64,000 nt of DNA from Candidatus Heimdallarchaeota archaeon (GTDB taxonomy: Archaea; Asgardarchaeota; Heimdallarchaeia; Heimdallarchaeales; Heimdallarchaeaceae), in NCBI GenBank assembly GCA_016840095.1, contig JAEOSZ010000066.1, positions 1 to 64,000 on the forward strand. The letters run 5' to 3'. The notes under the pieces are model-generated. The model was not told the DNA's origin and did not search any database. It saw nothing but the letters and a program-made list of their open reading frames with translations. This document shows, piece after piece, positions 1 to 64,000 of the stretch. The first letter of the stretch is position 1; every line of letters starts with the position of its first letter. Made by a program: the position numbers and the translations under genes.

Positions 1-293
1 TCTTTGAATCTTGCTAAATAATAAACAAGAAGCATCAAAATTGCTAAAACTAATGCAACAATTGGGACAAAGAAATATGCAACAACAGAGACAAAATATC
101 CCAAAACTAGAAAAAGTGTTAGATTCTGTAAAGCCCTTCCAACTACTTGAAAACTTTCAGTCTCAACATTAGGTGTGAATCCACGAAACTTTTCCTCTAT
201 GTGTTCACATGTCTTATGATCAGCTTCAGTACCAGTAATTCTTGTTCCGAAATTATCAGTAATATATTTAATAGAATCGAGAAATGAATCCAT
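1..293 (-). CDS. Probable M28-family membrane peptidase, N-terminal part (runs off window)
   Basis: Manual translation from ATG 293: MDSFLDSIKYITDNFGTRITGTEADHKTCEHIEEKF...then hydrophobic TM segments; GxRxxGT/S pattern typical of M28 N-termini. Alternative TTG at 308. Confidence 0.55.
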   Translation of the reverse strand, partial: MDSFLDSIKYITDNFGTRITGTEADHKTCEHIEEKFRGFTPNVETESFQVVGRALQNLTLFLVLGYFVSVVAYFFVPIVALVLAILMLLVYYLARFK

Positions 294-352
294 AGAAATT
301 TGAGACAAATAGGTTTTATTTAAGTCTTAAGAGATTTCTGTCAAAAAGAGGG

Positions 353-532
353 TTATCTAGCACTCTTAACTAAAGGAGTTTTTTCCTTGGTTTCTAGTTT
401 TAATCCTACTTCGTGTTTAATTTCATTGAGTTTCCATAAAACAAAATCAAGAGCTTCTTCATTTAGTGTAGGATTTTCATTTGAACTAGATTTCAAGTGT
501 CGTACTAAATCTTCACGTTTTATTTCTTCCAT
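353..532 (-). CDS. Small hypothetical protein (59 aa)
   Basis: Manual translation MEEIKREDLVRHLKSSSNENPTLNEEALDFVLWKLNEIKHEVGLKLETKEKTPLVKSAR*; below ORF-track cutoff; purine-rich upstream region and TATA-like AATATATATT near 553-562. Confidence 0.55.
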   Translation of the reverse strand: MEEIKREDLVRHLKSSSNENPTLNEEALDFVLWKLNEIKHEVGLKLETKEKTPLVKSAR

Positions 533-667
533 CGAAATCGCCTTTTCTCAATAATATATATTGAATTTGCCATATAAACTCAAGAATTTTCTTTATTAAT
601 TGTATGTAATATTAATGAAATACTGAAAAGAAATCTGAAAAACAAATCTTATTGGTAGAAAACAACT

Positions 668-767
668 AATGTTGTGAAGGGAAAAGGGCGCGGAAGGATT
701 CCTCTAAGGTTTCAGCAAGATTTAGACGGACTAATTTCAATTTTCCTTCCTACACCTTAATTTTCAC
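668..767 (-). ncRNA. Candidate structured non-coding RNA (long hairpin)
   Basis: GC-enriched intergenic segment. On minus strand GGUGU-A-GGAAGGA (756-744) pairs with UCCUUCC-GCGCC (698-687) using G-U wobbles; inner UCC-G-UCUAA/UUAGA-GGA; outer GUGAA/UUCAC; TATA-like TATATAA at ~782-788 upstream. Confidence 0.4.
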
Positions 768-893
768 TCCTTCTCACGCACTTATATATTATTCCAAGGA
801 TTAGAATGACACTTGAATATCAGTTCGTTTGCTAATGAATAATCTACTTAATGCTTCTAATTGTCTTTTGAATAAAATAGCATAAGAGAATTC

Positions 894-1535
894 TTAATCG
901 GAAACTACTTGAGATAATTGATCTTTTAATTGATCAATAACAAATACTCTAAACTCCTTTTTCGACCCAAATGTAGAAATCTCAGAGTTTGGATCAAAAA
1001 CTATAGTATTCGTTATCAAAACTGTACCATGAATTACTGACCAGAGATATAGTGACATTTTTTTAGCATCAATATTTTTTATTAATCCTTGAGTAATAGC
1101 ATTCTCCAACAAATTTAGAAGCATTAAGATTGATTGTGGCTCAAATTTTTCCTCTTCAGTACTCTGAGATTCAAGTGGTGGAGGGGGGAGTACAAACATC
1201 AATTTGTATCTTCGATAATTTTCTTCAGCAAAATCGAAATAGAATTCTGCTAGCTTTACAAGTAGTTCAAGGAAATTGCCTTTATGGTACATGATTATTT
1301 CTTGGATTTTATCTTCTAATTCAGAGAAATCATGGCTCATGATCTCATACCACAGTTGTCTCTTACTTGAATAATAATTGTACAGATTACTCTGAGACAT
1401 GTCAAGGCGTTTTGCTAGTGCTCTCATACTTAATCCTGATGTTCCAGCTTCGAAAAACAATTCTCTAGCTTCAGAAATAATACGTTGAATCTGTTTGTTT
1501 TTTGCATCTTGTGACCTTGCTCTACTCTTACTCAT
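894..1535 (-). CDS. TetR/AcrR family transcriptional regulator
   Basis: HTH signature IISEARELF..G..GLSMRALAKRLDMSQSNLYNYYSSK; C-terminal WSxxHG. ORF track extends to 1598; ATG 1535 preferred. Confidence 0.9.
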   Translation of the reverse strand: MSKSRARSQDAKNKQIQRIISEARELFFEAGTSGLSMRALAKRLDMSQSNLYNYYSSKRQLWYEIMSHDFSELEDKIQEIIMYHKGNFLELLVKLAEFYFDFAEENYRRYKLMFVLPPPPLESQSTEEEKFEPQSILMLLNLLENAITQGLIKNIDAKKMSLYLWSVIHGTVLITNTIVFDPNSEISTFGSKKEFRVFVIDQLKDQLSQVVSD

Positions 1536-1572
1536 TGAATAAACAAAATTGTTGTGATAAATAAAGTTTTTT

Positions 1573-1589
1573 AATGAACGGCGTTCATT
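1573..1589. promoter_or_regulatory. Perfect 8-1-8 palindrome, candidate TetR operator
   Basis: AATGAACG-G-CGTTCATT located between the tetR start and the divergent ORF, flanked by TATA-like sequences. Confidence 0.55.
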
Positions 1590-1678
1590 TAGAAACATTT
1601 ATAAAAGTTCGAACTTGGTGAGGGTTATTCATATTACAGGGTTTGAGAAAGTTGGTATGGGGTGCCAAAGCCAGAAGA

Positions 1679-1978
1679 ATGTCAGAAATTAATCCAGATT
1701 CTTTCCTCTTACTGATGAGGATAAAACTGAGACAAATGAACACAATCATAAGTGAGACTATTAAAATAAAACTTGGATTAGTTGAATACACTTGTAGGGT
1801 TAGAAATCTGTTACATGTCTTTGGGGGAGAATTAGAGCTTTACTGCGACATAGATATAAGCAATCATATTGCTAGAATCACCAAACTACTAGATGCCACT
1901 AATTCAGAAGATAAATGGAATGGATTGATATCTGAATACCTTGAATTATATGAATTGATCCTAAGGTTTTGCAGTTAA
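1679..1978 (+). CDS. Hypothetical protein
   Basis: ORF 1643..1978, likely ATG 1679 (MSEINPDSF...); no recognisable motif. Confidence 0.45.
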   Translation: MSEINPDSFLLLMRIKLRQMNTIISETIKIKLGLVEYTCRVRNLLHVFGGELELYCDIDISNHIARITKLLDATNSEDKWNGLISEYLELYELILRFCS

Positions 1979-2214
1979 GAAGGTAGCTCATACATTTCTT
2001 TCCTAAAGGATAGGGCTACCTTACTGTAACCTACCTTCTTGTATATATCTCCTTATTAGAATGCTACTATAGTTAAAAAATAATGTTTGTTGTTGTACTA
2101 TTTATTCTTTTGAAACTAGCATTTAATTTCTTGCACAAAATCCTAATAAATTAGTCAAAATTGAATTTGAAATGATTTAAATATAATATCAAACAAATAA
2201 CTAGAAGGAGAAAT

Positions 2215-2736
2215 ATGCCAAAAATCTTCCTGCAAAGTAGAAGAAGTATAGAAATTGCAAGTTTCTTATTAATAGCATTATTAACAGTTACAGTTACATC
2301 CAAAGCTGAAAATTACGAAGAAACTGTCTACTTTCATGGTGAAATTACTATTATTTCTGGTTCTTATTCTGTCCAGATGCTTACCTATAACAAGAACGAT
2401 ACTCTTGAAATAGAGATTCAAGTACTAGAAGGACCAGGATTAGATGTATATGTTACTAATCTGGAAAATCTCGATACTCTTGAGGAATGCTATTTTGAAG
2501 AAACAAACTTTTCTCTTGTTTCAGAAGTGATTCAGCTTGGTCCTCCTGACAATTATTACGTAACATTTCAAAGAATTGATTATAACAATGATACACAACT
2601 TTACCTCTACATATGTGTTGTAAGATCTGGAACCAAACCCTTTCCTCTAGATTGGCAAGATGGTCTATATATAGGAGTGGGTTTATCAGTACTAGTAATT
2701 GTTATCATTGTAAGCAAAAAATTGTTAAATAGATAA
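2215..2736 (+). CDS. Secreted, C-terminally anchored beta-sandwich (GOLD-like) membrane protein
   Basis: Signal peptide, beta-rich ectodomain, C-terminal TM followed by a basic tail; GGAG RBS upstream. Confidence 0.65.
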   Translation: MPKIFLQSRRSIEIASFLLIALLTVTVTSKAENYEETVYFHGEITIISGSYSVQMLTYNKNDTLEIEIQVLEGPGLDVYVTNLENLDTLEECYFEETNFSLVSEVIQLGPPDNYYVTFQRIDYNNDTQLYLYICVVRSGTKPFPLDWQDGLYIGVGLSVLVIVIIVSKKLLNR

Positions 2737-2819
2737 ATTTTTGGTGCTAGTTAATACAATATTTAGATTTTGAAAACATATTTAAGATAGTTTTCAAGCA
2801 GTTAATATGATACTAGTCA

Positions 2820-3527
2820 GTGGGGACAATGAAATCGAGAAAGAAACAATTTATCTTTTTGATTATTCTTACATCAATCTTTGTCTCCTTAAGTTATACT
2901 CGAGCAGATGTAATCAGAGACGAAACTCGTGTAGTGTATGCTGGAACCTATAATGGTTGGATGCACACTCCAACAACTAGTCATGTATTATACATAGAAT
3001 ATGAAGTTTTAGAAGCAGGTTTCAATGTTACTCTCCAAATTTTTGATTCACAAAATTATATTCAATGGCGAGAAGGGAACAGTTCTGTCAATGAACTATA
3101 TGTATATGATAAAAACACTGCTGAAGTTAGTTGTGATTTAGAGGCTTCAGTTACATATTATATTATTTTGGAAAATCCATATCTAATTCAAGACATACAT
3201 GTTAAAATAACAATTCGAGACGATCAATTTACACCACCAATAACTACAACGGAAAACAATAGAGGATTCTTGATACCTATAATTATAGCATGTTCCTTTC
3301 TTTTTCCTTTTCTCTTAGGTTTAACTATTATAGCTGTAAGAAATTCGAGACCCGATCTATCTAAAAAGAAGTCAGGCAAACACCTTCAGCCACTACAGTT
3401 TGAGAAATACGAAGCACATATTGTTGAGACAAAAGCAGATATTGATAGTTATAAGTTATGTCCCAACTGTAATAGTGCTGGATATATCAGTGAGAATTAT
3501 TGTTCCTTCTGTGGGCAAAAATACTAG
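2820..3527 (+). CDS. Type I membrane protein with GOLD-like ectodomain and cytoplasmic zinc ribbon
   Basis: Signal peptide, beta-rich domain resembling upstream ORF, TM helix, C-terminal CPNC-x10-CSFCG. Confidence 0.65.
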   Translation: MGTMKSRKKQFIFLIILTSIFVSLSYTRADVIRDETRVVYAGTYNGWMHTPTTSHVLYIEYEVLEAGFNVTLQIFDSQNYIQWREGNSSVNELYVYDKNTAEVSCDLEASVTYYIILENPYLIQDIHVKITIRDDQFTPPITTTENNRGFLIPIIIACSFLFPFLLGLTIIAVRNSRPDLSKKKSGKHLQPLQFEKYEAHIVETKADIDSYKLCPNCNSAGYISENYCSFCGQKY

Positions 3528-3603
3528 TGCTAAAGTATTGCTTCTATTTTCGTTAAGCCCCAAAGTATTTTAAGAATAGATTTACTACCTAAAACTGGTA
3601 TCA

Positions 3604-4401
3604 ATGAATGATAAGATTGGGCAAATAGATCTTCCAAATGAATTGAAAGAAATTATGGGGGAATCTTCATGGGAAGAAAATTCAATAGGTTGCTCAAAAG
3701 CTAGAGTATTCAAGTGCATCGTTGAAGAAAATGTCCATTATCTTAAAATCGATGAAATTGATTCTATTTTTAGTTTGGAAAGAGAAAAAATCATTCTTGA
3801 TTGGTTGGTACGAAAACTAGAGGTTCCTGAAGTAATTTATTTTGGACAGAAGGAAAACAACGAATTTCTTCTTTTATCTGAAATTCAAGGAGAAGTATCA
3901 TTTAAAGCTAAAACTAACAATGAAAAGAGAAGAAACATTAAGATATTAGCTGATGGGTTAAAAAAGATACATTCAATACCTATTTCAACCTGTCCAATTG
4001 ATAATTCACTAGACAAATTGCTACAACTAGCAAAACAGAGAATGGAATCAAAGGAAATTGATTCAAGTCAATTTGATGAAAGATGGTCTTTCAAAAAGCC
4101 TGAAGAAGTATTTGATGAGATAGTAAAACTGAAACCTACTAAATTAGATCTTGTTTTCACTCATGGGGATTACTGCTTACCAAATATTCTTGTTAAGGAA
4201 GGTAAAATCAGTGGTTTTGTTGATTGGTCATGGGGAGGAATAAGTGACAGATATTTTGATTTTGCAGCTGTAATCTGGAGTATTGGGTATAATTACGGTG
4301 ATGAGTGGGTAAAATACTTCATTGAAGATTATGGGATAGATAATTTTGATTGGGATAAACTAAGGTTTTTCCAAATGTTAAATGAGTTTTTTCAACAGTA
4401 A
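3604..4401 (+). CDS. Aminoglycoside 3'-phosphotransferase-like kinase (APH family)
   Basis: IGCSKARVF, YLK, HGDYCLPNIL (Brenner motif), GFVDW, DRYFD, C-terminal L-N/D-E-F-F. Confidence 0.85.
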   Translation: MNDKIGQIDLPNELKEIMGESSWEENSIGCSKARVFKCIVEENVHYLKIDEIDSIFSLEREKIILDWLVRKLEVPEVIYFGQKENNEFLLLSEIQGEVSFKAKTNNEKRRNIKILADGLKKIHSIPISTCPIDNSLDKLLQLAKQRMESKEIDSSQFDERWSFKKPEEVFDEIVKLKPTKLDLVFTHGDYCLPNILVKEGKISGFVDWSWGGISDRYFDFAAVIWSIGYNYGDEWVKYFIEDYGIDNFDWDKLRFFQMLNEFFQQ

Positions 4402-4450
4402 TACTAGAATTGACCATTAGATTTATTTTTAGCTAAGTTAATTTCTCAAC

Positions 4451-6064
4451 ATGAGTTTAAAATTCGACTCCTATCGTTCTCCTGTTTATGGAAAAAGAGG
4501 AATTGTTGCTTCAAGTCAACCTTTAGCTTCTGAAGCTGGTATGAGGATACTTCAACAAGGTGGAAATGCTGCGGATGCTGCTGTTGCAACAGCTGCTGCA
4601 CTGAATGTTACAGAACCATGTTCAACAGGAATAGGTGGGGATTGTTTCTGTCTGTTTTTCGATGGAAAGCAAAAATCTGTTTTTGGTCTTAATGCAAGTG
4701 GAAGAGCTCCTTCTGAAATAAATCTAGATGTAGTAGCCGATGATAATGTGAATGGAATGTTATACCCAATAAGTATCCACAGCATAACTGTTCCAGGGGC
4801 AGCAGCTGGTTGGGTTGATACAGTAGAGAAGTTTGGAACTATGTCACTTAAAGAAGTTCTTGCACCTGCAATTGAGTTAGCTGAAAAAGGTTTTCCAGTT
4901 GCGCCATTTACAGCTATGGCTTGGAAAAGAAGTGAACAATTGATTAAGAAAGGTCCATATGGAGATGAAATACTCCTTAATGGAGAAGCACCAAAAGAGG
5001 GAGAAATTATGAAAAACCCCACTTTGGGAAAAACTTTTCGTACTTTAGCAGAGCATGGAAAGAGTGGATTTTATGAGGGAAGAATTGCAGAAGCAATCGT
5101 TGATCTCATAAGATCATTAGATGGAGTGATGTCTCTTGATGATTTAAAGAATCATCAAAATACATTTGATGAACCAATCTCAACAAATTATAATGGGGTA
5201 GAAGTGTATGAGATTCCTCCTAATGGTCAAGGTATCACAGCTCTTATAGCTCTGAATATTGTGGAAGAATTTGATATTGCAAGTATGAAGCATTCCTCAG
5301 TTGAGCACTTGCATGTCATGATAGAAGCAATGAGAATAGCTTTTGCAGATACACGATGGTATGTTGCAGACCCTGATATCGTAAATGTTCCAATTAAAGA
5401 GTTAATTTCAAAAAACTATGCAGCAAAAAGAAGAAAGTTGATTGATTTAACTAAAGCTACTATTGATACAAAACAAGGTTCTCCATTTACAAGTTCAGAC
5501 ACTGTTTACTTTTCCGTTGCTGATGGTAAAGGGAATGCTTGTAGTTTCATCAACTCAAACTACATGGGTTTTGGAACAGGATTGGTACCCCAAGGATGTG
5601 GATTTACACTTCAGAATAGAGGAGCAAATTTCACTTTGGAACCTAATCATCCCAATGTTCTTGCCCCGAATAAAAGACCGTATCATACAATTATTCCAGG
5701 TATGGCTACAAAGGATGGAGAACTTTATGCAAGTTTCGGTGTAATGGGTGGATTTAACCAACCTCAAGGACATGCTCAAGTTATCTCCAATATGGTTGAT
5801 TTTGGAATGAATCCTCAGCAAGCACTTAATGCTCCTAGGTACACAATAAAAGACGGAACTAGTGGTGGAACTGTTGCACTAGAAGAAGGTATTGAGGTAT
5901 CTGTAATGAGTACTTTGAGTCGAATGGGGCATAACATAGCACCTACATCAGGTTTAGCTAGAATGATTTTTGGTAGAGGTCAAATCATAAGAAGAAATCC
6001 AAAAACTGGAGTATTGTGTGGTGGAACAAGTCCAAGAGCTGATGGGATAGCCATAGCCTGGTGA
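4451..6064 (+). CDS. ggt: Gamma-glutamyltransferase
   Basis: GGNAADAAVA, TGIGGD, TVPG, PPNGQG, catalytic Thr in SDTVYFS, KRPYHTIIP, GVMGG, PRADG. Confidence 0.95.
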   Translation: MSLKFDSYRSPVYGKRGIVASSQPLASEAGMRILQQGGNAADAAVATAAALNVTEPCSTGIGGDCFCLFFDGKQKSVFGLNASGRAPSEINLDVVADDNVNGMLYPISIHSITVPGAAAGWVDTVEKFGTMSLKEVLAPAIELAEKGFPVAPFTAMAWKRSEQLIKKGPYGDEILLNGEAPKEGEIMKNPTLGKTFRTLAEHGKSGFYEGRIAEAIVDLIRSLDGVMSLDDLKNHQNTFDEPISTNYNGVEVYEIPPNGQGITALIALNIVEEFDIASMKHSSVEHLHVMIEAMRIAFADTRWYVADPDIVNVPIKELISKNYAAKRRKLIDLTKATIDTKQGSPFTSSDTVYFSVADGKGNACSFINSNYMGFGTGLVPQGCGFTLQNRGANFTLEPNHPNVLAPNKRPYHTIIPGMATKDGELYASFGVMGGFNQPQGHAQVISNMVDFGMNPQQALNAPRYTIKDGTSGGTVALEEGIEVSVMSTLSRMGHNIAPTSGLARMIFGRGQIIRRNPKTGVLCGGTSPRADGIAIAW

Positions 6065-6068
6065 TGCT

Positions 6069-7502
6069 TTAGTTTGAAAAAACGAGAGATTTAACAACTA
6101 CAGGAACAACTTGTCCTCCAGCTTTAGGTTTATCTACATCAATAAAATCTCCCTCTTGAACATTAATCTCATCAACCGAAATAATATTTTCTTTGGCTTC
6201 AGTTTCTCTTTTCATAACGTTGCCTACAGAATTACCAATATCTCTATCAAAAATCATTATTATTGGTTTTTCCATTCTAATTGTATTTGGAATAGCGTCG
6301 ACTACACCTTTAGAAAATGTTGTTAATCCGGCATATGAACCACCAATAGCTCCTTTGAAAGATAGAGCAACAATTTCATCCCCTTCCTTTACATCAAAAA
6401 GACTGAAACTCTTTAGTATGGCATTCTTCACTTTTTCTTCTGTAATGTTCTTATTGTCTAATTTAGGTTCAAGAACAGGAATATTATGTATTGGAAGAAT
6501 TTCAGGATCTGAAATATGAGTAGTAACACCTGAAACTTGCAAAGTATATTGACCAGCCCCTATGACAGTGGCTCTGATAAGTTCTGTTGGTTCATGAAGT
6601 TTAATGTTTTGAGCTTTTACTATTTTTACAATTTCTTCTCCCAAATATTTACCCAGATCCCTGTAATCTTGATTAGTTTTTTCATAGATATATTCAGCAA
6701 CTCCACCAGAAAATACATACTCATCTATGCTTTCTTTGTAATCAATAGCATTTGTCATTAGAAGATTCTTAGCTATTTTCGATTCTATCTTTTGATTTAG
6801 CACTTCAAAGAGACTCTCTGCGAGGATTCTTGCCATTCTCCTTTTCTGATTATCTGTGATTACTAGCCCATATTCAAATTTAATTCCCATTCGATCTTCT
6901 AAGTTTCTTATAGGTTCTTCAATCCGAACAATCTTATTTTGATCATCAAATGCTAATAATCTTCCCCCCACATTAACGCATGAAGCTTCAACTACTTCAC
7001 CTTCCTTAACAATAGCTATGTTAGAAGTTCCTCCTCCAATATCAATATTAATTACAGTATTTTTAGCGTTCTTAGAGTGTAAAGAAGCTCCAGACCCCAT
7101 AGCTGCAATAATTGATTCAAAATTAGGTCCAGCAGCAGCACAAACGAATCTTCCTGCCTTATGAGCTAGAGATTTAACCAAATCCTCCGCATTCTCTTTC
7201 TTCGCACTTTCACCAGTTACAATTACTGCCCCAGTATCGATATCATCAATGGAAACATTAGCTCTCTCATATTCTTCTTTGAGGAATTCTACAAGTTTGA
7301 GATAGTCTATATTTAGTCCATCTACAAGAGGTGTCAAGATTATTTTTCCTTTGAAAAGAATCTCTCGTTCAGTAACTTCAAACTTTACTCCCCTTGGTGT
7401 GTAGATCTTCTCTAGTTTGAGTTTAGAGAAAATCAGGTGTGAAGTTGTTGTACCAACATCAATTCCACAACTAGTCAATGAAATAGCATGATCTTCGCTC
7501 AT
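6069..7502 (-). CDS. eutA: Ethanolamine ammonia-lyase reactivating factor EutA-like ATPase
   Basis: GIDVGTTTSH, GAVIVTGESAKKENA, AGPNFESIIAAMGSGA, NIDIGGGTSN, NVGGRL, FSGGVA, IRATVIGAG, VPVVVKSLVF. Confidence 0.9.
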   Translation of the reverse strand: MSEDHAISLTSCGIDVGTTTSHLIFSKLKLEKIYTPRGVKFEVTEREILFKGKIILTPLVDGLNIDYLKLVEFLKEEYERANVSIDDIDTGAVIVTGESAKKENAEDLVKSLAHKAGRFVCAAAGPNFESIIAAMGSGASLHSKNAKNTVINIDIGGGTSNIAIVKEGEVVEASCVNVGGRLLAFDDQNKIVRIEEPIRNLEDRMGIKFEYGLVITDNQKRRMARILAESLFEVLNQKIESKIAKNLLMTNAIDYKESIDEYVFSGGVAEYIYEKTNQDYRDLGKYLGEEIVKIVKAQNIKLHEPTELIRATVIGAGQYTLQVSGVTTHISDPEILPIHNIPVLEPKLDNKNITEEKVKNAILKSFSLFDVKEGDEIVALSFKGAIGGSYAGLTTFSKGVVDAIPNTIRMEKPIIMIFDRDIGNSVGNVMKRETEAKENIISVDEINVQEGDFIDVDKPKAGGQVVPVVVKSLVFSN

Positions 7503-7642
7503 TACGAATTCCTCTAGACGCTAAAAGCACCAAAATTTCATACACTTAAAGCATTTTGGTTGAGGCTTTTTTTTTAACGTAAAAATGCAATCCGAGAGAA
7601 AAGGTTTAAAATGTCTGTTGTAAAACACAAATTGAAACAGTC

Positions 7643-8629
7643 ATGGCAACTGATAATATTGTAGCTGAAGATAGTGATTTTAGCTCAACTGAATTAGGTC
7701 CTCGTTCATTCGGAGAGGTATGGAAAGATTGGTTTTTAGCTTCGTTAAAATATTTCTGGAAAAAAATACATTCGCCATTTGGCATATACATTATAAGCAC
7801 TTGGTTCATAAGTGTTCTAATTATGGGGTTAACTAACACATTCAGAGGAGGAAGCTTTTGGCAGGGACCTGCTTACTGGTTGGATGTGTTTCTAACATAT
7901 GGTCTAAATACAGGACAAGATTCAACTGCAAGATTGATATCAAAACCATTCTTTGTATGGTTTTTTGCACCAGTTGTAGCTCTAATACTAGGATTTTCAT
8001 TATTTTTATTATCTGATAGTGGTTTTTTCAGAAATGGAGGGCTTCCTTTAGCTATTGAAGCAGATTTCAATGAAGCTGGCAGATTTTTCAGTGTTGAGAA
8101 CATATGGGGACAAGAATTATTAAATCCAGACAAACCAAAATTCACAAAAACATATCTCTGGATCGTTATAATGCCAATTATTTTAGGAGCGATTATTGCT
8201 GGTCTCTACAATTTCATAATGTTCAAATTGGTTAAGAAGAAAAAATATCTACCATCCGCGAAATCATTCTTGTTGATTGTATTCATATGTGCTCTTATTA
8301 TTGGCATTGAAATGGCTTTAATGACTGGAGAACTAGTTTTGGAGTTCAAGAAATTATTCTACTCTTTGTTTGTAGACCGGCGGGATAACCAGTTCTTGAT
8401 TTATGGTTTAGAACATGGAGGACAAGGTCAATATCATCCTATAGCAGTAGCTTTAACCACCTGGTTGCTATATCTCGTGCCTTTCTTTGCAGTATTTTTG
8501 ATTATCCTAATTTTAGGAAATCTTGATAATGTTTGGAAGAACAGAAATATAGTCTATAAACGAGTTGCTGAATTTGTTGCAGCAAGAAGAGAGCCTGAAT
8601 TAGAAGAAGGTTTTTCTAAAGAAGCATGA
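7643..8629 (+). CDS. Multi-pass membrane protein
   Basis: About 5 hydrophobic segments; upstream of ABC ATPase. Confidence 0.7.
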   Translation: MATDNIVAEDSDFSSTELGPRSFGEVWKDWFLASLKYFWKKIHSPFGIYIISTWFISVLIMGLTNTFRGGSFWQGPAYWLDVFLTYGLNTGQDSTARLISKPFFVWFFAPVVALILGFSLFLLSDSGFFRNGGLPLAIEADFNEAGRFFSVENIWGQELLNPDKPKFTKTYLWIVIMPIILGAIIAGLYNFIMFKLVKKKKYLPSAKSFLLIVFICALIIGIEMALMTGELVLEFKKLFYSLFVDRRDNQFLIYGLEHGGQGQYHPIAVALTTWLLYLVPFFAVFLIILILGNLDNVWKNRNIVYKRVAEFVAARREPELEEGFSKEA

Positions 8630-8698
8630 AAAATGCAGATGAAAAACCCAATTTTTTTATTTATGGACAATTTTATTAGTGTGCAAGATTAGGGAGGT

Positions 8699-9745
8699 AT
8701 GTTCAAAATGGCCACTAACACAGAAATTTCTGCTAGTAAAGAATTCATTCAAAATGATAAGAACGGTATTCCTTTATTAGTTGCGGAGGATATAATCAAA
8801 ATCTATCAAACAGGAAAGATTGAAACTCAAGCACTAAGAGGTGTATCATTCAAAGTTCATGCTAAAGAAAAACTATTTCTTATTGGAGCAAGTGGAAGTG
8901 GTAAAACAACATTAGTTAATATAGTGGCAGGAATTACTAAACCAACCTCTGGTAAGGTATTTTGGAAAGATCTATCTAAAGATATCACAAGATCAAGTTT
9001 AGAGGAAATTATCAAAGCCAGAAGAACCTTTGCTGGTGTAGTGTTCCAAGATAGCAGACTGTTACCTCATTTAACTGTAAAGGAAAATATTGAATTAGCA
9101 GGTTTTTATGCAAAAGTACCTCCTAAGATTGTAAAAAGGAGATCTGAATTCTTATTGCGTTTCCTTGAGATTTGGGATAAAAGAAATAAGAAAGAAAACA
9201 CATTATCTGGTGGAGAAAAGAAAAGAGCCGCCATTGCAACTACTCTAATAACGAATCCTAGAATCTTAATTGGAGATGAACCCACAGGAGATTTGGATGT
9301 TGTAACTGCAGAAAGCATTCTCGATCTGTTTGATCGAATAAATGAAGAATTAGGGATTGCTCTCTGCATTGTAACTCACTCCCAACAAGTAGCTACAAGA
9401 GCTGATAGAATTTTAGAGATAAGTGATGGAATAATTATTGGTCGTCATGGAAAAGAAGTTGTTCTAAGGAATTTAGATCAAAGTCGATTACTTGAAATTG
9501 ATAGACAAGATAGATTAGCTATTCCTAAGGAAATACTTCAAAGCATAGATAATCCTACTCATTTCACAGCTTCTTCAAAGGATGGAAAAATAATTCTAAG
9601 TCCTATCTTCGACCCAAATATTTACAATAATAATGTCCAAGAGATAATTACGTGTTCAGTGTGTGGGAAGCTTGTCAAGAATAATGCACGATTCTGTGAT
9701 AACTGTGGTTCCACCATCACCAACAAAAGGGAAAGAAATGAGTAA
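8699..9745 (+). CDS. ABC transporter ATP-binding protein (LolD/MacB-type) with C-terminal AbrB-like and zinc-ribbon domains
   Basis: GASGSGKT, LSGGE, GDEPTGDLD, VTH; tail IDRQDRLAIPKE and CSVC-x10-CDNCG. Confidence 0.9.
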   Translation: MFKMATNTEISASKEFIQNDKNGIPLLVAEDIIKIYQTGKIETQALRGVSFKVHAKEKLFLIGASGSGKTTLVNIVAGITKPTSGKVFWKDLSKDITRSSLEEIIKARRTFAGVVFQDSRLLPHLTVKENIELAGFYAKVPPKIVKRRSEFLLRFLEIWDKRNKKENTLSGGEKKRAAIATTLITNPRILIGDEPTGDLDVVTAESILDLFDRINEELGIALCIVTHSQQVATRADRILEISDGIIIGRHGKEVVLRNLDQSRLLEIDRQDRLAIPKEILQSIDNPTHFTASSKDGKIILSPIFDPNIYNNNVQEIITCSVCGKLVKNNARFCDNCGSTITNKRERNE

Positions 9746-10199
9746 GAAGGAAAAGACTTGGAAAGTAAAGGAAGTAGAAGAAATTCCAATACACAAAAGT
9801 GAAGAAGGTAAATCTACTGAAACTATTAAGATATACTGGCCAAAAATTACTTTACTAGGCTTTCTTTCTTCAGTTGTTTTTTCAGTTATTAATGCAATTC
9901 TTTTACTGATTTTCTATTTTGGTATGGGTGCCGACATACTTGTAATTTTATACTACATGCAATACGCGTTTTTTGGTGAAGCGGGGATAGTTATTTTTAT
10001 TGGAGCTTGCTTGGGTAGTTTTGGTCAATCAACACTAGTTTCAAACCTCAAAGAAAGATTTATTGGATCAGATCCAATCTCGAAAGATAGCATTAGAGAA
10101 GCAACTTTCAGTGCATTTTCTTATTACTTTGGAGGAGGTTTCCTGATATTATATGGTATGATTTTATGGCAAATTCTTAGATTGGTTTATCTAATATAA
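9738..10199 (+). CDS. Membrane protein (about 3 TM)
   Basis: ATG 9738 overlaps ATPase stop (translational coupling); hydrophobic segments. Confidence 0.7.
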   Translation: MSKKEKTWKVKEVEEIPIHKSEEGKSTETIKIYWPKITLLGFLSSVVFSVINAILLLIFYFGMGADILVILYYMQYAFFGEAGIVIFIGACLGSFGQSTLVSNLKERFIGSDPISKDSIREATFSAFSYYFGGGFLILYGMILWQILRLVYLI

Positions 10200-10414
10200 T
10201 AATCAAGAAACTACTGAACCAGTTTAATAATTAAAACCAGAAATGCATCTCAAAAAAATAAACCATTTCAATTATTGGAATGAAAATCAATCATTTAAAA
10301 ATCAATTATTAAAATGAAAACCCAAAACACTTATTAACGAGTTAATCAACGATTTTCTTGCTTCCACTAGCATGTAAATGTATAAAGTGGAATTTTGAAA
10401 AGGTGAATAAAAAA

Positions 10415-12208
10415 ATGAATAAAAAAGCATTTTTGGGTTTAAGCCTAGTCCTATTATTTGGTTTATCCATGGCACTAGGTCAGACACAAGCTCAGGAAAC
10501 TGAGGTGCAAGAAGTAGTTTCAATTAATCTGTTATCACCCAATACAAGCGCAGCAAGAAATCAATGGTCATTATTGATGGAAAATCAATTACCAAAAATT
10601 GGTATTGGTATTGACTTCCATGAATCCACTGGATGGGGTAATATTGCCCCCCGAACATGGTCATATCCATTAATTGACTTTGATTACGTGCCAACTTACG
10701 CCGAAGGTGGTTATGATATCCTCTTCGTTGGTTGGTCATGGGGCATTGATTGGGACCCAACAGGTTTATTCGAATCGTCAGCTTTAGTACCATATGGAGA
10801 TAACTTCTATCAATATGTTAATCCAGCTTATGATGCTAAACTAACACAGTACTTAACAGAGTTAGACCAAGCTACTCAAATTGGTTATGCAAAAGAAATG
10901 CAAGCTATGTTGTACAACGACTTACCAGCTATAGTACTCATTTATCCAAAATCACTCTTTGGTTTCAAAGAAGGATTAACAGATATTGATGGTCTTCTAT
11001 TAGGTGCAGGTGTTGCAAGATATGAATTCTGGGATGATCCAGATGATCACATCATTAAATACGCAGTACCAGCAGATCTAAAAGAATGGAATGTCTTTGT
11101 TCAAGAATCATTCTATGATGCTCAATGGATGCAAGGTGTATACGGAGCTCTATATCAGAGAGAACAAATTACAAACGTCTATGAGCCACAATTAGCTGCA
11201 GACTTCCCAGTGTACAGTTCTGATGGTAAGAATTTAACAGTAGATATCGCTGCAGGAGCTACATTCAGTAATGGAGATCCAGTACTTGCAGAAGATTTCG
11301 CATATACAATTCAACTCCACATGACTCCCGCTGTTGGTTCATCAAGCTATAGTTACTTCAACACATGGTTTGAAACAAACTCTTCTGTATACGCAGTTGA
11401 TGCTGACACAGTCCAATTCAACATGACTGACGTCAATGCATTCTCCTTAGGAACTATTTCCTTCGGTATTATTGACAAGAGTACAGTTGAACCATTGATC
11501 TCCACACATGGATATTCAATCTTCAATGAAGTACCATTAACAGGAAATGTTGGTGACGGTCTTGTTATGTCATCTGGTCCATTCATGGTTGATACCTTTG
11601 ATTCAGTTAACAGTATTGTAAAGCTCGTACCAAATCCAGAATACGCTAATCTGGCCGCATATGATGCTCCTCTGTTAGATGAATGGTATATAACTTTCAT
11701 TTCTGGTAAAGATACAGCAGTCGCTGAATTAGTTGCTGGAAATGTGGACATTGTTGATGCACAATACTACCCTGTAGTTGCAGACTTCACACCAGCTGGT
11801 GTTGAAGGTGTTCTCGTTAGTGATCCATCTCACCAAGAAATGGCTATTAACTTGAAGCATCCTGTATTAGGAACTGGTGAATTGACTCCTGAAGGAACTG
11901 CAGCCGCAGCTTTAGCAGTCAGAAAAGCTATCAGCCATGCTGTACCACGTGATGTTATTGTAGATCAAATTCTAGAAGGCCTTGGTGCTCCTGGTGTTAC
12001 ATCCTGTCCAATTGTGTCAGTATCATTTGATGAAACATTAGAACCATTCGCATACGATCTTGATCTCGCAATCGAATACATGGAAGACGCAGGTTATGAT
12101 GTGCTAGTAACAATTCCACCAACAACCACAACTGGTATTGCTGGATTAGTATTCCTGTCCTTCTTAGGATTGGCATCAATATTAGCATTCAAAAGATACA
12201 GAAAATAA
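10415..12208 (+). CDS. ABC peptide/nickel-type substrate-binding protein (family 5), circularly permuted, C-terminal TM anchor
   Basis: AGGTGA RBS; signal peptide; motifs FSNGDPVLAEDF, GPFMV, VRKAISHAV, YDLDLA..MEDAG; Thr linker, TM and basic tail. Confidence 0.85.
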   Translation: MNKKAFLGLSLVLLFGLSMALGQTQAQETEVQEVVSINLLSPNTSAARNQWSLLMENQLPKIGIGIDFHESTGWGNIAPRTWSYPLIDFDYVPTYAEGGYDILFVGWSWGIDWDPTGLFESSALVPYGDNFYQYVNPAYDAKLTQYLTELDQATQIGYAKEMQAMLYNDLPAIVLIYPKSLFGFKEGLTDIDGLLLGAGVARYEFWDDPDDHIIKYAVPADLKEWNVFVQESFYDAQWMQGVYGALYQREQITNVYEPQLAADFPVYSSDGKNLTVDIAAGATFSNGDPVLAEDFAYTIQLHMTPAVGSSSYSYFNTWFETNSSVYAVDADTVQFNMTDVNAFSLGTISFGIIDKSTVEPLISTHGYSIFNEVPLTGNVGDGLVMSSGPFMVDTFDSVNSIVKLVPNPEYANLAAYDAPLLDEWYITFISGKDTAVAELVAGNVDIVDAQYYPVVADFTPAGVEGVLVSDPSHQEMAINLKHPVLGTGELTPEGTAAAALAVRKAISHAVPRDVIVDQILEGLGAPGVTSCPIVSVSFDETLEPFAYDLDLAIEYMEDAGYDVLVTIPPTTTTGIAGLVFLSFLGLASILAFKRYRK

Positions 12209-12214
12209 GTTCTA

Positions 12215-12243
12215 AACTTCTTTCTTTTTCTTTTTTTTACTTT
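12215..12243 (+). terminator. Oligo-T archaeal terminator
   Basis: CTTCTTTCTTTTTCTTTTTTTT directly after the SBP stop codon. Confidence 0.55.
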
Positions 12244-12276
12244 AACTTGAAAAGAGAGGTGACTCCATTAGATGAT

Positions 12277-15200
12277 TCAACTGAAAATCCGTAATGTGGT
12301 TTTGCAGTAAGGGCATCTTTCGTTTTCCATTACCCATTCAACAAGATGTTTCAGATGAAAGAGATGCTCACATAATGGACATTCAATTGCATTTTCATAG
12401 ACAGGTTGAAAACAAATCATACATTGTTGTTCTTTGGTTTCAGTTAATTGTTTCCCCTTAATTGCCACTTTCTTTAAGGTTTTAGCAATTTTAGACAGAT
12501 TTTCTGCAATTATTACTGTTTCTTCAGTAACAGTTACCTTTTCCTTTTTCGCTGGCGTTATCTCACTAACGGTTGCATTTTTTGTTAAATATTGAATATA
12601 ATCTCCAAGAATGGCTTTATTAATGAGGGGGTCACCAACAATAATCAGCTTTTTCTTCGCTCTAGTTATAGCTACATTCAATCTTCTTGCATCAGTAAAA
12701 CCTCTTTTGCTCTTCATTGTAGTTTCAGTTAAAGAAAGAATGATAAGTTCTCTATCACTCCCTTGGAATCTATCAACAGTATCAACTGTAATGGTAGGGG
12801 GTAGATTTCTTCTAATCTCTGCAACTTGTCCCCTATAAGGGCAGATAATGCCGATCTGATTAGAAGTAAGTCCTAATTTAAGTAAATTAGTGATTATATC
12901 ACTTACAACCTTAGCTTCTTCAATGTTGAACTTCTTCTCATGTTCAAAAATTCCATGGACAGGAACGAAAATTAGTGGGTGTTTTGGATCATAAATTTCA
13001 GGACAACCAAACTGAGTATAATCGGTTTTATAATTTGGCAATTCCAAAAGATTCTGAAATTTCACCAAATTGTCAAAGGATTCTAGTTTATTATCATAGA
13101 ATTTATTGTTAGAGAATTCAACGAGTTTTTCATTCATTCTAAATTGATGTGTAAGTAAATGAATGGAATTGGGATTACTCTCAGCTAAACGTTCAAAGAG
13201 AGATACACTCATATTTTCCTTTTGTGCTTTAACACTTTGAACAACAGGAGGAAGCTGTTTGTGGTCACCAACTAGAATAAATCTATTCCCCTCAATTAAG
13301 GAAGAAAGAACAGTTGGTTCAGTCATTTGACTTGCTTCATCTATTATAATTGTTTGAGTTCCCAGTTTCTCAAATACGGGACTAGAAATAGTAGTTGTTG
13401 TTGCTACTATAATCGGATATTCTGCTATAATTTCTCCAACGGATTTCTCAGAATCTTGTTTCTTATAAGCATCAATAGTATAATCTCTGATTTCTTTTTG
13501 AATCGAATGAGAAGATCCAAGTCTGACAAAACTCTGAAAACCATTTTCTAGTAAGTACTTGCAAACATTATCAACAGCTCTATTTGTAAAAGCAGTAATG
13601 AGTACCTTTTCTCCTTGTTTTGCTAATTCTATTGCAGACTTTGCAATAACGTAAGTCTTTCCAGTTCCTGCAGGACCTTGTATAAGAGAATAGTTTTTAG
13701 TTCCTAGAATTTTCTCAACAGCTTCATTTTGTATCGGATTACTTGGTATAAACTTTCCTTTCACTGGTTCAGATTCTGAATCCTCTTCTTGAATGACCAA
13801 TTCTCGGAAGGCATTGCGTTTGAAAAGAAGATTGAACAGACCTCGCTGTTGTCTTCTAAAACCAACATCGATAGAATACATATCTATGTTTGATACTTCT
13901 TCTTGAATTGATCTGGTTTCGATTTCAACTGATGTATTTGAAATACTAGAAACTATACCAGTACTTACAAAACCTTGTTTGATATCTCCTTTGCTTAAAA
14001 CAACAATATCCCCCTCTCGAAGCTCACTATTATTTTTACATGAATACAACAATTTAGTAGTATTACCTTCTTTTATCTCATTTTCTAAAGATAAATCTGT
14101 GATGGCTTTCCCTTTTGCAACTCTTTGTTCTACAGATAGTTTCCACAAATCAGAAAGGTTTCTAGCTGATTCACTCTTATCGAATCTTATTAATTTTGAA
14201 AACTTATTGAAATAGTCTATGTGTGTATCAGGAAGCGCATTTTTTGTACATAATTGATCATGAGGACAAGTAGAACACCTACGTTCTTGGTTCAATCCTG
14301 CGCAAACTAAAGCGCAATAATGTTTTACAAAGCAATTTCTACACCTATTTTGTTGTGATTCAGAAAGAATAGGGGGAACGTATCCTATGTGTGTTATTCT
14401 ATGAGCAATATTCCGATGAATCATACCATATCGTAAAAGCCCCCAGTTGGGACTGGCTTCTTTTTGAACAAGAGTATTTGTTCCCACATAGAGAACGCTT
14501 CCAGTATCAAGTTGTGAATTATCTATTTGTGATTGAAGTCCATATCTGTAAAGTGTAACTTGTAAAAGGTCTGAGAAACGAATATCCTTTTCTTCTGAGA
14601 CCTTCCCAGTTTTTAACTCATAGATATTATCATCAGTGTAAAGATCGATTCGTCCTCTTATTCCAAAGAACGGTGAAAGAAACAGGATTTCAGGTAAGGA
14701 TTTTGGAGGGAGATGTTCAACAAAAGAATCTAGACTTTCTGCCATTTTTCTGACATCTTGAAAAACTGTTTCCTTTCTATAATTATAATATTCATACTGA
14801 AGAGAATAGGAATCAAGAACCTTAGACAATTCTTCAGATGGTTTGGAATTATTGGAAACTGCCAAGCTTAAAGCATCATGAACAATTGAACCTCTTATGG
14901 CTATGTAAGGAGAAGGAGTATCACCTACGATTTCATTAATATAATAACTTCTAGGACAAAAAGAAACACTGTTTGCAGCTGTTGCATTCATCAGAATATC
15001 AGGGTCTACAACTATGATAGTTTTAGAATCAGCAGAGTAGTAGTGGGATTCTTCATTAGCAACTTTATTCACATTGAAAATTTTCAATGTCGTATAAGGA
15101 GGAAGGTAATCAGCTATTTCATTCCAAGGTGACCACAGATTAAGTATGAATTGTTCTGTGTCTACATCTATAAGTACAGTGGTTAAGGGATTATCTCCAT

Positions 15201-15282
15201 CTTTTTGAGAAAGCGTTTTCAAGAATGCACAGTCTAGATTAAGCATTGTTAATTTTAAATCCAGAAAATGATAAATAAACAT
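12277..15282 (-). CDS. Dna2-like nuclease/helicase (OB fold, Cas4-type Fe-S nuclease, SF1B helicase) with C-terminal RING finger
   Basis: FCPRSYY, RGSIVH, GIRGRID..YELKTG, QVTLY, CRNCFVKHYC; GPAGTGKT, TNRAVD, IDEASQ, GDHKQLPP, QFRM, TVDRFQG, RRLNVAITRAK; C-terminal CMIC..CPLCEHLFHLKH..W..CPYC. Confidence 0.9.
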   Translation of the reverse strand: MFIYHFLDLKLTMLNLDCAFLKTLSQKDGDNPLTTVLIDVDTEQFILNLWSPWNEIADYLPPYTTLKIFNVNKVANEESHYYSADSKTIIVVDPDILMNATAANSVSFCPRSYYINEIVGDTPSPYIAIRGSIVHDALSLAVSNNSKPSEELSKVLDSYSLQYEYYNYRKETVFQDVRKMAESLDSFVEHLPPKSLPEILFLSPFFGIRGRIDLYTDDNIYELKTGKVSEEKDIRFSDLLQVTLYRYGLQSQIDNSQLDTGSVLYVGTNTLVQKEASPNWGLLRYGMIHRNIAHRITHIGYVPPILSESQQNRCRNCFVKHYCALVCAGLNQERRCSTCPHDQLCTKNALPDTHIDYFNKFSKLIRFDKSESARNLSDLWKLSVEQRVAKGKAITDLSLENEIKEGNTTKLLYSCKNNSELREGDIVVLSKGDIKQGFVSTGIVSSISNTSVEIETRSIQEEVSNIDMYSIDVGFRRQQRGLFNLLFKRNAFRELVIQEEDSESEPVKGKFIPSNPIQNEAVEKILGTKNYSLIQGPAGTGKTYVIAKSAIELAKQGEKVLITAFTNRAVDNVCKYLLENGFQSFVRLGSSHSIQKEIRDYTIDAYKKQDSEKSVGEIIAEYPIIVATTTTISSPVFEKLGTQTIIIDEASQMTEPTVLSSLIEGNRFILVGDHKQLPPVVQSVKAQKENMSVSLFERLAESNPNSIHLLTHQFRMNEKLVEFSNNKFYDNKLESFDNLVKFQNLLELPNYKTDYTQFGCPEIYDPKHPLIFVPVHGIFEHEKKFNIEEAKVVSDIITNLLKLGLTSNQIGIICPYRGQVAEIRRNLPPTITVDTVDRFQGSDRELIILSLTETTMKSKRGFTDARRLNVAITRAKKKLIIVGDPLINKAILGDYIQYLTKNATVSEITPAKKEKVTVTEETVIIAENLSKIAKTLKKVAIKGKQLTETKEQQCMICFQPVYENAIECPLCEHLFHLKHLVEWVMENERCPYCKTTLRIFS

Positions 15283-15360
15283 GTGGGTAAAAATTGCAAA
15301 TCAGACAAATATCTAAAGAAAATAGCACAAATTAGAAAAAAAAATAGAAGAATTATTGAT

Positions 15361-15534
15361 TTACTCGTAATCAATACATTCGTTTGGACATTCATCGATG
15401 CATAGTCCACAGTCAGTACATTCTTCTTTTCTTGCGACAACTGCTACATCTGCTAAATCATAAACGTTTTCAGGACAAATGTCCACGCAAGCTCCACAAG
15501 CTATACAACAATCAGCATCTACTTTTGTTGGCAT
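15361..15534 (-). CDS. 2x[4Fe-4S] ferredoxin
   Basis: CIACGACVDICP and CTDCGLCIDECP; AGGTGA RBS before ATG 15534. Confidence 0.92.
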   Translation of the reverse strand: MPTKVDADCCIACGACVDICPENVYDLADVAVVARKEECTDCGLCIDECPNECIDYE

Positions 15535-15603
15535 TTTTTTATTCACCTAGGTGTTTGAAAACCCTTTTTTACTGCTCTTTTTAAACTCTTCTCTCAAGTC
15601 ATG

Positions 15604-16206
15604 TTAATCATTCATCATATCCACATCTAATTGATCTATTATCCTATCACAAATTGGACATTTCTTACTTTTCTCCAACCATCCTAAAATCTCATTCTTA
15701 TGTACAGTATGTCCACAAGGAACTATTGTAAAAACTTCATCTGCGTCAATTATCCTTTTGTTACATATATGGCACATGGGAGTTTTCTTTCCACAACTCA
15801 TACACATTATTGGACCTTCATCATCTGGTTTTTCTACTTCAGCTTCACAAAATGGACAGAAGACTCTTCGATTCTTGACCAAATTCTGATATTTGACTGC
15901 TCTTTTATACTCTAGTAAGATCATAGGATAAATGAAGATCAACAATAGTGCTGCTCCAGGTAGAGTTGTAATTAACCAAAAGAACGCATCATATGAGTTA
16001 CTACTGAAATAACCTATTAATCCTATTAAACTTAAAATCCCTGCTATGAAAGGTAAGCTATTAAGTAATTTCTTTGTTGGTTTTGTTTTTGTTCTCAAGT
16101 ACATGCTTCCCTTTCGACAACCTTTCGAACAGTAATGTTGTCCTTTCATTTTCAGAAGCTGTTCATCATTGATTAAACTCCCACAAACCTTACATCTTAT
16201 CCCCAT
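15604..16206 (-). CDS. Membrane protein with zinc fingers and C-terminal RING-H2-like domain
   Basis: N-terminal CKVC..YCSKGC, 2 TM, CPFC..CMSC, then CHIC..PCGHTVHKNEILGW..CPIC. Confidence 0.8.
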   Translation of the reverse strand: MGIRCKVCGSLINDEQLLKMKGQHYCSKGCRKGSMYLRTKTKPTKKLLNSLPFIAGILSLIGLIGYFSSNSYDAFFWLITTLPGAALLLIFIYPMILLEYKRAVKYQNLVKNRRVFCPFCEAEVEKPDDEGPIMCMSCGKKTPMCHICNKRIIDADEVFTIVPCGHTVHKNEILGWLEKSKKCPICDRIIDQLDVDMMND

Positions 16207-16319
16207 CTAACTCCACATTTCATATGATTTTTAGCTATTTATATATTTCACAATAATTTAAGATGAAGGGATAGAAAGTGTGGTCTTAGAATTTTTGTTT
16301 TTTCTCAGAATTAATATAC

Positions 16320-17027
16320 ATGTTTAAGATTTCGTTCATCGATATGAACTCAAGATCTACACTTTCCATTTTTCTAGCTCTTCTTGTTTTGATTTCAATG
16401 AACAACATACCTATTCAAACTAGTCATGCAGAAACATCACCCATCATTTATTCTCGAATCAGTGCGATTTCTTGGCCTTTTACATTATTTGACTCGACTA
16501 ATCCTTCTCTTGTTAATTATTCTACATTTCAAACTGAATTTACTTTTCAACTCATAAATCCGACTAATACTAGTATTACTATTGCCAATAATTGTACGAT
16601 TCTATTTGCTCTCAATGCTTCTGCTGAACTACTTGATGGTGAAATTGCTACAATTACTGATACTAACAGCTGTCCCTATGCGATTACTTATGATTTACTT
16701 CCTGGTGTAAACGAATACACTTATAGAAAAAACATTCACTTCCAAGAAGCTAATCTTACAAGTTTTCCTCTGGGAAATTATACTCTTGCTTATGCTCTCC
16801 TCGGTGAAGGAGATTTCGAGTTCTATGCATATAAATTATATCTTAAAATAACAGAAGACCTTGTAGAGATTTCTCAAGAAGATGGAAGTTTCGAAATAAC
16901 AATAGTTAATGATAAGGAAATAGATGATTTACCTAATTTAACGGAGACTCCTATTGCTTTTATTACTATTTTATTAGGATTGATACTTGCTCCTTTAGTT
17001 GTTAAATACAGAAAAAAGAAGAAATAG
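16320..17027 (+). CDS. Secreted/cell-surface protein with C-terminal TM anchor
   Basis: Signal peptide, several NxS/T sequons, C-terminal hydrophobic helix followed by KYRKKKK. Confidence 0.7.
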   Translation: MFKISFIDMNSRSTLSIFLALLVLISMNNIPIQTSHAETSPIIYSRISAISWPFTLFDSTNPSLVNYSTFQTEFTFQLINPTNTSITIANNCTILFALNASAELLDGEIATITDTNSCPYAITYDLLPGVNEYTYRKNIHFQEANLTSFPLGNYTLAYALLGEGDFEFYAYKLYLKITEDLVEISQEDGSFEITIVNDKEIDDLPNLTETPIAFITILLGLILAPLVVKYRKKKK

Positions 17028-17045
17028 ATAGCAATCTATTTCAGA

Positions 17046-19289
17046 TTATTTTATTTGTGTTGATCTTCCTCTAGCAAAGTCAGCAATAACGATATAAGAA
17101 ACAATTTTAGCAAACTCTGTTGAGCTACTTAAGATACCTACTACTTGATTTGTTGCTTCGTCTACAGCTCCTATAAGAACTTCCTCATTTTCTCTTTCTA
17201 CACCGATAAACTTCGGTAATTCTACTCCAGTACCCATATCTCTAAATTTTCTGACTTCAACATTTGCTTCTGATGCATATGCATCATTTATCCAATCTCG
17301 ATTTATCTGTTCATCAAGTTGAGTTACTATGGTTACTCTAACTGTTGAAGGCAATGTTTTTACTGCTTCAAGTGGTATATAGTTCGGATTAGGGGACATA
17401 ATGGTTACACTTCGTTTTGCATCTCTAATTATGCGATCCATGTGATCTTTTGTAGCTTCTAATCCTGTAATTGATGTAGTTTCTACTTTTGGTACGGGGC
17501 TTTCTCTGGTTGTTGCTTCTAATGTTCTGAAATCATTTTTCAACTTCATGGCAACTGTTAATAGATGATTTGCTGTATCAGAAAACTTACCTTCAGTCTC
17601 TGCTAAAAATCTAGTAGCTGCATCCACTTCAGTAGTGAGATTTCCGGCTAGTTGATTTTTACTTTCAACTATTTGAGCTTTTGAAGTGCTGACTATGTCA
17701 TTTGCTATGTTGCGTGTCGATTCTAATGATTTATCTAGATGATTTGACAGTTCTGAGGAAATTGTAGAAATTGAAGAGTTGATCAAATTTACTGCTTCTT
17801 GGTACTTAGAATTTATCTCTGCTTCACTTGCTTGAGAGAGTGTTTGCATTTGGTTATTTAGTTCAGACCACTTTTCCTTCAAGCTACCTGTTTGGGTTTC
17901 TAATGTTTGGTTAAAATTCTCATTCAACTGAGATATTAGACCTTTATATGATTGAATATGGTCGTTTAAGCTTTCTACTATACTTGCAGCTATATTGCCA
18001 AATTGACTTGAAAAATTTTCTTCAAAGTTAGCTAATCTTGCTCTTGCAGTCTCTTGAATTTCTTGAACCTTGCTATTATAACTTTGTAATGTTTCATTAT
18101 ATTGTACATCAAGTTTCTGAGCAAACATATCCTTTTCACTTGAGAGATTATTTCGATGTGTTTGTTCGCTATTCTGGAGATCAGCATACTTGAGATTCAT
18201 ATCCTCTTTTATCTGTGACATAGCATTTGACATAGTAACATTCTTTTGTTGAATAAGTTCATCAGATAATGTCTGCTTAATCTCAGTAACCTTTTCATTC
18301 AAAGCACTTACAGCTTCTTGAACTTGAAGAGATAATTCTTCCACTTTTCTGTTTAAAAGCATTTCAAGAGAAGTATTTAACTCGTTTAAAGAACCAGAAA
18401 CTGTTTCGGATATTCTATCTATTGTTTCTCCTGTGGCTCTAACGGTTTCAGTTGAGAAGTTAATATTCTTGTCAGCTTGACTTTTAGTAAATGCTCTTAC
18501 ATCGATTTTAGTTAAATCAATCTTCTCTTCCAGTAGTTGAGGTACTTCCCCAAGGTGAGAGGAATAATTTTCTCCTAACAATTCTAATTTAGGTTTAAGA
18601 GTTTGTGAAATTTCTTCGATTGCAGATAATTTTTCAGTTACATTCTGATTTACTTGGTTACTCAATGTTGAAGCAGTTTCAGAATTCTTCTTAGATAGAT
18701 TTTCTACAGTTAAATCAATAGATGACTGAGCATTAGATATACTATCTGTGTTATTCTGAAGTGATTCTTGCAGGAAATTTGTCAAACTTTGTTTTTGTTC
18801 TCTTTGAAGGTTAGAAACTTTACTTTTAATATCAGCAGTTTTTGATGTCAGATATTCCTTCTTCTGACTAACTGAAGTTTCCAATTCTGATGATGAGCTA
18901 GCTAATTTTTGATCTAGCTCAGTTTCTTTTCTCGAAACTGATTCTTCTAACTGTGTTACTAGATTTGCTCTTAGCTCATTGAACTCAGTTTTCTTGCTTT
19001 CCATGAATGATGATGTATTTTCAAGATTATTTTTTACATTTGTACTTATTTGATCACTACCTTCAGCAAGATATTCTAATGGTATTCTAACAAAGAATTT
19101 CTCCAAATAGCCTTCAGATATGCCCACAGCTCCCTTCTTCTGCAAAGCATTAAGAGCTACCTTTACCTTCGAAAAATGAAGATCTCCAAATTGTGCAATT
19201 TCAAAGGCTGTTAATTGTCCCGAACCTAATAATAGAGAATAGACTTGTTTTTCTTCTGGTGTTAGTTCTAATCTTTCTATAAAAGACAT
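17046..19289 (-). CDS. TrmB-type wHTH protein with long helical/coiled-coil insert and C-terminal TrmB/PLD-like domain
   Basis: LTPEEKQVYSLLL..GQLTAFEIA..KVALNALQKKG; ~530 aa S/Q/E/N/L-rich heptad region; GLEATKDHM..IIRDAKRSVTIMSP. Confidence 0.75.
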   Translation of the reverse strand: MSFIERLELTPEEKQVYSLLLGSGQLTAFEIAQFGDLHFSKVKVALNALQKKGAVGISEGYLEKFFVRIPLEYLAEGSDQISTNVKNNLENTSSFMESKKTEFNELRANLVTQLEESVSRKETELDQKLASSSSELETSVSQKKEYLTSKTADIKSKVSNLQREQKQSLTNFLQESLQNNTDSISNAQSSIDLTVENLSKKNSETASTLSNQVNQNVTEKLSAIEEISQTLKPKLELLGENYSSHLGEVPQLLEEKIDLTKIDVRAFTKSQADKNINFSTETVRATGETIDRISETVSGSLNELNTSLEMLLNRKVEELSLQVQEAVSALNEKVTEIKQTLSDELIQQKNVTMSNAMSQIKEDMNLKYADLQNSEQTHRNNLSSEKDMFAQKLDVQYNETLQSYNSKVQEIQETARARLANFEENFSSQFGNIAASIVESLNDHIQSYKGLISQLNENFNQTLETQTGSLKEKWSELNNQMQTLSQASEAEINSKYQEAVNLINSSISTISSELSNHLDKSLESTRNIANDIVSTSKAQIVESKNQLAGNLTTEVDAATRFLAETEGKFSDTANHLLTVAMKLKNDFRTLEATTRESPVPKVETTSITGLEATKDHMDRIIRDAKRSVTIMSPNPNYIPLEAVKTLPSTVRVTIVTQLDEQINRDWINDAYASEANVEVRKFRDMGTGVELPKFIGVERENEEVLIGAVDEATNQVVGILSSSTEFAKIVSYIVIADFARGRSTQIK

Positions 19290-19423
19290 TTTTGTAAACC
19301 TCTTATTTTCAAAGTTTAATCTCTTGAAGTAAATTAATAAGGTTTCTTAAAAGGCACATGCCATTGGCATCATTGAGAATCTTTTTTAACGAGCGACATA
19401 CTATTTGCAACTGTGGTAAACTG

Positions 19424-20032
19424 ATGGTCGAATATGAAATTGTTTCTTGGGATCAAAGTTATCAGATGACCTTCTATTTGTTCGAAAAAATGGCTGAAGA
19501 TAATTATTCCCCAGATATTATAGTTGGAATTGCAAGAGGGGGATGGATTCCAGCCAGATTACTAGCAGATTTTTATGGAAACAAAAGAACTGCTAACATA
19601 AAAATTGAATTCTATAATAATACTTCAAGAGCTTCAGATAATCCAATTATTACCCAAGAAATTTCAGAGAAGGTTGAAAATAAAGCAGTTCTAATTGTTG
19701 ATGATGTTGCAGACTCAGGCAAAAGTTTGATAGCAGCTGTTGAACACATTGAAGAGATGGGGGCTAAGGAAATTAGAACTGCTACTCTATATTACAAAAA
19801 ACATAGTATTATCAAACCTGAATACTACATAAATGAAACAGAAGCTTGGATAGTTTATCCTTGGGAATATGGAGAGTTTGCAGCTTTTCAATATGAGGAG
19901 TTAAAAGGTAAAATGCCTATAAAAGAAATTAGAAGAAAACTGAAAGACATTGGAATCCCACCACCATTAGTAGATACATATTTTACACTAATCAAAGATA
20001 AACTAAGTGACGAGGAGACAAATAATGAGTGA
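19424..20032 (+). CDS. Purine phosphoribosyltransferase (type I PRT)
   Basis: IARGG, VLIVDDVADSGKS, WIVYPWE. ATG 19424 preferred over 19358. Confidence 0.9.
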   Translation: MVEYEIVSWDQSYQMTFYLFEKMAEDNYSPDIIVGIARGGWIPARLLADFYGNKRTANIKIEFYNNTSRASDNPIITQEISEKVENKAVLIVDDVADSGKSLIAAVEHIEEMGAKEIRTATLYYKKHSIIKPEYYINETEAWIVYPWEYGEFAAFQYEELKGKMPIKEIRRKLKDIGIPPPLVDTYFTLIKDKLSDEETNNE

Positions 20033-20339
20033 AGAAAATAACGAAGATGTGGAATTACCCACTGATGTAATCGACAGAGTAAATGTTGGAGTTGTCGCAG
20101 TCTCTTTAAGCTTGTATGAAGAAGGTATGAACTTGGAAGAATTGATTGAAGTAACAGGGATAAGAACAGATGATGTAATGAAAAGTTTAGAGTTTCTAAT
20201 CAACCACAGAATGGTTAGACAAAAAATGAATTCAGAGTTCTATTTTGTTTCAAATTTCAAGAAAATGCTTCAGTTTCTTCTGTCTTCAGGCTTAATGTTC
20301 CCAATTGGTGATCAAATATCAAAAACTAAAGAAGAATAA
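20025..20339 (+). CDS. Small winged-helix-like protein
   Basis: GMNLEELIEVTGI..DDVMKSLEFL pattern; start overlaps PRT stop. Confidence 0.6.
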   Translation: MSEENNEDVELPTDVIDRVNVGVVAVSLSLYEEGMNLEELIEVTGIRTDDVMKSLEFLINHRMVRQKMNSEFYFVSNFKKMLQFLLSSGLMFPIGDQISKTKEE

Positions 20340-20347
20340 ACAGCGTT

Positions 20348-21952
20348 CTACTTTCCAAGAAATGTTTCCAGTGAAGTTTGAGATCCGTTTTTGTCTTTTT
20401 TACCAGTTGGTTTTTTCTCTACTGCTTTTTCTGCTTTAGAATCATCTTTTGGTTTAGGTTTTGTTTCCTCTTTCTCTTTTGTTGTTTTTTCTTCTATCGG
20501 ACTAGTTTTTTCAGGTTCATCTTTGTTTTCCTTTACAGACTCTTCAGTTTCGGGTTTCTTCTTAGGTTTTTGTGGTGTTTTTTTAGTCTGTTTTTTCTGT
20601 TTTTGTGTATAGAAAATCAAACTCTGATTCATTGTTTTTGCTTTATCTATCCAACTTTCAGCCATTTGTAAATAGGCTTCTTCTGAGTACTCCAGAATTT
20701 TTTTTGTCAATTTGTTTGATTTATCTGTTAGAAAAAGAATATCTGATTCATCATACTGAAACCATGCACTCAAGCCTGCAGCCATCTTTGGATCAGTGTT
20801 AAAAATTATTCTAATGAATGGGAAATAGTCTGTTTGAAAAACCTTTTGTGAACAATGTAAGTGTTTTGTGCTTTTAATTGCAATGTTTTTCAAATTAGCA
20901 TTTTTAGTTCTTAACCTCGCCATCAATGACCAATAACTTGGAAAACCATATTTAGTATATTTGAAAGCAGATGTTTTAACTAATCCAACTGAGGATATGA
21001 AGGTAAAAAAGTATTTGAGGAATTTCCAGTCTTGTTTAATGTAACATTGTTGCAAATACCTATCTGCTTCAGCAATAAGTTGGTAAATACTGAATAATTC
21101 TTCAGATGAATTTGCTTGTTTATACGCATGTTCATAAACATAAGTAAGTAATTCTCGATAATCAACATCAACTCCATCTAAAGCTCTTTTAGCTGAAGTA
21201 AAATCTTTGGCACTAAAAATATTAGTCAATGCAGAATCTAAACTGTGTTTTTGATTTCTTGGATCAAATACTAATTCTATATCTTTTAGACCAAAGGAAA
21301 CGCCCTCTAAATCATTAATAGCTGATCTTGCGTCACCACCACTATTCTTAGTGATAGCAATCAGAGTTGCTTCTTTGACATCCAATTTTTCTTTTTTGAC
21401 AATCTTCTTAAGAAGAGTAAGAATTTCTTCATCCTTGAGACTCTTGAATTCTATTACTAACATATTTTTCTTTGCAGATTTCAAGGATGAAGCACTAGGA
21501 TCATTCGCTGTGCAAATTATGGGGGTTCTTGTAGCTATAACGGCTCTAGCTAAAGCACTTCCACCACCCCTATCTTCATTACCAAAAAGACCATCTGCTT
21601 CATCAACTAAAATTAATTTCTTAACTCTTGCACCTTGAAGAACGGTACCTTCTGTTGAAGCCCTTCCAACCAATAACTCAACTGCTTTTTTATTTCTTTT
21701 ATCACTAGCATTTACTTCTACAAACTCAAAGCCGTATTTCTTTATTAGATAATGGACAACACTAGTTTTTCCTACTCCTGCAGGTCCTGCTAGAAGAGCT
21801 ACTTTTTTCCTCTGTTGGTTCCAGCTTTTTAACCAGTTTTCTAACTTCTGAACTGCCTCTTTGTTACCAACAAAATCTTCCAATTTCTCAGGACGATACT
21901 TTTCAACCCAGGGGATAACTTGGTTACTATCTATACTAGCCATAAAGGTCAT
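20348..21952 (-). CDS. rfcL: Replication factor C large subunit
   Basis: PWVEKYRP, GPAGVGKT, EVNASD, DEAD, GDARSAINDL; K/E-rich tail ending in PIP box QTSLETFL. Confidence 0.95.
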   Translation of the reverse strand: MTFMASIDSNQVIPWVEKYRPEKLEDFVGNKEAVQKLENWLKSWNQQRKKVALLAGPAGVGKTSVVHYLIKKYGFEFVEVNASDKRNKKAVELLVGRASTEGTVLQGARVKKLILVDEADGLFGNEDRGGGSALARAVIATRTPIICTANDPSASSLKSAKKNMLVIEFKSLKDEEILTLLKKIVKKEKLDVKEATLIAITKNSGGDARSAINDLEGVSFGLKDIELVFDPRNQKHSLDSALTNIFSAKDFTSAKRALDGVDVDYRELLTYVYEHAYKQANSSEELFSIYQLIAEADRYLQQCYIKQDWKFLKYFFTFISSVGLVKTSAFKYTKYGFPSYWSLMARLRTKNANLKNIAIKSTKHLHCSQKVFQTDYFPFIRIIFNTDPKMAAGLSAWFQYDESDILFLTDKSNKLTKKILEYSEEAYLQMAESWIDKAKTMNQSLIFYTQKQKKQTKKTPQKPKKKPETEESVKENKDEPEKTSPIEEKTTKEKEETKPKPKDDSKAEKAVEKKPTGKKDKNGSQTSLETFLGK

Positions 21953-22012
21953 TTAGAACTAATATGTTTCAATATAAAAAACATGTGGGTATTGGGAGAA
22001 AGAGGTTAGAAA

Positions 22013-22606
22013 TTACTCTTCTGAATCTTCCTTTTTGCCTTTGGATTTTGTAAAGAGCATCTTTCCCAAGATACCACCAGCTACTCCACCAGCAAGTCCA
22101 ATTAATGGTACAAAAATAAATGATCCTAAAACTAAAGTTGCGAAGAAAGTTCCAAAGAAACGACCACCTGATCCAAAGAAAGCGGAAGTCATAATTGCAA
22201 AAATGAAATCTAGAAACAAGAAGGATAACATAGCTGACCAAGCACCTGCTCTTAGCCCTCCTCTGGAAACTAAACCACCAGCAAAAGAACCTACTAACCA
22301 TATAACTAATATCAAAACATAAACTCCTCCATTTCCTAATGTATTATCAAGACCATAGGTTTGCAAAACTGGTATAGGAATAGGAATGTTTATTCTCATA
22401 AATATATTTACAACCAAAAGAGATAGAAGTGTTAACCAAAAATGACCTCCTGCGCCATGGTCTGCAACTAGTGCTGTATTAGCAAGTTCTAGTGCTTCAA
22501 TATCTAATGTAGGGAATAGAAGCAACATTAACAAGACAACAACAATTGTACATGTTACAAAACCAATTAAGGTTTTGTAGATACGCCTTAAGAACATATC
22601 AATCAA
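22013..22606 (-). CDS. Multi-pass membrane protein (Gly-rich helices)
   Basis: About 5 hydrophobic segments with GxxxG motifs. Confidence 0.7.
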   Translation of the reverse strand: MIDMFLRRIYKTLIGFVTCTIVVVLLMLLLFPTLDIEALELANTALVADHGAGGHFWLTLLSLLVVNIFMRINIPIPIPVLQTYGLDNTLGNGGVYVLILVIWLVGSFAGGLVSRGGLRAGAWSAMLSFLFLDFIFAIMTSAFFGSGGRFFGTFFATLVLGSFIFVPLIGLAGGVAGGILGKMLFTKSKGKKEDSEE

Positions 22607-22667
22607 GTTATTTTGGATTCGTTCATATTTAGACCTTTGTATTTATTTGACTGCCTAATATTTACAA

Positions 22668-23423
22668 TCAAAATAATATCGATAGACATGTTAAAGACGC
22701 TTGACACTTTTCAAACTCACTCATATTTAGTGAGATTACTTCAAAACCCGCATCTAGTACTACTTCTTGAGCATACGCGAATTTATCAGACATTATTACT
22801 GTATCAGCTACGGGTAAACAATTTATTGAATAATATTCTTCTTTTGGAATAATTACCAATTTGAGGTTCTCCAACAATGGGTGGTTTTCATAATCAGCAG
22901 TTGTGATAACAGTTTCCTTTCCAAGATATTTTATGTAGCTTTTTAGATGAACTATGTCTGGGTTAGTAATAGATAATACTGGAAAATCCATCCATGATCT
23001 CAATTGTTCTACTCCTTGTTGGTTAGTTCTTTGAGTAATTCCACACACCAATTTATCAGGAAGGTGCACTACATCCCCACCTTCAATAGTACCAGGTGCT
23101 TTAGCTCTCCTTACAGAAAAATACTCTTGTAATAGTTCTTCAACATCTCCATCTTCTCCTCTTCGACTTTCAAGAGCCATTCTAGTAACTAGAGCTTTTG
23201 TTCCATGAACAACTGCGTTATCTTCTACAAAGCATGAATCTGGAAGATGATCTTTTGGTGCTAATCTAAGAAGTTCTAATCCCAATTCCTCAAGTGATTT
23301 ACAATACTTCTTATGCTGTTCTTTAGCTATAGAGAAATTCACTGTGTGTCCTAATGGATGAGAAGTGATACACTTAGTATAACTTTGACCTGGTTCTCTA
23401 ACTATTGCTTTTTTAGCCATCAT
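22668..23423 (-). CDS. Dimethylargininase / amidinotransferase family protein
   Basis: PDSCFVED, SRRGE, IEGGDV, RTN, HLKS, SEFEK..ASLTCLS. Confidence 0.9.
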   Translation of the reverse strand: MMAKKAIVREPGQSYTKCITSHPLGHTVNFSIAKEQHKKYCKSLEELGLELLRLAPKDHLPDSCFVEDNAVVHGTKALVTRMALESRRGEDGDVEELLQEYFSVRRAKAPGTIEGGDVVHLPDKLVCGITQRTNQQGVEQLRSWMDFPVLSITNPDIVHLKSYIKYLGKETVITTADYENHPLLENLKLVIIPKEEYYSINCLPVADTVIMSDKFAYAQEVVLDAGFEVISLNMSEFEKCQASLTCLSILF

Positions 23424-23483
23424 TATGTTTCAAAGAATACTTTGAGGGATGAGTTTAAATATTTCTATTTCGCAGCGATTCAT

Positions 23484-24311
23484 ATGGAATTGATAGGTCA
23501 GACTGTTCAAGCATATAAGGGACTTGGGTGTGAACACATAATCAGTTTAGCTAAAGCTTTAGGGATAGAATCTTGTGAGATAAATCCTCAAGGAGTTAAT
23601 TTAGAAAACAAGGATAGAATAGTTGAAGCTATTGGAAGTATGAAAACTACATTCCATTTACCAGTTGAAGGAATAGAAGGATATGATTTTGCCTATCCTG
23701 AAAAAGAGAAGGAGATTCAAAACATCATCAAATTAATCAATGACCATGGGAAGGAGCTCAATATTATTCTAGGAGTTTTTCATCCAGTTGAAACTCACGG
23801 AAATTTGGAAACCCTATTAAAAAATATTAAACAGCTTAAGATTCCTTTAGTAGTAGAGAATATTCAACTAACTTCAGATGAAGAATTTATTGAAGCTTAT
23901 AATTTGTTTAAAACAGAGTTAGGTGATCAACTTAAAGGATGGTTATTTGATGTAGCCCATTCTTATCTTCGAAATGGTCCAGAAAAATATCTTGATTTGC
24001 TAGATAAAATGCCATTTGAAGAATTAGAGGAAATACATTTATCTGACTGCACTGAAACTGAAGATTCCCATTATTCATTTGGTGCAGGTATTCTTCCTGC
24101 TAAACAAATTCTTCAAGAAATCAAGAAAAGAGGTTTTAACAAAATAATAGTTAATGAAATAGATGCTTATCCAAGCGTATGGAGTGCAATTGATTCCTAC
24201 AAGCAAGTTGCCAAAGTATTCAAAAAACGGTTGTATTTCAAAGTGGCAATTAGAAAGTTGTTTGTTAAACCTATGGTACAAAGGAAACTCAGAAAAGCAA
24301 ACATTACATAA
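23484..24311 (+). CDS. Xylose isomerase/AP endonuclease 2-like TIM-barrel protein
   Basis: TFHLP, VFHP, VEN, FDVAHS, EIHLSD, H..FG.G, VNE metal-binding motifs; ATG 23484. Confidence 0.8.
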   Translation: MELIGQTVQAYKGLGCEHIISLAKALGIESCEINPQGVNLENKDRIVEAIGSMKTTFHLPVEGIEGYDFAYPEKEKEIQNIIKLINDHGKELNIILGVFHPVETHGNLETLLKNIKQLKIPLVVENIQLTSDEEFIEAYNLFKTELGDQLKGWLFDVAHSYLRNGPEKYLDLLDKMPFEELEEIHLSDCTETEDSHYSFGAGILPAKQILQEIKKRGFNKIIVNEIDAYPSVWSAIDSYKQVAKVFKKRLYFKVAIRKLFVKPMVQRKLRKANIT

Positions 24312-24318
24312 AGCTATT

Positions 24319-24603
24319 TTAGGAATTTTTCTTGATAGAATTTATCAATTGAAAGGACAAATCAATCCATTTGAGATAGGAGTTAACTGTAGCTCTCGCT
24401 GAAACAGCATCTTTTGCCTTTATTTTTAGAATTAAAATTGAGTCTATCTTATCAATTTCCACTGTAGACCTTTCATTTGGATCAAAATCAGTTTCCATAA
24501 GTAAATTGGTATAAACTTGGTTGCATACTTCTGTATCTGATATCTCAATTTTAAAATGAATATCTATATCCGAAATGTTGGTTTCTTGAATTTCAATCAC
24601 CAT
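24319..24603 (-). CDS. KEOPS Pcc1-like subunit (exosome-operon paralog)
   Basis: ERSTVEI..LILKIKAKDAVSARATVNSYLKW; conserved position after Brix. Confidence 0.8.
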   Translation of the reverse strand: MVIEIQETNISDIDIHFKIEISDTEVCNQVYTNLLMETDFDPNERSTVEIDKIDSILILKIKAKDAVSARATVNSYLKWIDLSFQLINSIKKNS

Positions 24604-25183
24604 CCAAATTCTCATCCTTGTTATCTAGAACATTTCTTTTTACTATTCTTAATTTAATACGAGGTCCAGTCTGTTTATTGTTTTTATCCAAAAATTCGAT
24701 ATAGATTATACCTTCGTCTTTATCCAAATAATCTGCATAAACAGTAACATATTCTTTATCTCTGAATTTTTCAATAGATTCATTACTTATTCCAAGGAAT
24801 TTTCTAAGAACATCCTCTTCAATAGGATTTTCTAAGGTTGAGATTAAAATTGAAATCGCAGGTTTTCTTCTTCTTCTTTTCTCTTGATAATCCCTAGATA
24901 AAGTTAATCCTCTGATTTTTATTGCATATGATAATTCCTCAATTTCACCAATTAAAGAAAAAAATCTAACAAAATTAGGATTTCCCTTTACAGAATTAAT
25001 TATTACAGCTGTTTCATAACCCTGATTTTTCATGGAATTCAAGCAAAAGAACTCATTTGCTGAACCTCTAGGAATTCTTGAAGAATTTGGAACCACACTA
25101 ACCATATCATGAATAAAGGTTCTTGTTTTGTTTGTAGGAGAGCGTGATGTTGTAAAACCAATTTTACTCATTATGTTCACCAT
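24593..25183 (-). CDS. Brix domain protein (Imp4-like)
   Basis: TTSRSPTNKTRTF, RG, KGNP, C-terminal GPRIKL; exosome operon context. Confidence 0.85.
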   Translation of the reverse strand: MVNIMSKIGFTTSRSPTNKTRTFIHDMVSVVPNSSRIPRGSANEFFCLNSMKNQGYETAVIINSVKGNPNFVRFFSLIGEIEELSYAIKIRGLTLSRDYQEKRRRRKPAISILISTLENPIEEDVLRKFLGISNESIEKFRDKEYVTVYADYLDKDEGIIYIEFLDKNNKQTGPRIKLRIVKRNVLDNKDENLDGD

Positions 25184-25248
25184 TCTTCTGAGTTTTAAAA
25201 TGTAAGTATCTTAAACTAAAAATAAACTAAAAATAGAAATTGAGAGGA

Positions 25249-25530
25249 TTAAAAATCTTCTTTTAATCCTTCTGCTATACGAGTAACTCTTCGAGTTATA
25301 CTTCTTCCAGCACTAGTGTTAGGTTCCCATGCTCCACCTGCTAGTTTTTCACCACATTTAGAACACTCCCATATACCAAGACCAGCTCTTTTTAATGTCT
25401 TCATTTGACATACAGGACACTTATAGACAGCTTTGCTCTTATTTTCGATTTCTCTAACTCGCTTCCTGATAGTACTTCCGTACCTAGCACCATAACGCCC
25501 GGTTGAACCTACTTTTTTTGTTCTTGGCAC
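25249..25530 (-). CDS. rpl37ae: 50S ribosomal protein L37Ae (eL43)
   Basis: TKKVGSTGRYGARYG, CPVC, GIWECSKC, AGGAW. Confidence 0.97.
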   Translation of the reverse strand: MPRTKKVGSTGRYGARYGSTIRKRVREIENKSKAVYKCPVCQMKTLKRAGLGIWECSKCGEKLAGGAWEPNTSAGRSITRRVTRIAEGLKEDF

Positions 25531-25542
25531 TTTTTACACCTC

Positions 25543-26358
25543 TTATTTCTTCGAGAGGGCTTTCATCAGCTCTTTCCTTAAAGTTTTCGATACAAGTAAA
25601 CTTTCTCTAAGTATTTCCTTTACTTCTTTAGGAGTATAAACACCCTGTTTACCCTTTTGCAAAGATACTATACGGTCTTCTTCATCAAAACCGAAAGTTA
25701 TTCTTGCTTCACTTACTCTTTCTTCCTTGAAATTAGCATCAAAGATATTGTACTTTCCAAGTTTGTAAGTTGTCACTGAAACAGGATAATGATGAATTGT
25801 TAGAGGTTCTTTCTCATCTAAAATTTCTACTTTATCATCTTCTCCAATTTTTACTTTTGGTATTTCAGCAGTTGCTAAGGCAGCTATTGCTCCTAAAGTT
25901 GCAGCATCAAAAAGATTACCAGCATCATTTAGTATGTAAAAATCTATGAATAGAATCCATACTGATTTCTCAGGAATTACACACAGTTTTGATAAATCAA
26001 CGCAATGAGACTCTCTTATTGCCCTATCGGTTACTCTTGCAAGTTCTATTGCAGCCTCAGAAGGAGGACCACTTTCAAAGTAAGAGGAAGCTAACGGGGA
26101 AAGCTCTGCACTTGTTGTAATAACACCAGAGTCAGGAGTATCTGGAAAAGGAGTTCCTAACACTGCTTTGACACCAACAATTAGTTTTGTGTCCCCAAGT
26201 GTAACAACTGCTGATCCTTCAGCTTTTCCAACGTAGTTTGTTTCGATATTAATCTCTCTAAGTTGATTAAGTTCTCTATTATCAGATCTCTTATTTTGTT
26301 CCAATTGGAATAAAATATGATCTTTCTCTATTTCGCTAATAACATAATTGTCTCCCAT
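25543..26358 (-). CDS. rrp42: Exosome complex component Rrp42
   Basis: KAEGSA.V.LGDT, PFPDTPDSG, ELARVTDRAIRES, GNLFDA. Confidence 0.95.
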   Translation of the reverse strand: MGDNYVISEIEKDHILFQLEQNKRSDNRELNQLREINIETNYVGKAEGSAVVTLGDTKLIVGVKAVLGTPFPDTPDSGVITTSAELSPLASSYFESGPPSEAAIELARVTDRAIRESHCVDLSKLCVIPEKSVWILFIDFYILNDAGNLFDAATLGAIAALATAEIPKVKIGEDDKVEILDEKEPLTIHHYPVSVTTYKLGKYNIFDANFKEERVSEARITFGFDEEDRIVSLQKGKQGVYTPKEVKEILRESLLVSKTLRKELMKALSKK

Positions 26359-26359
26359 T

Positions 26360-27385
26360 TTACTCAGCTCCTTCTTTTTTGTCCTCAGCTTCTGGTTTTT
26401 CTTTGGCCTCGGTTTTAGATTCCTCTTTAGGGATCTCTTTGATTTCAGGTTTAGGGACAGTTTTAGGTTCTTCCTTAACTTCGACTTTAGGTTCTTCCTT
26501 AACTTCGACTTTAGGTTCTTCCTTAACTTCGACTTTAGGTTCTTCCTTAACTTCAGCTTTAGGTTCCTCTTTAACTTCAGCTTTAGGTTTTTCCATTATT
26601 TCTGCCTTAATTTCTGTTTCAACAGCTTCAGCCTCTGTAACAATTTCTTCTGCAACTTCAGCTCTGATATCTGCATATTTCTGTTTTAATGCATCCCTTT
26701 GTATCTCAAAAATATCTTTGCACCCTTTGATAGCTAAATCTAAACTTTCTTCAAACTGTTCAACTGTAAAGACTCCATCTAACTGAAGCAAAGATATTTC
26801 ATCTAAAGTAGGAGCATATCCTAATGGTAAATCACCAGATCCTTTTTGATCTTCTAAATCAAACAAATCCAGTATGGGTTTATCATTTGCTAATCCAGCT
26901 GCTACTGAAGCAACTATTCCTCTCATTGGTACTCCTGCATCAGCTAATGCAACGGATGCTGCTGTTAAACTAGCACAACGAGTACCTCCATCAGCTTGAA
27001 GTATTTGTAAGTATACATCTATTGTTGTTCTAGGGTACTTCTCTGTTAAAACAACCGAAGACAAAGAATCAGCGATAATCATCGAAATTTCTTTTTCTCT
27101 CCTTGAAGGAGCAGGACTTTTTCTATCATTTACTGAAAAAGTTGACATCCGATAAAAACACTGAATTAATGCTCTATCTGGTAGTGCTCTGTGTTTTGGA
27201 TGCAATTCTCTTGGTCCATAAACCGCTGCAATAATAATATTTTTTCCCATACGAATTTCTGCAGAACCATCTGCATTTTTCAATACACCAATTTTAATAC
27301 TTATTGGACGTAGTTCATCTAATTTTCGCCCATCTACTCTTTTTCCTTTTTCATCTATTAGCTGGACGGTTCCATCTCCTGCCAT
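26360..27385 (-). CDS. rrp41: Exosome complex exonuclease Rrp41 with repetitive C-terminal extension
   Basis: RVDGRKLDELRP, ADGSA, VYGPRE, SRREKEIS, LQADGGTR, ALADAG. Confidence 0.96.
   Translation of the reverse strand: MAGDGTVQLIDEKGKRVDGRKLDELRPISIKIGVLKNADGSAEIRMGKNIIIAAVYGPRELHPKHRALPDRALIQCFYRMSTFSVNDRKSPAPSRREKEISMIIADSLSSVVLTEKYPRTTIDVYLQILQADGGTRCASLTAASVALADAGVPMRGIVASVAAGLANDKPILDLFDLEDQKGSGDLPLGYAPTLDEISLLQLDGVFTVEQFEESLDLAIKGCKDIFEIQRDALKQKYADIRAEVAEEIVTEAEAVETEIKAEIMEKPKAEVKEEPKAEVKEEPKVEVKEEPKVEVKEEPKVEVKEEPKTVPKPEIKEIPKEESKTEAKEKPEAEDKKEGAE
26462..26589. repeat. 24-bp tandem repeat (about 5.3 copies) encoding EEPK[V/A]EVK in the Rrp41 tail
   Basis: Unit TTTAGGTTCTTCCTTAACTTCGAC at 26462, 26486, 26510; variants at 26534, 26558; partial at 26582. 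Confidence 0.95.
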
Positions 27386-27389
27386 AATA

Positions 27390-28091
27390 TTACACCTCTT
27401 TTTCTGTTTGACCGTTAGATAACATATCGCGTATTCTGTCAGTTAATCCTTGTGTATGTGCTTCTAACTCTATTTTTCTAATTGATTCAATGGCCTTCAT
27501 TTCATCTTCAGGTTTTTTACCATGAATCCAAACTCTTCCATTTTGACCAGTTATAATTTGTGTTCTTGTAAGTCTCTTAACCATATTAATCATAGTTCCC
27601 TTTTTTCCAATGACTCGAGGGATATGTGCGGCTTCAATAACTATTACTCTTCCGCCTCTTAATTTTCCTAATCCTCTTTCATTTGTGAGTAATGTGGGAT
27701 CTCTGGTTCTGTCAAAACTTGCAATTTTAGTAAGAATAATATCTCCAATATTGAATATTTTTCTAGTATCGTCCTTAACTGGATCAAATCGTTTCTCTGT
27801 TGCATTATTGGCTAATAAAACCGCCGAATAAGGGGAGCCAATATCAACAATCCAATTGGTTAAACCAACTTCTACTACTTTTCCGATTACCAGATCACCA
27901 GATCTAGGTATGTATTTACCCTTTAGAGCTTTAACTTGAATAAATTCTCCTTTATCTTGAAAAAGACCCACAATTGTAGAGTAATAGGAATTTCCTTTCT
28001 TTACGACACCATCGCCTAATCTGAAATTACCTTCGGCTAGTAAATCACCTGGAATAACTATCTCATGATTTTTTACTTTAACAACGGACAT
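27390..28091 (-). CDS. rrp4: Exosome RNA-binding protein Rrp4
   Basis: VIPGD, YIPRSGDLVIG, LGKLRGG, PRVIGKKG, GQNGRVWI, AHTQGLTDRI. Confidence 0.95.
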   Translation of the reverse strand: MSVVKVKNHEIVIPGDLLAEGNFRLGDGVVKKGNSYYSTIVGLFQDKGEFIQVKALKGKYIPRSGDLVIGKVVEVGLTNWIVDIGSPYSAVLLANNATEKRFDPVKDDTRKIFNIGDIILTKIASFDRTRDPTLLTNERGLGKLRGGRVIVIEAAHIPRVIGKKGTMINMVKRLTRTQIITGQNGRVWIHGKKPEDEMKAIESIRKIELEAHTQGLTDRIRDMLSNGQTEKEV

Positions 28092-28113
28092 TATTGATCA
28101 CAATCTTTGTTGT

Positions 28114-28854
28114 TTATTCCGCAAGTCGTTCTAATATTTTGATTTGCGCTTTTCCTTTAGTTCGTGAAGTTACTTGTTCCAAGAAATCTGCCTGAGTACC
28201 AGAGGGAATTTGAGTCACCACAGCTAAACTACCGTCAGATAACCATTCTTCTTGAATTAGATTACCTGCTGATAGTACGAAACCATAAAGTGGTCCAGTA
28301 TAACTTGGAGGTATTTTTACTGCCAGTTTAACAGATTCCAATCGAATTGGCATAACTGGTTTTAGTTGATTAATAATGTCTAAAGCTTGAACTTTTACTT
28401 CTTCTTTGTAATCAATATTAACTCCCAAATCAAGAATGGCATTTTCTATCCTGTCTTTAGGGATAGGGACATTCTCTCGTGGATTTATACAATGAACATG
28501 AATGAAATCAACAATTTCAGTTCTTTTCTCTTTAAGAATTTCATTTCTCTGATCAGCTGTTAACTGAAGCTGACCATCTTGTAATATTTTAACTGCAATT
28601 TCTCTCTCTGTCATTCCTTCAAAAGCAACTTCTAAATCGTCATTTGTTGCTTTAACTCCGCGTGATAAATTTTCATATACAATAAATACTTCAAATATAT
28701 CATCAATTTCAACCTCTTCCCCTTGCAAAAACTTCCATGCAGGTTCTGGATTGACAAGTAATTCATACCTCCTCCCATGTTTTTCCAAACGAACAATTGA
28801 CTTTCCTCGTAAATCTATTCGTCTATCGTGAGTAACTCCTCTGAATTCGCTCAT
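28114..28854 (-). CDS. sdo1: Ribosome maturation protein SDO1/SBDS
   Basis: RYELLV, QLTADQR, INPR, EEWLSDGS; ATG 28854. Confidence 0.93.
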   Translation of the reverse strand: MSEFRGVTHDRRIDLRGKSIVRLEKHGRRYELLVNPEPAWKFLQGEEVEIDDIFEVFIVYENLSRGVKATNDDLEVAFEGMTEREIAVKILQDGQLQLTADQRNEILKEKRTEIVDFIHVHCINPRENVPIPKDRIENAILDLGVNIDYKEEVKVQALDIINQLKPVMPIRLESVKLAVKIPPSYTGPLYGFVLSAGNLIQEEWLSDGSLAVVTQIPSGTQADFLEQVTSRTKGKAQIKILERLAE

Positions 28855-28981
28855 TTTTATCACACTCGAGTAACATAGTAACTTCGCTGATTTTGAGAAC
28901 AATGAAAGCCAGATTTATAAGATTTTTTAAGAATGAGAACAAGAGAAACAAGAAAAAGAATTTGATTTATGGGGATTAAAC

Positions 28982-29494
28982 ATGTCAAATATTCTGATAA
29001 CTGGATATCCTAGAGTTGGGAAGACTACTTTAATCAAAAAAGTTGTTGAAGCAACTGGAAAAAATGTTGTAGGATTTGTAACTTCAGAGATTAAGGAGAG
29101 TAATAGACGGGTAGGATTTAGTATAGAATCTTTTTCAGGTCTTAAACTCATATTAGCTTCAAAGGAAAATACACAAAGCAAATACCGTGTTGCAAGTTAT
29201 GGGGTCTATCTTGAAAATGTTGATGCAATTGTAGATAGAGTTAAGCAGGATTTGGATACTATCGACTATGAAATGATTGTACTAGACGAAATCGGAAAAA
29301 TGGAACTTTTCTCCTCAAAATTCAAAGTATTTGTGGAAAGATGTTTAGAACAGAATTGTGTTTTGGGAACAATAATGCATAGAGACAATAACTACACTAG
29401 CAAAATTAAAAACAGATCAGATATTGTTATCTATCAGCTTACTGAAAAAAACAGAGGACATGCTGAAAAAGATATTATTAAGATGATGATGTAA
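28982..29494 (+). CDS. Nucleoside-triphosphatase THEP1/NTPCR family
   Basis: ITGYPRVGKTT, GF.T.EI, RVGF, DEIGKME. Confidence 0.92.
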   Translation: MSNILITGYPRVGKTTLIKKVVEATGKNVVGFVTSEIKESNRRVGFSIESFSGLKLILASKENTQSKYRVASYGVYLENVDAIVDRVKQDLDTIDYEMIVLDEIGKMELFSSKFKVFVERCLEQNCVLGTIMHRDNNYTSKIKNRSDIVIYQLTEKNRGHAEKDIIKMMM

Positions 29495-30343
29495 ATGCCA
29501 GAAGGACCAGAAGTAGAATGTACAAGACTTTCTTTGAAGAAATTCGAATCTATGAAAGTTTCAAAGTTAGAATTAACTCAGCTTTCACAGAAATACAATA
29601 AATATAAAGGAAAGCAAGGATTTTTTGAAGAATTCAATGGTAAAATACTTACAGAAATTGAAAGAAGGGGAAAATTCCTTATATGGCATTTTAATTTCCC
29701 AAAAGTCATTTTGAATCATTTAGGAATGTCTGGACACTGGATTAATCTGAAGAGCAAGAAAATACCTTCGAACATTACTCATCCAAAGATTATAATTTCA
29801 TTTGAAGATGAAGAAGAAACTACAATATTCGAAGATATTAGGAATTTCGGACAATTCAGGATTTATGGCAAATACCAAGAAGTTTTAGACTATATGCCAA
29901 TAAGAAAACTAGGACCAGATGGTCTGAAAATTCCTTTTCCTAAAAACGAATTCTATAAAAATTTGAAACAGAATAGATATGAAAATAAGGAAATTGGAAG
30001 AGTTCTTCTTGATCAAAGTTTAATTGCTGGTGTAGGAAACATATACAAGTCTGAATCCTTGGCTTTAGCAAAAATAGATCCAAAGAGGTTAGTAAAAAAA
30101 CTCAACGATAATGAAATTGAGAGATTGGGCAAATCAATATCATTTACTCTTCAGAAAGCTGTTAAAAGTATGGGGAGCACAATTCAAACGTATAAAACAT
30201 CTTTAGGAGAGGAAGCTTCAGGTCAAAGTTGGCACAAAGTTTATGCAAAAGCGGGAATGAAATGTGATACTTGTGGAAGTGAGATTTTAAGGATAGTTCA
30301 AGATAAAAGAAGTACATTTTATTGTGAAAACTGTCAAAAATAA
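29495..30343 (+). CDS. mutM: Fpg/Nei family DNA glycosylase/AP lyase
   Basis: N-terminal PEGPEV, RRGKF, HLGMSG, DIRNFG, LGPD, H2TH LLDQ..AGVGNIYKSE, zinc finger CDTC..RSTFYCENCQ. Confidence 0.9.
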   Translation: MPEGPEVECTRLSLKKFESMKVSKLELTQLSQKYNKYKGKQGFFEEFNGKILTEIERRGKFLIWHFNFPKVILNHLGMSGHWINLKSKKIPSNITHPKIIISFEDEEETTIFEDIRNFGQFRIYGKYQEVLDYMPIRKLGPDGLKIPFPKNEFYKNLKQNRYENKEIGRVLLDQSLIAGVGNIYKSESLALAKIDPKRLVKKLNDNEIERLGKSISFTLQKAVKSMGSTIQTYKTSLGEEASGQSWHKVYAKAGMKCDTCGSEILRIVQDKRSTFYCENCQK

Positions 30344-30398
30344 TGAACTTACTTATTATCTGCAAAAAAATTATAATAAAGATATCATTCTTTTAGTC

Positions 30399-32387
30399 AT
30401 GAATCTTCTGGAACTAATTAACAAAACAGCTCTTGAATTATCTGGAGAAAGAGCAAAGCGAACAACTCATTACCTTAGCACATTTCATCGAATTCAAGCA
30501 AGTAAGGAATTTCACACAGTACTGGAACATATCCAGAATGAATTAACAAGTATAGGTGATGAATACTCCCAAATCCACGAATATATAGCGGATGGAACTA
30601 AACAATATTATGATTGGGAAACACCTATTTCATGGGATATAGACGATGGAACCCTGGAGTTACTTGAACCAACCCAAAAAATGCTTTGTAGATTTTCTGA
30701 AGTACCTGAAAGTGTTTGTACTCATTCTAAATCAGTGAATCTTATTACCGAAGTAGTTCATGTGGGAAAAGGTAAGGAAGAAGATTTCAAAGACATTGAC
30801 GTAAAAGGCAAAGTAGTACTAACAACCGCAGGTCCAAGAACTATGATTGAAAGGTTATCAAAGCATGGAGCTATAGGAATTATCGCCTATCCCTCTGAAC
30901 AGAGAGCTCAAGGTCATCAAGAGATGATACAGTATGTAGGATTATGGCCTCGAGCTGAAAATGTAGAGCAATCAACATTTGGTTTTTCACTTTCTAGAAA
31001 GCAAGCTTTAGAACTCATAGAGTTCATGAATAAAGGAAAACCAGTGAAAATTAAAGCAGATATCAAAGCTGAACTATACAAAGGTAAAATGCATGTTCTT
31101 TCTACAAAAATTAAAGGAGATAAATACCCAGAAGAAGAAATTATTGTGATAGCTCATATCTGTCATCCAGCTCCCTCAGCTAATGATAATGCTTCCGGAA
31201 GTGCATTATTGCTTGAAACATACAGAACAATAATGACCATGATTGAAAAAGGAGTCATAAACCATCCTGAACGTACAATTAGATTCTTATGGGTACCTGA
31301 ATTCCATGGTACAATACCATGGATTATGGAACAAGAGAAAAAAGATACTTTCAAACCTTTGTTCTGCATAAATTTAGACATGGTTGGTGAACATCCAGCT
31401 TTGGTTGGTTATCCATTCACTGTAAATAAAGCAAGTATCTCAACACCCACTTTTATCAATGATTTGATAACTGAATGCATTGAGCACGTAAAAGATAATC
31501 CAATTGCAATAGAACAAGGAGGATGGCAATTTCCTTGGAATTACAGGATTAAACCTTTTGCAGGAGGTTCAGACCACTTACTATTTAATGATGCACCTTT
31601 AAGAATTCCTTCAGTAATGTTTGGTCATTCGGATACTTACCATCATACTAATTTGGATACCATAGAAAAAGTGGATCAAACTACTTTGAAAAGAGTCGGT
31701 ATAGTGACTGCGTGTACAGTTATATCAAGCTGTTATAGAGATGAATTTGCAAAGGAAATTCAAAAAGTATTTCTTAAAGGTATAGAAAAAAGAAAAGGTT
31801 CATTTCTTCAGATGATAACAAATGAATTAGAACTATCAGCAAATATTTCTGATGATGAAAAAAAAGAAAAGGAATTAACAATTCTAAATCTTCTAATGTT
31901 TTATGTGGAATTTGAGAAAGCAGGTCTTCATTCAATTGATAACTTGTTTAGTAATTTGAATTCTCAAATCACAAAACTAACAAATAAGAACCTAGAATAC
32001 TTTGAAGATCATACCTATGATTTAACCAATATTCAACAAATTGAAGAAAAAGAGGATACATTTGATCAGCAACTTGGATCTGTACCAAAAAGACTCTGGA
32101 AAGGACCGTTTAGTGGTGGAATACTGTACAAAACAATGGATGATTTAGAATCTCTAAAAGAGAAAAATCTTTCTGAAAATCAGATATCAGATATTCAAGA
32201 TTTTTCCAAAATAATGATGTCAAATTATGGAGGTTTAATGTTCGACATTATAAACATGATTGATGATAAAAGAAGTATTCTCGAAATTGCACTAAAATCA
32301 TGTTTGATTGAATGGAAGATTATTAATCCAAGAGTAATTGGTAGTTTCTTTGAATTACTTAGGAATCTTGAACTAGTGGAATATTAA
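30399..32387 (+). CDS. M28 family aminopeptidase-like protein (DUF4910-like) with PA domain
   Basis: AHICHP..ANDNASG, PE..GT, INLDMVG, GGSDH, YHHTNLD. Confidence 0.85.
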   Translation: MNLLELINKTALELSGERAKRTTHYLSTFHRIQASKEFHTVLEHIQNELTSIGDEYSQIHEYIADGTKQYYDWETPISWDIDDGTLELLEPTQKMLCRFSEVPESVCTHSKSVNLITEVVHVGKGKEEDFKDIDVKGKVVLTTAGPRTMIERLSKHGAIGIIAYPSEQRAQGHQEMIQYVGLWPRAENVEQSTFGFSLSRKQALELIEFMNKGKPVKIKADIKAELYKGKMHVLSTKIKGDKYPEEEIIVIAHICHPAPSANDNASGSALLLETYRTIMTMIEKGVINHPERTIRFLWVPEFHGTIPWIMEQEKKDTFKPLFCINLDMVGEHPALVGYPFTVNKASISTPTFINDLITECIEHVKDNPIAIEQGGWQFPWNYRIKPFAGGSDHLLFNDAPLRIPSVMFGHSDTYHHTNLDTIEKVDQTTLKRVGIVTACTVISSCYRDEFAKEIQKVFLKGIEKRKGSFLQMITNELELSANISDDEKKEKELTILNLLMFYVEFEKAGLHSIDNLFSNLNSQITKLTNKNLEYFEDHTYDLTNIQQIEEKEDTFDQQLGSVPKRLWKGPFSGGILYKTMDDLESLKEKNLSENQISDIQDFSKIMMSNYGGLMFDIINMIDDKRSILEIALKSCLIEWKIINPRVIGSFFELLRNLELVEY

Positions 32388-32515
32388 CTGAACATATATA
32401 ATGAAGTTACTATCTTCTGAACTGAAAATTAAGTTCAATAAAATCTGTTTTGGAACTTCCTACCTTTAGCAATGTTTTTTTATACATTAAAACAAAAGTT
32501 ACTTGTAGATTTAAA

Positions 32516-33376
32516 ATGGCAAAAGATGAAGTAAAATCCTTGGTGAATTCTGTTAATATGGTAAAAAACATGGTTGAAAGCATCGTTTCAGCTGTTCAAG
32601 AAAGATTCAAAGATTATGATAACGTTGTTGTGTCATTAAAAGAAAGGATTGAGAATTTAGAAAACAAAATCACTGCATTAGAACAAGGAGGAACTCCTGT
32701 TGGAGCAACAGTTACTCCAGATCTATCACATTTAGGTAAAAGGATAGATGGTCTTAATGAAAGGATTTTGTTAATCGAAGCAACTAGAAGTGTTCAACAA
32801 GATCCTGCAGTTGAACCAGCAGATGTTCAGACCTTTAAAGAAATTGCAGAAAAAGAGACAAAGCCAGAACCTGTTGCTGAAATGCCAACAGCACCTTCAG
32901 CTCCAGCACCAGTACCTGATGTCATCGCCACAGAACCAGAGCCTGTTGAGGAAAAACAATTTGTTCCTCCAACTGTCGAGGCTCCTTCTATACCAACACC
33001 AACACCACCACCTGCAATTCGTAGTACTGCACCTGAACCTGAAGTAATACCTGAAATTCCAGTAGTTGAAGAAGCTCCAGCTCAACCTGATATTCCAGCT
33101 CCATCCGCATTTCCTAAACCTGCAACTCAAGTTACAGAACCTGCAGAGAGAGATGTCAGCCCAATATCCAGAGAAGTTTCTGGAAGTATTCCTGCACCAC
33201 CCTCTCAAGTTGAAGAATCAACTCATCAACCACAAGCAGTTCAACCTCCTGTACCAAAAGTAGATGATGATGCTGCAGCTCCAGAAGAGAAAAAATCAGC
33301 AGAATTATTCGGTGAGGCTGTCAGTGGAGATAAAGCTGAACTTCTGAAAGCTCTTAAGAAATTGGAAGATCTGTAA
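32516..33376 (+). CDS. Coiled-coil / proline-rich protein with short C-terminal amphipathic helix
   Basis: N-terminal heptads LKERIENLENKITALE; P/A/E/V-rich centre; C-terminal DKAELLKALKKLEDL. Confidence 0.75.
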   Translation: MAKDEVKSLVNSVNMVKNMVESIVSAVQERFKDYDNVVVSLKERIENLENKITALEQGGTPVGATVTPDLSHLGKRIDGLNERILLIEATRSVQQDPAVEPADVQTFKEIAEKETKPEPVAEMPTAPSAPAPVPDVIATEPEPVEEKQFVPPTVEAPSIPTPTPPPAIRSTAPEPEVIPEIPVVEEAPAQPDIPAPSAFPKPATQVTEPAERDVSPISREVSGSIPAPPSQVEESTHQPQAVQPPVPKVDDDAAAPEEKKSAELFGEAVSGDKAELLKALKKLEDL

Positions 33377-33423
33377 TAATTGTCTATAGTAAATTTCATA
33401 TAGCAATTACAGATTTTTGCTTA

Positions 33424-34482
33424 ATGGCAACTGTAACACCAGTAGTTATTTACATATTATCTTTTTTTATTCCCTTTATTATAACGTTGGCAGGATTACC
33501 TCTACATATAAAAATAATGCAAAGAAGAGGAATCGTTGGGGTGGATATTCACAAAAAAGAAAAACCTAAGGTTGCAGAAAGAGGAGGAATTGTAATATTA
33601 GTTTCTATAATTCTATCTTCAGTTCTGATGATTATCCTAGTTGATGATAATGAACTAAGATTATCTATAGGTATATTTTGTATTACTGTTACAATTGCTG
33701 GTGTGATAGGTTTAATTGACGATATAGTAAATCTGAGTGCTATTCTAAAACCATTTTTACTTCTTTTTGCTTCAATTCCAATATTTGCATCTAAAAGATA
33801 TACGCCGGAACCAATCCTACCATTTATAGGTAAAACAAGACTGAATATAGCCTATCTTATACTATTGCCTTTCGTAGTTGCTGTTCCAGCAAACTCAGTT
33901 AATATGTTAGATGTATTCAATGGGACTATGGCAGCAACCACAATTATAGTGTTAATCGCAGTTGTCTTCTCCAATTTAATCGTCTTTGGTAATGGTTTAG
34001 ATCCACTTAATGATGCTGGGCTATCAGAATCAGGATTAACCTATATTTTCATCCTAATCATGATTGGTACAGTATTTGCATTTTGGATATTCAATCGTTA
34101 TCCTGCTAAAGTTTTTGGGGGAGATACAGGGAGTCTAGCCATCGGAGGAGCTTTGGGAGCTATTGCAGTTATGGGGAGATTGGAAGTAGTTGTTATCATT
34201 GCTATGATACCTTTCATTATGAATGCATTTGGAATAATTAGTAGTGTTAAAGGTTTATTAGAAAGAAGAGAGATGGCAAGACCAACAAAGATGACAGAAG
34301 ATTGGAAAATTGAATCAACTAGAGATAAAAAGGCACCAATAACTCTAGTAGGGTTAGTTATTCAAAACGGCCCTCTTCATGAGAAAGAAGTCGTTAAAAC
34401 ATTCAATATCCTAACCATAATCAGTGGTATTCTTGCTATAGTTATTGCAGTTTTAACTAATCTATCGGGGGTAGTAACATGA
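33424..34482 (+). CDS. UDP-GlcNAc:dolichyl-phosphate GlcNAc-1-phosphate transferase (AglH/GPT, MraY-like)
   Basis: GVDIHK..KP.VAE.GG, GLIDD, NSVNMLD.FNG, NRYPAKVFGGDTG; multi-TM. Confidence 0.88.
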   Translation: MATVTPVVIYILSFFIPFIITLAGLPLHIKIMQRRGIVGVDIHKKEKPKVAERGGIVILVSIILSSVLMIILVDDNELRLSIGIFCITVTIAGVIGLIDDIVNLSAILKPFLLLFASIPIFASKRYTPEPILPFIGKTRLNIAYLILLPFVVAVPANSVNMLDVFNGTMAATTIIVLIAVVFSNLIVFGNGLDPLNDAGLSESGLTYIFILIMIGTVFAFWIFNRYPAKVFGGDTGSLAIGGALGAIAVMGRLEVVVIIAMIPFIMNAFGIISSVKGLLERREMARPTKMTEDWKIESTRDKKAPITLVGLVIQNGPLHEKEVVKTFNILTIISGILAIVIAVLTNLSGVVT

Positions 34483-34808
34483 ATATCTTACACACTACAT
34501 CAAAATTCATAAAGAACATTGGATCAGGATTGAAGGATTATTTCAAGCTTACACCAAGACTTGCAAAGTTAATTGGTTTAGAAATCTTTGTTTTTGGTGC
34601 ATTTGTAGGCATTTGTGTAGTAATCAGTGAGGGTGTAATGAAAATACCTGATTCTCCACAGCCAGGATTAAACTTCCTATTTGCTGCATTGAAAGTAGGT
34701 ATTAGTCTTCTTCTAATTGGTTTATGGTTAGGAGCTTGGTACTATATAACAAAAAGACTAATGAAAAATGATAGTAAAGAAGATAAGGAAAAAGAAGAAA
34801 ATAATTGA
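34479..34808 (+). CDS. Small membrane protein (2 TM)
   Basis: ATGA overlap with upstream gene; two hydrophobic segments. Confidence 0.65.
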   Translation: MNILHTTSKFIKNIGSGLKDYFKLTPRLAKLIGLEIFVFGAFVGICVVISEGVMKIPDSPQPGLNFLFAALKVGISLLLIGLWLGAWYYITKRLMKNDSKEDKEKEENN

Positions 34809-34810
34809 AA

Positions 34811-35476
34811 CTATATTTTAGTCTCTAAGAGATACAATCTCTTCTTCAAATTATAGAACCTTTTAGCAAATTCTAAACTAGAGATATCATAGTCCTCAAA
34901 TTGTTGTTCTATAGCAAAAAGCTCACTTTCAACATTCAAAATTTCATCTTCAAGATGCTTTTGTTTTTCTTGTTGTAAAGTTCTATTTGTCAACTGTTGG
35001 GTTTGTTTGTTCTTGATTTCATTCAAGATTTTTTTCTTGTCTTCAAGAATTATAGCCAACTGCTCTTTTTGAGAGATTATAGGAGTAAGTTGTTCTTGAG
35101 AATCAACTGTTTCTATCTCTTTTTCTACACATCTTGCTGGAACTTTTTGGAATAGTCTTAATAATTCTACAATTACTTGGAATAAATGATAACTGTCTCT
35201 CCAACGAGCTAGCATTCTCATTTCGAGAACACCATCAGGTGTCATATTTGGATGGGTGATTGGACTGAGAATCTGAACAACAGGAGGAAATTCAGGAAAA
35301 TTCTCTGGTAATTTTATTTCGACATCAACGAATATTTCTCCTTCATTTGTAATTACTGGAACAAATCCCTTCCAAGTTGTTAAATCACCATCTTTCGGCT
35401 CGAAAGCATAAGCTCTCTCCATTACAAGACTATATTCTTTTGCTAGGACACTATCTGGAACAGGCATAATATACAC
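34811..35476 (-). CDS. UEV domain, coiled coil and steadiness-box protein (Vps23/TSG101-Vps37-like, ESCRT-I)
   Basis: E2 fold WKG..IKLPENFPEFPP...ITHPNM..DGVL with Glu at the catalytic Cys position; coiled coil; FE..DI...EF.KRF..LK tail. Confidence 0.8.
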   Translation of the reverse strand: MYIMPVPDSVLAKEYSLVMERAYAFEPKDGDLTTWKGFVPVITNEGEIFVDVEIKLPENFPEFPPVVQILSPITHPNMTPDGVLEMRMLARWRDSYHLFQVIVELLRLFQKVPARCVEKEIETVDSQEQLTPIISQKEQLAIILEDKKKILNEIKNKQTQQLTNRTLQQEKQKHLEDEILNVESELFAIEQQFEDYDISSLEFAKRFYNLKKRLYLLETKI

Positions 35477-35584
35477 CTTACTTTCGATATTCTATTTCAC
35501 AAGGACTTATTTATAGATTCGCTTTCAAATCTTAACCTATAACTCAACTCTAAATTTTTAAATCAACTATTCAGTTTACTCCTA

Positions 35585-37447
35585 ATGACTCGAGTAGCTG
35601 TGATAAATCAAGATAAATGCAGACCAGATAAATGCGGTCAATTGTGTTACAAAGTTTGTCCTTCTGTTAGAGCTGGAAGAGAAACGATAACTTTTGATCC
35701 TCCAAGTAATAAAGCTGTTATCCATGAACCTCTTTGCTCTGGTGTCGCAATCTGTGTGAAGAAATGCCCATTTCATTGTATAACCGTTGTTAATCTTCCA
35801 GAAGAACTGGATAAAGAAGTTACACATAGATATGGGATAAATGGATTTAAATTACATAGATTACCTATGCCAAAAGTGGGCCAAGTAACAGGTCTAGTTG
35901 GGCAGAATGGATCAGGTAAAAGTACTACATTAAATATCTTACAAGGAGCTTTCAAACCAAATCTGGGAAGATTTGAAGAACCACCTGAATGGGATGAAAT
36001 CGTAGAAAATTATAGAGGAACTGAAGCTCAATCATATTTTGAAAAACTTGCAAATGAAGAGCTTAAAATTATCTTGAAACCACAGAATGTAGATAAATTA
36101 CCCAGAGTCATAAAAGGTAACGTTTCCGAATTAATTTCCAAAGTTGATGAACGAGGATTAAAAGATGAAGTCAAAGAGATATTCTCCCTATCTAAAGTCT
36201 GGGATAGAGATATATCAAAATTAAGTGGGGGGGAACTACAAAGATTAGCAATTGCAGCATCTGTAGTAAGAGAAGCAGATGTTTACCTTTTTGATGAACC
36301 AACTTCGTACTTAGATGTTCAAGAAAGAGTTAAAATTGCACAATACATTAATGAGATGAAATCTCCTAACCATACTCTTATTGTAGTTGAACACGATCTA
36401 GCTATGTTAGATTATCTTAGTGATCATGTTCACATGTATTATGGTCAAGCTGGAGCATATGGTATCGTAAGTCATCCCTATTCTGTTAGGGAAGGGATAA
36501 ATATTTTTCTGGATGGATATATTCCATCAGAAAATATGCGTTTCAGACCTGAACCTATAATATTCAAAAAAGCAAGTCTTGAAGAAAAAATTACTTCGTC
36601 TAGGTTAGCATTAAGATATGGAGATATGACTAAAAAGTTTGATTCATTTGAGTTATCAGTTAAGGGAGGAGAATTATACAAAGGAGAAGTAGTTGGCATC
36701 ATTGGACCCAATGGAATTGGTAAAACAACCTTCGTAAAAATGCTTGCAGGAATTCTTGAACCAACTACAATATCTGAACCTACAGAACTACTAGCTCAGA
36801 TGACAACAAGAGACACAGAAGCAACTAATCTGCAAGAGAACAATGAAAAAGCCACAATACATGAGAAATTGATTGTGAGTCATAAACCTCAATATCTCTA
36901 TACTGAGTCTGAACAAACAGTTCTGGATTATCTGAGAGAAATAAACCCTGTAATGCTAACAAGTGGCTGGCACAAATCAGAAATAATTGAGCCTTTAAAA
37001 TTTTCAAAACTCCTAGATTCTAGGCTCTGTAACTTATCTGGAGGGGAGCTTCAAAAAGTCTCTATAGCTGCGTGTTTGGGTAGAAAAGCGCATTTGTATC
37101 TTTTAGATGAGCCTTCAGCTTACATTTCATCAGAAGATAGAGTTAATGTAGCAAAAGTAATCAAAAGAGTAGTATCACACTATGAATTTCCAGCTATTGT
37201 TGTAGAGCATGATGTAATGATGCTTAACTTTACTTCTGATAGACTTATGGTCTTTGATGGTATTCCAGGTGAAAAAGGATCAAGTAAAAGAATCGGTACC
37301 ATACAACATGGCATGAATACTTTCTTGCGAAAAATGGATATAACATTCAGACAAGATCCACGGACACTTCGTCCAAGAGTAAACAAAAAAAACTCCCAAC
37401 TAGATAAGAAACAAAAATCTGAAGGAAACTATTTTGTAACAGCTTAA
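35585..37447 (+). CDS. rli: Ribosome recycling ATPase ABCE1/RLI
   Basis: N-terminal Fe-S domain, HRYG.NGFKL, two NBDs (GQNGSGKST, GPNGIGKTT, LSGGELQ x2), RPRVNK..S.LD..QK. Confidence 0.97.
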   Translation: MTRVAVINQDKCRPDKCGQLCYKVCPSVRAGRETITFDPPSNKAVIHEPLCSGVAICVKKCPFHCITVVNLPEELDKEVTHRYGINGFKLHRLPMPKVGQVTGLVGQNGSGKSTTLNILQGAFKPNLGRFEEPPEWDEIVENYRGTEAQSYFEKLANEELKIILKPQNVDKLPRVIKGNVSELISKVDERGLKDEVKEIFSLSKVWDRDISKLSGGELQRLAIAASVVREADVYLFDEPTSYLDVQERVKIAQYINEMKSPNHTLIVVEHDLAMLDYLSDHVHMYYGQAGAYGIVSHPYSVREGINIFLDGYIPSENMRFRPEPIIFKKASLEEKITSSRLALRYGDMTKKFDSFELSVKGGELYKGEVVGIIGPNGIGKTTFVKMLAGILEPTTISEPTELLAQMTTRDTEATNLQENNEKATIHEKLIVSHKPQYLYTESEQTVLDYLREINPVMLTSGWHKSEIIEPLKFSKLLDSRLCNLSGGELQKVSIAACLGRKAHLYLLDEPSAYISSEDRVNVAKVIKRVVSHYEFPAIVVEHDVMMLNFTSDRLMVFDGIPGEKGSSKRIGTIQHGMNTFLRKMDITFRQDPRTLRPRVNKKNSQLDKKQKSEGNYFVTA

Positions 37448-38340
37448 TTTTTAGTTTTTACTTCCACTGCAATTTCCATTTCCTTTTTCTCAGTTTTCTT
37501 TTGTTCAGTTCTATTGATATTAGTTATCCTTGCTTTGTAAATTTGTTCTGCAATTTGTAAGGTAATTTTCTCTTTCAGAAATCTAAACTTCTCAGTAATC
37601 CAAATAAGAGGAATGAATGATTTAGGTTGAATCAAATTGTACTTTGGCTTAACAATAAGTTTTGCAATTTTTTCAGCCAGTTTATTAACAGAACTTCCAT
37701 TTACAACATTATCATTTAAACCAGATATTTTGTTGAACTCTGTGTCATATGGTCCAGGTAAAACAGTTGATACAGATATTCCATAATTCCTAAGCTCTTG
37801 TCTTATACTATCTCCAAACACTTTTACTGCAGATTTTGTTGCACAATAAACAGCAAAAGGATAGACAGGGAGCATTGCTAGAGATGAGGATATGTTAATT
37901 ATACATCCTTCTCCTTGTTCTTTCATAATTGGTACAATTGCGTGTGTCATTTTAATTAGAGAGAGAACATTTGTCTCAATTAATTGATCAATTTCCTCTT
38001 CAGGTTGGTTCAGAAATAGATTTGCTTTTCCCAATCCAGCGTTATTAATAAGTACATCAATCCTACCATATGTTCTCAAAGTTGAATCAATTATTCTCTC
38101 TCGGTCTTCTCTATCTCTAATATCGCTGACAACAGGTAAAACCTTTACTTTCTGTTTTTTTAACAAACTAGCAGTGTGGTACAATTTTCTCTTTCTTCTT
38201 GCTGTAAGAACAAGTTTTGGCTTGTATTTAACTAGAGCAAGAGCAACTGCTTTTCCTATTCCTGAAGAAGCTCCAGTAATAATGATGACTTTACCTTCAT
38301 CAAAAAAAGCATTATTTGAGTAATGAGCTTTTCTTTGCAT
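37444..38340 (-). CDS. SDR family oxidoreductase
   Basis: TGASSGIG, NNAG, YCATK. Confidence 0.92.
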   Translation of the reverse strand: MQRKAHYSNNAFFDEGKVIIITGASSGIGKAVALALVKYKPKLVLTARRKRKLYHTASLLKKQKVKVLPVVSDIRDREDRERIIDSTLRTYGRIDVLINNAGLGKANLFLNQPEEEIDQLIETNVLSLIKMTHAIVPIMKEQGEGCIINISSSLAMLPVYPFAVYCATKSAVKVFGDSIRQELRNYGISVSTVLPGPYDTEFNKISGLNDNVVNGSSVNKLAEKIAKLIVKPKYNLIQPKSFIPLIWITEKFRFLKEKITLQIAEQIYKARITNINRTEQKKTEKKEMEIAVEVKTKN

Positions 38341-38405
38341 ACTATCAGAAATTCTTCTAAATTATCTTATAAAAACTCAAAAAAAGAAAGAAAAAGAAAT
38401 CGACA

Positions 38406-38843
38406 TTATTTTTCCTTTAGATGTTCAAACCATTCAGGCAATTTTATGCTTTCTTTGGAGACACTATCTCCTGGTAGATATGGTTTGATATCCAATACTG
38501 GTGTTCCATCTAGAGCATCAATTCTATCAATGTAAAGTCTGTTATTTTCAACCTTTAGTAACTTGACCTTAGTTAGACCTATGGGGTTTGGTCGTGTTGG
38601 ACTTCTAGAGGAGAAAACACCTGTTTCTATAGAGACTTCTAACCTTGGAGGAGTAGCTAGCATTTGAGATCTATCTTGAGGATTATCTCTCATTGATATC
38701 CACCATAATACGAAAATATGACTAAATTGATCGATATGACGTAATCCAGTAGTGTAAAGTTGTGATAATTCAATATAGCAAGCTTCCTGTTCTATTCTTA
38801 CTATACCAATCTGATGAATTCCAAAAGATGACATTATAATCAA
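38406..38843 (-). CDS. tsaA: tRNA m6t6A37 methyltransferase TrmO/TsaA family
   Basis: FSHIFVLWW, GVFSSRSPTRPNPIGL, IDALDGTPVLDIKPY. Confidence 0.9.
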   Translation of the reverse strand: MIIMSSFGIHQIGIVRIEQEACYIELSQLYTTGLRHIDQFSHIFVLWWISMRDNPQDRSQMLATPPRLEVSIETGVFSSRSPTRPNPIGLTKVKLLKVENNRLYIDRIDALDGTPVLDIKPYLPGDSVSKESIKLPEWFEHLKEK

Positions 38844-38904
38844 ACACCAATAATCTAATCATCTTTTGAATTTTTCTTTATCACTTATTTCCTCAATAAC
38901 TGAA

Positions 38905-39588
38905 TTACTCAAAGAAATAGTCTAGGGTGTGTTTTTCTTTTCTTTGTTCAACAACTTTCTCATAAAATTCCTTTTCAATCTTCATATTCGCTTTTTCTAA
39001 AGCATATTTGGGAATGAATTTACGAAAGAGTTTAACATTCAATCTTTGTTCAAGAAATTGAGTTTCATAATACTTTTCCCAAAGGAAATCCCCATCTTCT
39101 ATAAAAGCATCAGTGGGAAAACCATCGGTAATTGAATGCTTTGCGAAATCTCTAACTTGTTCAACAATTGTTTTTTTAGAACTTCCTTTGAACTGAGGAA
39201 ACTCAGAAAGGTCTTTTCTATTAGTTACTACAGAAAAGGAGCTATTACTGAAAACAACAATGATGAATCTATCAAATCTTTTAGCTAGTGATTTAGCAAT
39301 TAAATTACAGGTATCGTGTTCAGGATTGTATTCTCCTACAAGAACCATCTCAGGAAATGGTTTAAGCCTCATATATGCTGACAGAAGATGTACTTCTCTA
39401 AGGACAGCATTGCCTCTCTTTTTAATCATATTTCCTAATTTTGAGCATCCTGTAGTTATTTCAAAAGGTTTAGACTCTAACAAAACTTCTGCCCCTGAAA
39501 TAAAATCTTTAGTCGAATCTTTGTGATATTTTGCAGCATTAAAGTACTCTTCAGCAGATAAACTACAAAAAAACAAGTCTCTAAGCAC
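38905..39588 (-). CDS. DUF4130-type DNA metabolism protein (partner of the radical SAM enzyme)
   Basis: V.REVH...AY.RL, Y.PEH, RF, LW..YY, RLN.KL....IPKY; overlaps upstream rSAM gene. Confidence 0.75.
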   Translation of the reverse strand: MLRDLFFCSLSAEEYFNAAKYHKDSTKDFISGAEVLLESKPFEITTGCSKLGNMIKKRGNAVLREVHLLSAYMRLKPFPEMVLVGEYNPEHDTCNLIAKSLAKRFDRFIIVVFSNSSFSVVTNRKDLSEFPQFKGSSKKTIVEQVRDFAKHSITDGFPTDAFIEDGDFLWEKYYETQFLEQRLNVKLFRKFIPKYALEKANMKIEKEFYEKVVEQRKEKHTLDYFFE

Positions 39589-40756
39589 CTCCTTTAGGAA
39601 TTTTAAAAGTATCCAATGTTAGTTGAGTTTTCGAGCCAATCTTTAGAAAAGGTAGAGCTCTCTTCAAGACAATACCTATTGATTTAAGTTGCTGATTTTT
39701 AGTTAGTTTTACTCCCTGTTGTTGTAATTTTAATACTCTCATTGCAGAAGTATGACCTATACCTGGAACTCTCATAAGTTCATCGTAAGTTGCACAATTA
39801 ATATCTACAGGGAAAAGTTCTGTGTTCATCCTAGCTAAGGTCACTTTCGGATCCATCTTGAGAGGGATAAATCCATTATCATTTACAACATTCAAAAGTT
39901 CTTCTGGAGAATATTTGTAGATTCTTCTGAGCCAATCTATCTGGTATAACCTATGTTCTCTTAAGAAAAAAGTTCTAGGAAAACTTTTACTCTTCTCTTC
40001 TAAAGGAAGACAAGTTGAGTAGTATTGTCTTCTAAAATTCCAATCGTCGGTATAGAAATCGAAAACATTGTCCAAAATCTCTTTGTCTGTTTCTTCAGCT
40101 GCTCCAATTACATACTGAGTAGTGTAACCAGCTGGAATTTCTCCTTTTTCTCTCATTTCTGGGAGATATCTTGTTACTTTGATGATGTCGGAGTAAAAAT
40201 CCTTAGTTGAGCAAGTTTCACTGAATCGGGATTTATTAGGTAATTCCACATTGATACTAACACGATCAGCTAATTCACCTATTCTAAGAAGTTCATCTTT
40301 CCCAATACCTGGAAGAACCTTTGCATGTACATAACCATCAAACTTGTACTTATTACGTAAAACAAGGAGAGTTTCATGAATTTTCTCAGCTTGACAATTT
40401 GCGCTTTTTCCAACTCCAGAACTTAGAAACAATCCTTCAATATAATTTCGTAGATAAAAACCAATAGTTAGTCTTGCCAGTTCATCAGGTTTAAAAGAAG
40501 TAATTGAATGCTTGAACTGCTTTCTGTTCTTCGTAGAATTGATACAATAAGCACAATCATGTATGCACTGATTTGTAAACAAAACTTTGAGCAAACTAAT
40601 GCAACGACCATCTGGGAGAAACGAGTGACATATACCTGTCGATACTGCCTTGCCAATTGATCCTGGAGTATGTGCTCTGGGGGACGCTGTAGATGCACAT
40701 AAGTCATACTTTGCAGCTTCACCTAAGATACGTAATTTTTCCAAAACACTCGGCAA
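39581..40756 (-). CDS. Putative DNA modification/repair radical SAM protein with helix-hairpin-helix
   Basis: AKYDLC, GICHSF..DGRCISLLK, CIHDCAYC, NYIEGLFLSSG, REHRLYQ.DWL, LMRVPGIG. Confidence 0.92.
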   Translation of the reverse strand: MPSVLEKLRILGEAAKYDLCASTASPRAHTPGSIGKAVSTGICHSFLPDGRCISLLKVLFTNQCIHDCAYCINSTKNRKQFKHSITSFKPDELARLTIGFYLRNYIEGLFLSSGVGKSANCQAEKIHETLLVLRNKYKFDGYVHAKVLPGIGKDELLRIGELADRVSINVELPNKSRFSETCSTKDFYSDIIKVTRYLPEMREKGEIPAGYTTQYVIGAAEETDKEILDNVFDFYTDDWNFRRQYYSTCLPLEEKSKSFPRTFFLREHRLYQIDWLRRIYKYSPEELLNVVNDNGFIPLKMDPKVTLARMNTELFPVDINCATYDELMRVPGIGHTSAMRVLKLQQQGVKLTKNQQLKSIGIVLKRALPFLKIGSKTQLTLDTFKIPKGGA

Positions 40757-40875
40757 TTTTACTCATAAATAATTAGACTTTCAATATAAAAACCCCCAAA
40801 AAGAGTAACTTGGAGAAATAATAAAGAAAATCTTCAAAATCACAACTTTTAAAACTAATTCTTTGTTTGGGAACA

Positions 40876-40910
40876 TACCGACGAGATGTCCACCCGGGAA
40901 TCGTTAGGTG
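40876..40910 (+). promoter_or_regulatory. Candidate eL15 ribosomal-protein leader hairpin sequestering the RBS
   Basis: ACC-GACGA (40877-84) pairs with TCGTT-A-GGT (40901-09), overlapping the AGGTGA RBS; TATA-like TTTTAAAA at 40847-54. Confidence 0.45.
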
Positions 40911-40916
40911 ATAATT

Positions 40917-41546
40917 ATGACCAAAAGTATGTATAAGTATATTGGTGAGTTTTGGCGCAATCGAGATACTCCAGAGTTTAAGGAGTTGATGCGAAAGCGT
41001 ATTATTCAATGGAGAAGAGAGGGAGCTACTGAAAGAGTTGAAAAGCCAACAAGACTTGATAGAGCTAGAGCACTTGGATATAAGGCTAAACAGGGATACG
41101 TAATTGTTAGAGCAAAAGTTAGGAGAGGAGGAAGGAGAAAAAAGAGACCTGTAAGAGGAAGAAAATCTCGTAATATGGGTGTTAACAAAATAACTCCCAA
41201 GAAAAGTATCAAACTTATTGCCGAAGAAAGAGTTGCAAGAAAATATAGCAACCTTGAAGTTCTAAACTCTTATTGGGTAGGTCAAGATGGTAGACATAAA
41301 TTCTTCGAAATAATATTGATAGATCCTCAACATCCTGTAATTGCAAAAGATCCAAGAACAAGTTGGGTTTCAATTAAAGAATATCGTGGTGACGAAATAT
41401 TTTACCTCAAAAATCCAGTTCATAGAGGAAGAGTTCATAGAGGATTGACAAGTGCAGGTAAAAAATCAAGAGGACTTCGTACAAAAGGTATTGGTGCTGA
41501 AAAAGTCAGACCTTCTTTAAGAAGTCATGGACGAAGAGGCAACTAA
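40917..41546 (+). CDS. rpl15e: 50S ribosomal protein L15e
   Basis: [48 protein letters not shown]. Confidence 0.97.
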
Positions 41547-41598
41547 CCTTCTTTCTTTTCTTTATTTTTAGAAATATACAAGCAAATTAGGTAATAGG

Positions 41599-42060
41599 AT
41601 GGACATCACAATTAGCAAAATTGAATATAGTTTTTCAATTCATGCTACAGAGGATTTTGATAAAAACTTGGAAGCTTTAACGAATCTTATTCCAGAAGAA
41701 CTTATTCAGGAAACAGAGGTTGTTGTTGAAGAACTTGTAGGAGGATATGATAATCCTATTGAATATGTTTCAATCACTTTTAGTAATAAAAAACTAATAA
41801 ACAGAATTTTAGCCCACTTAGTAAATCAATTTTCAAAGGAACAAAAACAGCAGTTATTTACTGAATTCGAGGAAAGGTTTAACCAAGATAAGAAATCTTT
41901 TCATATTCGAATTGATAAGCAGGCAATGTTATCTAATCACCTTTCTGTGAGTTTAGGAACCAATATTATTAAAATAGAGATTAAATTGAGATCTTATATC
42001 AAAAATGTTGATTTCAAACAGTTTTTGATTGATAATGGTCTATTAATGAAAAACTATTAA
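41599..42060 (+). CDS. RNA-binding protein, DUF54-like (follows eL15 in archaea)
   Basis: HATED..K, G.Y.NPI, RIDKQ; conserved synteny. Confidence 0.8.
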   Translation: MDITISKIEYSFSIHATEDFDKNLEALTNLIPEELIQETEVVVEELVGGYDNPIEYVSITFSNKKLINRILAHLVNQFSKEQKQQLFTEFEERFNQDKKSFHIRIDKQAMLSNHLSVSLGTNIIKIEIKLRSYIKNVDFKQFLIDNGLLMKNY

Positions 42061-42117
42061 TTATTTGGCACAGCCACAAAGAATCAACTTATAATTTTAT
42101 ATCACTTATATAAGAGC

Positions 42118-44595
42118 ATGAAAAAGAAGTTAACCTTAGCAATATTATTCTTAATGTTAACATCAGTTTTATTTATTGATTTATCTACCTACAATCTTGC
42201 TAGTTATGAATCTAGCGCAGGTAATGATACAATATCTAGCGTTGATACTCCAGAATTTGATCATATATTTGGTCCTCCTGGTCATGTTGCATTGGCAATA
42301 TCAGAAGAAGATAATCTGATTTTTACAAATGCTCCAGAAGGTTTAGCACTAATACAATTAGATGATTTAACCAATCAAACGGTCTATAAGGATGAGATAG
42401 GTTTAACTGATGTCCAAATTCAGAATATAGAAATTGATAAAGATCTTAAATTGTTGTACATAGGTTCACTACAAGGAGTAGATATTGTTAACTATTCCGT
42501 TACACCACTTTCGGCTACTCCAATTCTAACAGGAGTTGCAACAAATTTTGAATTGGGTGATTTTATAGATGTAGATCCCTATACTCACTATGTATGGATT
42601 GTTACACAGTCTCATGGATTGATTGTTTATGATCCAATCACTGATAGACAATTAGACATTAGCGGATATAATCCTCCTGCTCCAAGTGTAAAAATGCTTA
42701 CAGTTGATGCTAATTCTTCAGAATCTTACGTATTTATTGGTACATCTGTTGGAGTCTTTGAAATCGATATTTCGGAAAATACTACCAGATGGTATACAAA
42801 AAGTGATGGACTTCCTAATGACTATTCTAGACTTGTTAAATACTATCCAATCCTAGGAAAAATCTTTGTCGCAACATTTAATGAAACAACAAACATCTGT
42901 GATGGTATAAGTGTAATTTTTCCAGATAATGATACAATTATAACTTACCCCTATACTCAAACACCATACTATTCTAGATCATTTCTTGATTTAGTGTGTG
43001 ATACTGAAGCGAAATTGGGTTTTGCAGTATCTCCTTATACCACAAATGCAGAATCTGGTCTATTAGTTTTTAATACAACAAGTATGGAAGCTGTAGCTAA
43101 ATCATATTATGGCTCTGGATCAGGATATCCACTAACCACTGTGACAGGAGCACCTTACCCTATCGAAAGCTTGCTTGCATCTATACGATTAGATTCAGTT
43201 ACAAGAAAACTTATCGTTGGAACAGTTCAAAGAATACAAAAAATCGATTATACTGCTCCTAGTACAGCTATTACTGAACAATCAGACATATTAGGTCTAG
43301 CACATAACATGGCAACCGATATTAATTATGATCCAGTTGATGGATACGCATATGTTTCTACTCTATTAGGTTTGGATAGAATCAACACAACAGATCCTAA
43401 TCGATTAAATCCTCTTTCAGTAGAACATCTTATTTCAGGAATTGGTGGTGCTGGAGGAGATACAGCTGGAGAACTGCTTGTAAATGCACGACTTATGTTC
43501 CACCATAGATACATGTATGACATTGATACAAGTACTACTACAAATATTGAATCCATACTTCCATTAAGTGAATATAGATACGTTTCAGATATATCTTCAT
43601 CATACAATGAAAGTTTGATTTATTATTCAATTGCATCTCAAAATGCAGGTGTAGGTGGGAATGGTTCTATGATTGTTTATAACTGGGAACTAGGCACATA
43701 TTATGTTGAAAACTTCACTGAAGAAATTACACAGTTAGAAGTAAATTCCATTTTACAAGATCCAGATAAAGACGTTCTCTATGTGGCTACTAATACAGGA
43801 TTAATCCTCTATAACCTTACAAGTCTCTCAGAAATTAAAAGATTTGGAGATGTTGAGAATTGGGAAATTCAATCACTCGAGTGGATTGAAGGAAAACTCT
43901 GGCTTGGCATGGAACCTTATCCAAATATAAGAATATTTGATCCAATTACTGAAAATATCATTGCTTGGGACAAAGCAGATCAAATCACAGCTCCTTCTAT
44001 TAATGACATCTTCTATCTTGATTCTAGAAATGAAACATACATTCTAGCAAACTCAGGTCTGTATGTATTTAATAGGACTAATCAAGTACTGAAAACTGAA
44101 AATGAAGCAGATGGACTATCTACATTATTAGTTCGTAGAATGGATTACATTCCAACTACTGATGAACCATGGATAGGTAGTTTACAAGGAATCAATATCT
44201 ATGATCCAAATTATGATGATAAAGTTCCTTCAGTTACTATAACATTCCCAAGTACCATAGTGTCCGGTCTGATAAATATAGACATAACTGGCGTGGATTA
44301 TGTTGGAATCAAGGAAATCAAAGTTAGAATGGAAAATGGTTCATGGTTCCAAGAATGGTCTATAGGTTCCAATTTTCTGCGAATAAATCTTGATACAACC
44401 CTGTATGAAAACGGCTATTATGATTTCATTGTTGATGTAACAGACTGGAATGATTTATCAACTCAAAGCACAACTGAAGATATTCTAATCAATAATGTCA
44501 TTGTAAATGAATTTAACACAACAACAATTCTAGTCATTCTACCTGCCATTATTGGTATAGGCGTATTATTCATAAGAAAACGTTTGAAGCGATAA
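42118..44595 (+). CDS. Secreted beta-propeller protein with Ig-like domain and C-terminal anchor
   Basis: Signal peptide; repeats of (D)GL.N....I...D....YV.T..GL; D..P.V.I..P Ig-like module; TM followed by RKR. Confidence 0.75.
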   Translation: MKKKLTLAILFLMLTSVLFIDLSTYNLASYESSAGNDTISSVDTPEFDHIFGPPGHVALAISEEDNLIFTNAPEGLALIQLDDLTNQTVYKDEIGLTDVQIQNIEIDKDLKLLYIGSLQGVDIVNYSVTPLSATPILTGVATNFELGDFIDVDPYTHYVWIVTQSHGLIVYDPITDRQLDISGYNPPAPSVKMLTVDANSSESYVFIGTSVGVFEIDISENTTRWYTKSDGLPNDYSRLVKYYPILGKIFVATFNETTNICDGISVIFPDNDTIITYPYTQTPYYSRSFLDLVCDTEAKLGFAVSPYTTNAESGLLVFNTTSMEAVAKSYYGSGSGYPLTTVTGAPYPIESLLASIRLDSVTRKLIVGTVQRIQKIDYTAPSTAITEQSDILGLAHNMATDINYDPVDGYAYVSTLLGLDRINTTDPNRLNPLSVEHLISGIGGAGGDTAGELLVNARLMFHHRYMYDIDTSTTTNIESILPLSEYRYVSDISSSYNESLIYYSIASQNAGVGGNGSMIVYNWELGTYYVENFTEEITQLEVNSILQDPDKDVLYVATNTGLILYNLTSLSEIKRFGDVENWEIQSLEWIEGKLWLGMEPYPNIRIFDPITENIIAWDKADQITAPSINDIFYLDSRNETYILANSGLYVFNRTNQVLKTENEADGLSTLLVRRMDYIPTTDEPWIGSLQGINIYDPNYDDKVPSVTITFPSTIVSGLINIDITGVDYVGIKEIKVRMENGSWFQEWSIGSNFLRINLDTTLYENGYYDFIVDVTDWNDLSTQSTTEDILINNVIVNEFNTTTILVILPAIIGIGVLFIRKRLKR

Positions 44596-44685
44596 TTTTC
44601 TTCTCTTTCCTTCCTTTTTTTAAAAAACTTGTATTTAAGTAGTTGACAGAAAGTTTTTAAAATGTAGAAACGAGAAAAATAACGA

Positions 44686-44756
44686 GCACGAGGAATTAGG
44701 ATGGATCGCGAAATTCGCTAAAAAGAAACTTTTTTTTATATATCCTTGTAGCGTGC
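44686..44756 (+). promoter_or_regulatory. Structured ileS leader with uORF MDREIR and T8 tract
   Basis: GCACG/CGTGC, AGGAT/ATCCT and GCGA/TCGC stems; ATG GAT CGC GAA ATT CGC TAA at 44701-44721; oligo-T at 44730-44737. Confidence 0.4.
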
Positions 44757-44795
44757 CTTATATATTTCTGAAAAAACATTTTGGAGTAGATTATA

Positions 44796-47700
44796 GTGGA
44801 TAACGAGAAACAAGTATTTGAGTCAGTTAAAGCTTTACCTTCATTTTCTAAAGACGAGGAAGAAACATTGACTTTCTGGGAAGAAAATAAGGTATTTGAT
44901 AAACTAAGAGAGATGAGAAAAGGAAGCCCGTTATTTAAATGGTTAGAGGGCCCTCCAACTGCAAATGGTCTCCCTCACATTGGACATGCTTTAACTCGAG
45001 CAATCAAAGATGTATTTCTTAGACATAAGTCAATGCACGGATTTGAAGTTGTACCTTGGGTTGCAGGATGGGATTGTCATGGACTTCCTGTCGAACTAGA
45101 AGTAGAAAAAACTCTTGGATTTACAGACAAAAGCCAAATTGAAGAATTTGGAATGGTAAACTTCAATGCAGAATGTAGAAAATCTGTTTTCAAATATGTT
45201 AAAGAATGGCGTGAGATGTCTGAACGCATAGGTTTCTGGGTTGATTTCGAAAACAGATATGCTACTCTAGATGAAAACTATGTTGAAAGCGTTTGGTGGT
45301 CATTGAAGGAGATAGACAAAAAAGGGTTGCTATACTTAGGATATAAAGTAGTTCCCTATTGTCCAAGATGTGGAACTCCACTATCTTCTCATGAAGTAGG
45401 ACAAGGGATGATGGAAACAACAGACCCCTCAGTTTTTGTTAAAATAAAAGCAGAAGGTTTTGAAGATACATACTATCTAGTTTGGACAACTACACCATGG
45501 ACACTAATATCAAATGTTTGTATAACAGTACACCCAGATATTGATTACGTTCAAGTAGAATATAATGGAGAAAAATTGATTCTAGCTGAGAAGAAAGCAG
45601 ATGAACTTCTAGAAACATATGCCGTTCTACAAAAATTCAAAGGAAAAGATCTGGAATATAAAAAATATGAACAACTTTTCCAATATATAGTACCTGAAGA
45701 AGATGCTTTCTATGTAACTCTTGCAAATTATGTAACCACAGATGAAGGAACAGGTATTGTTCATTCCGCCCCAGCTTTTGGAGAGGATGATGCTGAAATT
45801 GGAAAACAGTATGGATTACCTGTAATGAATCCAGTTCTAGAAGATGGAAGTTTCTCAGATGAAATTGTAGATTTTGCAGGTTTATTTGTTAAAGATGCAG
45901 ATCCCAAAATAATGGATAACCTAAAGGAAAGAGGTTTGCTTTTCAAGAAAGGAGTGTATAAACACATATATCCGTTCTGTTATCGTTGTGATGGTCCGCT
46001 TCTGTATTATTCTACAGAAACATGGTACATTGAAATGTCTAAAATGCGAGATAGATTAGTAGCAAACAATGACCTAGTAAGATGGCAACCTGCACATCTC
46101 AAGAAAGGTAGATTTGGAAACTTCATCGAAGAAGTAAGAGATTGGGCACTTTCTCGAAATAGATTTTGGGGAAGCCCACTTCCAATATGGTTATGCGAAG
46201 ACAATCATAAAACAGTTATTGGTAGTAGAAAGGAACTAGAAGAATTATATGGTAAACCTCTAGCTAAAGACTTCAGTTTACATAGACCTTGGGTAGATGA
46301 AATAACCTTTGACTGTCCTGAGTGTCAGAAGAAAGCTGAAAGAGTGCCATATGTTATAGATTGTTGGTATGATGCAGGAAGTGCACCTTTTGCTCAATAT
46401 CATTATCCATTTGAGAATAAAGAATTGTTTGACAAGCATTTCCCATATGATTTCATAACAGAAGCAATAGACCAAACAAGAGGTTGGTTTTACACTCTTC
46501 TAGCAATAAGCACAGTTCTATTCGATAAACCAGCTTATCTAAACTGTTTAACTATGGGACATACATTAGATGCTAAAGGAAAGAAAATGAGTAAAAGCAA
46601 GGGGAACATGATCCGCGCTAATGAAGTTATACCAGAATATGGCGCAGATGCTGTGAGATGGTTCCTATATTCATACCCTACATGGAACAGTGTGAGAGTT
46701 GATCCTGAGCAAATATACGAAACAATGAAGAAATTCATACTTACACTCTGGAACAGTTATAGTTTCTTTGTATCAAATGCTAATGTGGATAATTTTGATC
46801 CTAAAACATTCAATGTTCCGTTAAACGAGAGACCAGAACTCGATAAATGGTTAATAAGTGAAGTTAATTATTTAGCAAAAACCATAGATGATGCATTAGA
46901 AAACATGACTGTACATATAGCAGCTCAAGCTTTTGAGAAATTCGTCATTGATAAATTCAGTAATTGGTATCTTCGACAATCTCGTAGAAGGTTCTGGAGA
47001 GGAGAACTGGACACAGATAAGAAATCTGCTTATGTAACAACATATGAAGTATTAGTAAAACTATCTAAGATGTTAGCTCCTTTCATTCCTTTCATCTCTG
47101 AGAAATTACATCAGAATTTGGTAAGAAGACTAGATTCTGAAGCTGCTTTAAGTGTGCATTTCCTTGATTATCCAACCATAAATAAAAAGGAAGTAGATGC
47201 CAATCTTTCAAGGGATATGAATAAAGTACTTTCGCTAGTTACAGCAGGAAGAAGTATACGATCCTCAGCAAATATAAAATTGAGACAACCTCTTTCTGAA
47301 CTCATATTGATATCTCCTCTTGGAAAGAAGGATTTGATAGAGAAATATGAGGAAGTCTTCAAGGAAGAACTGAATGTAAAGAAGATAACTCTTAGCAAAA
47401 GCTCTGAAGAACTGGTAAATTATACAATAAAACCAAATTTCAAGGTATTAGCTCCCAAAGTCAAATCAGCTGTTAAAGGAATAGGAAAGGAACTAGAAAA
47501 ACTAGATTCTGACAAGACCAAGGAGTATGTTGAAATGTTAGCAAAAGGTGAATCAATAGTTATAACAGCAGATGATACAGAGTTTCAACTCACTCCAGAC
47601 GACCTGGAATACAGAATAGAGGTTCACGAAGGATTTGCAGGTGAAGAAGCTGAAGGATACCTATTGCTTTTCAATTCAACAATTACTGATGACCTTAAAC

Positions 47701-47954
47701 AAGAAGGATATGTTAGAGATATAATCAGACGAGTTCAAACAATGAGAAAAGAACTGGATCTCGAATACACTCAGAAAATTGTTCTCTCTGTCGAAGTAGA
47801 TGAATTTGGAAAAGAAGCTCTAAAGAAATTTAAAGAGTACATCAAAGAGGAAACCCTAAGCAAAGAGATGGAATTCACAAAACCAAAGGAAGGACTGATC
47901 AAAGACTGGAAATTCGATGAGTTTGAGGTAACTATTGGAGTAAAACCTCTCTAA
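44796..47954 (+). CDS. ileS: Isoleucine--tRNA ligase (archaeal/eukaryotic type)
   Basis: EGPPTANGLPHIGH, GWDCHGLP, WTTTPWTL, GTGIVH.AP, DWALSRNRFWG, DQTRGWF, KMSKS. Confidence 0.97.
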   Translation: MDNEKQVFESVKALPSFSKDEEETLTFWEENKVFDKLREMRKGSPLFKWLEGPPTANGLPHIGHALTRAIKDVFLRHKSMHGFEVVPWVAGWDCHGLPVELEVEKTLGFTDKSQIEEFGMVNFNAECRKSVFKYVKEWREMSERIGFWVDFENRYATLDENYVESVWWSLKEIDKKGLLYLGYKVVPYCPRCGTPLSSHEVGQGMMETTDPSVFVKIKAEGFEDTYYLVWTTTPWTLISNVCITVHPDIDYVQVEYNGEKLILAEKKADELLETYAVLQKFKGKDLEYKKYEQLFQYIVPEEDAFYVTLANYVTTDEGTGIVHSAPAFGEDDAEIGKQYGLPVMNPVLEDGSFSDEIVDFAGLFVKDADPKIMDNLKERGLLFKKGVYKHIYPFCYRCDGPLLYYSTETWYIEMSKMRDRLVANNDLVRWQPAHLKKGRFGNFIEEVRDWALSRNRFWGSPLPIWLCEDNHKTVIGSRKELEELYGKPLAKDFSLHRPWVDEITFDCPECQKKAERVPYVIDCWYDAGSAPFAQYHYPFENKELFDKHFPYDFITEAIDQTRGWFYTLLAISTVLFDKPAYLNCLTMGHTLDAKGKKMSKSKGNMIRANEVIPEYGADAVRWFLYSYPTWNSVRVDPEQIYETMKKFILTLWNSYSFFVSNANVDNFDPKTFNVPLNERPELDKWLISEVNYLAKTIDDALENMTVHIAAQAFEKFVIDKFSNWYLRQSRRRFWRGELDTDKKSAYVTTYEVLVKLSKMLAPFIPFISEKLHQNLVRRLDSEAALSVHFLDYPTINKKEVDANLSRDMNKVLSLVTAGRSIRSSANIKLRQPLSELILISPLGKKDLIEKYEEVFKEELNVKKITLSKSSEELVNYTIKPNFKVLAPKVKSAVKGIGKELEKLDSDKTKEYVEMLAKGESIVITADDTEFQLTPDDLEYRIEVHEGFAGEEAEGYLLLFNSTITDDLKQEGYVRDIIRRVQTMRKELDLEYTQKIVLSVEVDEFGKEALKKFKEYIKEETLSKEMEFTKPKEGLIKDWKFDEFEVTIGVKPL

Positions 47955-48017
47955 TATTTCTCTTTTTATTCAAACTCATTAAAAGTAATAAATAAAAACT
48001 TCAAAGTTAACAACAAT

Positions 48018-48077
48018 GTGGCGATGATTAAACCGTCCCAGACTGAAATGTGATGTTCTCACGACGATATGAGCCAC
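48018..48077 (+). ncRNA. Box C/D 2'-O-methylation guide sRNA (23S rRNA targets)
   Basis: Terminal stem GTGGC/GCCAC; C ATGATTA 48024-30; 12-nt guide AACCGTCCCAGA; D' CTGA 48043-46; C' GTGATGT 48050-56; 12-nt guide TCTCACGACGAT; D ATGA 48069-72; both guides complementary to conserved 23S domain V sequences. Confidence 0.85.
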
Positions 48078-48164
48078 CATAATTTTTTCAATGGTTTTTA
48101 TTGTAGTATAAATAAGATTCAACAAATCATAAAAGTTAATTAGTTTCTGTTACCCCAGATAATT

Positions 48165-49748
48165 GTGATTAATCAAGATCCCAATTTTACGGAGATTCTA
48201 TATCATCAACCTGGTCATCTAAGAAGTGTTAATGTCATCAGGGAATTTGATGGTTATATCTTAACTGGAGGGCAAGATGGAAGAATCTGTATTTGGGATT
48301 TAGATTTAGAGAAAGAACTAGGATGTATTTTTGCGCATAACTCATCTATTTCAGATATTCAGAAGCTGGAAAATCTAAATTTAGTACTATCCACTGCTTT
48401 AGATTTAGATCTAAAAGCATGGTCATTAGTTGATTTTTCTAAAATAGAAAAACAAAAAGCCCACATATCTTCTATTATAGGAGCTAAACCTCTAAACGAT
48501 TTTATAATTTCTATAGGAAGAGATGAACGACTAAGAAAATGGAAAATTGAGAATGGAAATTTCAAACTTCTTGCAAATACGAAAATACTAACTATGCGTC
48601 AAATACTCTCTTTGGATGACAGAATATTGATTTCTTGTCAAGAAGGAGACAAGTTCATTCTGGATACTGAGAACCTCAAAGAAGAAACAACGCTTTTTGT
48701 AAATGATTCCAAAGTTATTAAAGCCATAAAAAAATCTTCAAAATATTTAAAGGAATTTGCAAATAAGGATCCCCATACCATACTTTTTCAATTATCTAGA
48801 AGAAATGGGTTCCCTGCAATATCCAGTACAATAACTAATGATCAATTCATATTGGGGCATGAATTTGGTTTCGTTTCTGTTTGGCAAAGAGATACTCTGA
48901 AATTATCTAAGGTTTTCTTTGTTCATGAAAAACACATTACTGGAATAGAAATATTGGATAATGTTCTCTATACAATTTCATTAGATTCAACAATCTCTAC
49001 GTTTGATATAGAATCACAAAAACCCATTAAATCTTTCAAGTTAAAATCAAAACCATTATCACTACTAAAGACATCAAAAGAAGAATTTGTTGTAGGTTTA
49101 GAAACAGGTGAATTGTTGGTTTTTGACTCACAATTGGTCCATATCAATTCTCAAATGAATATAAAGTTGATATCTGGATCAGCAATAACCTCTGATAGTC
49201 TTGCCTTCGCATTAAATTCAGGAGATATTGTTTTATTAAATAGCGAAAATCTGGAGATTATAAAACAAAAGAAAATCCATGAGAAAAACATTCATGGACT
49301 TTTTTTCTATGATGGTAGATTGATTTCTGTTGGAGATGACAAACGAGTGGTTATATTAGATTCTAACCTAGATATCATCAAAGAAATCGAGTTTGAACAT
49401 AAAATTATCAACTCAAGACAAGTAAAGCATTATATTACTTTAAATTCCAATCATGTTTTAGATCTTCGGAAAGATGAGGTAATCAAGGGGGAAATATCAA
49501 AGGAAACAGAAGATGAGATGAAGAGAATTAATCCGCTAGATTATGAACTAGTAAAAGGGGATATTCGAATTAAAATAAACAACGATATTCTTCGAAAATT
49601 CACAAAAGATGAGCTAAATGAGATGTACAAAGGAAAAATTTGGGAATCACTGGAAAAACTCTCAAAAGCAAAGGTTAATTCATTTTATCTCCAGGAAAAC
49701 GAATTTTTTGTTATCTCAAAAAGATTGAAAACAACAGAAAAAGAATAA
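48165..49748 (+). CDS. WD40-repeat beta-propeller protein
   Basis: GH...V, LTGGQDGRICIWD, AH..SI, SIGRDERLRKW, SLDSTI, SVGDDKRV. Confidence 0.8.
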   Translation: MINQDPNFTEILYHQPGHLRSVNVIREFDGYILTGGQDGRICIWDLDLEKELGCIFAHNSSISDIQKLENLNLVLSTALDLDLKAWSLVDFSKIEKQKAHISSIIGAKPLNDFIISIGRDERLRKWKIENGNFKLLANTKILTMRQILSLDDRILISCQEGDKFILDTENLKEETTLFVNDSKVIKAIKKSSKYLKEFANKDPHTILFQLSRRNGFPAISSTITNDQFILGHEFGFVSVWQRDTLKLSKVFFVHEKHITGIEILDNVLYTISLDSTISTFDIESQKPIKSFKLKSKPLSLLKTSKEEFVVGLETGELLVFDSQLVHINSQMNIKLISGSAITSDSLAFALNSGDIVLLNSENLEIIKQKKIHEKNIHGLFFYDGRLISVGDDKRVVILDSNLDIIKEIEFEHKIINSRQVKHYITLNSNHVLDLRKDEVIKGEISKETEDEMKRINPLDYELVKGDIRIKINNDILRKFTKDELNEMYKGKIWESLEKLSKAKVNSFYLQENEFFVISKRLKTTEKE

Positions 49749-49759
49749 GCAGTTAATTT

Positions 49760-50242
49760 TTACTTAATTTCATATTTCTCAAACTCAACATCAGATGAAT
49801 CCAACCAACCCGAACGTAGAATTGGATCTGAATATTCTTCAACGTAAATAACTTTTCTAATTCCAGCATTTATAATCGCCATTGTGCAATTTCCACAAGG
49901 TCTAGTTGTTGAGTAAAGAGTTGTACCTTCTGAACTTATCCCTGCTGTGGCGGCCTGGATTATTGCATTCAGTTCTGCATGAACAGCTGGACACACCTCA
50001 TTTTTTTCTCCAGATTTTTCGTATAGTTTTGTACAAGTCTTTTTTGTGCAATGATCTATTCCTCTAGGAACTCCATTATAGCCTGTAGATATAATCTGAT
50101 GTTTATCATTTACAAGTACTGCCCCTACTTGTCTTCTAATACATGTAGATCTTGTCTTAGCAATTTCTGCAATTCCTATAAAATACTCATCCCAAGAGGG
50201 TCTATTCAGTTCTTTAATCAAAGAATCATCTGTATTTTTCAT
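49760..50242 (-). CDS. dCMP deaminase family protein
   Basis: RPSWDEYF, RSTC.RRQVGA, TGYNG, VHAELNA, PCGNC. Confidence 0.93.
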   Translation of the reverse strand: MKNTDDSLIKELNRPSWDEYFIGIAEIAKTRSTCIRRQVGAVLVNDKHQIISTGYNGVPRGIDHCTKKTCTKLYEKSGEKNEVCPAVHAELNAIIQAATAGISSEGTTLYSTTRPCGNCTMAIINAGIRKVIYVEEYSDPILRSGWLDSSDVEFEKYEIK

Positions 50243-50289
50243 TCTAAATAAAATTTAATGTTAGATTTAATCAATATTTTTGTCTTGGT

Positions 50290-50616
50290 TTATGATTTCG
50301 AAAGATATTTCTTTGCTTTATTGATTACTCCACTCACATAAGAAGGATGAAGAAGGACATTTTTGTCATCTATTCTTGTAATAAGTGCTAAGATTGTAAG
50401 TAAGGAAGAGAGGGAATCATGCGAGCATCTAATTATTCCACTTTGTAAATTCTCATCAAAGTGTTCAAAATATAAGCCAGCGCTTGATGAACCAGAAATT
50501 CCATAGATCTTTTGATATGTTTGCCAGACTTTGGTCTTAATAGCTTGTAAATTAAAACTTGTTTCTTTAGCTATAATTGTGATAACTACATATCGATCTC
50601 TTGTTATGGTCACCAT
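50290..50616 (-). CDS. rnp2: RNase P protein component 2 (Pop5/Rpp14)
   Basis: RYVV, YG..G, GIIRC.H, VSG.I.KAK; follows Rpp30. Confidence 0.85.
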   Translation of the reverse strand: MVTITRDRYVVITIIAKETSFNLQAIKTKVWQTYQKIYGISGSSSAGLYFEHFDENLQSGIIRCSHDSLSSLLTILALITRIDDKNVLLHPSYVSGVINKAKKYLSKS

Positions 50617-50618
50617 AA

Positions 50619-51461
50619 TTAAACCTCCTTTACACCTTCAAAAACTGAAGTATCATGTAATTTTATAATATTAGAAACTAGCTTAGAAAACTGATTCTCA
50701 AAAACAGAGTATTTGCTTTTATTGTATGAAATACCAAAAAGTTCACCTAAATATCTCATTTGAGATCCATTTCGCAAATGCAAAGGAGATAGTGGATTCA
50801 TTGAAAAAGTGAATGGAACATGACTTTGCTTTAGTAATTTTATTAGTTTTCTTCCGTTTCTTAATATAAGGCTAAGTTCCTTATCATCCTTTGAAGTTAA
50901 AAGGGCCGATAATGAGATTTCTAATAGCTTATCATTTTGTTTTATTAGAGAACATAAAGCTGAATCAATTGAGGAAGCATTTTCAAGAAGGTCAACAGAA
51001 ATAAAGTCTATTCTTCTATCTGTGGCAGCCCATTTCAGAATGTTTTTCTTGTTAGAACAAACACAAACTAGCTCATGTTGAAAACGTATTCCTGCTAGAT
51101 TCTTTTTTATTTCTTCTATACTTCTACTAGAAACATTTTTTCTAGTTACAATAATGTGCTGATTTGAATCCATATTTAACAAATATTTCTTAAATTTAAT
51201 TATGGTTTGTTCCAAATTATAACTTGTATCTATAATGGATTCATAGATACTTGTAAGAGAAAATAATTCAAAATCTGATTTGGTGTTTTCTTCAATTAAT
51301 TTATTCCTTTCAGTGATGGTTATTCCATTTACAACTACTATCGGAATATTAATCCTATGAGCAATTTCGATATAGTCCATTATTGAATAGCTGTCATTCA
51401 AAGATACATTACTTTCTATTGAAAGCTGCAATTTCTTAACAGTATTCACCATATCTAACAT
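50619..51461 (-). CDS. rnp3: RNase P protein component 3 (Rpp30)
   Basis: WAATDRRIDFI, LEISLS.LL, S.LHLR; adjacent to Pop5. Confidence 0.75.
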   Translation of the reverse strand: MLDMVNTVKKLQLSIESNVSLNDSYSIMDYIEIAHRINIPIVVVNGITITERNKLIEENTKSDFELFSLTSIYESIIDTSYNLEQTIIKFKKYLLNMDSNQHIIVTRKNVSSRSIEEIKKNLAGIRFQHELVCVCSNKKNILKWAATDRRIDFISVDLLENASSIDSALCSLIKQNDKLLEISLSALLTSKDDKELSLILRNGRKLIKLLKQSHVPFTFSMNPLSPLHLRNGSQMRYLGELFGISYNKSKYSVFENQFSKLVSNIIKLHDTSVFEGVKEV

Positions 51462-51731
51462 ATTATTTCACTTTTAACTAAACTTTAGTATCACATTTCT
51501 TCAAAAATCTTCCTTCTTAGTAGTTTGTTTTGAAAGATTGTAAATTTGAGTCTGAGGATTTTCAGTAGAAATCCTGCTTCAGTTTCATTTTAATATCAAT
51601 ATTTCACTATTGAAAATAAAATCAGAAAGCCAAAAGTTAATAAAGTATTCGGGTTATCAAACCTCGTCATAAAGCTTCATTTATGCATAATCTTCAAGAA
51701 TGGAGATATATAGAAACAGGAGCAAGTTCGA

Positions 51732-52208
51732 ATGGGTTTATACGAAAGAATTTGGAAAGATCAGAAAAATAGAACACTTCTCATCAGTTCGATAATTGCA
51801 TTGACTTTTATTATTCTAGCATTCATTTTTTCAGGTTGGAATGAATTAAGTGCTCCAAATTGGTTAAAGGGTCTATACCTAGATGATCCAACTGAAAAAT
51901 ACAATGTAGGTTTGACTCTCTTAATAGGATTCTTTGTATCTATATTCTATTTCTTCTTAATGTTAGCTTTAGCAACTTTGAGAGAAATAAGAGCTGGCTT
52001 ACCATCATGGGGTTCATTTGTTAGTTCTTCAATTGCTTCAATACTAATCACATGGATAGTTACCTCAATCAAACCAGGATTAGCTCAAGAAACAAACTAC
52101 ACTCCTGGAATGCAATTGACTATTTTTGGAATACTTATTGGAGTAATTATTCTTTCAATAGTTTATATCTTCTTTACAGAATCTCCAGATGAAGAAAAAA
52201 AGAAATAG
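51732..52208 (+). CDS. Membrane protein (4 TM)
   Basis: Four hydrophobic segments; GGAG RBS. Confidence 0.7.
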   Translation: MGLYERIWKDQKNRTLLISSIIALTFIILAFIFSGWNELSAPNWLKGLYLDDPTEKYNVGLTLLIGFFVSIFYFFLMLALATLREIRAGLPSWGSFVSSSIASILITWIVTSIKPGLAQETNYTPGMQLTIFGILIGVIILSIVYIFFTESPDEEKKK

Positions 52209-52238
52209 TCAAGGGATAAATTTTTCCCTTTTATTTTG

Positions 52239-52646
52239 TTAACTTGAACTAACTTCAGAAACTAATTCTTCTAAGGTTTTGGAACCAACTTTTGAAACTT
52301 TCATGTTTATTTGATATGATGCTTCTGAAATAATATTTCCGCGAACTGCTTTTCTTACACGTTTGCCTTTTCGTGGAACCTTATATCCAACCCCACCTCT
52401 TAGTAGATATTTTCTTCTACTAGCACCTTCAATACTTGATCTGTGGGGGAATCCATCTCTATCACTCCCGCCAGTAATAACAAACTCCCAAGAAGGTAAT
52501 CCAATTACATTGCCTTCAACTTTAGCTCCAAGTTTTAAACCAATTAGAGCAGTTGCCTGAGCATCTCTAACAATCTTGGTGTGGCATTTACCTTTTTGAT
52601 CTCCTATATTTAATTTAAACTCAAGTTGTCCTGCTTTTTGTGACAT
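52239..52646 (-). CDS. rps6e: 30S ribosomal protein S6e
   Basis: FKLNI, ITGGSDRDGFP, G.R.RK.VRGNII, QINMKV. Confidence 0.95.
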   Translation of the reverse strand: MSQKAGQLEFKLNIGDQKGKCHTKIVRDAQATALIGLKLGAKVEGNVIGLPSWEFVITGGSDRDGFPHRSSIEGASRRKYLLRGGVGYKVPRKGKRVRKAVRGNIISEASYQINMKVSKVGSKTLEELVSEVSSS

Positions 52647-52685
52647 TTTTTGCACTCCATACGTAAGGGACTGTATATCTTATTA

Positions 52686-52871
52686 CTAAACTATAGCCAA
52701 GTGGTATGTTTTTAACAGTTTTTATCTTTAACTTATTTGCTTATGTCTTTCATTGTAGTTTTTCAATTACAAAAAAGCCCTTTTTTATTGATTTTGAACG
52801 ATTTTTGGTTACCAAAAAATGAGTAAGAAAGTTCAGCCAAACTTATATACTCAATAGCTAAACTATAGCCA
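52686..52871. repeat. 14-bp direct repeat CTAAACTATAGCCA in the eS6/TFB divergent promoter
   Basis: Exact copies at 52686-52699 and 52858-52871. Confidence 0.8.
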
Positions 52872-52891
52872 GACTAACCTAAGGTGTTATT

Positions 52892-53839
52892 ATGGCTCCA
52901 GAACCTATTAACATTACCACTTCTTCTGAAACTTCTCTTCCAAGGTGTCCAGACTGCAATTCGCTAAAACTAACATTCGATTCTACTAGAGGTGAAATAA
53001 GTTGTGGGAGTTGTGGGTTAGTTGTAGAAGATTCATACATTGATCAATCAGCGGAGTGGAGAGCTTACTCAAAAGAACAACATATTAAAAGAGCTAGAAC
53101 AGGAACCCCAAAAAACCTTCTAACTTATGACCACTATGGAACCTTGATTGACTACTCAAACAAGGACATTTTTGGGAATTCAATATCTCCAGAAAAAGCA
53201 AGTCAGATGTTCAGATTAAGAACATTACAACGCAGAGCAGTTCTTCAATATGGAACTGAAAGAAACTTACTACGAGCTTTGAATGAAATTAAAAGAATTA
53301 GTAGTCAATTGAACCTCACAATAAAAGTTAGAGAAACAGCCGCTATGATTTACAGAAAAATTTTAAGAACAGGCTTAGTTAGGGGGAGATCAACTGAAGC
53401 TCTTGTCTCAGCATCTCTCTATCTTTCATGTAGGCTGCACAAACAACCAGAAACTCTGGAAGATGTAGCAGATAAAACTAGATTAAGTAAGAAGAAACTT
53501 GCTAAGAATTTTAGACTTCTTCTCAAGCATTTAGACTTAAAAATGCCTCTTGCAAGTCCTGAAAGTAGCATTGCAAAGTTCGCTTCTATACTAAACTTCT
53601 CTACTAAAATCCTAAATGATGCTCAGTTGATTCTAACAAAAGCAAAAGCTGCAAAAATAACTGTTGGGAAGAATCCAAATTCCCTTGCTGCAGCTGCATT
53701 ATATATTGCTGCCCTACAAAATAAGACTAAATGTCCTCAGAATGAAATTGCTAAAACATGTCAAATCACTGAAGTTACATTAAGAAATAGGTACAAAGAG
53801 TTTATTCGTGTGCTTGATTTAAAAGTTAGTTTAAATTAA
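52892..53839 (+). CDS. tfb: Transcription initiation factor IIB
   Basis: Zn ribbon CPDC..CGSCGLV, EWRAY, ERNL..AL, GRS...VSA.LY, GK.P...AAA.LY, TEVTLRNRYKE. Confidence 0.96.
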   Translation: MAPEPINITTSSETSLPRCPDCNSLKLTFDSTRGEISCGSCGLVVEDSYIDQSAEWRAYSKEQHIKRARTGTPKNLLTYDHYGTLIDYSNKDIFGNSISPEKASQMFRLRTLQRRAVLQYGTERNLLRALNEIKRISSQLNLTIKVRETAAMIYRKILRTGLVRGRSTEALVSASLYLSCRLHKQPETLEDVADKTRLSKKKLAKNFRLLLKHLDLKMPLASPESSIAKFASILNFSTKILNDAQLILTKAKAAKITVGKNPNSLAAAALYIAALQNKTKCPQNEIAKTCQITEVTLRNRYKEFIRVLDLKVSLN

Positions 53840-54249
53840 CTAGTTCTAATCACTTTTTCAATTGTAATTCCAGTTACTTCTGTAATTGAACTTAAACTGG
53901 ATTCAATTTCATCAACTTCAATTGTCAAATCTTTTTCTTGTAGGAAACCTTCCCAGAAACATCTATTTTCAACTAAACACAATCCTGTACTATATACCAC
54001 TTTTGTAGCTATTTTGGAAATATTGTTCATAATTTTTGCAACGATTTCAGGTGTTAGTGGATAGATTTGAATACTCAATTTATATACATCAGAAGCTACT
54101 GGAAAGAAATAAATCGCACGAGCATTCATCGAATAAATGCTTAATATGTTACTTGTTTGTGTAACATCAGAAAGAGCTCCTAAAATTTCCTCTTTTACTT
54201 TTACATCTTCAGCAGACTCATATATTGTTGAATGTGTCAGTTCTTCCAT
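53836..54249 (-). CDS. Hypothetical protein with possible ACT-like C-terminal domain
   Basis: Beta-alpha-beta pattern KLSIQI..PEIVAKIMN...VYSTGLC; ORF track start 54291. Confidence 0.55.
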   Translation of the reverse strand: MEELTHSTIYESAEDVKVKEEILGALSDVTQTSNILSIYSMNARAIYFFPVASDVYKLSIQIYPLTPEIVAKIMNNISKIATKVVYSTGLCLVENRCFWEGFLQEKDLTIEVDEIESSLSSITEVTGITIEKVIRTS

Positions 54250-54374
54250 ATGTTTCACCGGATTGAAGTTTTTAGTTAAATTCTGATTCAACTAGTATAT
54301 ATAAATCAATAGTTTTTGCATTTAAACTCTTTCATCGAGAAAGACTAATAAAAAACTGCTGATAACTATTTACA

Positions 54375-54947
54375 ATGGATGTTCATTTTATCACTCACAA
54401 TCCTTCAAAGTATGAAGAAGCTTCAAATGTTGCTCAAGAATTTAATTTATCAATTAAGTGGTATGATCACGAATATGAGGAATTACAAGAAGATTCACTT
54501 GAGATCATTGCTCGTAAAAGCTGTCTAAGTATAATGCAAACGAAACCTGAACTTAAAGAACTTCATTTCTTCCTTGAAGATGCAGGACTCTTCATAAAAT
54601 CTCTAAATGGTTTTCCTGGACCCTATTCTTCTTATGTGTTTAACACTATTGGAAACAATGGAATACTAGATTTGATGAAAGATAAAGAAGACAGAGAAGC
54701 TTACTTTAAATCAGTAACTGCATACTACGATGGAAGTACTATAGAAACATTTGTTGGAGTAACAAAGGGGATTATAACTAAATCATTGATAGGTGAAGGG
54801 GGGTTTGGTTTTGACCCAATTTTCAGACCAGATGACAATAATCAAACCTTTGCTGAAATGACACTAGCAACCAAGAATTTATATTCTCACCGTCAAAAGT
54901 CACTTCGAATATTATTCACCTCCTTAACCGCCTTCGCAAAGCAATAA
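54375..54947 (+). CDS. rdgB: Non-canonical purine NTP pyrophosphatase (HAM1/RdgB)
   Basis: T.N..K, ELQ, EDAGLFI..LNGFPGPYS, GFGFDPIF, KN..SHR. Confidence 0.95.
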   Translation: MDVHFITHNPSKYEEASNVAQEFNLSIKWYDHEYEELQEDSLEIIARKSCLSIMQTKPELKELHFFLEDAGLFIKSLNGFPGPYSSYVFNTIGNNGILDLMKDKEDREAYFKSVTAYYDGSTIETFVGVTKGIITKSLIGEGGFGFDPIFRPDDNNQTFAEMTLATKNLYSHRQKSLRILFTSLTAFAKQ

Positions 54948-54959
54948 CCGGTGAAATTA

Positions 54960-55412
54960 ATGGCAAGAATGCACGCAAGAAAAAGAGGAAAAGCGAGTTC
55001 AACTCGTCCTTATAGAAATCAACCTCCAGAATGGATGACACACGATAAGGAATTCATAGTCAAAAAAATTGAAGAGCTTAGAAGACAAGGACAATCTTCT
55101 GCAATGATTGGAAATATCCTACGTGATCAATATGGGGTTACAAATGTAAGGGAAGTCTTAGGTACAAAAATGCATAAAATTGTAGAAGACTTAAATTTAC
55201 AACCAAAATATCCTGAAGATTTAGTCAATCTTGTTAGACAGGCTTCAAATTTAAGGAAACATTTGGAGGAAAATAGAAAAGACCTTCACAGTAAAAGAGG
55301 ATTACAATTAATTGAATCAAAAATTCGAAGGCTAGCCAAATACTATAAAAAGAAAGGTGTTTTCCCACAAAACTGGAAATATGACCCCAATACTGCGGGA
55401 CTTTTACTCTAA
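54960..55412 (+). CDS. rps15: 30S ribosomal protein S15 (uS15/S13e)
   Basis: MARMHARKRG.ASS.RP, IG.ILRD.YG, PEDL, KRGLQLIESKIRRL.KYY. Confidence 0.97.
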   Translation: MARMHARKRGKASSTRPYRNQPPEWMTHDKEFIVKKIEELRRQGQSSAMIGNILRDQYGVTNVREVLGTKMHKIVEDLNLQPKYPEDLVNLVRQASNLRKHLEENRKDLHSKRGLQLIESKIRRLAKYYKKKGVFPQNWKYDPNTAGLLL

Positions 55413-55470
55413 GATACGATATTCTTTTATCTTTTTATTTTTATTTTATTTTGTAAGATAGTGGTTACTT

Positions 55471-56946
55471 ATGTCATCTATGGAAGTTCCATTTGAGAAA
55501 ATTCAATCTTTAAAGGACGAAGCAGGTAAGATTTCGGAACTAATAAAGGGTTTAGAAGAGAACCTAGTAATTATCTACAAAGCGAATCCAGATAATCTAT
55601 GTGCAGTAGGCATTCTAGTTTCCTGTTTGAGAGAAATTGGTTTGGGGTGCCATTCAATATCTATTGATAATAGTTCAGATTTAGAAAAGCGAATAAAGAA
55701 AATAAACTACTCAACCCATGTGTTCGTAGGTTTTCAGATAAAAGAACTACCTAGTAATTTTCTCAAAGATGATTCAAAGAAGATAATTCTTGTAAACCAT
55801 AAATTATCGATTGATAAAAGATTGAAGATTCCATGGGAAACAATCTTAAGTCTTTCATTAAAAGAACTTGAAATACCATTAGATGCTTTATCTAATTCAG
55901 GATTGGCCTATTTCATCGCTGAAGGCATTACTGAAAACTATCCAAAATTCTCAGGATTAGCCTTGATTGGTGGTTTAGCTAATAAACAAGTTGACTCTAA
56001 GAGCCAGAAATTGATAGGCATCAATAGATTTATTCTTGAAGAAGGAAAAAAAGAAGAAATACTTAAAGAAACCGTAGGAACAAGGATATCTGGAAGAGAG
56101 AGTCTCCCTATTCATTTAGCTTTAAAGTATTCAATAAATCCATATTTTCCAGGTTTAACTGGAAGCGAAGAAGCTTGTACTTCCTTTGTATCTAGATTGG
56201 GAATTTCAATGAAAGATCAAGATGGCAACTGGAGAACCATTTCATCGCTTACAACAGAAGAAACTAAAAAATTGTATGATAGATTGATAGCTCTACTAGT
56301 TGAAGAAAAATCCCAATTCAAGACAGAATCGTTAATCGGTCCAATCTATATTATTCTTACAGAAACAAAAAAAAGCCAGACAAGAAATGCAGAGGAGTAT
56401 TTGTGGTTACTAGATGGAGCATGCAAATTGAGGAAATATGGCTTGGCCCTTGCTGTTATTTTAGGCGATAGAACAAATGTTTACGATGAACTTAAACGAA
56501 AAATGGACAACTATCATGGCAATGCAGCTCAGATAATAGAAAAAATTACACAGGAGAGTTCTATTGTAGAAAATAAGAAACATTATAGAATAATTGAGAA
56601 TCAAGCTATTTTTGACTTAGAATCCGCTCCTCTTGTAATTAAAGCGCTAGTAGAAAGCAATATTATTGCAATTGATAAACCACTACTACTTCATTTGAAA
56701 GAGAAGAACATGAATTATTTGTACATGCATGATTCTCCTAAGCAAATTCAAAAAGGACTTCAATTATATCATGTGATTCAAGATTTTATTAAAAGAAAAA
56801 TACTTCCTGAATCAAGTTTCAAGGGAGAAACTGATTTCTTCAGATTAGTATTAACAGATGAGGATTATTTGACAATACTTGAGGAATTAGAAAAATCACT
56901 TAAGTATCATCATGATGGAACAAAAACAGTTAGTAATTCGGAATAA
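55471..56946 (+). CDS. RecJ/Cdc45-like DHH-family protein (GAN orthologue), degenerate nuclease motifs
   Basis: uS15-DHH-Pcc1-eS1 synteny; S.SGLAY, LALIGG, G.NR.IL, PY.PGLTG, WR....L..EE; metal-binding motifs altered. Confidence 0.8.
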   Translation: MSSMEVPFEKIQSLKDEAGKISELIKGLEENLVIIYKANPDNLCAVGILVSCLREIGLGCHSISIDNSSDLEKRIKKINYSTHVFVGFQIKELPSNFLKDDSKKIILVNHKLSIDKRLKIPWETILSLSLKELEIPLDALSNSGLAYFIAEGITENYPKFSGLALIGGLANKQVDSKSQKLIGINRFILEEGKKEEILKETVGTRISGRESLPIHLALKYSINPYFPGLTGSEEACTSFVSRLGISMKDQDGNWRTISSLTTEETKKLYDRLIALLVEEKSQFKTESLIGPIYIILTETKKSQTRNAEEYLWLLDGACKLRKYGLALAVILGDRTNVYDELKRKMDNYHGNAAQIIEKITQESSIVENKKHYRIIENQAIFDLESAPLVIKALVESNIIAIDKPLLLHLKEKNMNYLYMHDSPKQIQKGLQLYHVIQDFIKRKILPESSFKGETDFFRLVLTDEDYLTILEELEKSLKYHHDGTKTVSNSE

Positions 56947-56957
56947 AAGGGAAACAT

Positions 56958-57215
56958 ATGATCTCACATGAATCTAGCTTCAAAATTATTATCAAATGCA
57001 AAAATAATGAAATTGCCCAAATCATCGCTAAAAGCTTAGAACCAGAAAACCAACATGTTGATAATAATACCACAATCAGTATGCAAGTTAAAGATTGTAA
57101 ATTGATTGTGCAACTAGAATCTTCTTCATCTGTTTCAACAATAAGAAATACTATCGATGATATAATCAGTACAATAAACACAGTTGAATCAGTCTACAAG
57201 AGTGTTAAGAGCTGA
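56958..57215 (+). CDS. KEOPS Pcc1-like subunit (uS15/eS1-operon paralog)
   Basis: A.II.KSL.PEN, IR.TIDD; synteny. Confidence 0.8.
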   Translation: MISHESSFKIIIKCKNNEIAQIIAKSLEPENQHVDNNTTISMQVKDCKLIVQLESSSSVSTIRNTIDDIISTINTVESVYKSVKS

Positions 57216-57327
57216 AACTCACCTGTTCTAAATCTCATCTTTTAGCTAATTTCAAAGATTATAATCAAACATAATCTTTAAAACTCAATTAAAGAAGAAG
57301 GAAAACAACAGTTTAGAGGTTAAACCA

Positions 57328-57984
57328 TTGTCATCTCGAAGACCAACTCGAAAATCTAAAGGAAAACCAAAAGTAGTAGACAAATGGAAAGAAAAATCTT
57401 GGTACGATGTAGCTGCTGCAAGTTATATTGTTGATAAATCCTTAGGGGAAACTCCAGCAAGTGAGCCTGAAAAATTATATGGCAGAGTAATTGAAATGGC
57501 TAGACTTGGAGTTGCTGAGGACATCTTTTATGATATTAATCTAAAGATCAGATTTCGAATAACAAGTGTTGAAGGAAATATTTGCAGAACTGAGTTTGAT
57601 GGGCATGAAATAGCTAAAGAACAAATCAGATCTCAGATTCGAAGAAATCGTTCAAAGATTGAAGCAATCCAAAATATTGTTACAAAAGACAGGGCAAGAT
57701 TAAGAGTTTCATCTATCGTTATCACACCTATTAGGTGTGGAACAAGCACACAAAAAGTTGTTAGAAAAGCAATTGAAGACTTAGTGAGAACAACAGCTAG
57801 AGCTCAAACATTTGTAGAATTTGCTCAAAGCATGATTAACGGATCAATTGCTGAAGAGATGAAGAAAGTTGTTAAAAAGATATATCCAGTAGTTATGGTG
57901 GATGTAAGAAAAAGCAAGGTTATAGTACTACCTGGTGCTTCTACTGCTGCACAGCAAGTTGCAGCAACCGGCGTAACAGTTTAG
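57328..57984 (+). CDS. rps3ae: 30S ribosomal protein S3Ae (eS1)
   Basis: DKWKEK.WY, GET, GRVIE, KI.FRI, T.F.GHE, RR.RSKI, KIYP...VRK.KV; TTG start with GAGG RBS. Confidence 0.95.
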   Translation: MSSRRPTRKSKGKPKVVDKWKEKSWYDVAAASYIVDKSLGETPASEPEKLYGRVIEMARLGVAEDIFYDINLKIRFRITSVEGNICRTEFDGHEIAKEQIRSQIRRNRSKIEAIQNIVTKDRARLRVSSIVITPIRCGTSTQKVVRKAIEDLVRTTARAQTFVEFAQSMINGSIAEEMKKVVKKIYPVVMVDVRKSKVIVLPGASTAAQQVAATGVTV

Positions 57985-58006
57985 AAGATTAACTCTTCTA
58001 TTTCTT

Positions 58007-59206
58007 TTATTTTACGGCAGAAACAATTTTAACTATATCATTATTTTGCAACTCGTAATCTGCACCTACTCTTCTACCAGATGGGGCTAATGTTCCATGA
58101 ATGAAGTTTTTTGCGAAATCAGTATGAACTTTTCCAGCAAGTTCTTTGGCAGTAGTTCCTTTTGGAACCAAATATGCATCAGGGAGAATATTTCCTGACT
58201 TATCCGTAAATTTTGAAACATCTTCTACAGGAAAAACGACTATCATATTGAATAAATTAAAGATAACATGAGATAGTATTTCTTGTACTCCAGTAGAACC
58301 ATATTTCTGAAGTATATCAGAATTAATCTTTTCTAGAAGTTCTACTTTTTTATCCCCTAGTTTTTCTTGATCTAGTATCTTAAAACTCGGATCTCCAGGA
58401 GTATATGAAAGAGTAGAATTTTCTTGTTCAGTTCTTAAAAAAACTTCAGCTAAAGATGAAGCTGGAAAGACATCACTATTTAGTTCTTCTTTCATTTTAG
58501 AAAAATTCTTGTGTGAAGAAGGCAGATCAATTTTATTAGCTACTATAACTAGAGGTTTTGCTTTTTCTCTTATTGTAGTTATTAATTCATCTAGTTTTTC
58601 ATCCCAAGTATTCGCATCATCATCTATAATTCCAACTTCTCTGATAGATACTTCAATTGTTTGTTTTTTTATTGCTAATCCTGTTAATTTCTCATGTAAA
58701 AGCATTGAAAATTTAATTTTTTCAGCAGAAGCTTTCTTCTTCATGGTAACATAATCTCGATTTATAATTGCCTTTATCCAAGCATCAATTTCTTTCTCAA
58801 GGAATTTAACATCATCCAAAGGATCCCAAGTTCCTTTATCTATTTGGTTCCCTTCAGCATCTAAAGAACCACTTGCATCTACAACATGAATCAGAACATC
58901 AGCTTGTCTTAAATCATCTAGGAATTGGTTACCTAGTCCTCTACCTTCAGAAGCACCAGGAACTAATCCAGCTACATCTAGAAACTGTACAGGAAGATAA
59001 CGAATTCCTTCCTTACAGAGAGAATTTTTAGGTGTATCTTCAACATTAAGTTCTTTACAAACGCATGGACTCCTCACATAAGCTGTTCCTCTATTCGGAT
59101 CTTTTGTTGTAAAAGGATAATCCCCTACCTTTGCGTTCACCATCGTAAGAGCATTAAGAAATGTGCTTTTTCCAGAACTAGGTTTTCCTACTATTCCAAC
59201 TAACAT
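58007..59206 (-). CDS. ychF: Obg-family ATPase YchF (archaeal type)
   Basis: [46 protein letters not shown]-terminal TGS; ATG 59206. Confidence 0.93.
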
Positions 59207-59324
59207 TACTAGTCTAATTTCATCCAAAAATAAAGACTTTTTGTATAAATGAGTATTTTTCGAAAAAACCGGCAATATGATACATAATCTCAATCTTTTT
59301 TAGTGTACCAAAGTTCAATAATAT

Positions 59325-59678
59325 ATGTCTGATAGAAGACAATCCAGTGAAGAAGGAGACGATAAGGAAGATTTCCAGAGTCATTTTCCAGCCATATTTA
59401 AAGAAATAATGGAAGGAGAAAACCAAATAGAAGAAGAGGAAAGAAGAACTACTACTGGAACTAAAAAGGTAAGAAAATTCCAAGGTTACACACCTAGTGT
59501 AATAGATTTTATTTGTCGATGTTCAACTGAAGAGGAAGCTAGGGAAATCATTGACTACATGTATAAAAAAGGCGATATTTCTGAAAAAATTGCAAATGAG
59601 TTGAAAAAACAACTAAAAGAAAAAGGTTTAGATTTTTTTGGAGAACACAGAGCTCCAGGTTATTATGAAAGAGCTTGA
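59325..59678 (+). CDS. DUF2095-like conserved archaeal protein
   Basis: GY.P.VIDF..RC.TEEEA.EII.Y...G.I, FG....PGYY. Confidence 0.75.
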   Translation: MSDRRQSSEEGDDKEDFQSHFPAIFKEIMEGENQIEEEERRTTTGTKKVRKFQGYTPSVIDFICRCSTEEEAREIIDYMYKKGDISEKIANELKKQLKEKGLDFFGEHRAPGYYERA

Positions 59679-59698
59679 AAAAAAAGTTAGAGAAGGTG

Positions 59699-60913
59699 TT
59701 ATTCCTTCTTATATGCAATATCACCGTCAATGAAGGTTACTTTATTTTCAGCGTAGAAATCTTCGAGGGGATGATTAGTCCAGATAACAATATCAGCATC
59801 CTTTCCAGCTTCAAGTGTTCCAACACGATCACTTACTCCAATCATTTCAGCGGCATTGATAGTTATTGCTTTTAATGCTTCATTTACAGGTAATCCTTCT
59901 TTAATTGCCATACAAGGCAGTATTTGGAAGTGTTTTAATCGAGTAAAGGAATCACTTTGAATTGATATTTTTACACCAGCTTTCCACAATATCCTAGGGG
60001 TTTCAAAACTGATATTGCGCAATTCAACTTTTTCAAAACCTACAAGTGATGGACCTACTGATACAGGGACACCTTTTTTAGCAATATAATCTGCAATCTT
60101 ATGACCTTCAGTTGCATGCACAAGCATCATGTCAATATTAAATTCCTCTGCTAGTCTTATTGCTGTTACAATATCATTTGCTTGATGACAATGGAAGTTC
60201 AATGGTATTTCTTTGTTTAAAACTTTGAGTAGCATTTCTTTGTTTAGTTCTCTATCTGGCTCTGAAGGTATCTTATCTAGTTCATCTTTTTCTTCTGCCT
60301 GCTTCTTCTTTGATTCATATTCATCCCATTTCTTTCCATAATTTTGAGCATCTACAAAGGCTTTTCTAAATACTGCTGCTGTCCCCATTCTTGTTGAAGG
60401 TAGTTTCTTATCTGTTCCATATACTCTCTTAGGATTTTCTCCTAATGCAGCTTTCATAGATGATGGGGTCTTTACAATTAAATCATCTACTATTTTACTC
60501 TTACAATATGTTTTGATTATAGTGTCAGTTCCGCCTATAACATTTCCACTTCCTGGACCAGTTTGAATTGTGGTAACTCCACCTATTCGTGCTTCTTCTA
60601 AACCAGGATCTTCTGGGTTGATTGCATCTAATGCTCTCACATGTGCAGTATTTGGGTCTGTCATTTCATTTCCATCAAATCCTGCCCAACCTATACTCCC
60701 ATCAAACAATCCTTGGTGAGTATGGGAATCAATAAAACCAGGAAGAACATGATTTCCAGTTGCATCAATTATCTCGTAGCCTTCTGGAATATTTGCTTCT
60801 CCTTCACTAATGCTTTCTATTTTGCCATCCTTAATCAAAATAGTACCTTTTTCGATTATTTCTGCATCTTTGTTTACTGTATAAATTTTACCATTAGTAA
60901 TTGCGTAGTTCAT
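59699..60913 (-). CDS. Amidohydrolase family protein
   Basis: PGFIDSHTH, GGVTT, PGSGN.IGG, KAALGENPK, HCH, HATE, GTLEAGKDAD. Confidence 0.92.
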   Translation of the reverse strand: MNYAITNGKIYTVNKDAEIIEKGTILIKDGKIESISEGEANIPEGYEIIDATGNHVLPGFIDSHTHQGLFDGSIGWAGFDGNEMTDPNTAHVRALDAINPEDPGLEEARIGGVTTIQTGPGSGNVIGGTDTIIKTYCKSKIVDDLIVKTPSSMKAALGENPKRVYGTDKKLPSTRMGTAAVFRKAFVDAQNYGKKWDEYESKKKQAEEKDELDKIPSEPDRELNKEMLLKVLNKEIPLNFHCHQANDIVTAIRLAEEFNIDMMLVHATEGHKIADYIAKKGVPVSVGPSLVGFEKVELRNISFETPRILWKAGVKISIQSDSFTRLKHFQILPCMAIKEGLPVNEALKAITINAAEMIGVSDRVGTLEAGKDADIVIWTNHPLEDFYAENKVTFIDGDIAYKKE

Positions 60914-61020
60914 TCTAATTTTCTTCTTTCAAATAAACTTTTAAACTGATTCCTCTGGATATGGCTTTCCAAACCTCAAAGAGAGGAGGGTTTAAAAATT
61001 GAATTATCTGTTAACCATCA

Positions 61021-61359
61021 GTGAATATAATGACTACAGATTTAACAGAAAAACTGAAAGAATTTGGTAAAGAAATGAAGGATTGGGACAAGAAAAAGAC
61101 AAGTGTCTCAGGAGTAACCATTGTGAAATTACCTACAAAAGGAGATGACATTAATCTTGGTTTAGAAATCAATCCAGAAAGAGAAGATGGAACTCCGCTT
61201 AAGAGAAAGGGTTTATTTATTACTTCTCTTGAACAATGGGAAGCATTTAAGGAAATTTTCTCAAATACTAAGGCATTTGATCTCATTCAAAGTATCAACA
61301 ATTTAAAAACACCAAAAACAGTAGCTCCAGAAGAAGCAGAAGAAGTTTTTGAAGTATAA
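61021..61359 (+). CDS. Conserved archaeal hypothetical protein
   Basis: W.K..T...GV.IVKLP, LEINP...DG.P.KRKGL pattern recalled from a conserved archaeal family. Confidence 0.7.
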   Translation: MNIMTTDLTEKLKEFGKEMKDWDKKKTSVSGVTIVKLPTKGDDINLGLEINPEREDGTPLKRKGLFITSLEQWEAFKEIFSNTKAFDLIQSINNLKTPKTVAPEEAEEVFEV

Positions 61360-61387
61360 TCAACTATACCCAAGGTGACAAAATAGA

Positions 61388-62689
61388 ATGAAAGTTGTTA
61401 TACTAGCAGCTGGCGAGGGTATAAGGTTACAACCCTTAACTGATTCTAGTCCAAAACCAATGTTGAAAGTTCTTGGAGAACCCATTTTAAAAAGAATAAT
61501 AGATGGTTTTCTCAAATCTGGAATCAAATCATTTGTAATTGTCACACATTATATGGAAGAAAAAATCAGTAATTTCTTAGCTAAGGAATTTCCTTCTATT
61601 GAGTTTACTTTTCTCCATCAAGAGGAGTTGAAGGGAACAGGTAATGCTCTGTTTTTGACAAAAAACGAAATTAGTGATGATTTCTTCATTGCAGTGAACG
61701 GAGATTGTATATTTTCTGAATCTTTAATAAAACAAACAGTTAAAGCAGCTGAAGCTGGCTCTATCTCTGTTGGAGGAAAATATACAAAAGACACAGAAAA
61801 TTTTGGAATCATTATTGTAGATGAGAATGACAAACCCATTAAAATGGTAGAAAAACCAAAAAAAGAAAATATTCCTTCGGGTTATGCAAATATTGGGTTG
61901 TATTCCTTAAGCAGAGAGATATTCAAAATTCTTGGTAATAAACATGAGAATAATGATGTTTCTTCAAGAGGAGAATATGAGATTCCAGATGCAGTTAACT
62001 TGTTATTAACTAACGGTAAATATCCAACAAGTTTAGTGAAACTCAAAGAAAATGATTATTGGTTTGATTTAGGACGACCTTGGTCCTTATTGAAAGCAAA
62101 TGAATATCTTCTATCAATAATTAAAGACAGAAGAGAAGGTACAATAGAAGAAAATGTACACATCAAAGGCAATATAATTCTTAAGAAAGGAGCAATTTTA
62201 AGGAGTGGAACCTATATTGACGGTCCCGCATTCTTTGACGAAGGGGCTGATATTGGTCCCAATTGTTACATCAGGAAATTTTCATTCTTTGGTAAGAAAG
62301 CAAGAATAGGGAATGGATGCGAAGTCAAGAATTCTGTTATTGGCAATAATACACATGCTGCACACCTCTCATATATCGGGGATTCAATCATTGATGATGA
62401 CTGTAATCTAGCAGCTGGAACAATCACCGCTAATTTACGCATTGATAAAAAATCAATTCTTGTGTCTGTTAAAGGAATAAAGGAAGATAGTGGTAGGAGA
62501 AAACTAGGGGTGATCATGGGTAAGGGAGTAGAAACAGGCATAGGTGCTCTATTGATGCCTGGAGTAAAAATAGGTAGTAATTCTTGGATAGGTGCTGGAA
62601 CGATTGTTAAAGAAGATATACCTCCAGATTCAATTTATTTTAGTTCACAGAATTATACTGTAAAAAGGAAAAGAAAAGATGCAGATTAA
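61388..62689 (+). CDS. glmU: Bifunctional sugar-1-phosphate nucleotidyltransferase/acetyltransferase (archaeal GlmU-like)
   Basis: ILAAGEG.RL.PLT...PKPM, GTGNA, EKP, S.RGEYE, hexapeptide repeats, HLSYIGDS. Confidence 0.9.
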   Translation: MKVVILAAGEGIRLQPLTDSSPKPMLKVLGEPILKRIIDGFLKSGIKSFVIVTHYMEEKISNFLAKEFPSIEFTFLHQEELKGTGNALFLTKNEISDDFFIAVNGDCIFSESLIKQTVKAAEAGSISVGGKYTKDTENFGIIIVDENDKPIKMVEKPKKENIPSGYANIGLYSLSREIFKILGNKHENNDVSSRGEYEIPDAVNLLLTNGKYPTSLVKLKENDYWFDLGRPWSLLKANEYLLSIIKDRREGTIEENVHIKGNIILKKGAILRSGTYIDGPAFFDEGADIGPNCYIRKFSFFGKKARIGNGCEVKNSVIGNNTHAAHLSYIGDSIIDDDCNLAAGTITANLRIDKKSILVSVKGIKEDSGRRKLGVIMGKGVETGIGALLMPGVKIGSNSWIGAGTIVKEDIPPDSIYFSSQNYTVKRKRKDAD

Positions 62690-64000
62690 AGAACTGAATG
62701 CAATAAAGAAAAATTGGACCCATGAAAAAATCAAAATCGGTTTAATTTATCCGAATACTTATCGTGTAGCTATGACAAGTTTAGGTGTTCAGCTGTTATA
62801 TTTCTTATTTAATGATGACAAAGATCTCCTTTGTGAACGAATTTTCAAACCTCTAAATCCTAAAATTGCTCCTTATTCATTGGAAAGTCAGAAGAATCTC
62901 AAAGACTTCGATGTTTTAGCAATTTCCTGTCAATTTGAACACGATTACATTCAAGCAATTGATTTGTTGTTTAGAGGTGGAATTAATCCTGATGTTAGGC
63001 AGAGAAAGGATTCAGATCCATTAATCATTTTAGGTGGTCCTTCTATAACTGCAAATCCATTTCCTGTTTTATTTGCTGGAGATATCTTCTTCTTAGGTGA
63101 CATAGAACCAGTCAGCGAAGATTTCATCTCAGCTTTAAAACATCCAAGCAAGAAGAAAAAAACAGAAGCACTAACCTCAGTACAGGGTATTATTGCCTAT
63201 TCTTATCATTTTACAGATGAAGGAAAATGGATAGGTAACAAAGTTAAAAGTGTCAAACTAAAAGATATTTCTAATTCTTTTTATCCTATAAAACAAATTA
63301 TACCTGAAGGCGTAAAAGGCACTAAGAATGAACCTATTTTTGGTAAAGCATATTATTTAGAGACAGATAGAGGATGCTCAGAAAGGTGTAAATTCTGCTT
63401 TGTAGGTCATTGCAGATTTCCCAGAACTTCAAGATCCCTAGATAGTTTAATTGATATTATTGATCATGCTAGTGAAGTGAATGATTTTGACAAGATAGTT
63501 CTTTATGGTAGTGCTATTGCACAATCTGGTACTCTTGAGGAACTGATAGAATATATTGTGGATAGGGGGTATGAAGTATCTTGTTCATCGTTCAGAGCGG
63601 ACTATCTTTCAGAAAAGCTGTTAAAAACGCTTAGAAAAGGAAAACAGCGCACTCTATCTTTAGCTCCTGAAACTGGGGATGAATCTCTCAGAATGGCTCT
63701 GAATAAAAGAATGGATGATGAAACAATTTTCTCTGCCCTTAAGATTGCTTGGGACACAGGTTTTAGACAAATAAAGCTTTATATGATCTATGGATTTCCT
63801 TGTGAAGACGAAAAAATAAGAGACGAAACAAAGAACTTCTTAAGTACAATCAGAAGCAGCTATTTTCCTACAGGACGAATAGGAATTTCCATGAATCAGT
63901 TTATCACAAAAGCGCATACTCCTTTTCAATTTGCACCAATGATAGGAGTTAAGGAATCTAAAGAGGAGCAAAAGTGGTATAAAAGCAATTTATATCAAAT
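62679..64000 (+). CDS. Radical SAM protein with B12-binding-like N-terminus, partial (runs off window)
   Basis: Manual translation MQIKELNAIKK...LIYPNTYRVAMTSLG...GGP...ETDRGCSERCKFC...SFRAD...APETG. Confidence 0.85.
   Translation, partial: MQIKELNAIKKNWTHEKIKIGLIYPNTYRVAMTSLGVQLLYFLFNDDKDLLCERIFKPLNPKIAPYSLESQKNLKDFDVLAISCQFEHDYIQAIDLLFRGGINPDVRQRKDSDPLIILGGPSITANPFPVLFAGDIFFLGDIEPVSEDFISALKHPSKKKKTEALTSVQGIIAYSYHFTDEGKWIGNKVKSVKLKDISNSFYPIKQIIPEGVKGTKNEPIFGKAYYLETDRGCSERCKFCFVGHCRFPRTSRSLDSLIDIIDHASEVNDFDKIVLYGSAIAQSGTLEELIEYIVDRGYEVSCSSFRADYLSEKLLKTLRKGKQRTLSLAPETGDESLRMALNKRMDDETIFSALKIAWDTGFRQIKLYMIYGFPCEDEKIRDETKNFLSTIRSSYFPTGRIGISMNQFITKAHTPFQFAPMIGVKESKEEQKWYKSNLYQ

Follow-up and report, generated by a model that had tools for sequence, protein, structure and literature searches.

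The question raised by this locus is whether an archaeal enzyme of DNA processing carries its own ubiquitin ligase; namely, whether a Dna2-like nuclease-helicase of a Heimdallarchaeial genome does end in a RING finger and, if so, what that finger would do. Control of replication and repair through ubiquitin counts as a hallmark of eukaryotes. Recent phylogenomic work has placed the class of this archaeon closest to eukaryotes, and we know of no substrates or physiological roles for the ubiquitin systems of Asgard archaea. We analysed the gene within a stretch of 64,000 nucleotides (the window). On balance we favour the reading that it encodes a Dna2 orthologue with a RING-H2-derived tail on a flexible linker, which would recruit charged E2 at DNA structures.

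The gene and its reading frame

The first-pass annotation had placed an open reading frame at positions 12277–15282, and the ORF listing confirms one uninterrupted frame of 1001 codons exactly there, on the minus strand. The true start of the protein is probably M13 (window position 15246), giving 989 aa. We regard the first 12 codons as probably non-coding because three relatives have a stop at codon 5 of this extension, M13 is conserved in at least 90% of the aligned relatives, the database record of the same protein begins at M13 and is 989 aa long, and residues 1–11 have a pLDDT below 50 in the AlphaFold model. The gene and its parts are as follows, with the basis of each assignment in brackets.

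12277–15246, minus strand: Dna2-RING gene with its stop codon, as it probably runs (989 aa when read from M13)
14998–15246, minus strand: N-terminal OB-like beta domain, residues 13–95 (AlphaFold strands and superposition on 5EAN; Pfam Dna2 match from residue 48)
14233–14997, minus strand: PD-(D/E)XK (Cas4/RecB-type) nuclease with a four-cysteine Fe-S staple, residues 96–350 (PDDEXK_1 and invariant residues)
14248–14304, minus strand: second Cys cluster, C327-x8-C336-x2-C339-x5-C345 (C-x2-C-x5-C spacing the same as in the first cluster)
13768–14232, minus strand: helical stalk plus beta-barrel, following the nuclease and preceding the helicase, residues 351–505 (AlphaFold model and superposition on 5EAN)
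12613–13767, minus strand: SF1B (Upf1/Dna2-type) helicase, domains 1A and 2A, residues 506–890 (AAA_11/AAA_12 and phmmer)
12436–12612, minus strand: variable linker, residues 891–949 (low identity and low pLDDT)
12280–12435, minus strand: C-terminal RING-H2-derived finger, residues 950–1001 (zf-RING_2, family profile and Foldseek)

A complete Dna2 architecture

The domains run in the order OB-like N-terminus, PD-(D/E)XK nuclease with a 1+3 Cys Fe-S staple, stalk/barrel, SF1B helicase, variable linker and RING. The full Dna2-like architecture that had been claimed from the sequence is borne out by Pfam domains, by invariant motifs and by superposition over the whole length of mouse Dna2. The Pfam Dna2 family (PF08696) matches residues 48–191 (E = 1e-12; 48.5 bits, above the gathering cut-off of 22.4), PDDEXK_1 matches residues 100–345, and the SF1B/Upf1-like helicase families AAA_11 and AAA_12 match within residues 515–884 (E = 9e-36 and 2e-46). 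Beta strands at residues 10–27, 33–40, 43–50, 64–75, 80–84 and 89–92 make up the N-terminal domain of the AlphaFold model, and the stalk and barrel appear as a long helix (352–376) followed by strands (398–468).

The Cas4-type nuclease with its 1+3 Cys staple, also part of the earlier claim, stands: the active site (D...ExK, QxxxY) and the C-x(n)-C-x2-C-x5-C staple are both present, and residues D213, E222, K224, Q241 and Y245, together with cysteines C109, C314, C317 and C323, show no substitution among 39 aligned relatives and are the same in the rows for eukaryotic Dna2. The ATPase motifs of the helicase are intact, with Walker A (G536–T543), Walker B (D648–E649), Q676 and R874 all invariant. 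In a phmmer search, mouse DNA2 was the best PDB sequence match (residues 515–887, E = 4e-63). The full-length AlphaFold model (pLDDT 85, pTM 0.86) superposes on mouse Dna2 (5EAN_A) over 1023 columns (E = 3.2e-56, TMq 0.74, TMt 0.71), with 5EAN ranked well ahead of IGHMBP2 and UPF1. By these alignments and this predicted fold, the protein is best read as the Heimdallarchaeial orthologue of Dna2, with putative nuclease and helicase activities.

Eukaryotic Dna2, as represented by mouse DNA2 (5EAN, 5EAW and 5EAX), has the same order of OB domain, nuclease with C-x(n)-C-x2-C-x5-C staple, stalk/barrel and SF1B domains 1A and 2A, and the same catalytic residues, at about 24–27% identity. The archaeal protein is shorter (989 aa compared with 1100–1650 aa in the named eukaryotic proteins), and the precomputed Pfam domains of the five named eukaryotic Dna2 proteins include no RING family. 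Eukaryotic Dna2 also lacks the second Cys cluster, whereas the Heimdall protein has it. This extra cluster, described earlier as C-x8-CxxC-x5-C following the nuclease, is present as described; it lies in a region of low pLDDT (59–61) and is shared by Heimdall families f1, f2 and f3 and by six of seven RING-less bacterial relatives. Among the aligned rows it is absent from the g14 clade, f7, eukaryotic Dna2 and the NERD group.

The linker that follows the helicase is variable, with a mean pairwise identity within the family of 0.40; the RING, at 0.61, is conserved to the same degree as the catalytic domains (0.61–0.66). Residues 939–949 of the linker have a pLDDT below 50.

A RING-H2-derived tail with an unusual ligand set

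The C-terminal residues had been read as a RING-like finger. A RING-type finger is present, with eight ligand positions in cross-brace spacing; the ligand set is C4H2C2 and not C3H2C3, and the histidine of the proposed 'CxH' element (H973) is not conserved: among 27 family members just 15 have it, and in the g14 clade Q takes its position. The conserved ligands, C954, C957, C968, C971, H976, H979, C990 and C993, do not vary across 32 tails and, together with P969 and W983, make up ten invariant positions. Because the canonical fourth ligand (His) is not kept and His stands in place of Cys as the sixth, the putative zinc site differs from those of characterised RING-H2 E3 ligases; the extra cysteine C968, which lies in a CPxC knuckle that is itself invariant, apparently takes the place of the canonical His-4. 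Several other proteins of the genome carry the same variant (C-x2-C ... CPxC-x4-H-x2-H-x3-W-x6-CPxC[K/R]), a lineage-specific type of RING.

Pfam zf-RING_2 matches residues 952–994 of the window protein with 25.8 bits, just under the gathering cut-off of 27.3; for several orthologues the precomputed annotation does include PF13639. Searched against the PDB, a family profile of the tails matches nothing but eukaryotic RING-H2 E3 ligases (HRD1, 6.7e-8; Arkadia, 1e-7; also RNF165, gp78, RNF38 and RLIM; range 7e-8 to 1e-5). In the predicted tail model (pLDDT 79–89 across the finger) the C-terminal domain adopts a RING fold: the top 50 Foldseek matches in the PDB are all RING or U-box domains (TMt up to 0.75), and the superposition on RING-H2 domains has an r.m.s.d. 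of 1.5–1.9 Å over 46–49 residues (HRD1, 1.6 Å; RNF165, 1.5 Å). The tail thus shares with RING-H2 E3 ligases (HRD1/synoviolin, Arkadia/RNF111, RNF165, gp78/AMFR, RNF38 and EL5) the cross-brace spacing, the hydrophobic residue after C1, the Trp of the central helix, the CPxC knuckle and the Lys or Arg that follows it. It differs from them in its C4H2C2 ligands, in its attachment to a nuclease-helicase and in that its ligase activity is putative.

Four of the shared residues, I956, W983, P991 and K994, occupy positions that we take to be those touching E2~Ub in solved eukaryotic RING complexes, their presumed roles being the hydrophobic residue after C1, the helix Trp, the Pro after C7 and the linchpin Lys/Arg after C8. 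Position 956 is I, V or L and position 983 is W in all 32 tails, and P991 and K/R994 are kept in 27 of 27 Heimdallarchaeaceae sequences. An E2-activating function is not uniformly supported across the clade, because Pro is replaced by V and the linchpin by Q in all five g14 sequences and the Trp-bearing helix is shortened in family f2. The proposal had also relied on an Asgard ubiquitin system, and the source genome, that of an Asgard archaeon of the Heimdallarchaeaceae, does encode ubiquitin, E1 and E2, with two ubiquitin/E1 gene clusters and two canonical E2s that have the catalytic Cys. The co-occurrence of fusion and E2 is uninformative, because E2 (PF00179) is present in 83 of 83 genomes of the class. 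A single complex prediction of the RING tail with the most canonical E2 of the genome (P0122) gave a median score of 0.31, the mark being 0.32 and the controls scoring 0.00; we take it neither for nor against binding. Homology and the conserved E2-contact positions suggest that the tail may bind E2 and act as a ligase.

The same features bear on the main alternative, namely that the protein is a genuine Dna2 whose tail is a non-catalytic zinc-finger adaptor that recruits no E2 and would instead bind a partner (PCNA, RPA, RFC or another RING protein), bind DNA or act intramolecularly. RING-like modules can be interaction domains, as is the CH domain of the related helicase Upf1. The departure from the ligands of characterised RING-H2 E3s (H4 lost, C6 changed to H), the g14 and f2 changes at the contact surface and the zf-RING_2 score below the cut-off speak for such an adaptor. 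However, all significant PDB sequence matches are to catalytic RING-H2 E3 domains, the four contact positions are invariant or conservatively kept throughout the 27 Heimdallarchaeaceae sequences although a structural finger would not need them, and the variant recurs on other proteins of a genome with complete E1/E2/Ub sets. We consider the adaptor a serious possibility, and rather unlikely.

Distribution and origin of the fusion

All 30 of the 30 Heimdallarchaeaceae genomes carry the fusion with full-length coverage, as do f2 and f3, two more families of the order, and 11 of 22 genomes of genus g14, whose clade is called Hodarchaeales by one source; the remaining Asgard genomes in the sample yielded no example. 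The gene is single-copy, with identities of 60–90% within the genus, 53–60% to other genera of the family and about 35% to other families. The search did not find it in half of the g14 genomes, some of them 96% complete, or in any of three genomes of family f4, so the gene is not essential. A search of the representative library with the tail profile returned 7441 matches at E ≤ 0.001, of which Dna2-RING accounts for only three or four 50%-identity clusters (P0017, P0239, P0273 and a helicase-RING fragment, P0319); the fusion is rare. In the literature we found no description of it; Feng et al. 2025 note Asgard homologues of Dna2 only.

All RING-bearing Dna2 proteins form one clade (SH-aLRT 96) and, in this tree, have a single origin. 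In a quick unrooted tree, Heimdall and eukaryotic Dna2 fall on the same side of a split with SH-aLRT 92, where they form part of a polytomy, and two bacterial groups fall on the opposite side. The latter side includes RING-less Dna2-like proteins of Sericytochromatia and related metagenome proteins (913–936 aa), which are about 30–32% identical to the Heimdall protein over 83–86% of its length and share both Cys clusters (the second in six of seven); they have no linker or RING. A relationship between eukaryotic Dna2 and some Asgard homologues has been reported (Feng et al. 2025, PMC12680538, Extended Data Fig. 5b).

We also considered a role in anti-virus defence, in which this nuclease-helicase would be comparable to Mokosh MkoA, Prometheus ProA or Hhe and its RING would serve ubiquitin-like conjugation in immunity instead of replication or repair. 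Its helicase resembles that of MkoA (218 bits) and also those of ProA, Hhe and PLuB, the gene is patchy in g14 with no match in f4, and Prometheus, which carries a DNA2-type nuclease domain, has been reported in Asgard archaea (PMC13700489). We nevertheless reject this reading as very improbable, because the PADLOC and NCBIfam matches are at the level of the helicase only: they span the generic helicase (residues 450–885 for the PADLOC MkoA match) or fall far below curated cut-offs (66 bits against 1500 for ProA, 45 against 2000 for Hhe and 283 against 999 for PLuB), and none is a whole-protein match at the curated cut-off with signature domains such as DUF4011. Moreover, whole-length fold and best sequence match both point to Dna2, the single-copy gene is in every family genome and diverges stepwise with relatedness, and it lies in conserved synteny with housekeeping genes, with no adjacent defence genes. 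A literature search on the term 'PLuB' found nothing relevant.

That assembly or gene calling merged two distinct genes, one for a helicase and a small one for a RING, might be suspected of a fragmented MAG (165 contigs, 7.8% contamination), but this is refuted almost beyond doubt, because the fusion is conserved in relatives: the same uninterrupted frame over residues 1–1000 recurs in dozens of independently assembled genomes, including the single-contig G045, G046 and G055, and in protein records from several sources.

A possible link between DNA processing and ubiquitin tagging

In the favoured reading, a Dna2 orthologue with an E2-recruiting tail, the body would be a single-polypeptide ssDNA/5'-flap endonuclease (PD-(D/E)XK, Fe-S) and 5'–3' SF1B translocase/helicase. 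The RING-H2-derived finger would have been gained in the common ancestor of the carrier lineages (f1–f3 and the g14 clade) and would be tethered to the body through a flexible linker, about 60 residues long, at whose end it sits. As the body engages ssDNA ends or flaps in replication or repair, the tethered RING could recruit ubiquitin-charged E2 from the cell's own E1/E2/Ub system, and ubiquitin would then be attached to Dna2 itself or to proteins present at the DNA structure; the substrates named here are candidates.

The combination of a DNA-dependent motor and a RING E3 in one polypeptide has precedents in the eukaryotic genome-maintenance proteins Rad5/HLTF/SHPRH, Uls1 and Rrp1, which couple the recognition of DNA structure to ubiquitin- or SUMO-targeted ligation. 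In these proteins the motor is of the SF2 Snf2 family, the RING interrupts the ATPase and there is no nuclease, whereas the Heimdall protein has an SF1B motor, a nuclease and a terminal RING; the two are of independent origin, with homology limited to the RING. Papers on two such proteins are PMC6428284 (Uls1) and bioRxiv 10.1101/2020.05.30.125286 (Rrp1).

A complete Asgard Dna2 that ends in a conserved finger of the type by which eukaryotes attach ubiquitin suggests that the upkeep of the genome and tagging with ubiquitin may already have been connected before there were eukaryotes. A bolder version, which we think distinctly unlikely as a whole, holds that Dna2-RING is a ligase coupled to DNA structure, ubiquitylating replisome or repair factors (PCNA, RPA or itself) at a flap, resected end or stalled fork; that ubiquitin control of genome maintenance (compare Rad18/Rad5 and PCNA) is archaeal and pre-eukaryotic; and that eukaryotic Dna2 descended from this lineage with loss of the RING. 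If true, such control would be an archaeal invention predating eukaryotes. With a core enzyme of DNA processing, itself conserved, physically joined to a RING-H2-type module, this archaeon offers a concrete, testable entry point: joint reconstitution is possible because Dna2-RING, the E1, E2 and Ub genes and the candidate substrates all come from one genome. Two further questions that the protein touches are where eukaryotic Dna2 came from and what the unusual second Cys cluster does.

Gene neighbourhood

The conserved neighbours of the locus include genes for a transporter SBP and for a TrmB-HTH coiled-coil protein, and this synteny gives no functional hint. An adjacent 200-aa RING protein (15604–16206) was considered as a partner and rejected on context, as it is not conserved at that position. 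One further ORF lies directly upstream of Dna2-RING.

15361–15546, minus strand: small 2x[4Fe-4S] ferredoxin ORF, about 57–61 aa (two CxxCxxCxxxCP motifs)

This arrangement recurs in 11 of 12 Heimdallarchaeaceae loci. We rejected the ferredoxin as an operon partner: co-transcription is unsupported because, in the closest relative, an opposite-strand ORF of 157 aa lies between the two genes, and Dna2-RING has its own conserved TATA-like element.

A Dna2 nuclease-helicase that ends in a RING finger

The gene is a single unbroken frame of 1,001 codons (window 12277–15282, minus strand) in a 3.44-Mb MAG of 165 contigs that is 89% complete; the names of near-identical and related proteins assign the organism to Candidatus Heimdallarchaeaceae. 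Pfam assigns the following domains to its product:

Residues 48–191: Dna2 (PF08696)
Residues 100–345: PDDEXK_1
Residues 515–884: AAA_11 and AAA_12, the Upf1/Dna2-type helicase halves
Residues 952–994, at the very end: zf-RING_2 (25.8 bits, below the gathering score of 27.3)

In an alignment with 39 relatives, the nuclease residues D213, E222, K224, Q241 and Y245, the Fe–S staple C109, C314, C317 and C323, and every ATPase and helicase motif are invariant; eukaryotic Dna2 sequences carry the identical nuclease, staple and helicase residues. Mouse DNA2 is the best solved relative by sequence (E = 4e-63). It is also the top Foldseek match (5EAN; E = 3e-56, TM 0.74/0.71) of the AlphaFold2 model made from this alignment (pLDDT 85, pTM 0.86), superposing over 1,023 columns and approximately the whole length; IGHMBP2, UPF1 and Sen1 follow far behind and match the helicase part only. 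The Dna2 identity of the protein is secure and, because the motifs are invariant and Dna2 ranks first in Foldseek, the domain layout described in the first-pass annotation, including an OB-like N terminus, is correct.

Codons 1–12 are probably not translated, because codon 5 of the extension upstream of M13 is a stop in three relatives, M13 is at least 90% conserved among the 39 relatives, a 989-amino-acid database record of the same protein starts at M13 and residues 1–11 are disordered in the model. The DNA of the extension is still conserved in the closest relative and contains, about 30 nt before M13, the element TTTATTTAT, which looks like the gene’s own TATA box.

Homology of the tail to RING-H2 E3 domains

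The tail alone matches the Arkadia RING in a sequence search of solved structures (E = 1.3e-5), and a profile built from 32 aligned tails retrieved from the PDB only catalytic RING-H2 E3 domains: HRD1 (6.7e-8), Arkadia (1e-7), RNF165, gp78, RNF24, RNF126, RLIM, RNF38, EL5 and, more weakly, Listerin (4e-4). The tail model has a pLDDT of 79–89 across the finger; its best 50 Foldseek matches are all RING or U-box domains, with rmsd values of 1.6 Å to HRD1 and 1.5 Å to RNF165. Ten positions are invariant in an alignment of 32 tails (C954, C957, C968, P969, C971, H976, H979, W983, C990 and C993) and H973, the would-be canonical ligand 4, is variable, so that the conserved pattern reads C-x2-C-x10/11-C-P-x-C-x4-H-x2-H-x3-W-x6-C-x2-C. 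The upstream Cys of the CPxC knuckle apparently stands in for His-4, and the tail differs from canonical RING-H2 domains in having His in place of Cys-6. Mean pairwise identity within the family is 0.61 for the RING compared with 0.61–0.66 for the enzymatic domains, whereas the linker before the RING reaches 0.40. The tail is thus a homologue of RING-H2 E3 domains under purifying selection.

The source genome encodes the same C-x2-C ... H-x2-H-x3-W-x6-CPxC finger in at least five further proteins (open frames of 198–539 amino acids), always in the C-terminal part, placing the Dna2 tail within a lineage-specific RING expansion. These five are encoded at loci L002–L006 (contigs C95, C4, C143, C77 and C163); a C-x2-C knuckle is found in four, three of them with CPxC and one with CNSC, and in the L004 protein its place is taken by the canonical C-x-H. 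The representative library also includes proteins in which this RING type is repeated many times in tandem, for example a 745-amino-acid protein with 8 matched stretches (P0192 and others).

Predicted recruitment of E2~Ub

Structures of c-Cbl, RNF4 and RNF165 provide what we take to be the E2~Ub contacts, positions 956, 983, 991 and 994. Position 956 is I/V/L and position 983 is W in all 32 tails; position 991 is P and position 994 is K/R in 27/27 Heimdallarchaeaceae, and the two are V and Q, respectively, in 5/5 members of the genus-level g14 clade. In Heimdallarchaeaceae, the purifying selection on the tail extends to the surface with which eukaryotic RINGs bind E2~Ub. In the sole sequence from family f2 the helix is shortened and the Trp is missing, and the case for E2 recruitment is weaker outside Heimdallarchaeaceae because of the substitutions in f2 and the g14 clade.

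The source genome has two ubiquitin-like genes, both with an E1 gene next to them, and two canonical E2s with a catalytic Cys. One E2 gene (P0122) lies on the same contig as the Dna2-RING gene, 86 kb away; the other (P0123) is located about 4 kb upstream of a ubiquitin/E1 pair, and a JAMM protease gene comes immediately downstream of it. The most economical reading of these sequences, in line with the ubiquitin ligase suggested by the first-pass annotation, is that the nuclease-helicase would bring E2~Ub to the DNA structures that it processes. The main rival is that the tail acts as a non-catalytic zinc-finger adaptor. E2 genes are present in 83/83 genomes of the class, so the prerequisite for an E3 exists everywhere and co-occurrence cannot tell the readings apart. 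A role in defence is poorly supported, with no defence genes among the neighbours of Dna2-RING.

Distribution and phylogeny

Searches of representative genomes, counting those with the full-length protein including the tail, found Dna2-RING in 30/30 Heimdallarchaeaceae genomes (five genera, single-contig genomes included), which excludes an assembly artefact as the source of the fusion. The counts for other groups are 1/1 (family f2), 10/12 (f3), 11/22 (genus g14, one record of which is named Hodarchaeales) and 0/3 (f4). The PD-(D/E)XK-helicase proteins of families f6 and f7 are longer and lack a RING, and sampled Asgard genomes outside the class yielded just helicase matches of 640–820 amino acids at E = 1e-30 or better. 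Only three or four clusters with the Dna2-RING architecture were recovered when the tail profile was run against 1.84 billion representative proteins. We found no description of the fusion in the literature.

A quick maximum-likelihood tree, built from 57 rows and 891 columns with the RING columns left out by occupancy, groups all RING-bearing proteins in one clade (SH-aLRT 96), pointing to a single RING acquisition, and eukaryotic Dna2 in another (support 100). A split (92, unstarred) separates two bacterial groups from a polytomy of these two clades, a NERD-domain group and the f6/f7 proteins. A published analysis reports an apparent relationship between eukaryotic Dna2 and some Asgard homologues, and its text mentions neither RING nor ubiquitin (Feng et al. 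2025, PMC12680538, Extended Data Fig. 5b).

Gene neighbourhood and a second Cys cluster

Genes near Dna2-RING encode an ABC transporter and its solute-binding protein, a coiled-coil protein with a TrmB-HTH, and a protein like the RFC large subunit. Features of the window are:

15361–15546, minus strand: unannotated 2×[4Fe–4S] ferredoxin ORF (57–61 amino acids) with two CxxCxxCxxxCP motifs
15604–16206, minus strand: 200-amino-acid protein with N-terminal CxxC pairs, membrane-helix-like hydrophobic stretches and a C-terminal RING (zf-RING_2, 36 bits)
16320–17027, plus strand: 235-amino-acid protein with hydrophobic segments at both termini that resemble a signal peptide and membrane anchor
17046–19289, minus strand: 747-amino-acid protein combining a TrmB-type HTH at the N terminus with a very long stretch that resembles a coiled coil
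20348–21952, minus strand: RFC large-subunit/Rad17-like AAA+ gene, 5 kb from Dna2-RING
34811–35476, minus strand: 221-amino-acid UEV-like E2-fold protein with an HPN motif and no catalytic Cys, followed by an apparent coiled coil

The ferredoxin ORF lies 78–114 bp upstream of Dna2-RING on the same strand, and a ferredoxin is upstream in 11/12 Heimdallarchaeaceae loci. A 157-amino-acid opposite-strand ORF intervenes between the two genes in the closest relative, indicating a deletion of about 530 bp in the window. The TrmB-HTH protein is a conserved neighbour in all of the genus and also in G045. In that closed genome, which belongs to another genus, the RFC large-subunit/Rad17-like orthologue (L034, 5195–6460) is immediately downstream of Dna2-RING and convergent. 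The genes for the 200- and 235-amino-acid proteins are an insertion separating the ferredoxin and TrmB-like genes, and are missing there in most relatives. The UEV-like protein resembles the ESCRT-I Vps23/TSG101-type proteins of Asgard archaea.

A second Cys cluster, C327-x8-C336-x2-C339-x5-C345 (window 14248–14304, minus strand), has the C-x2-C-x5-C spacing of the first, and the model is uncertain exactly here (pLDDT ~60). It is present in Heimdall families f1 (Heimdallarchaeaceae), f2 and f3 and in 6/7 RING-less bacterial relatives (Sericytochromatia and relatives), and absent from the g14 clade, family f7 and eukaryotic Dna2. This distribution does not simply follow the tree, and therefore implies loss or transfer.
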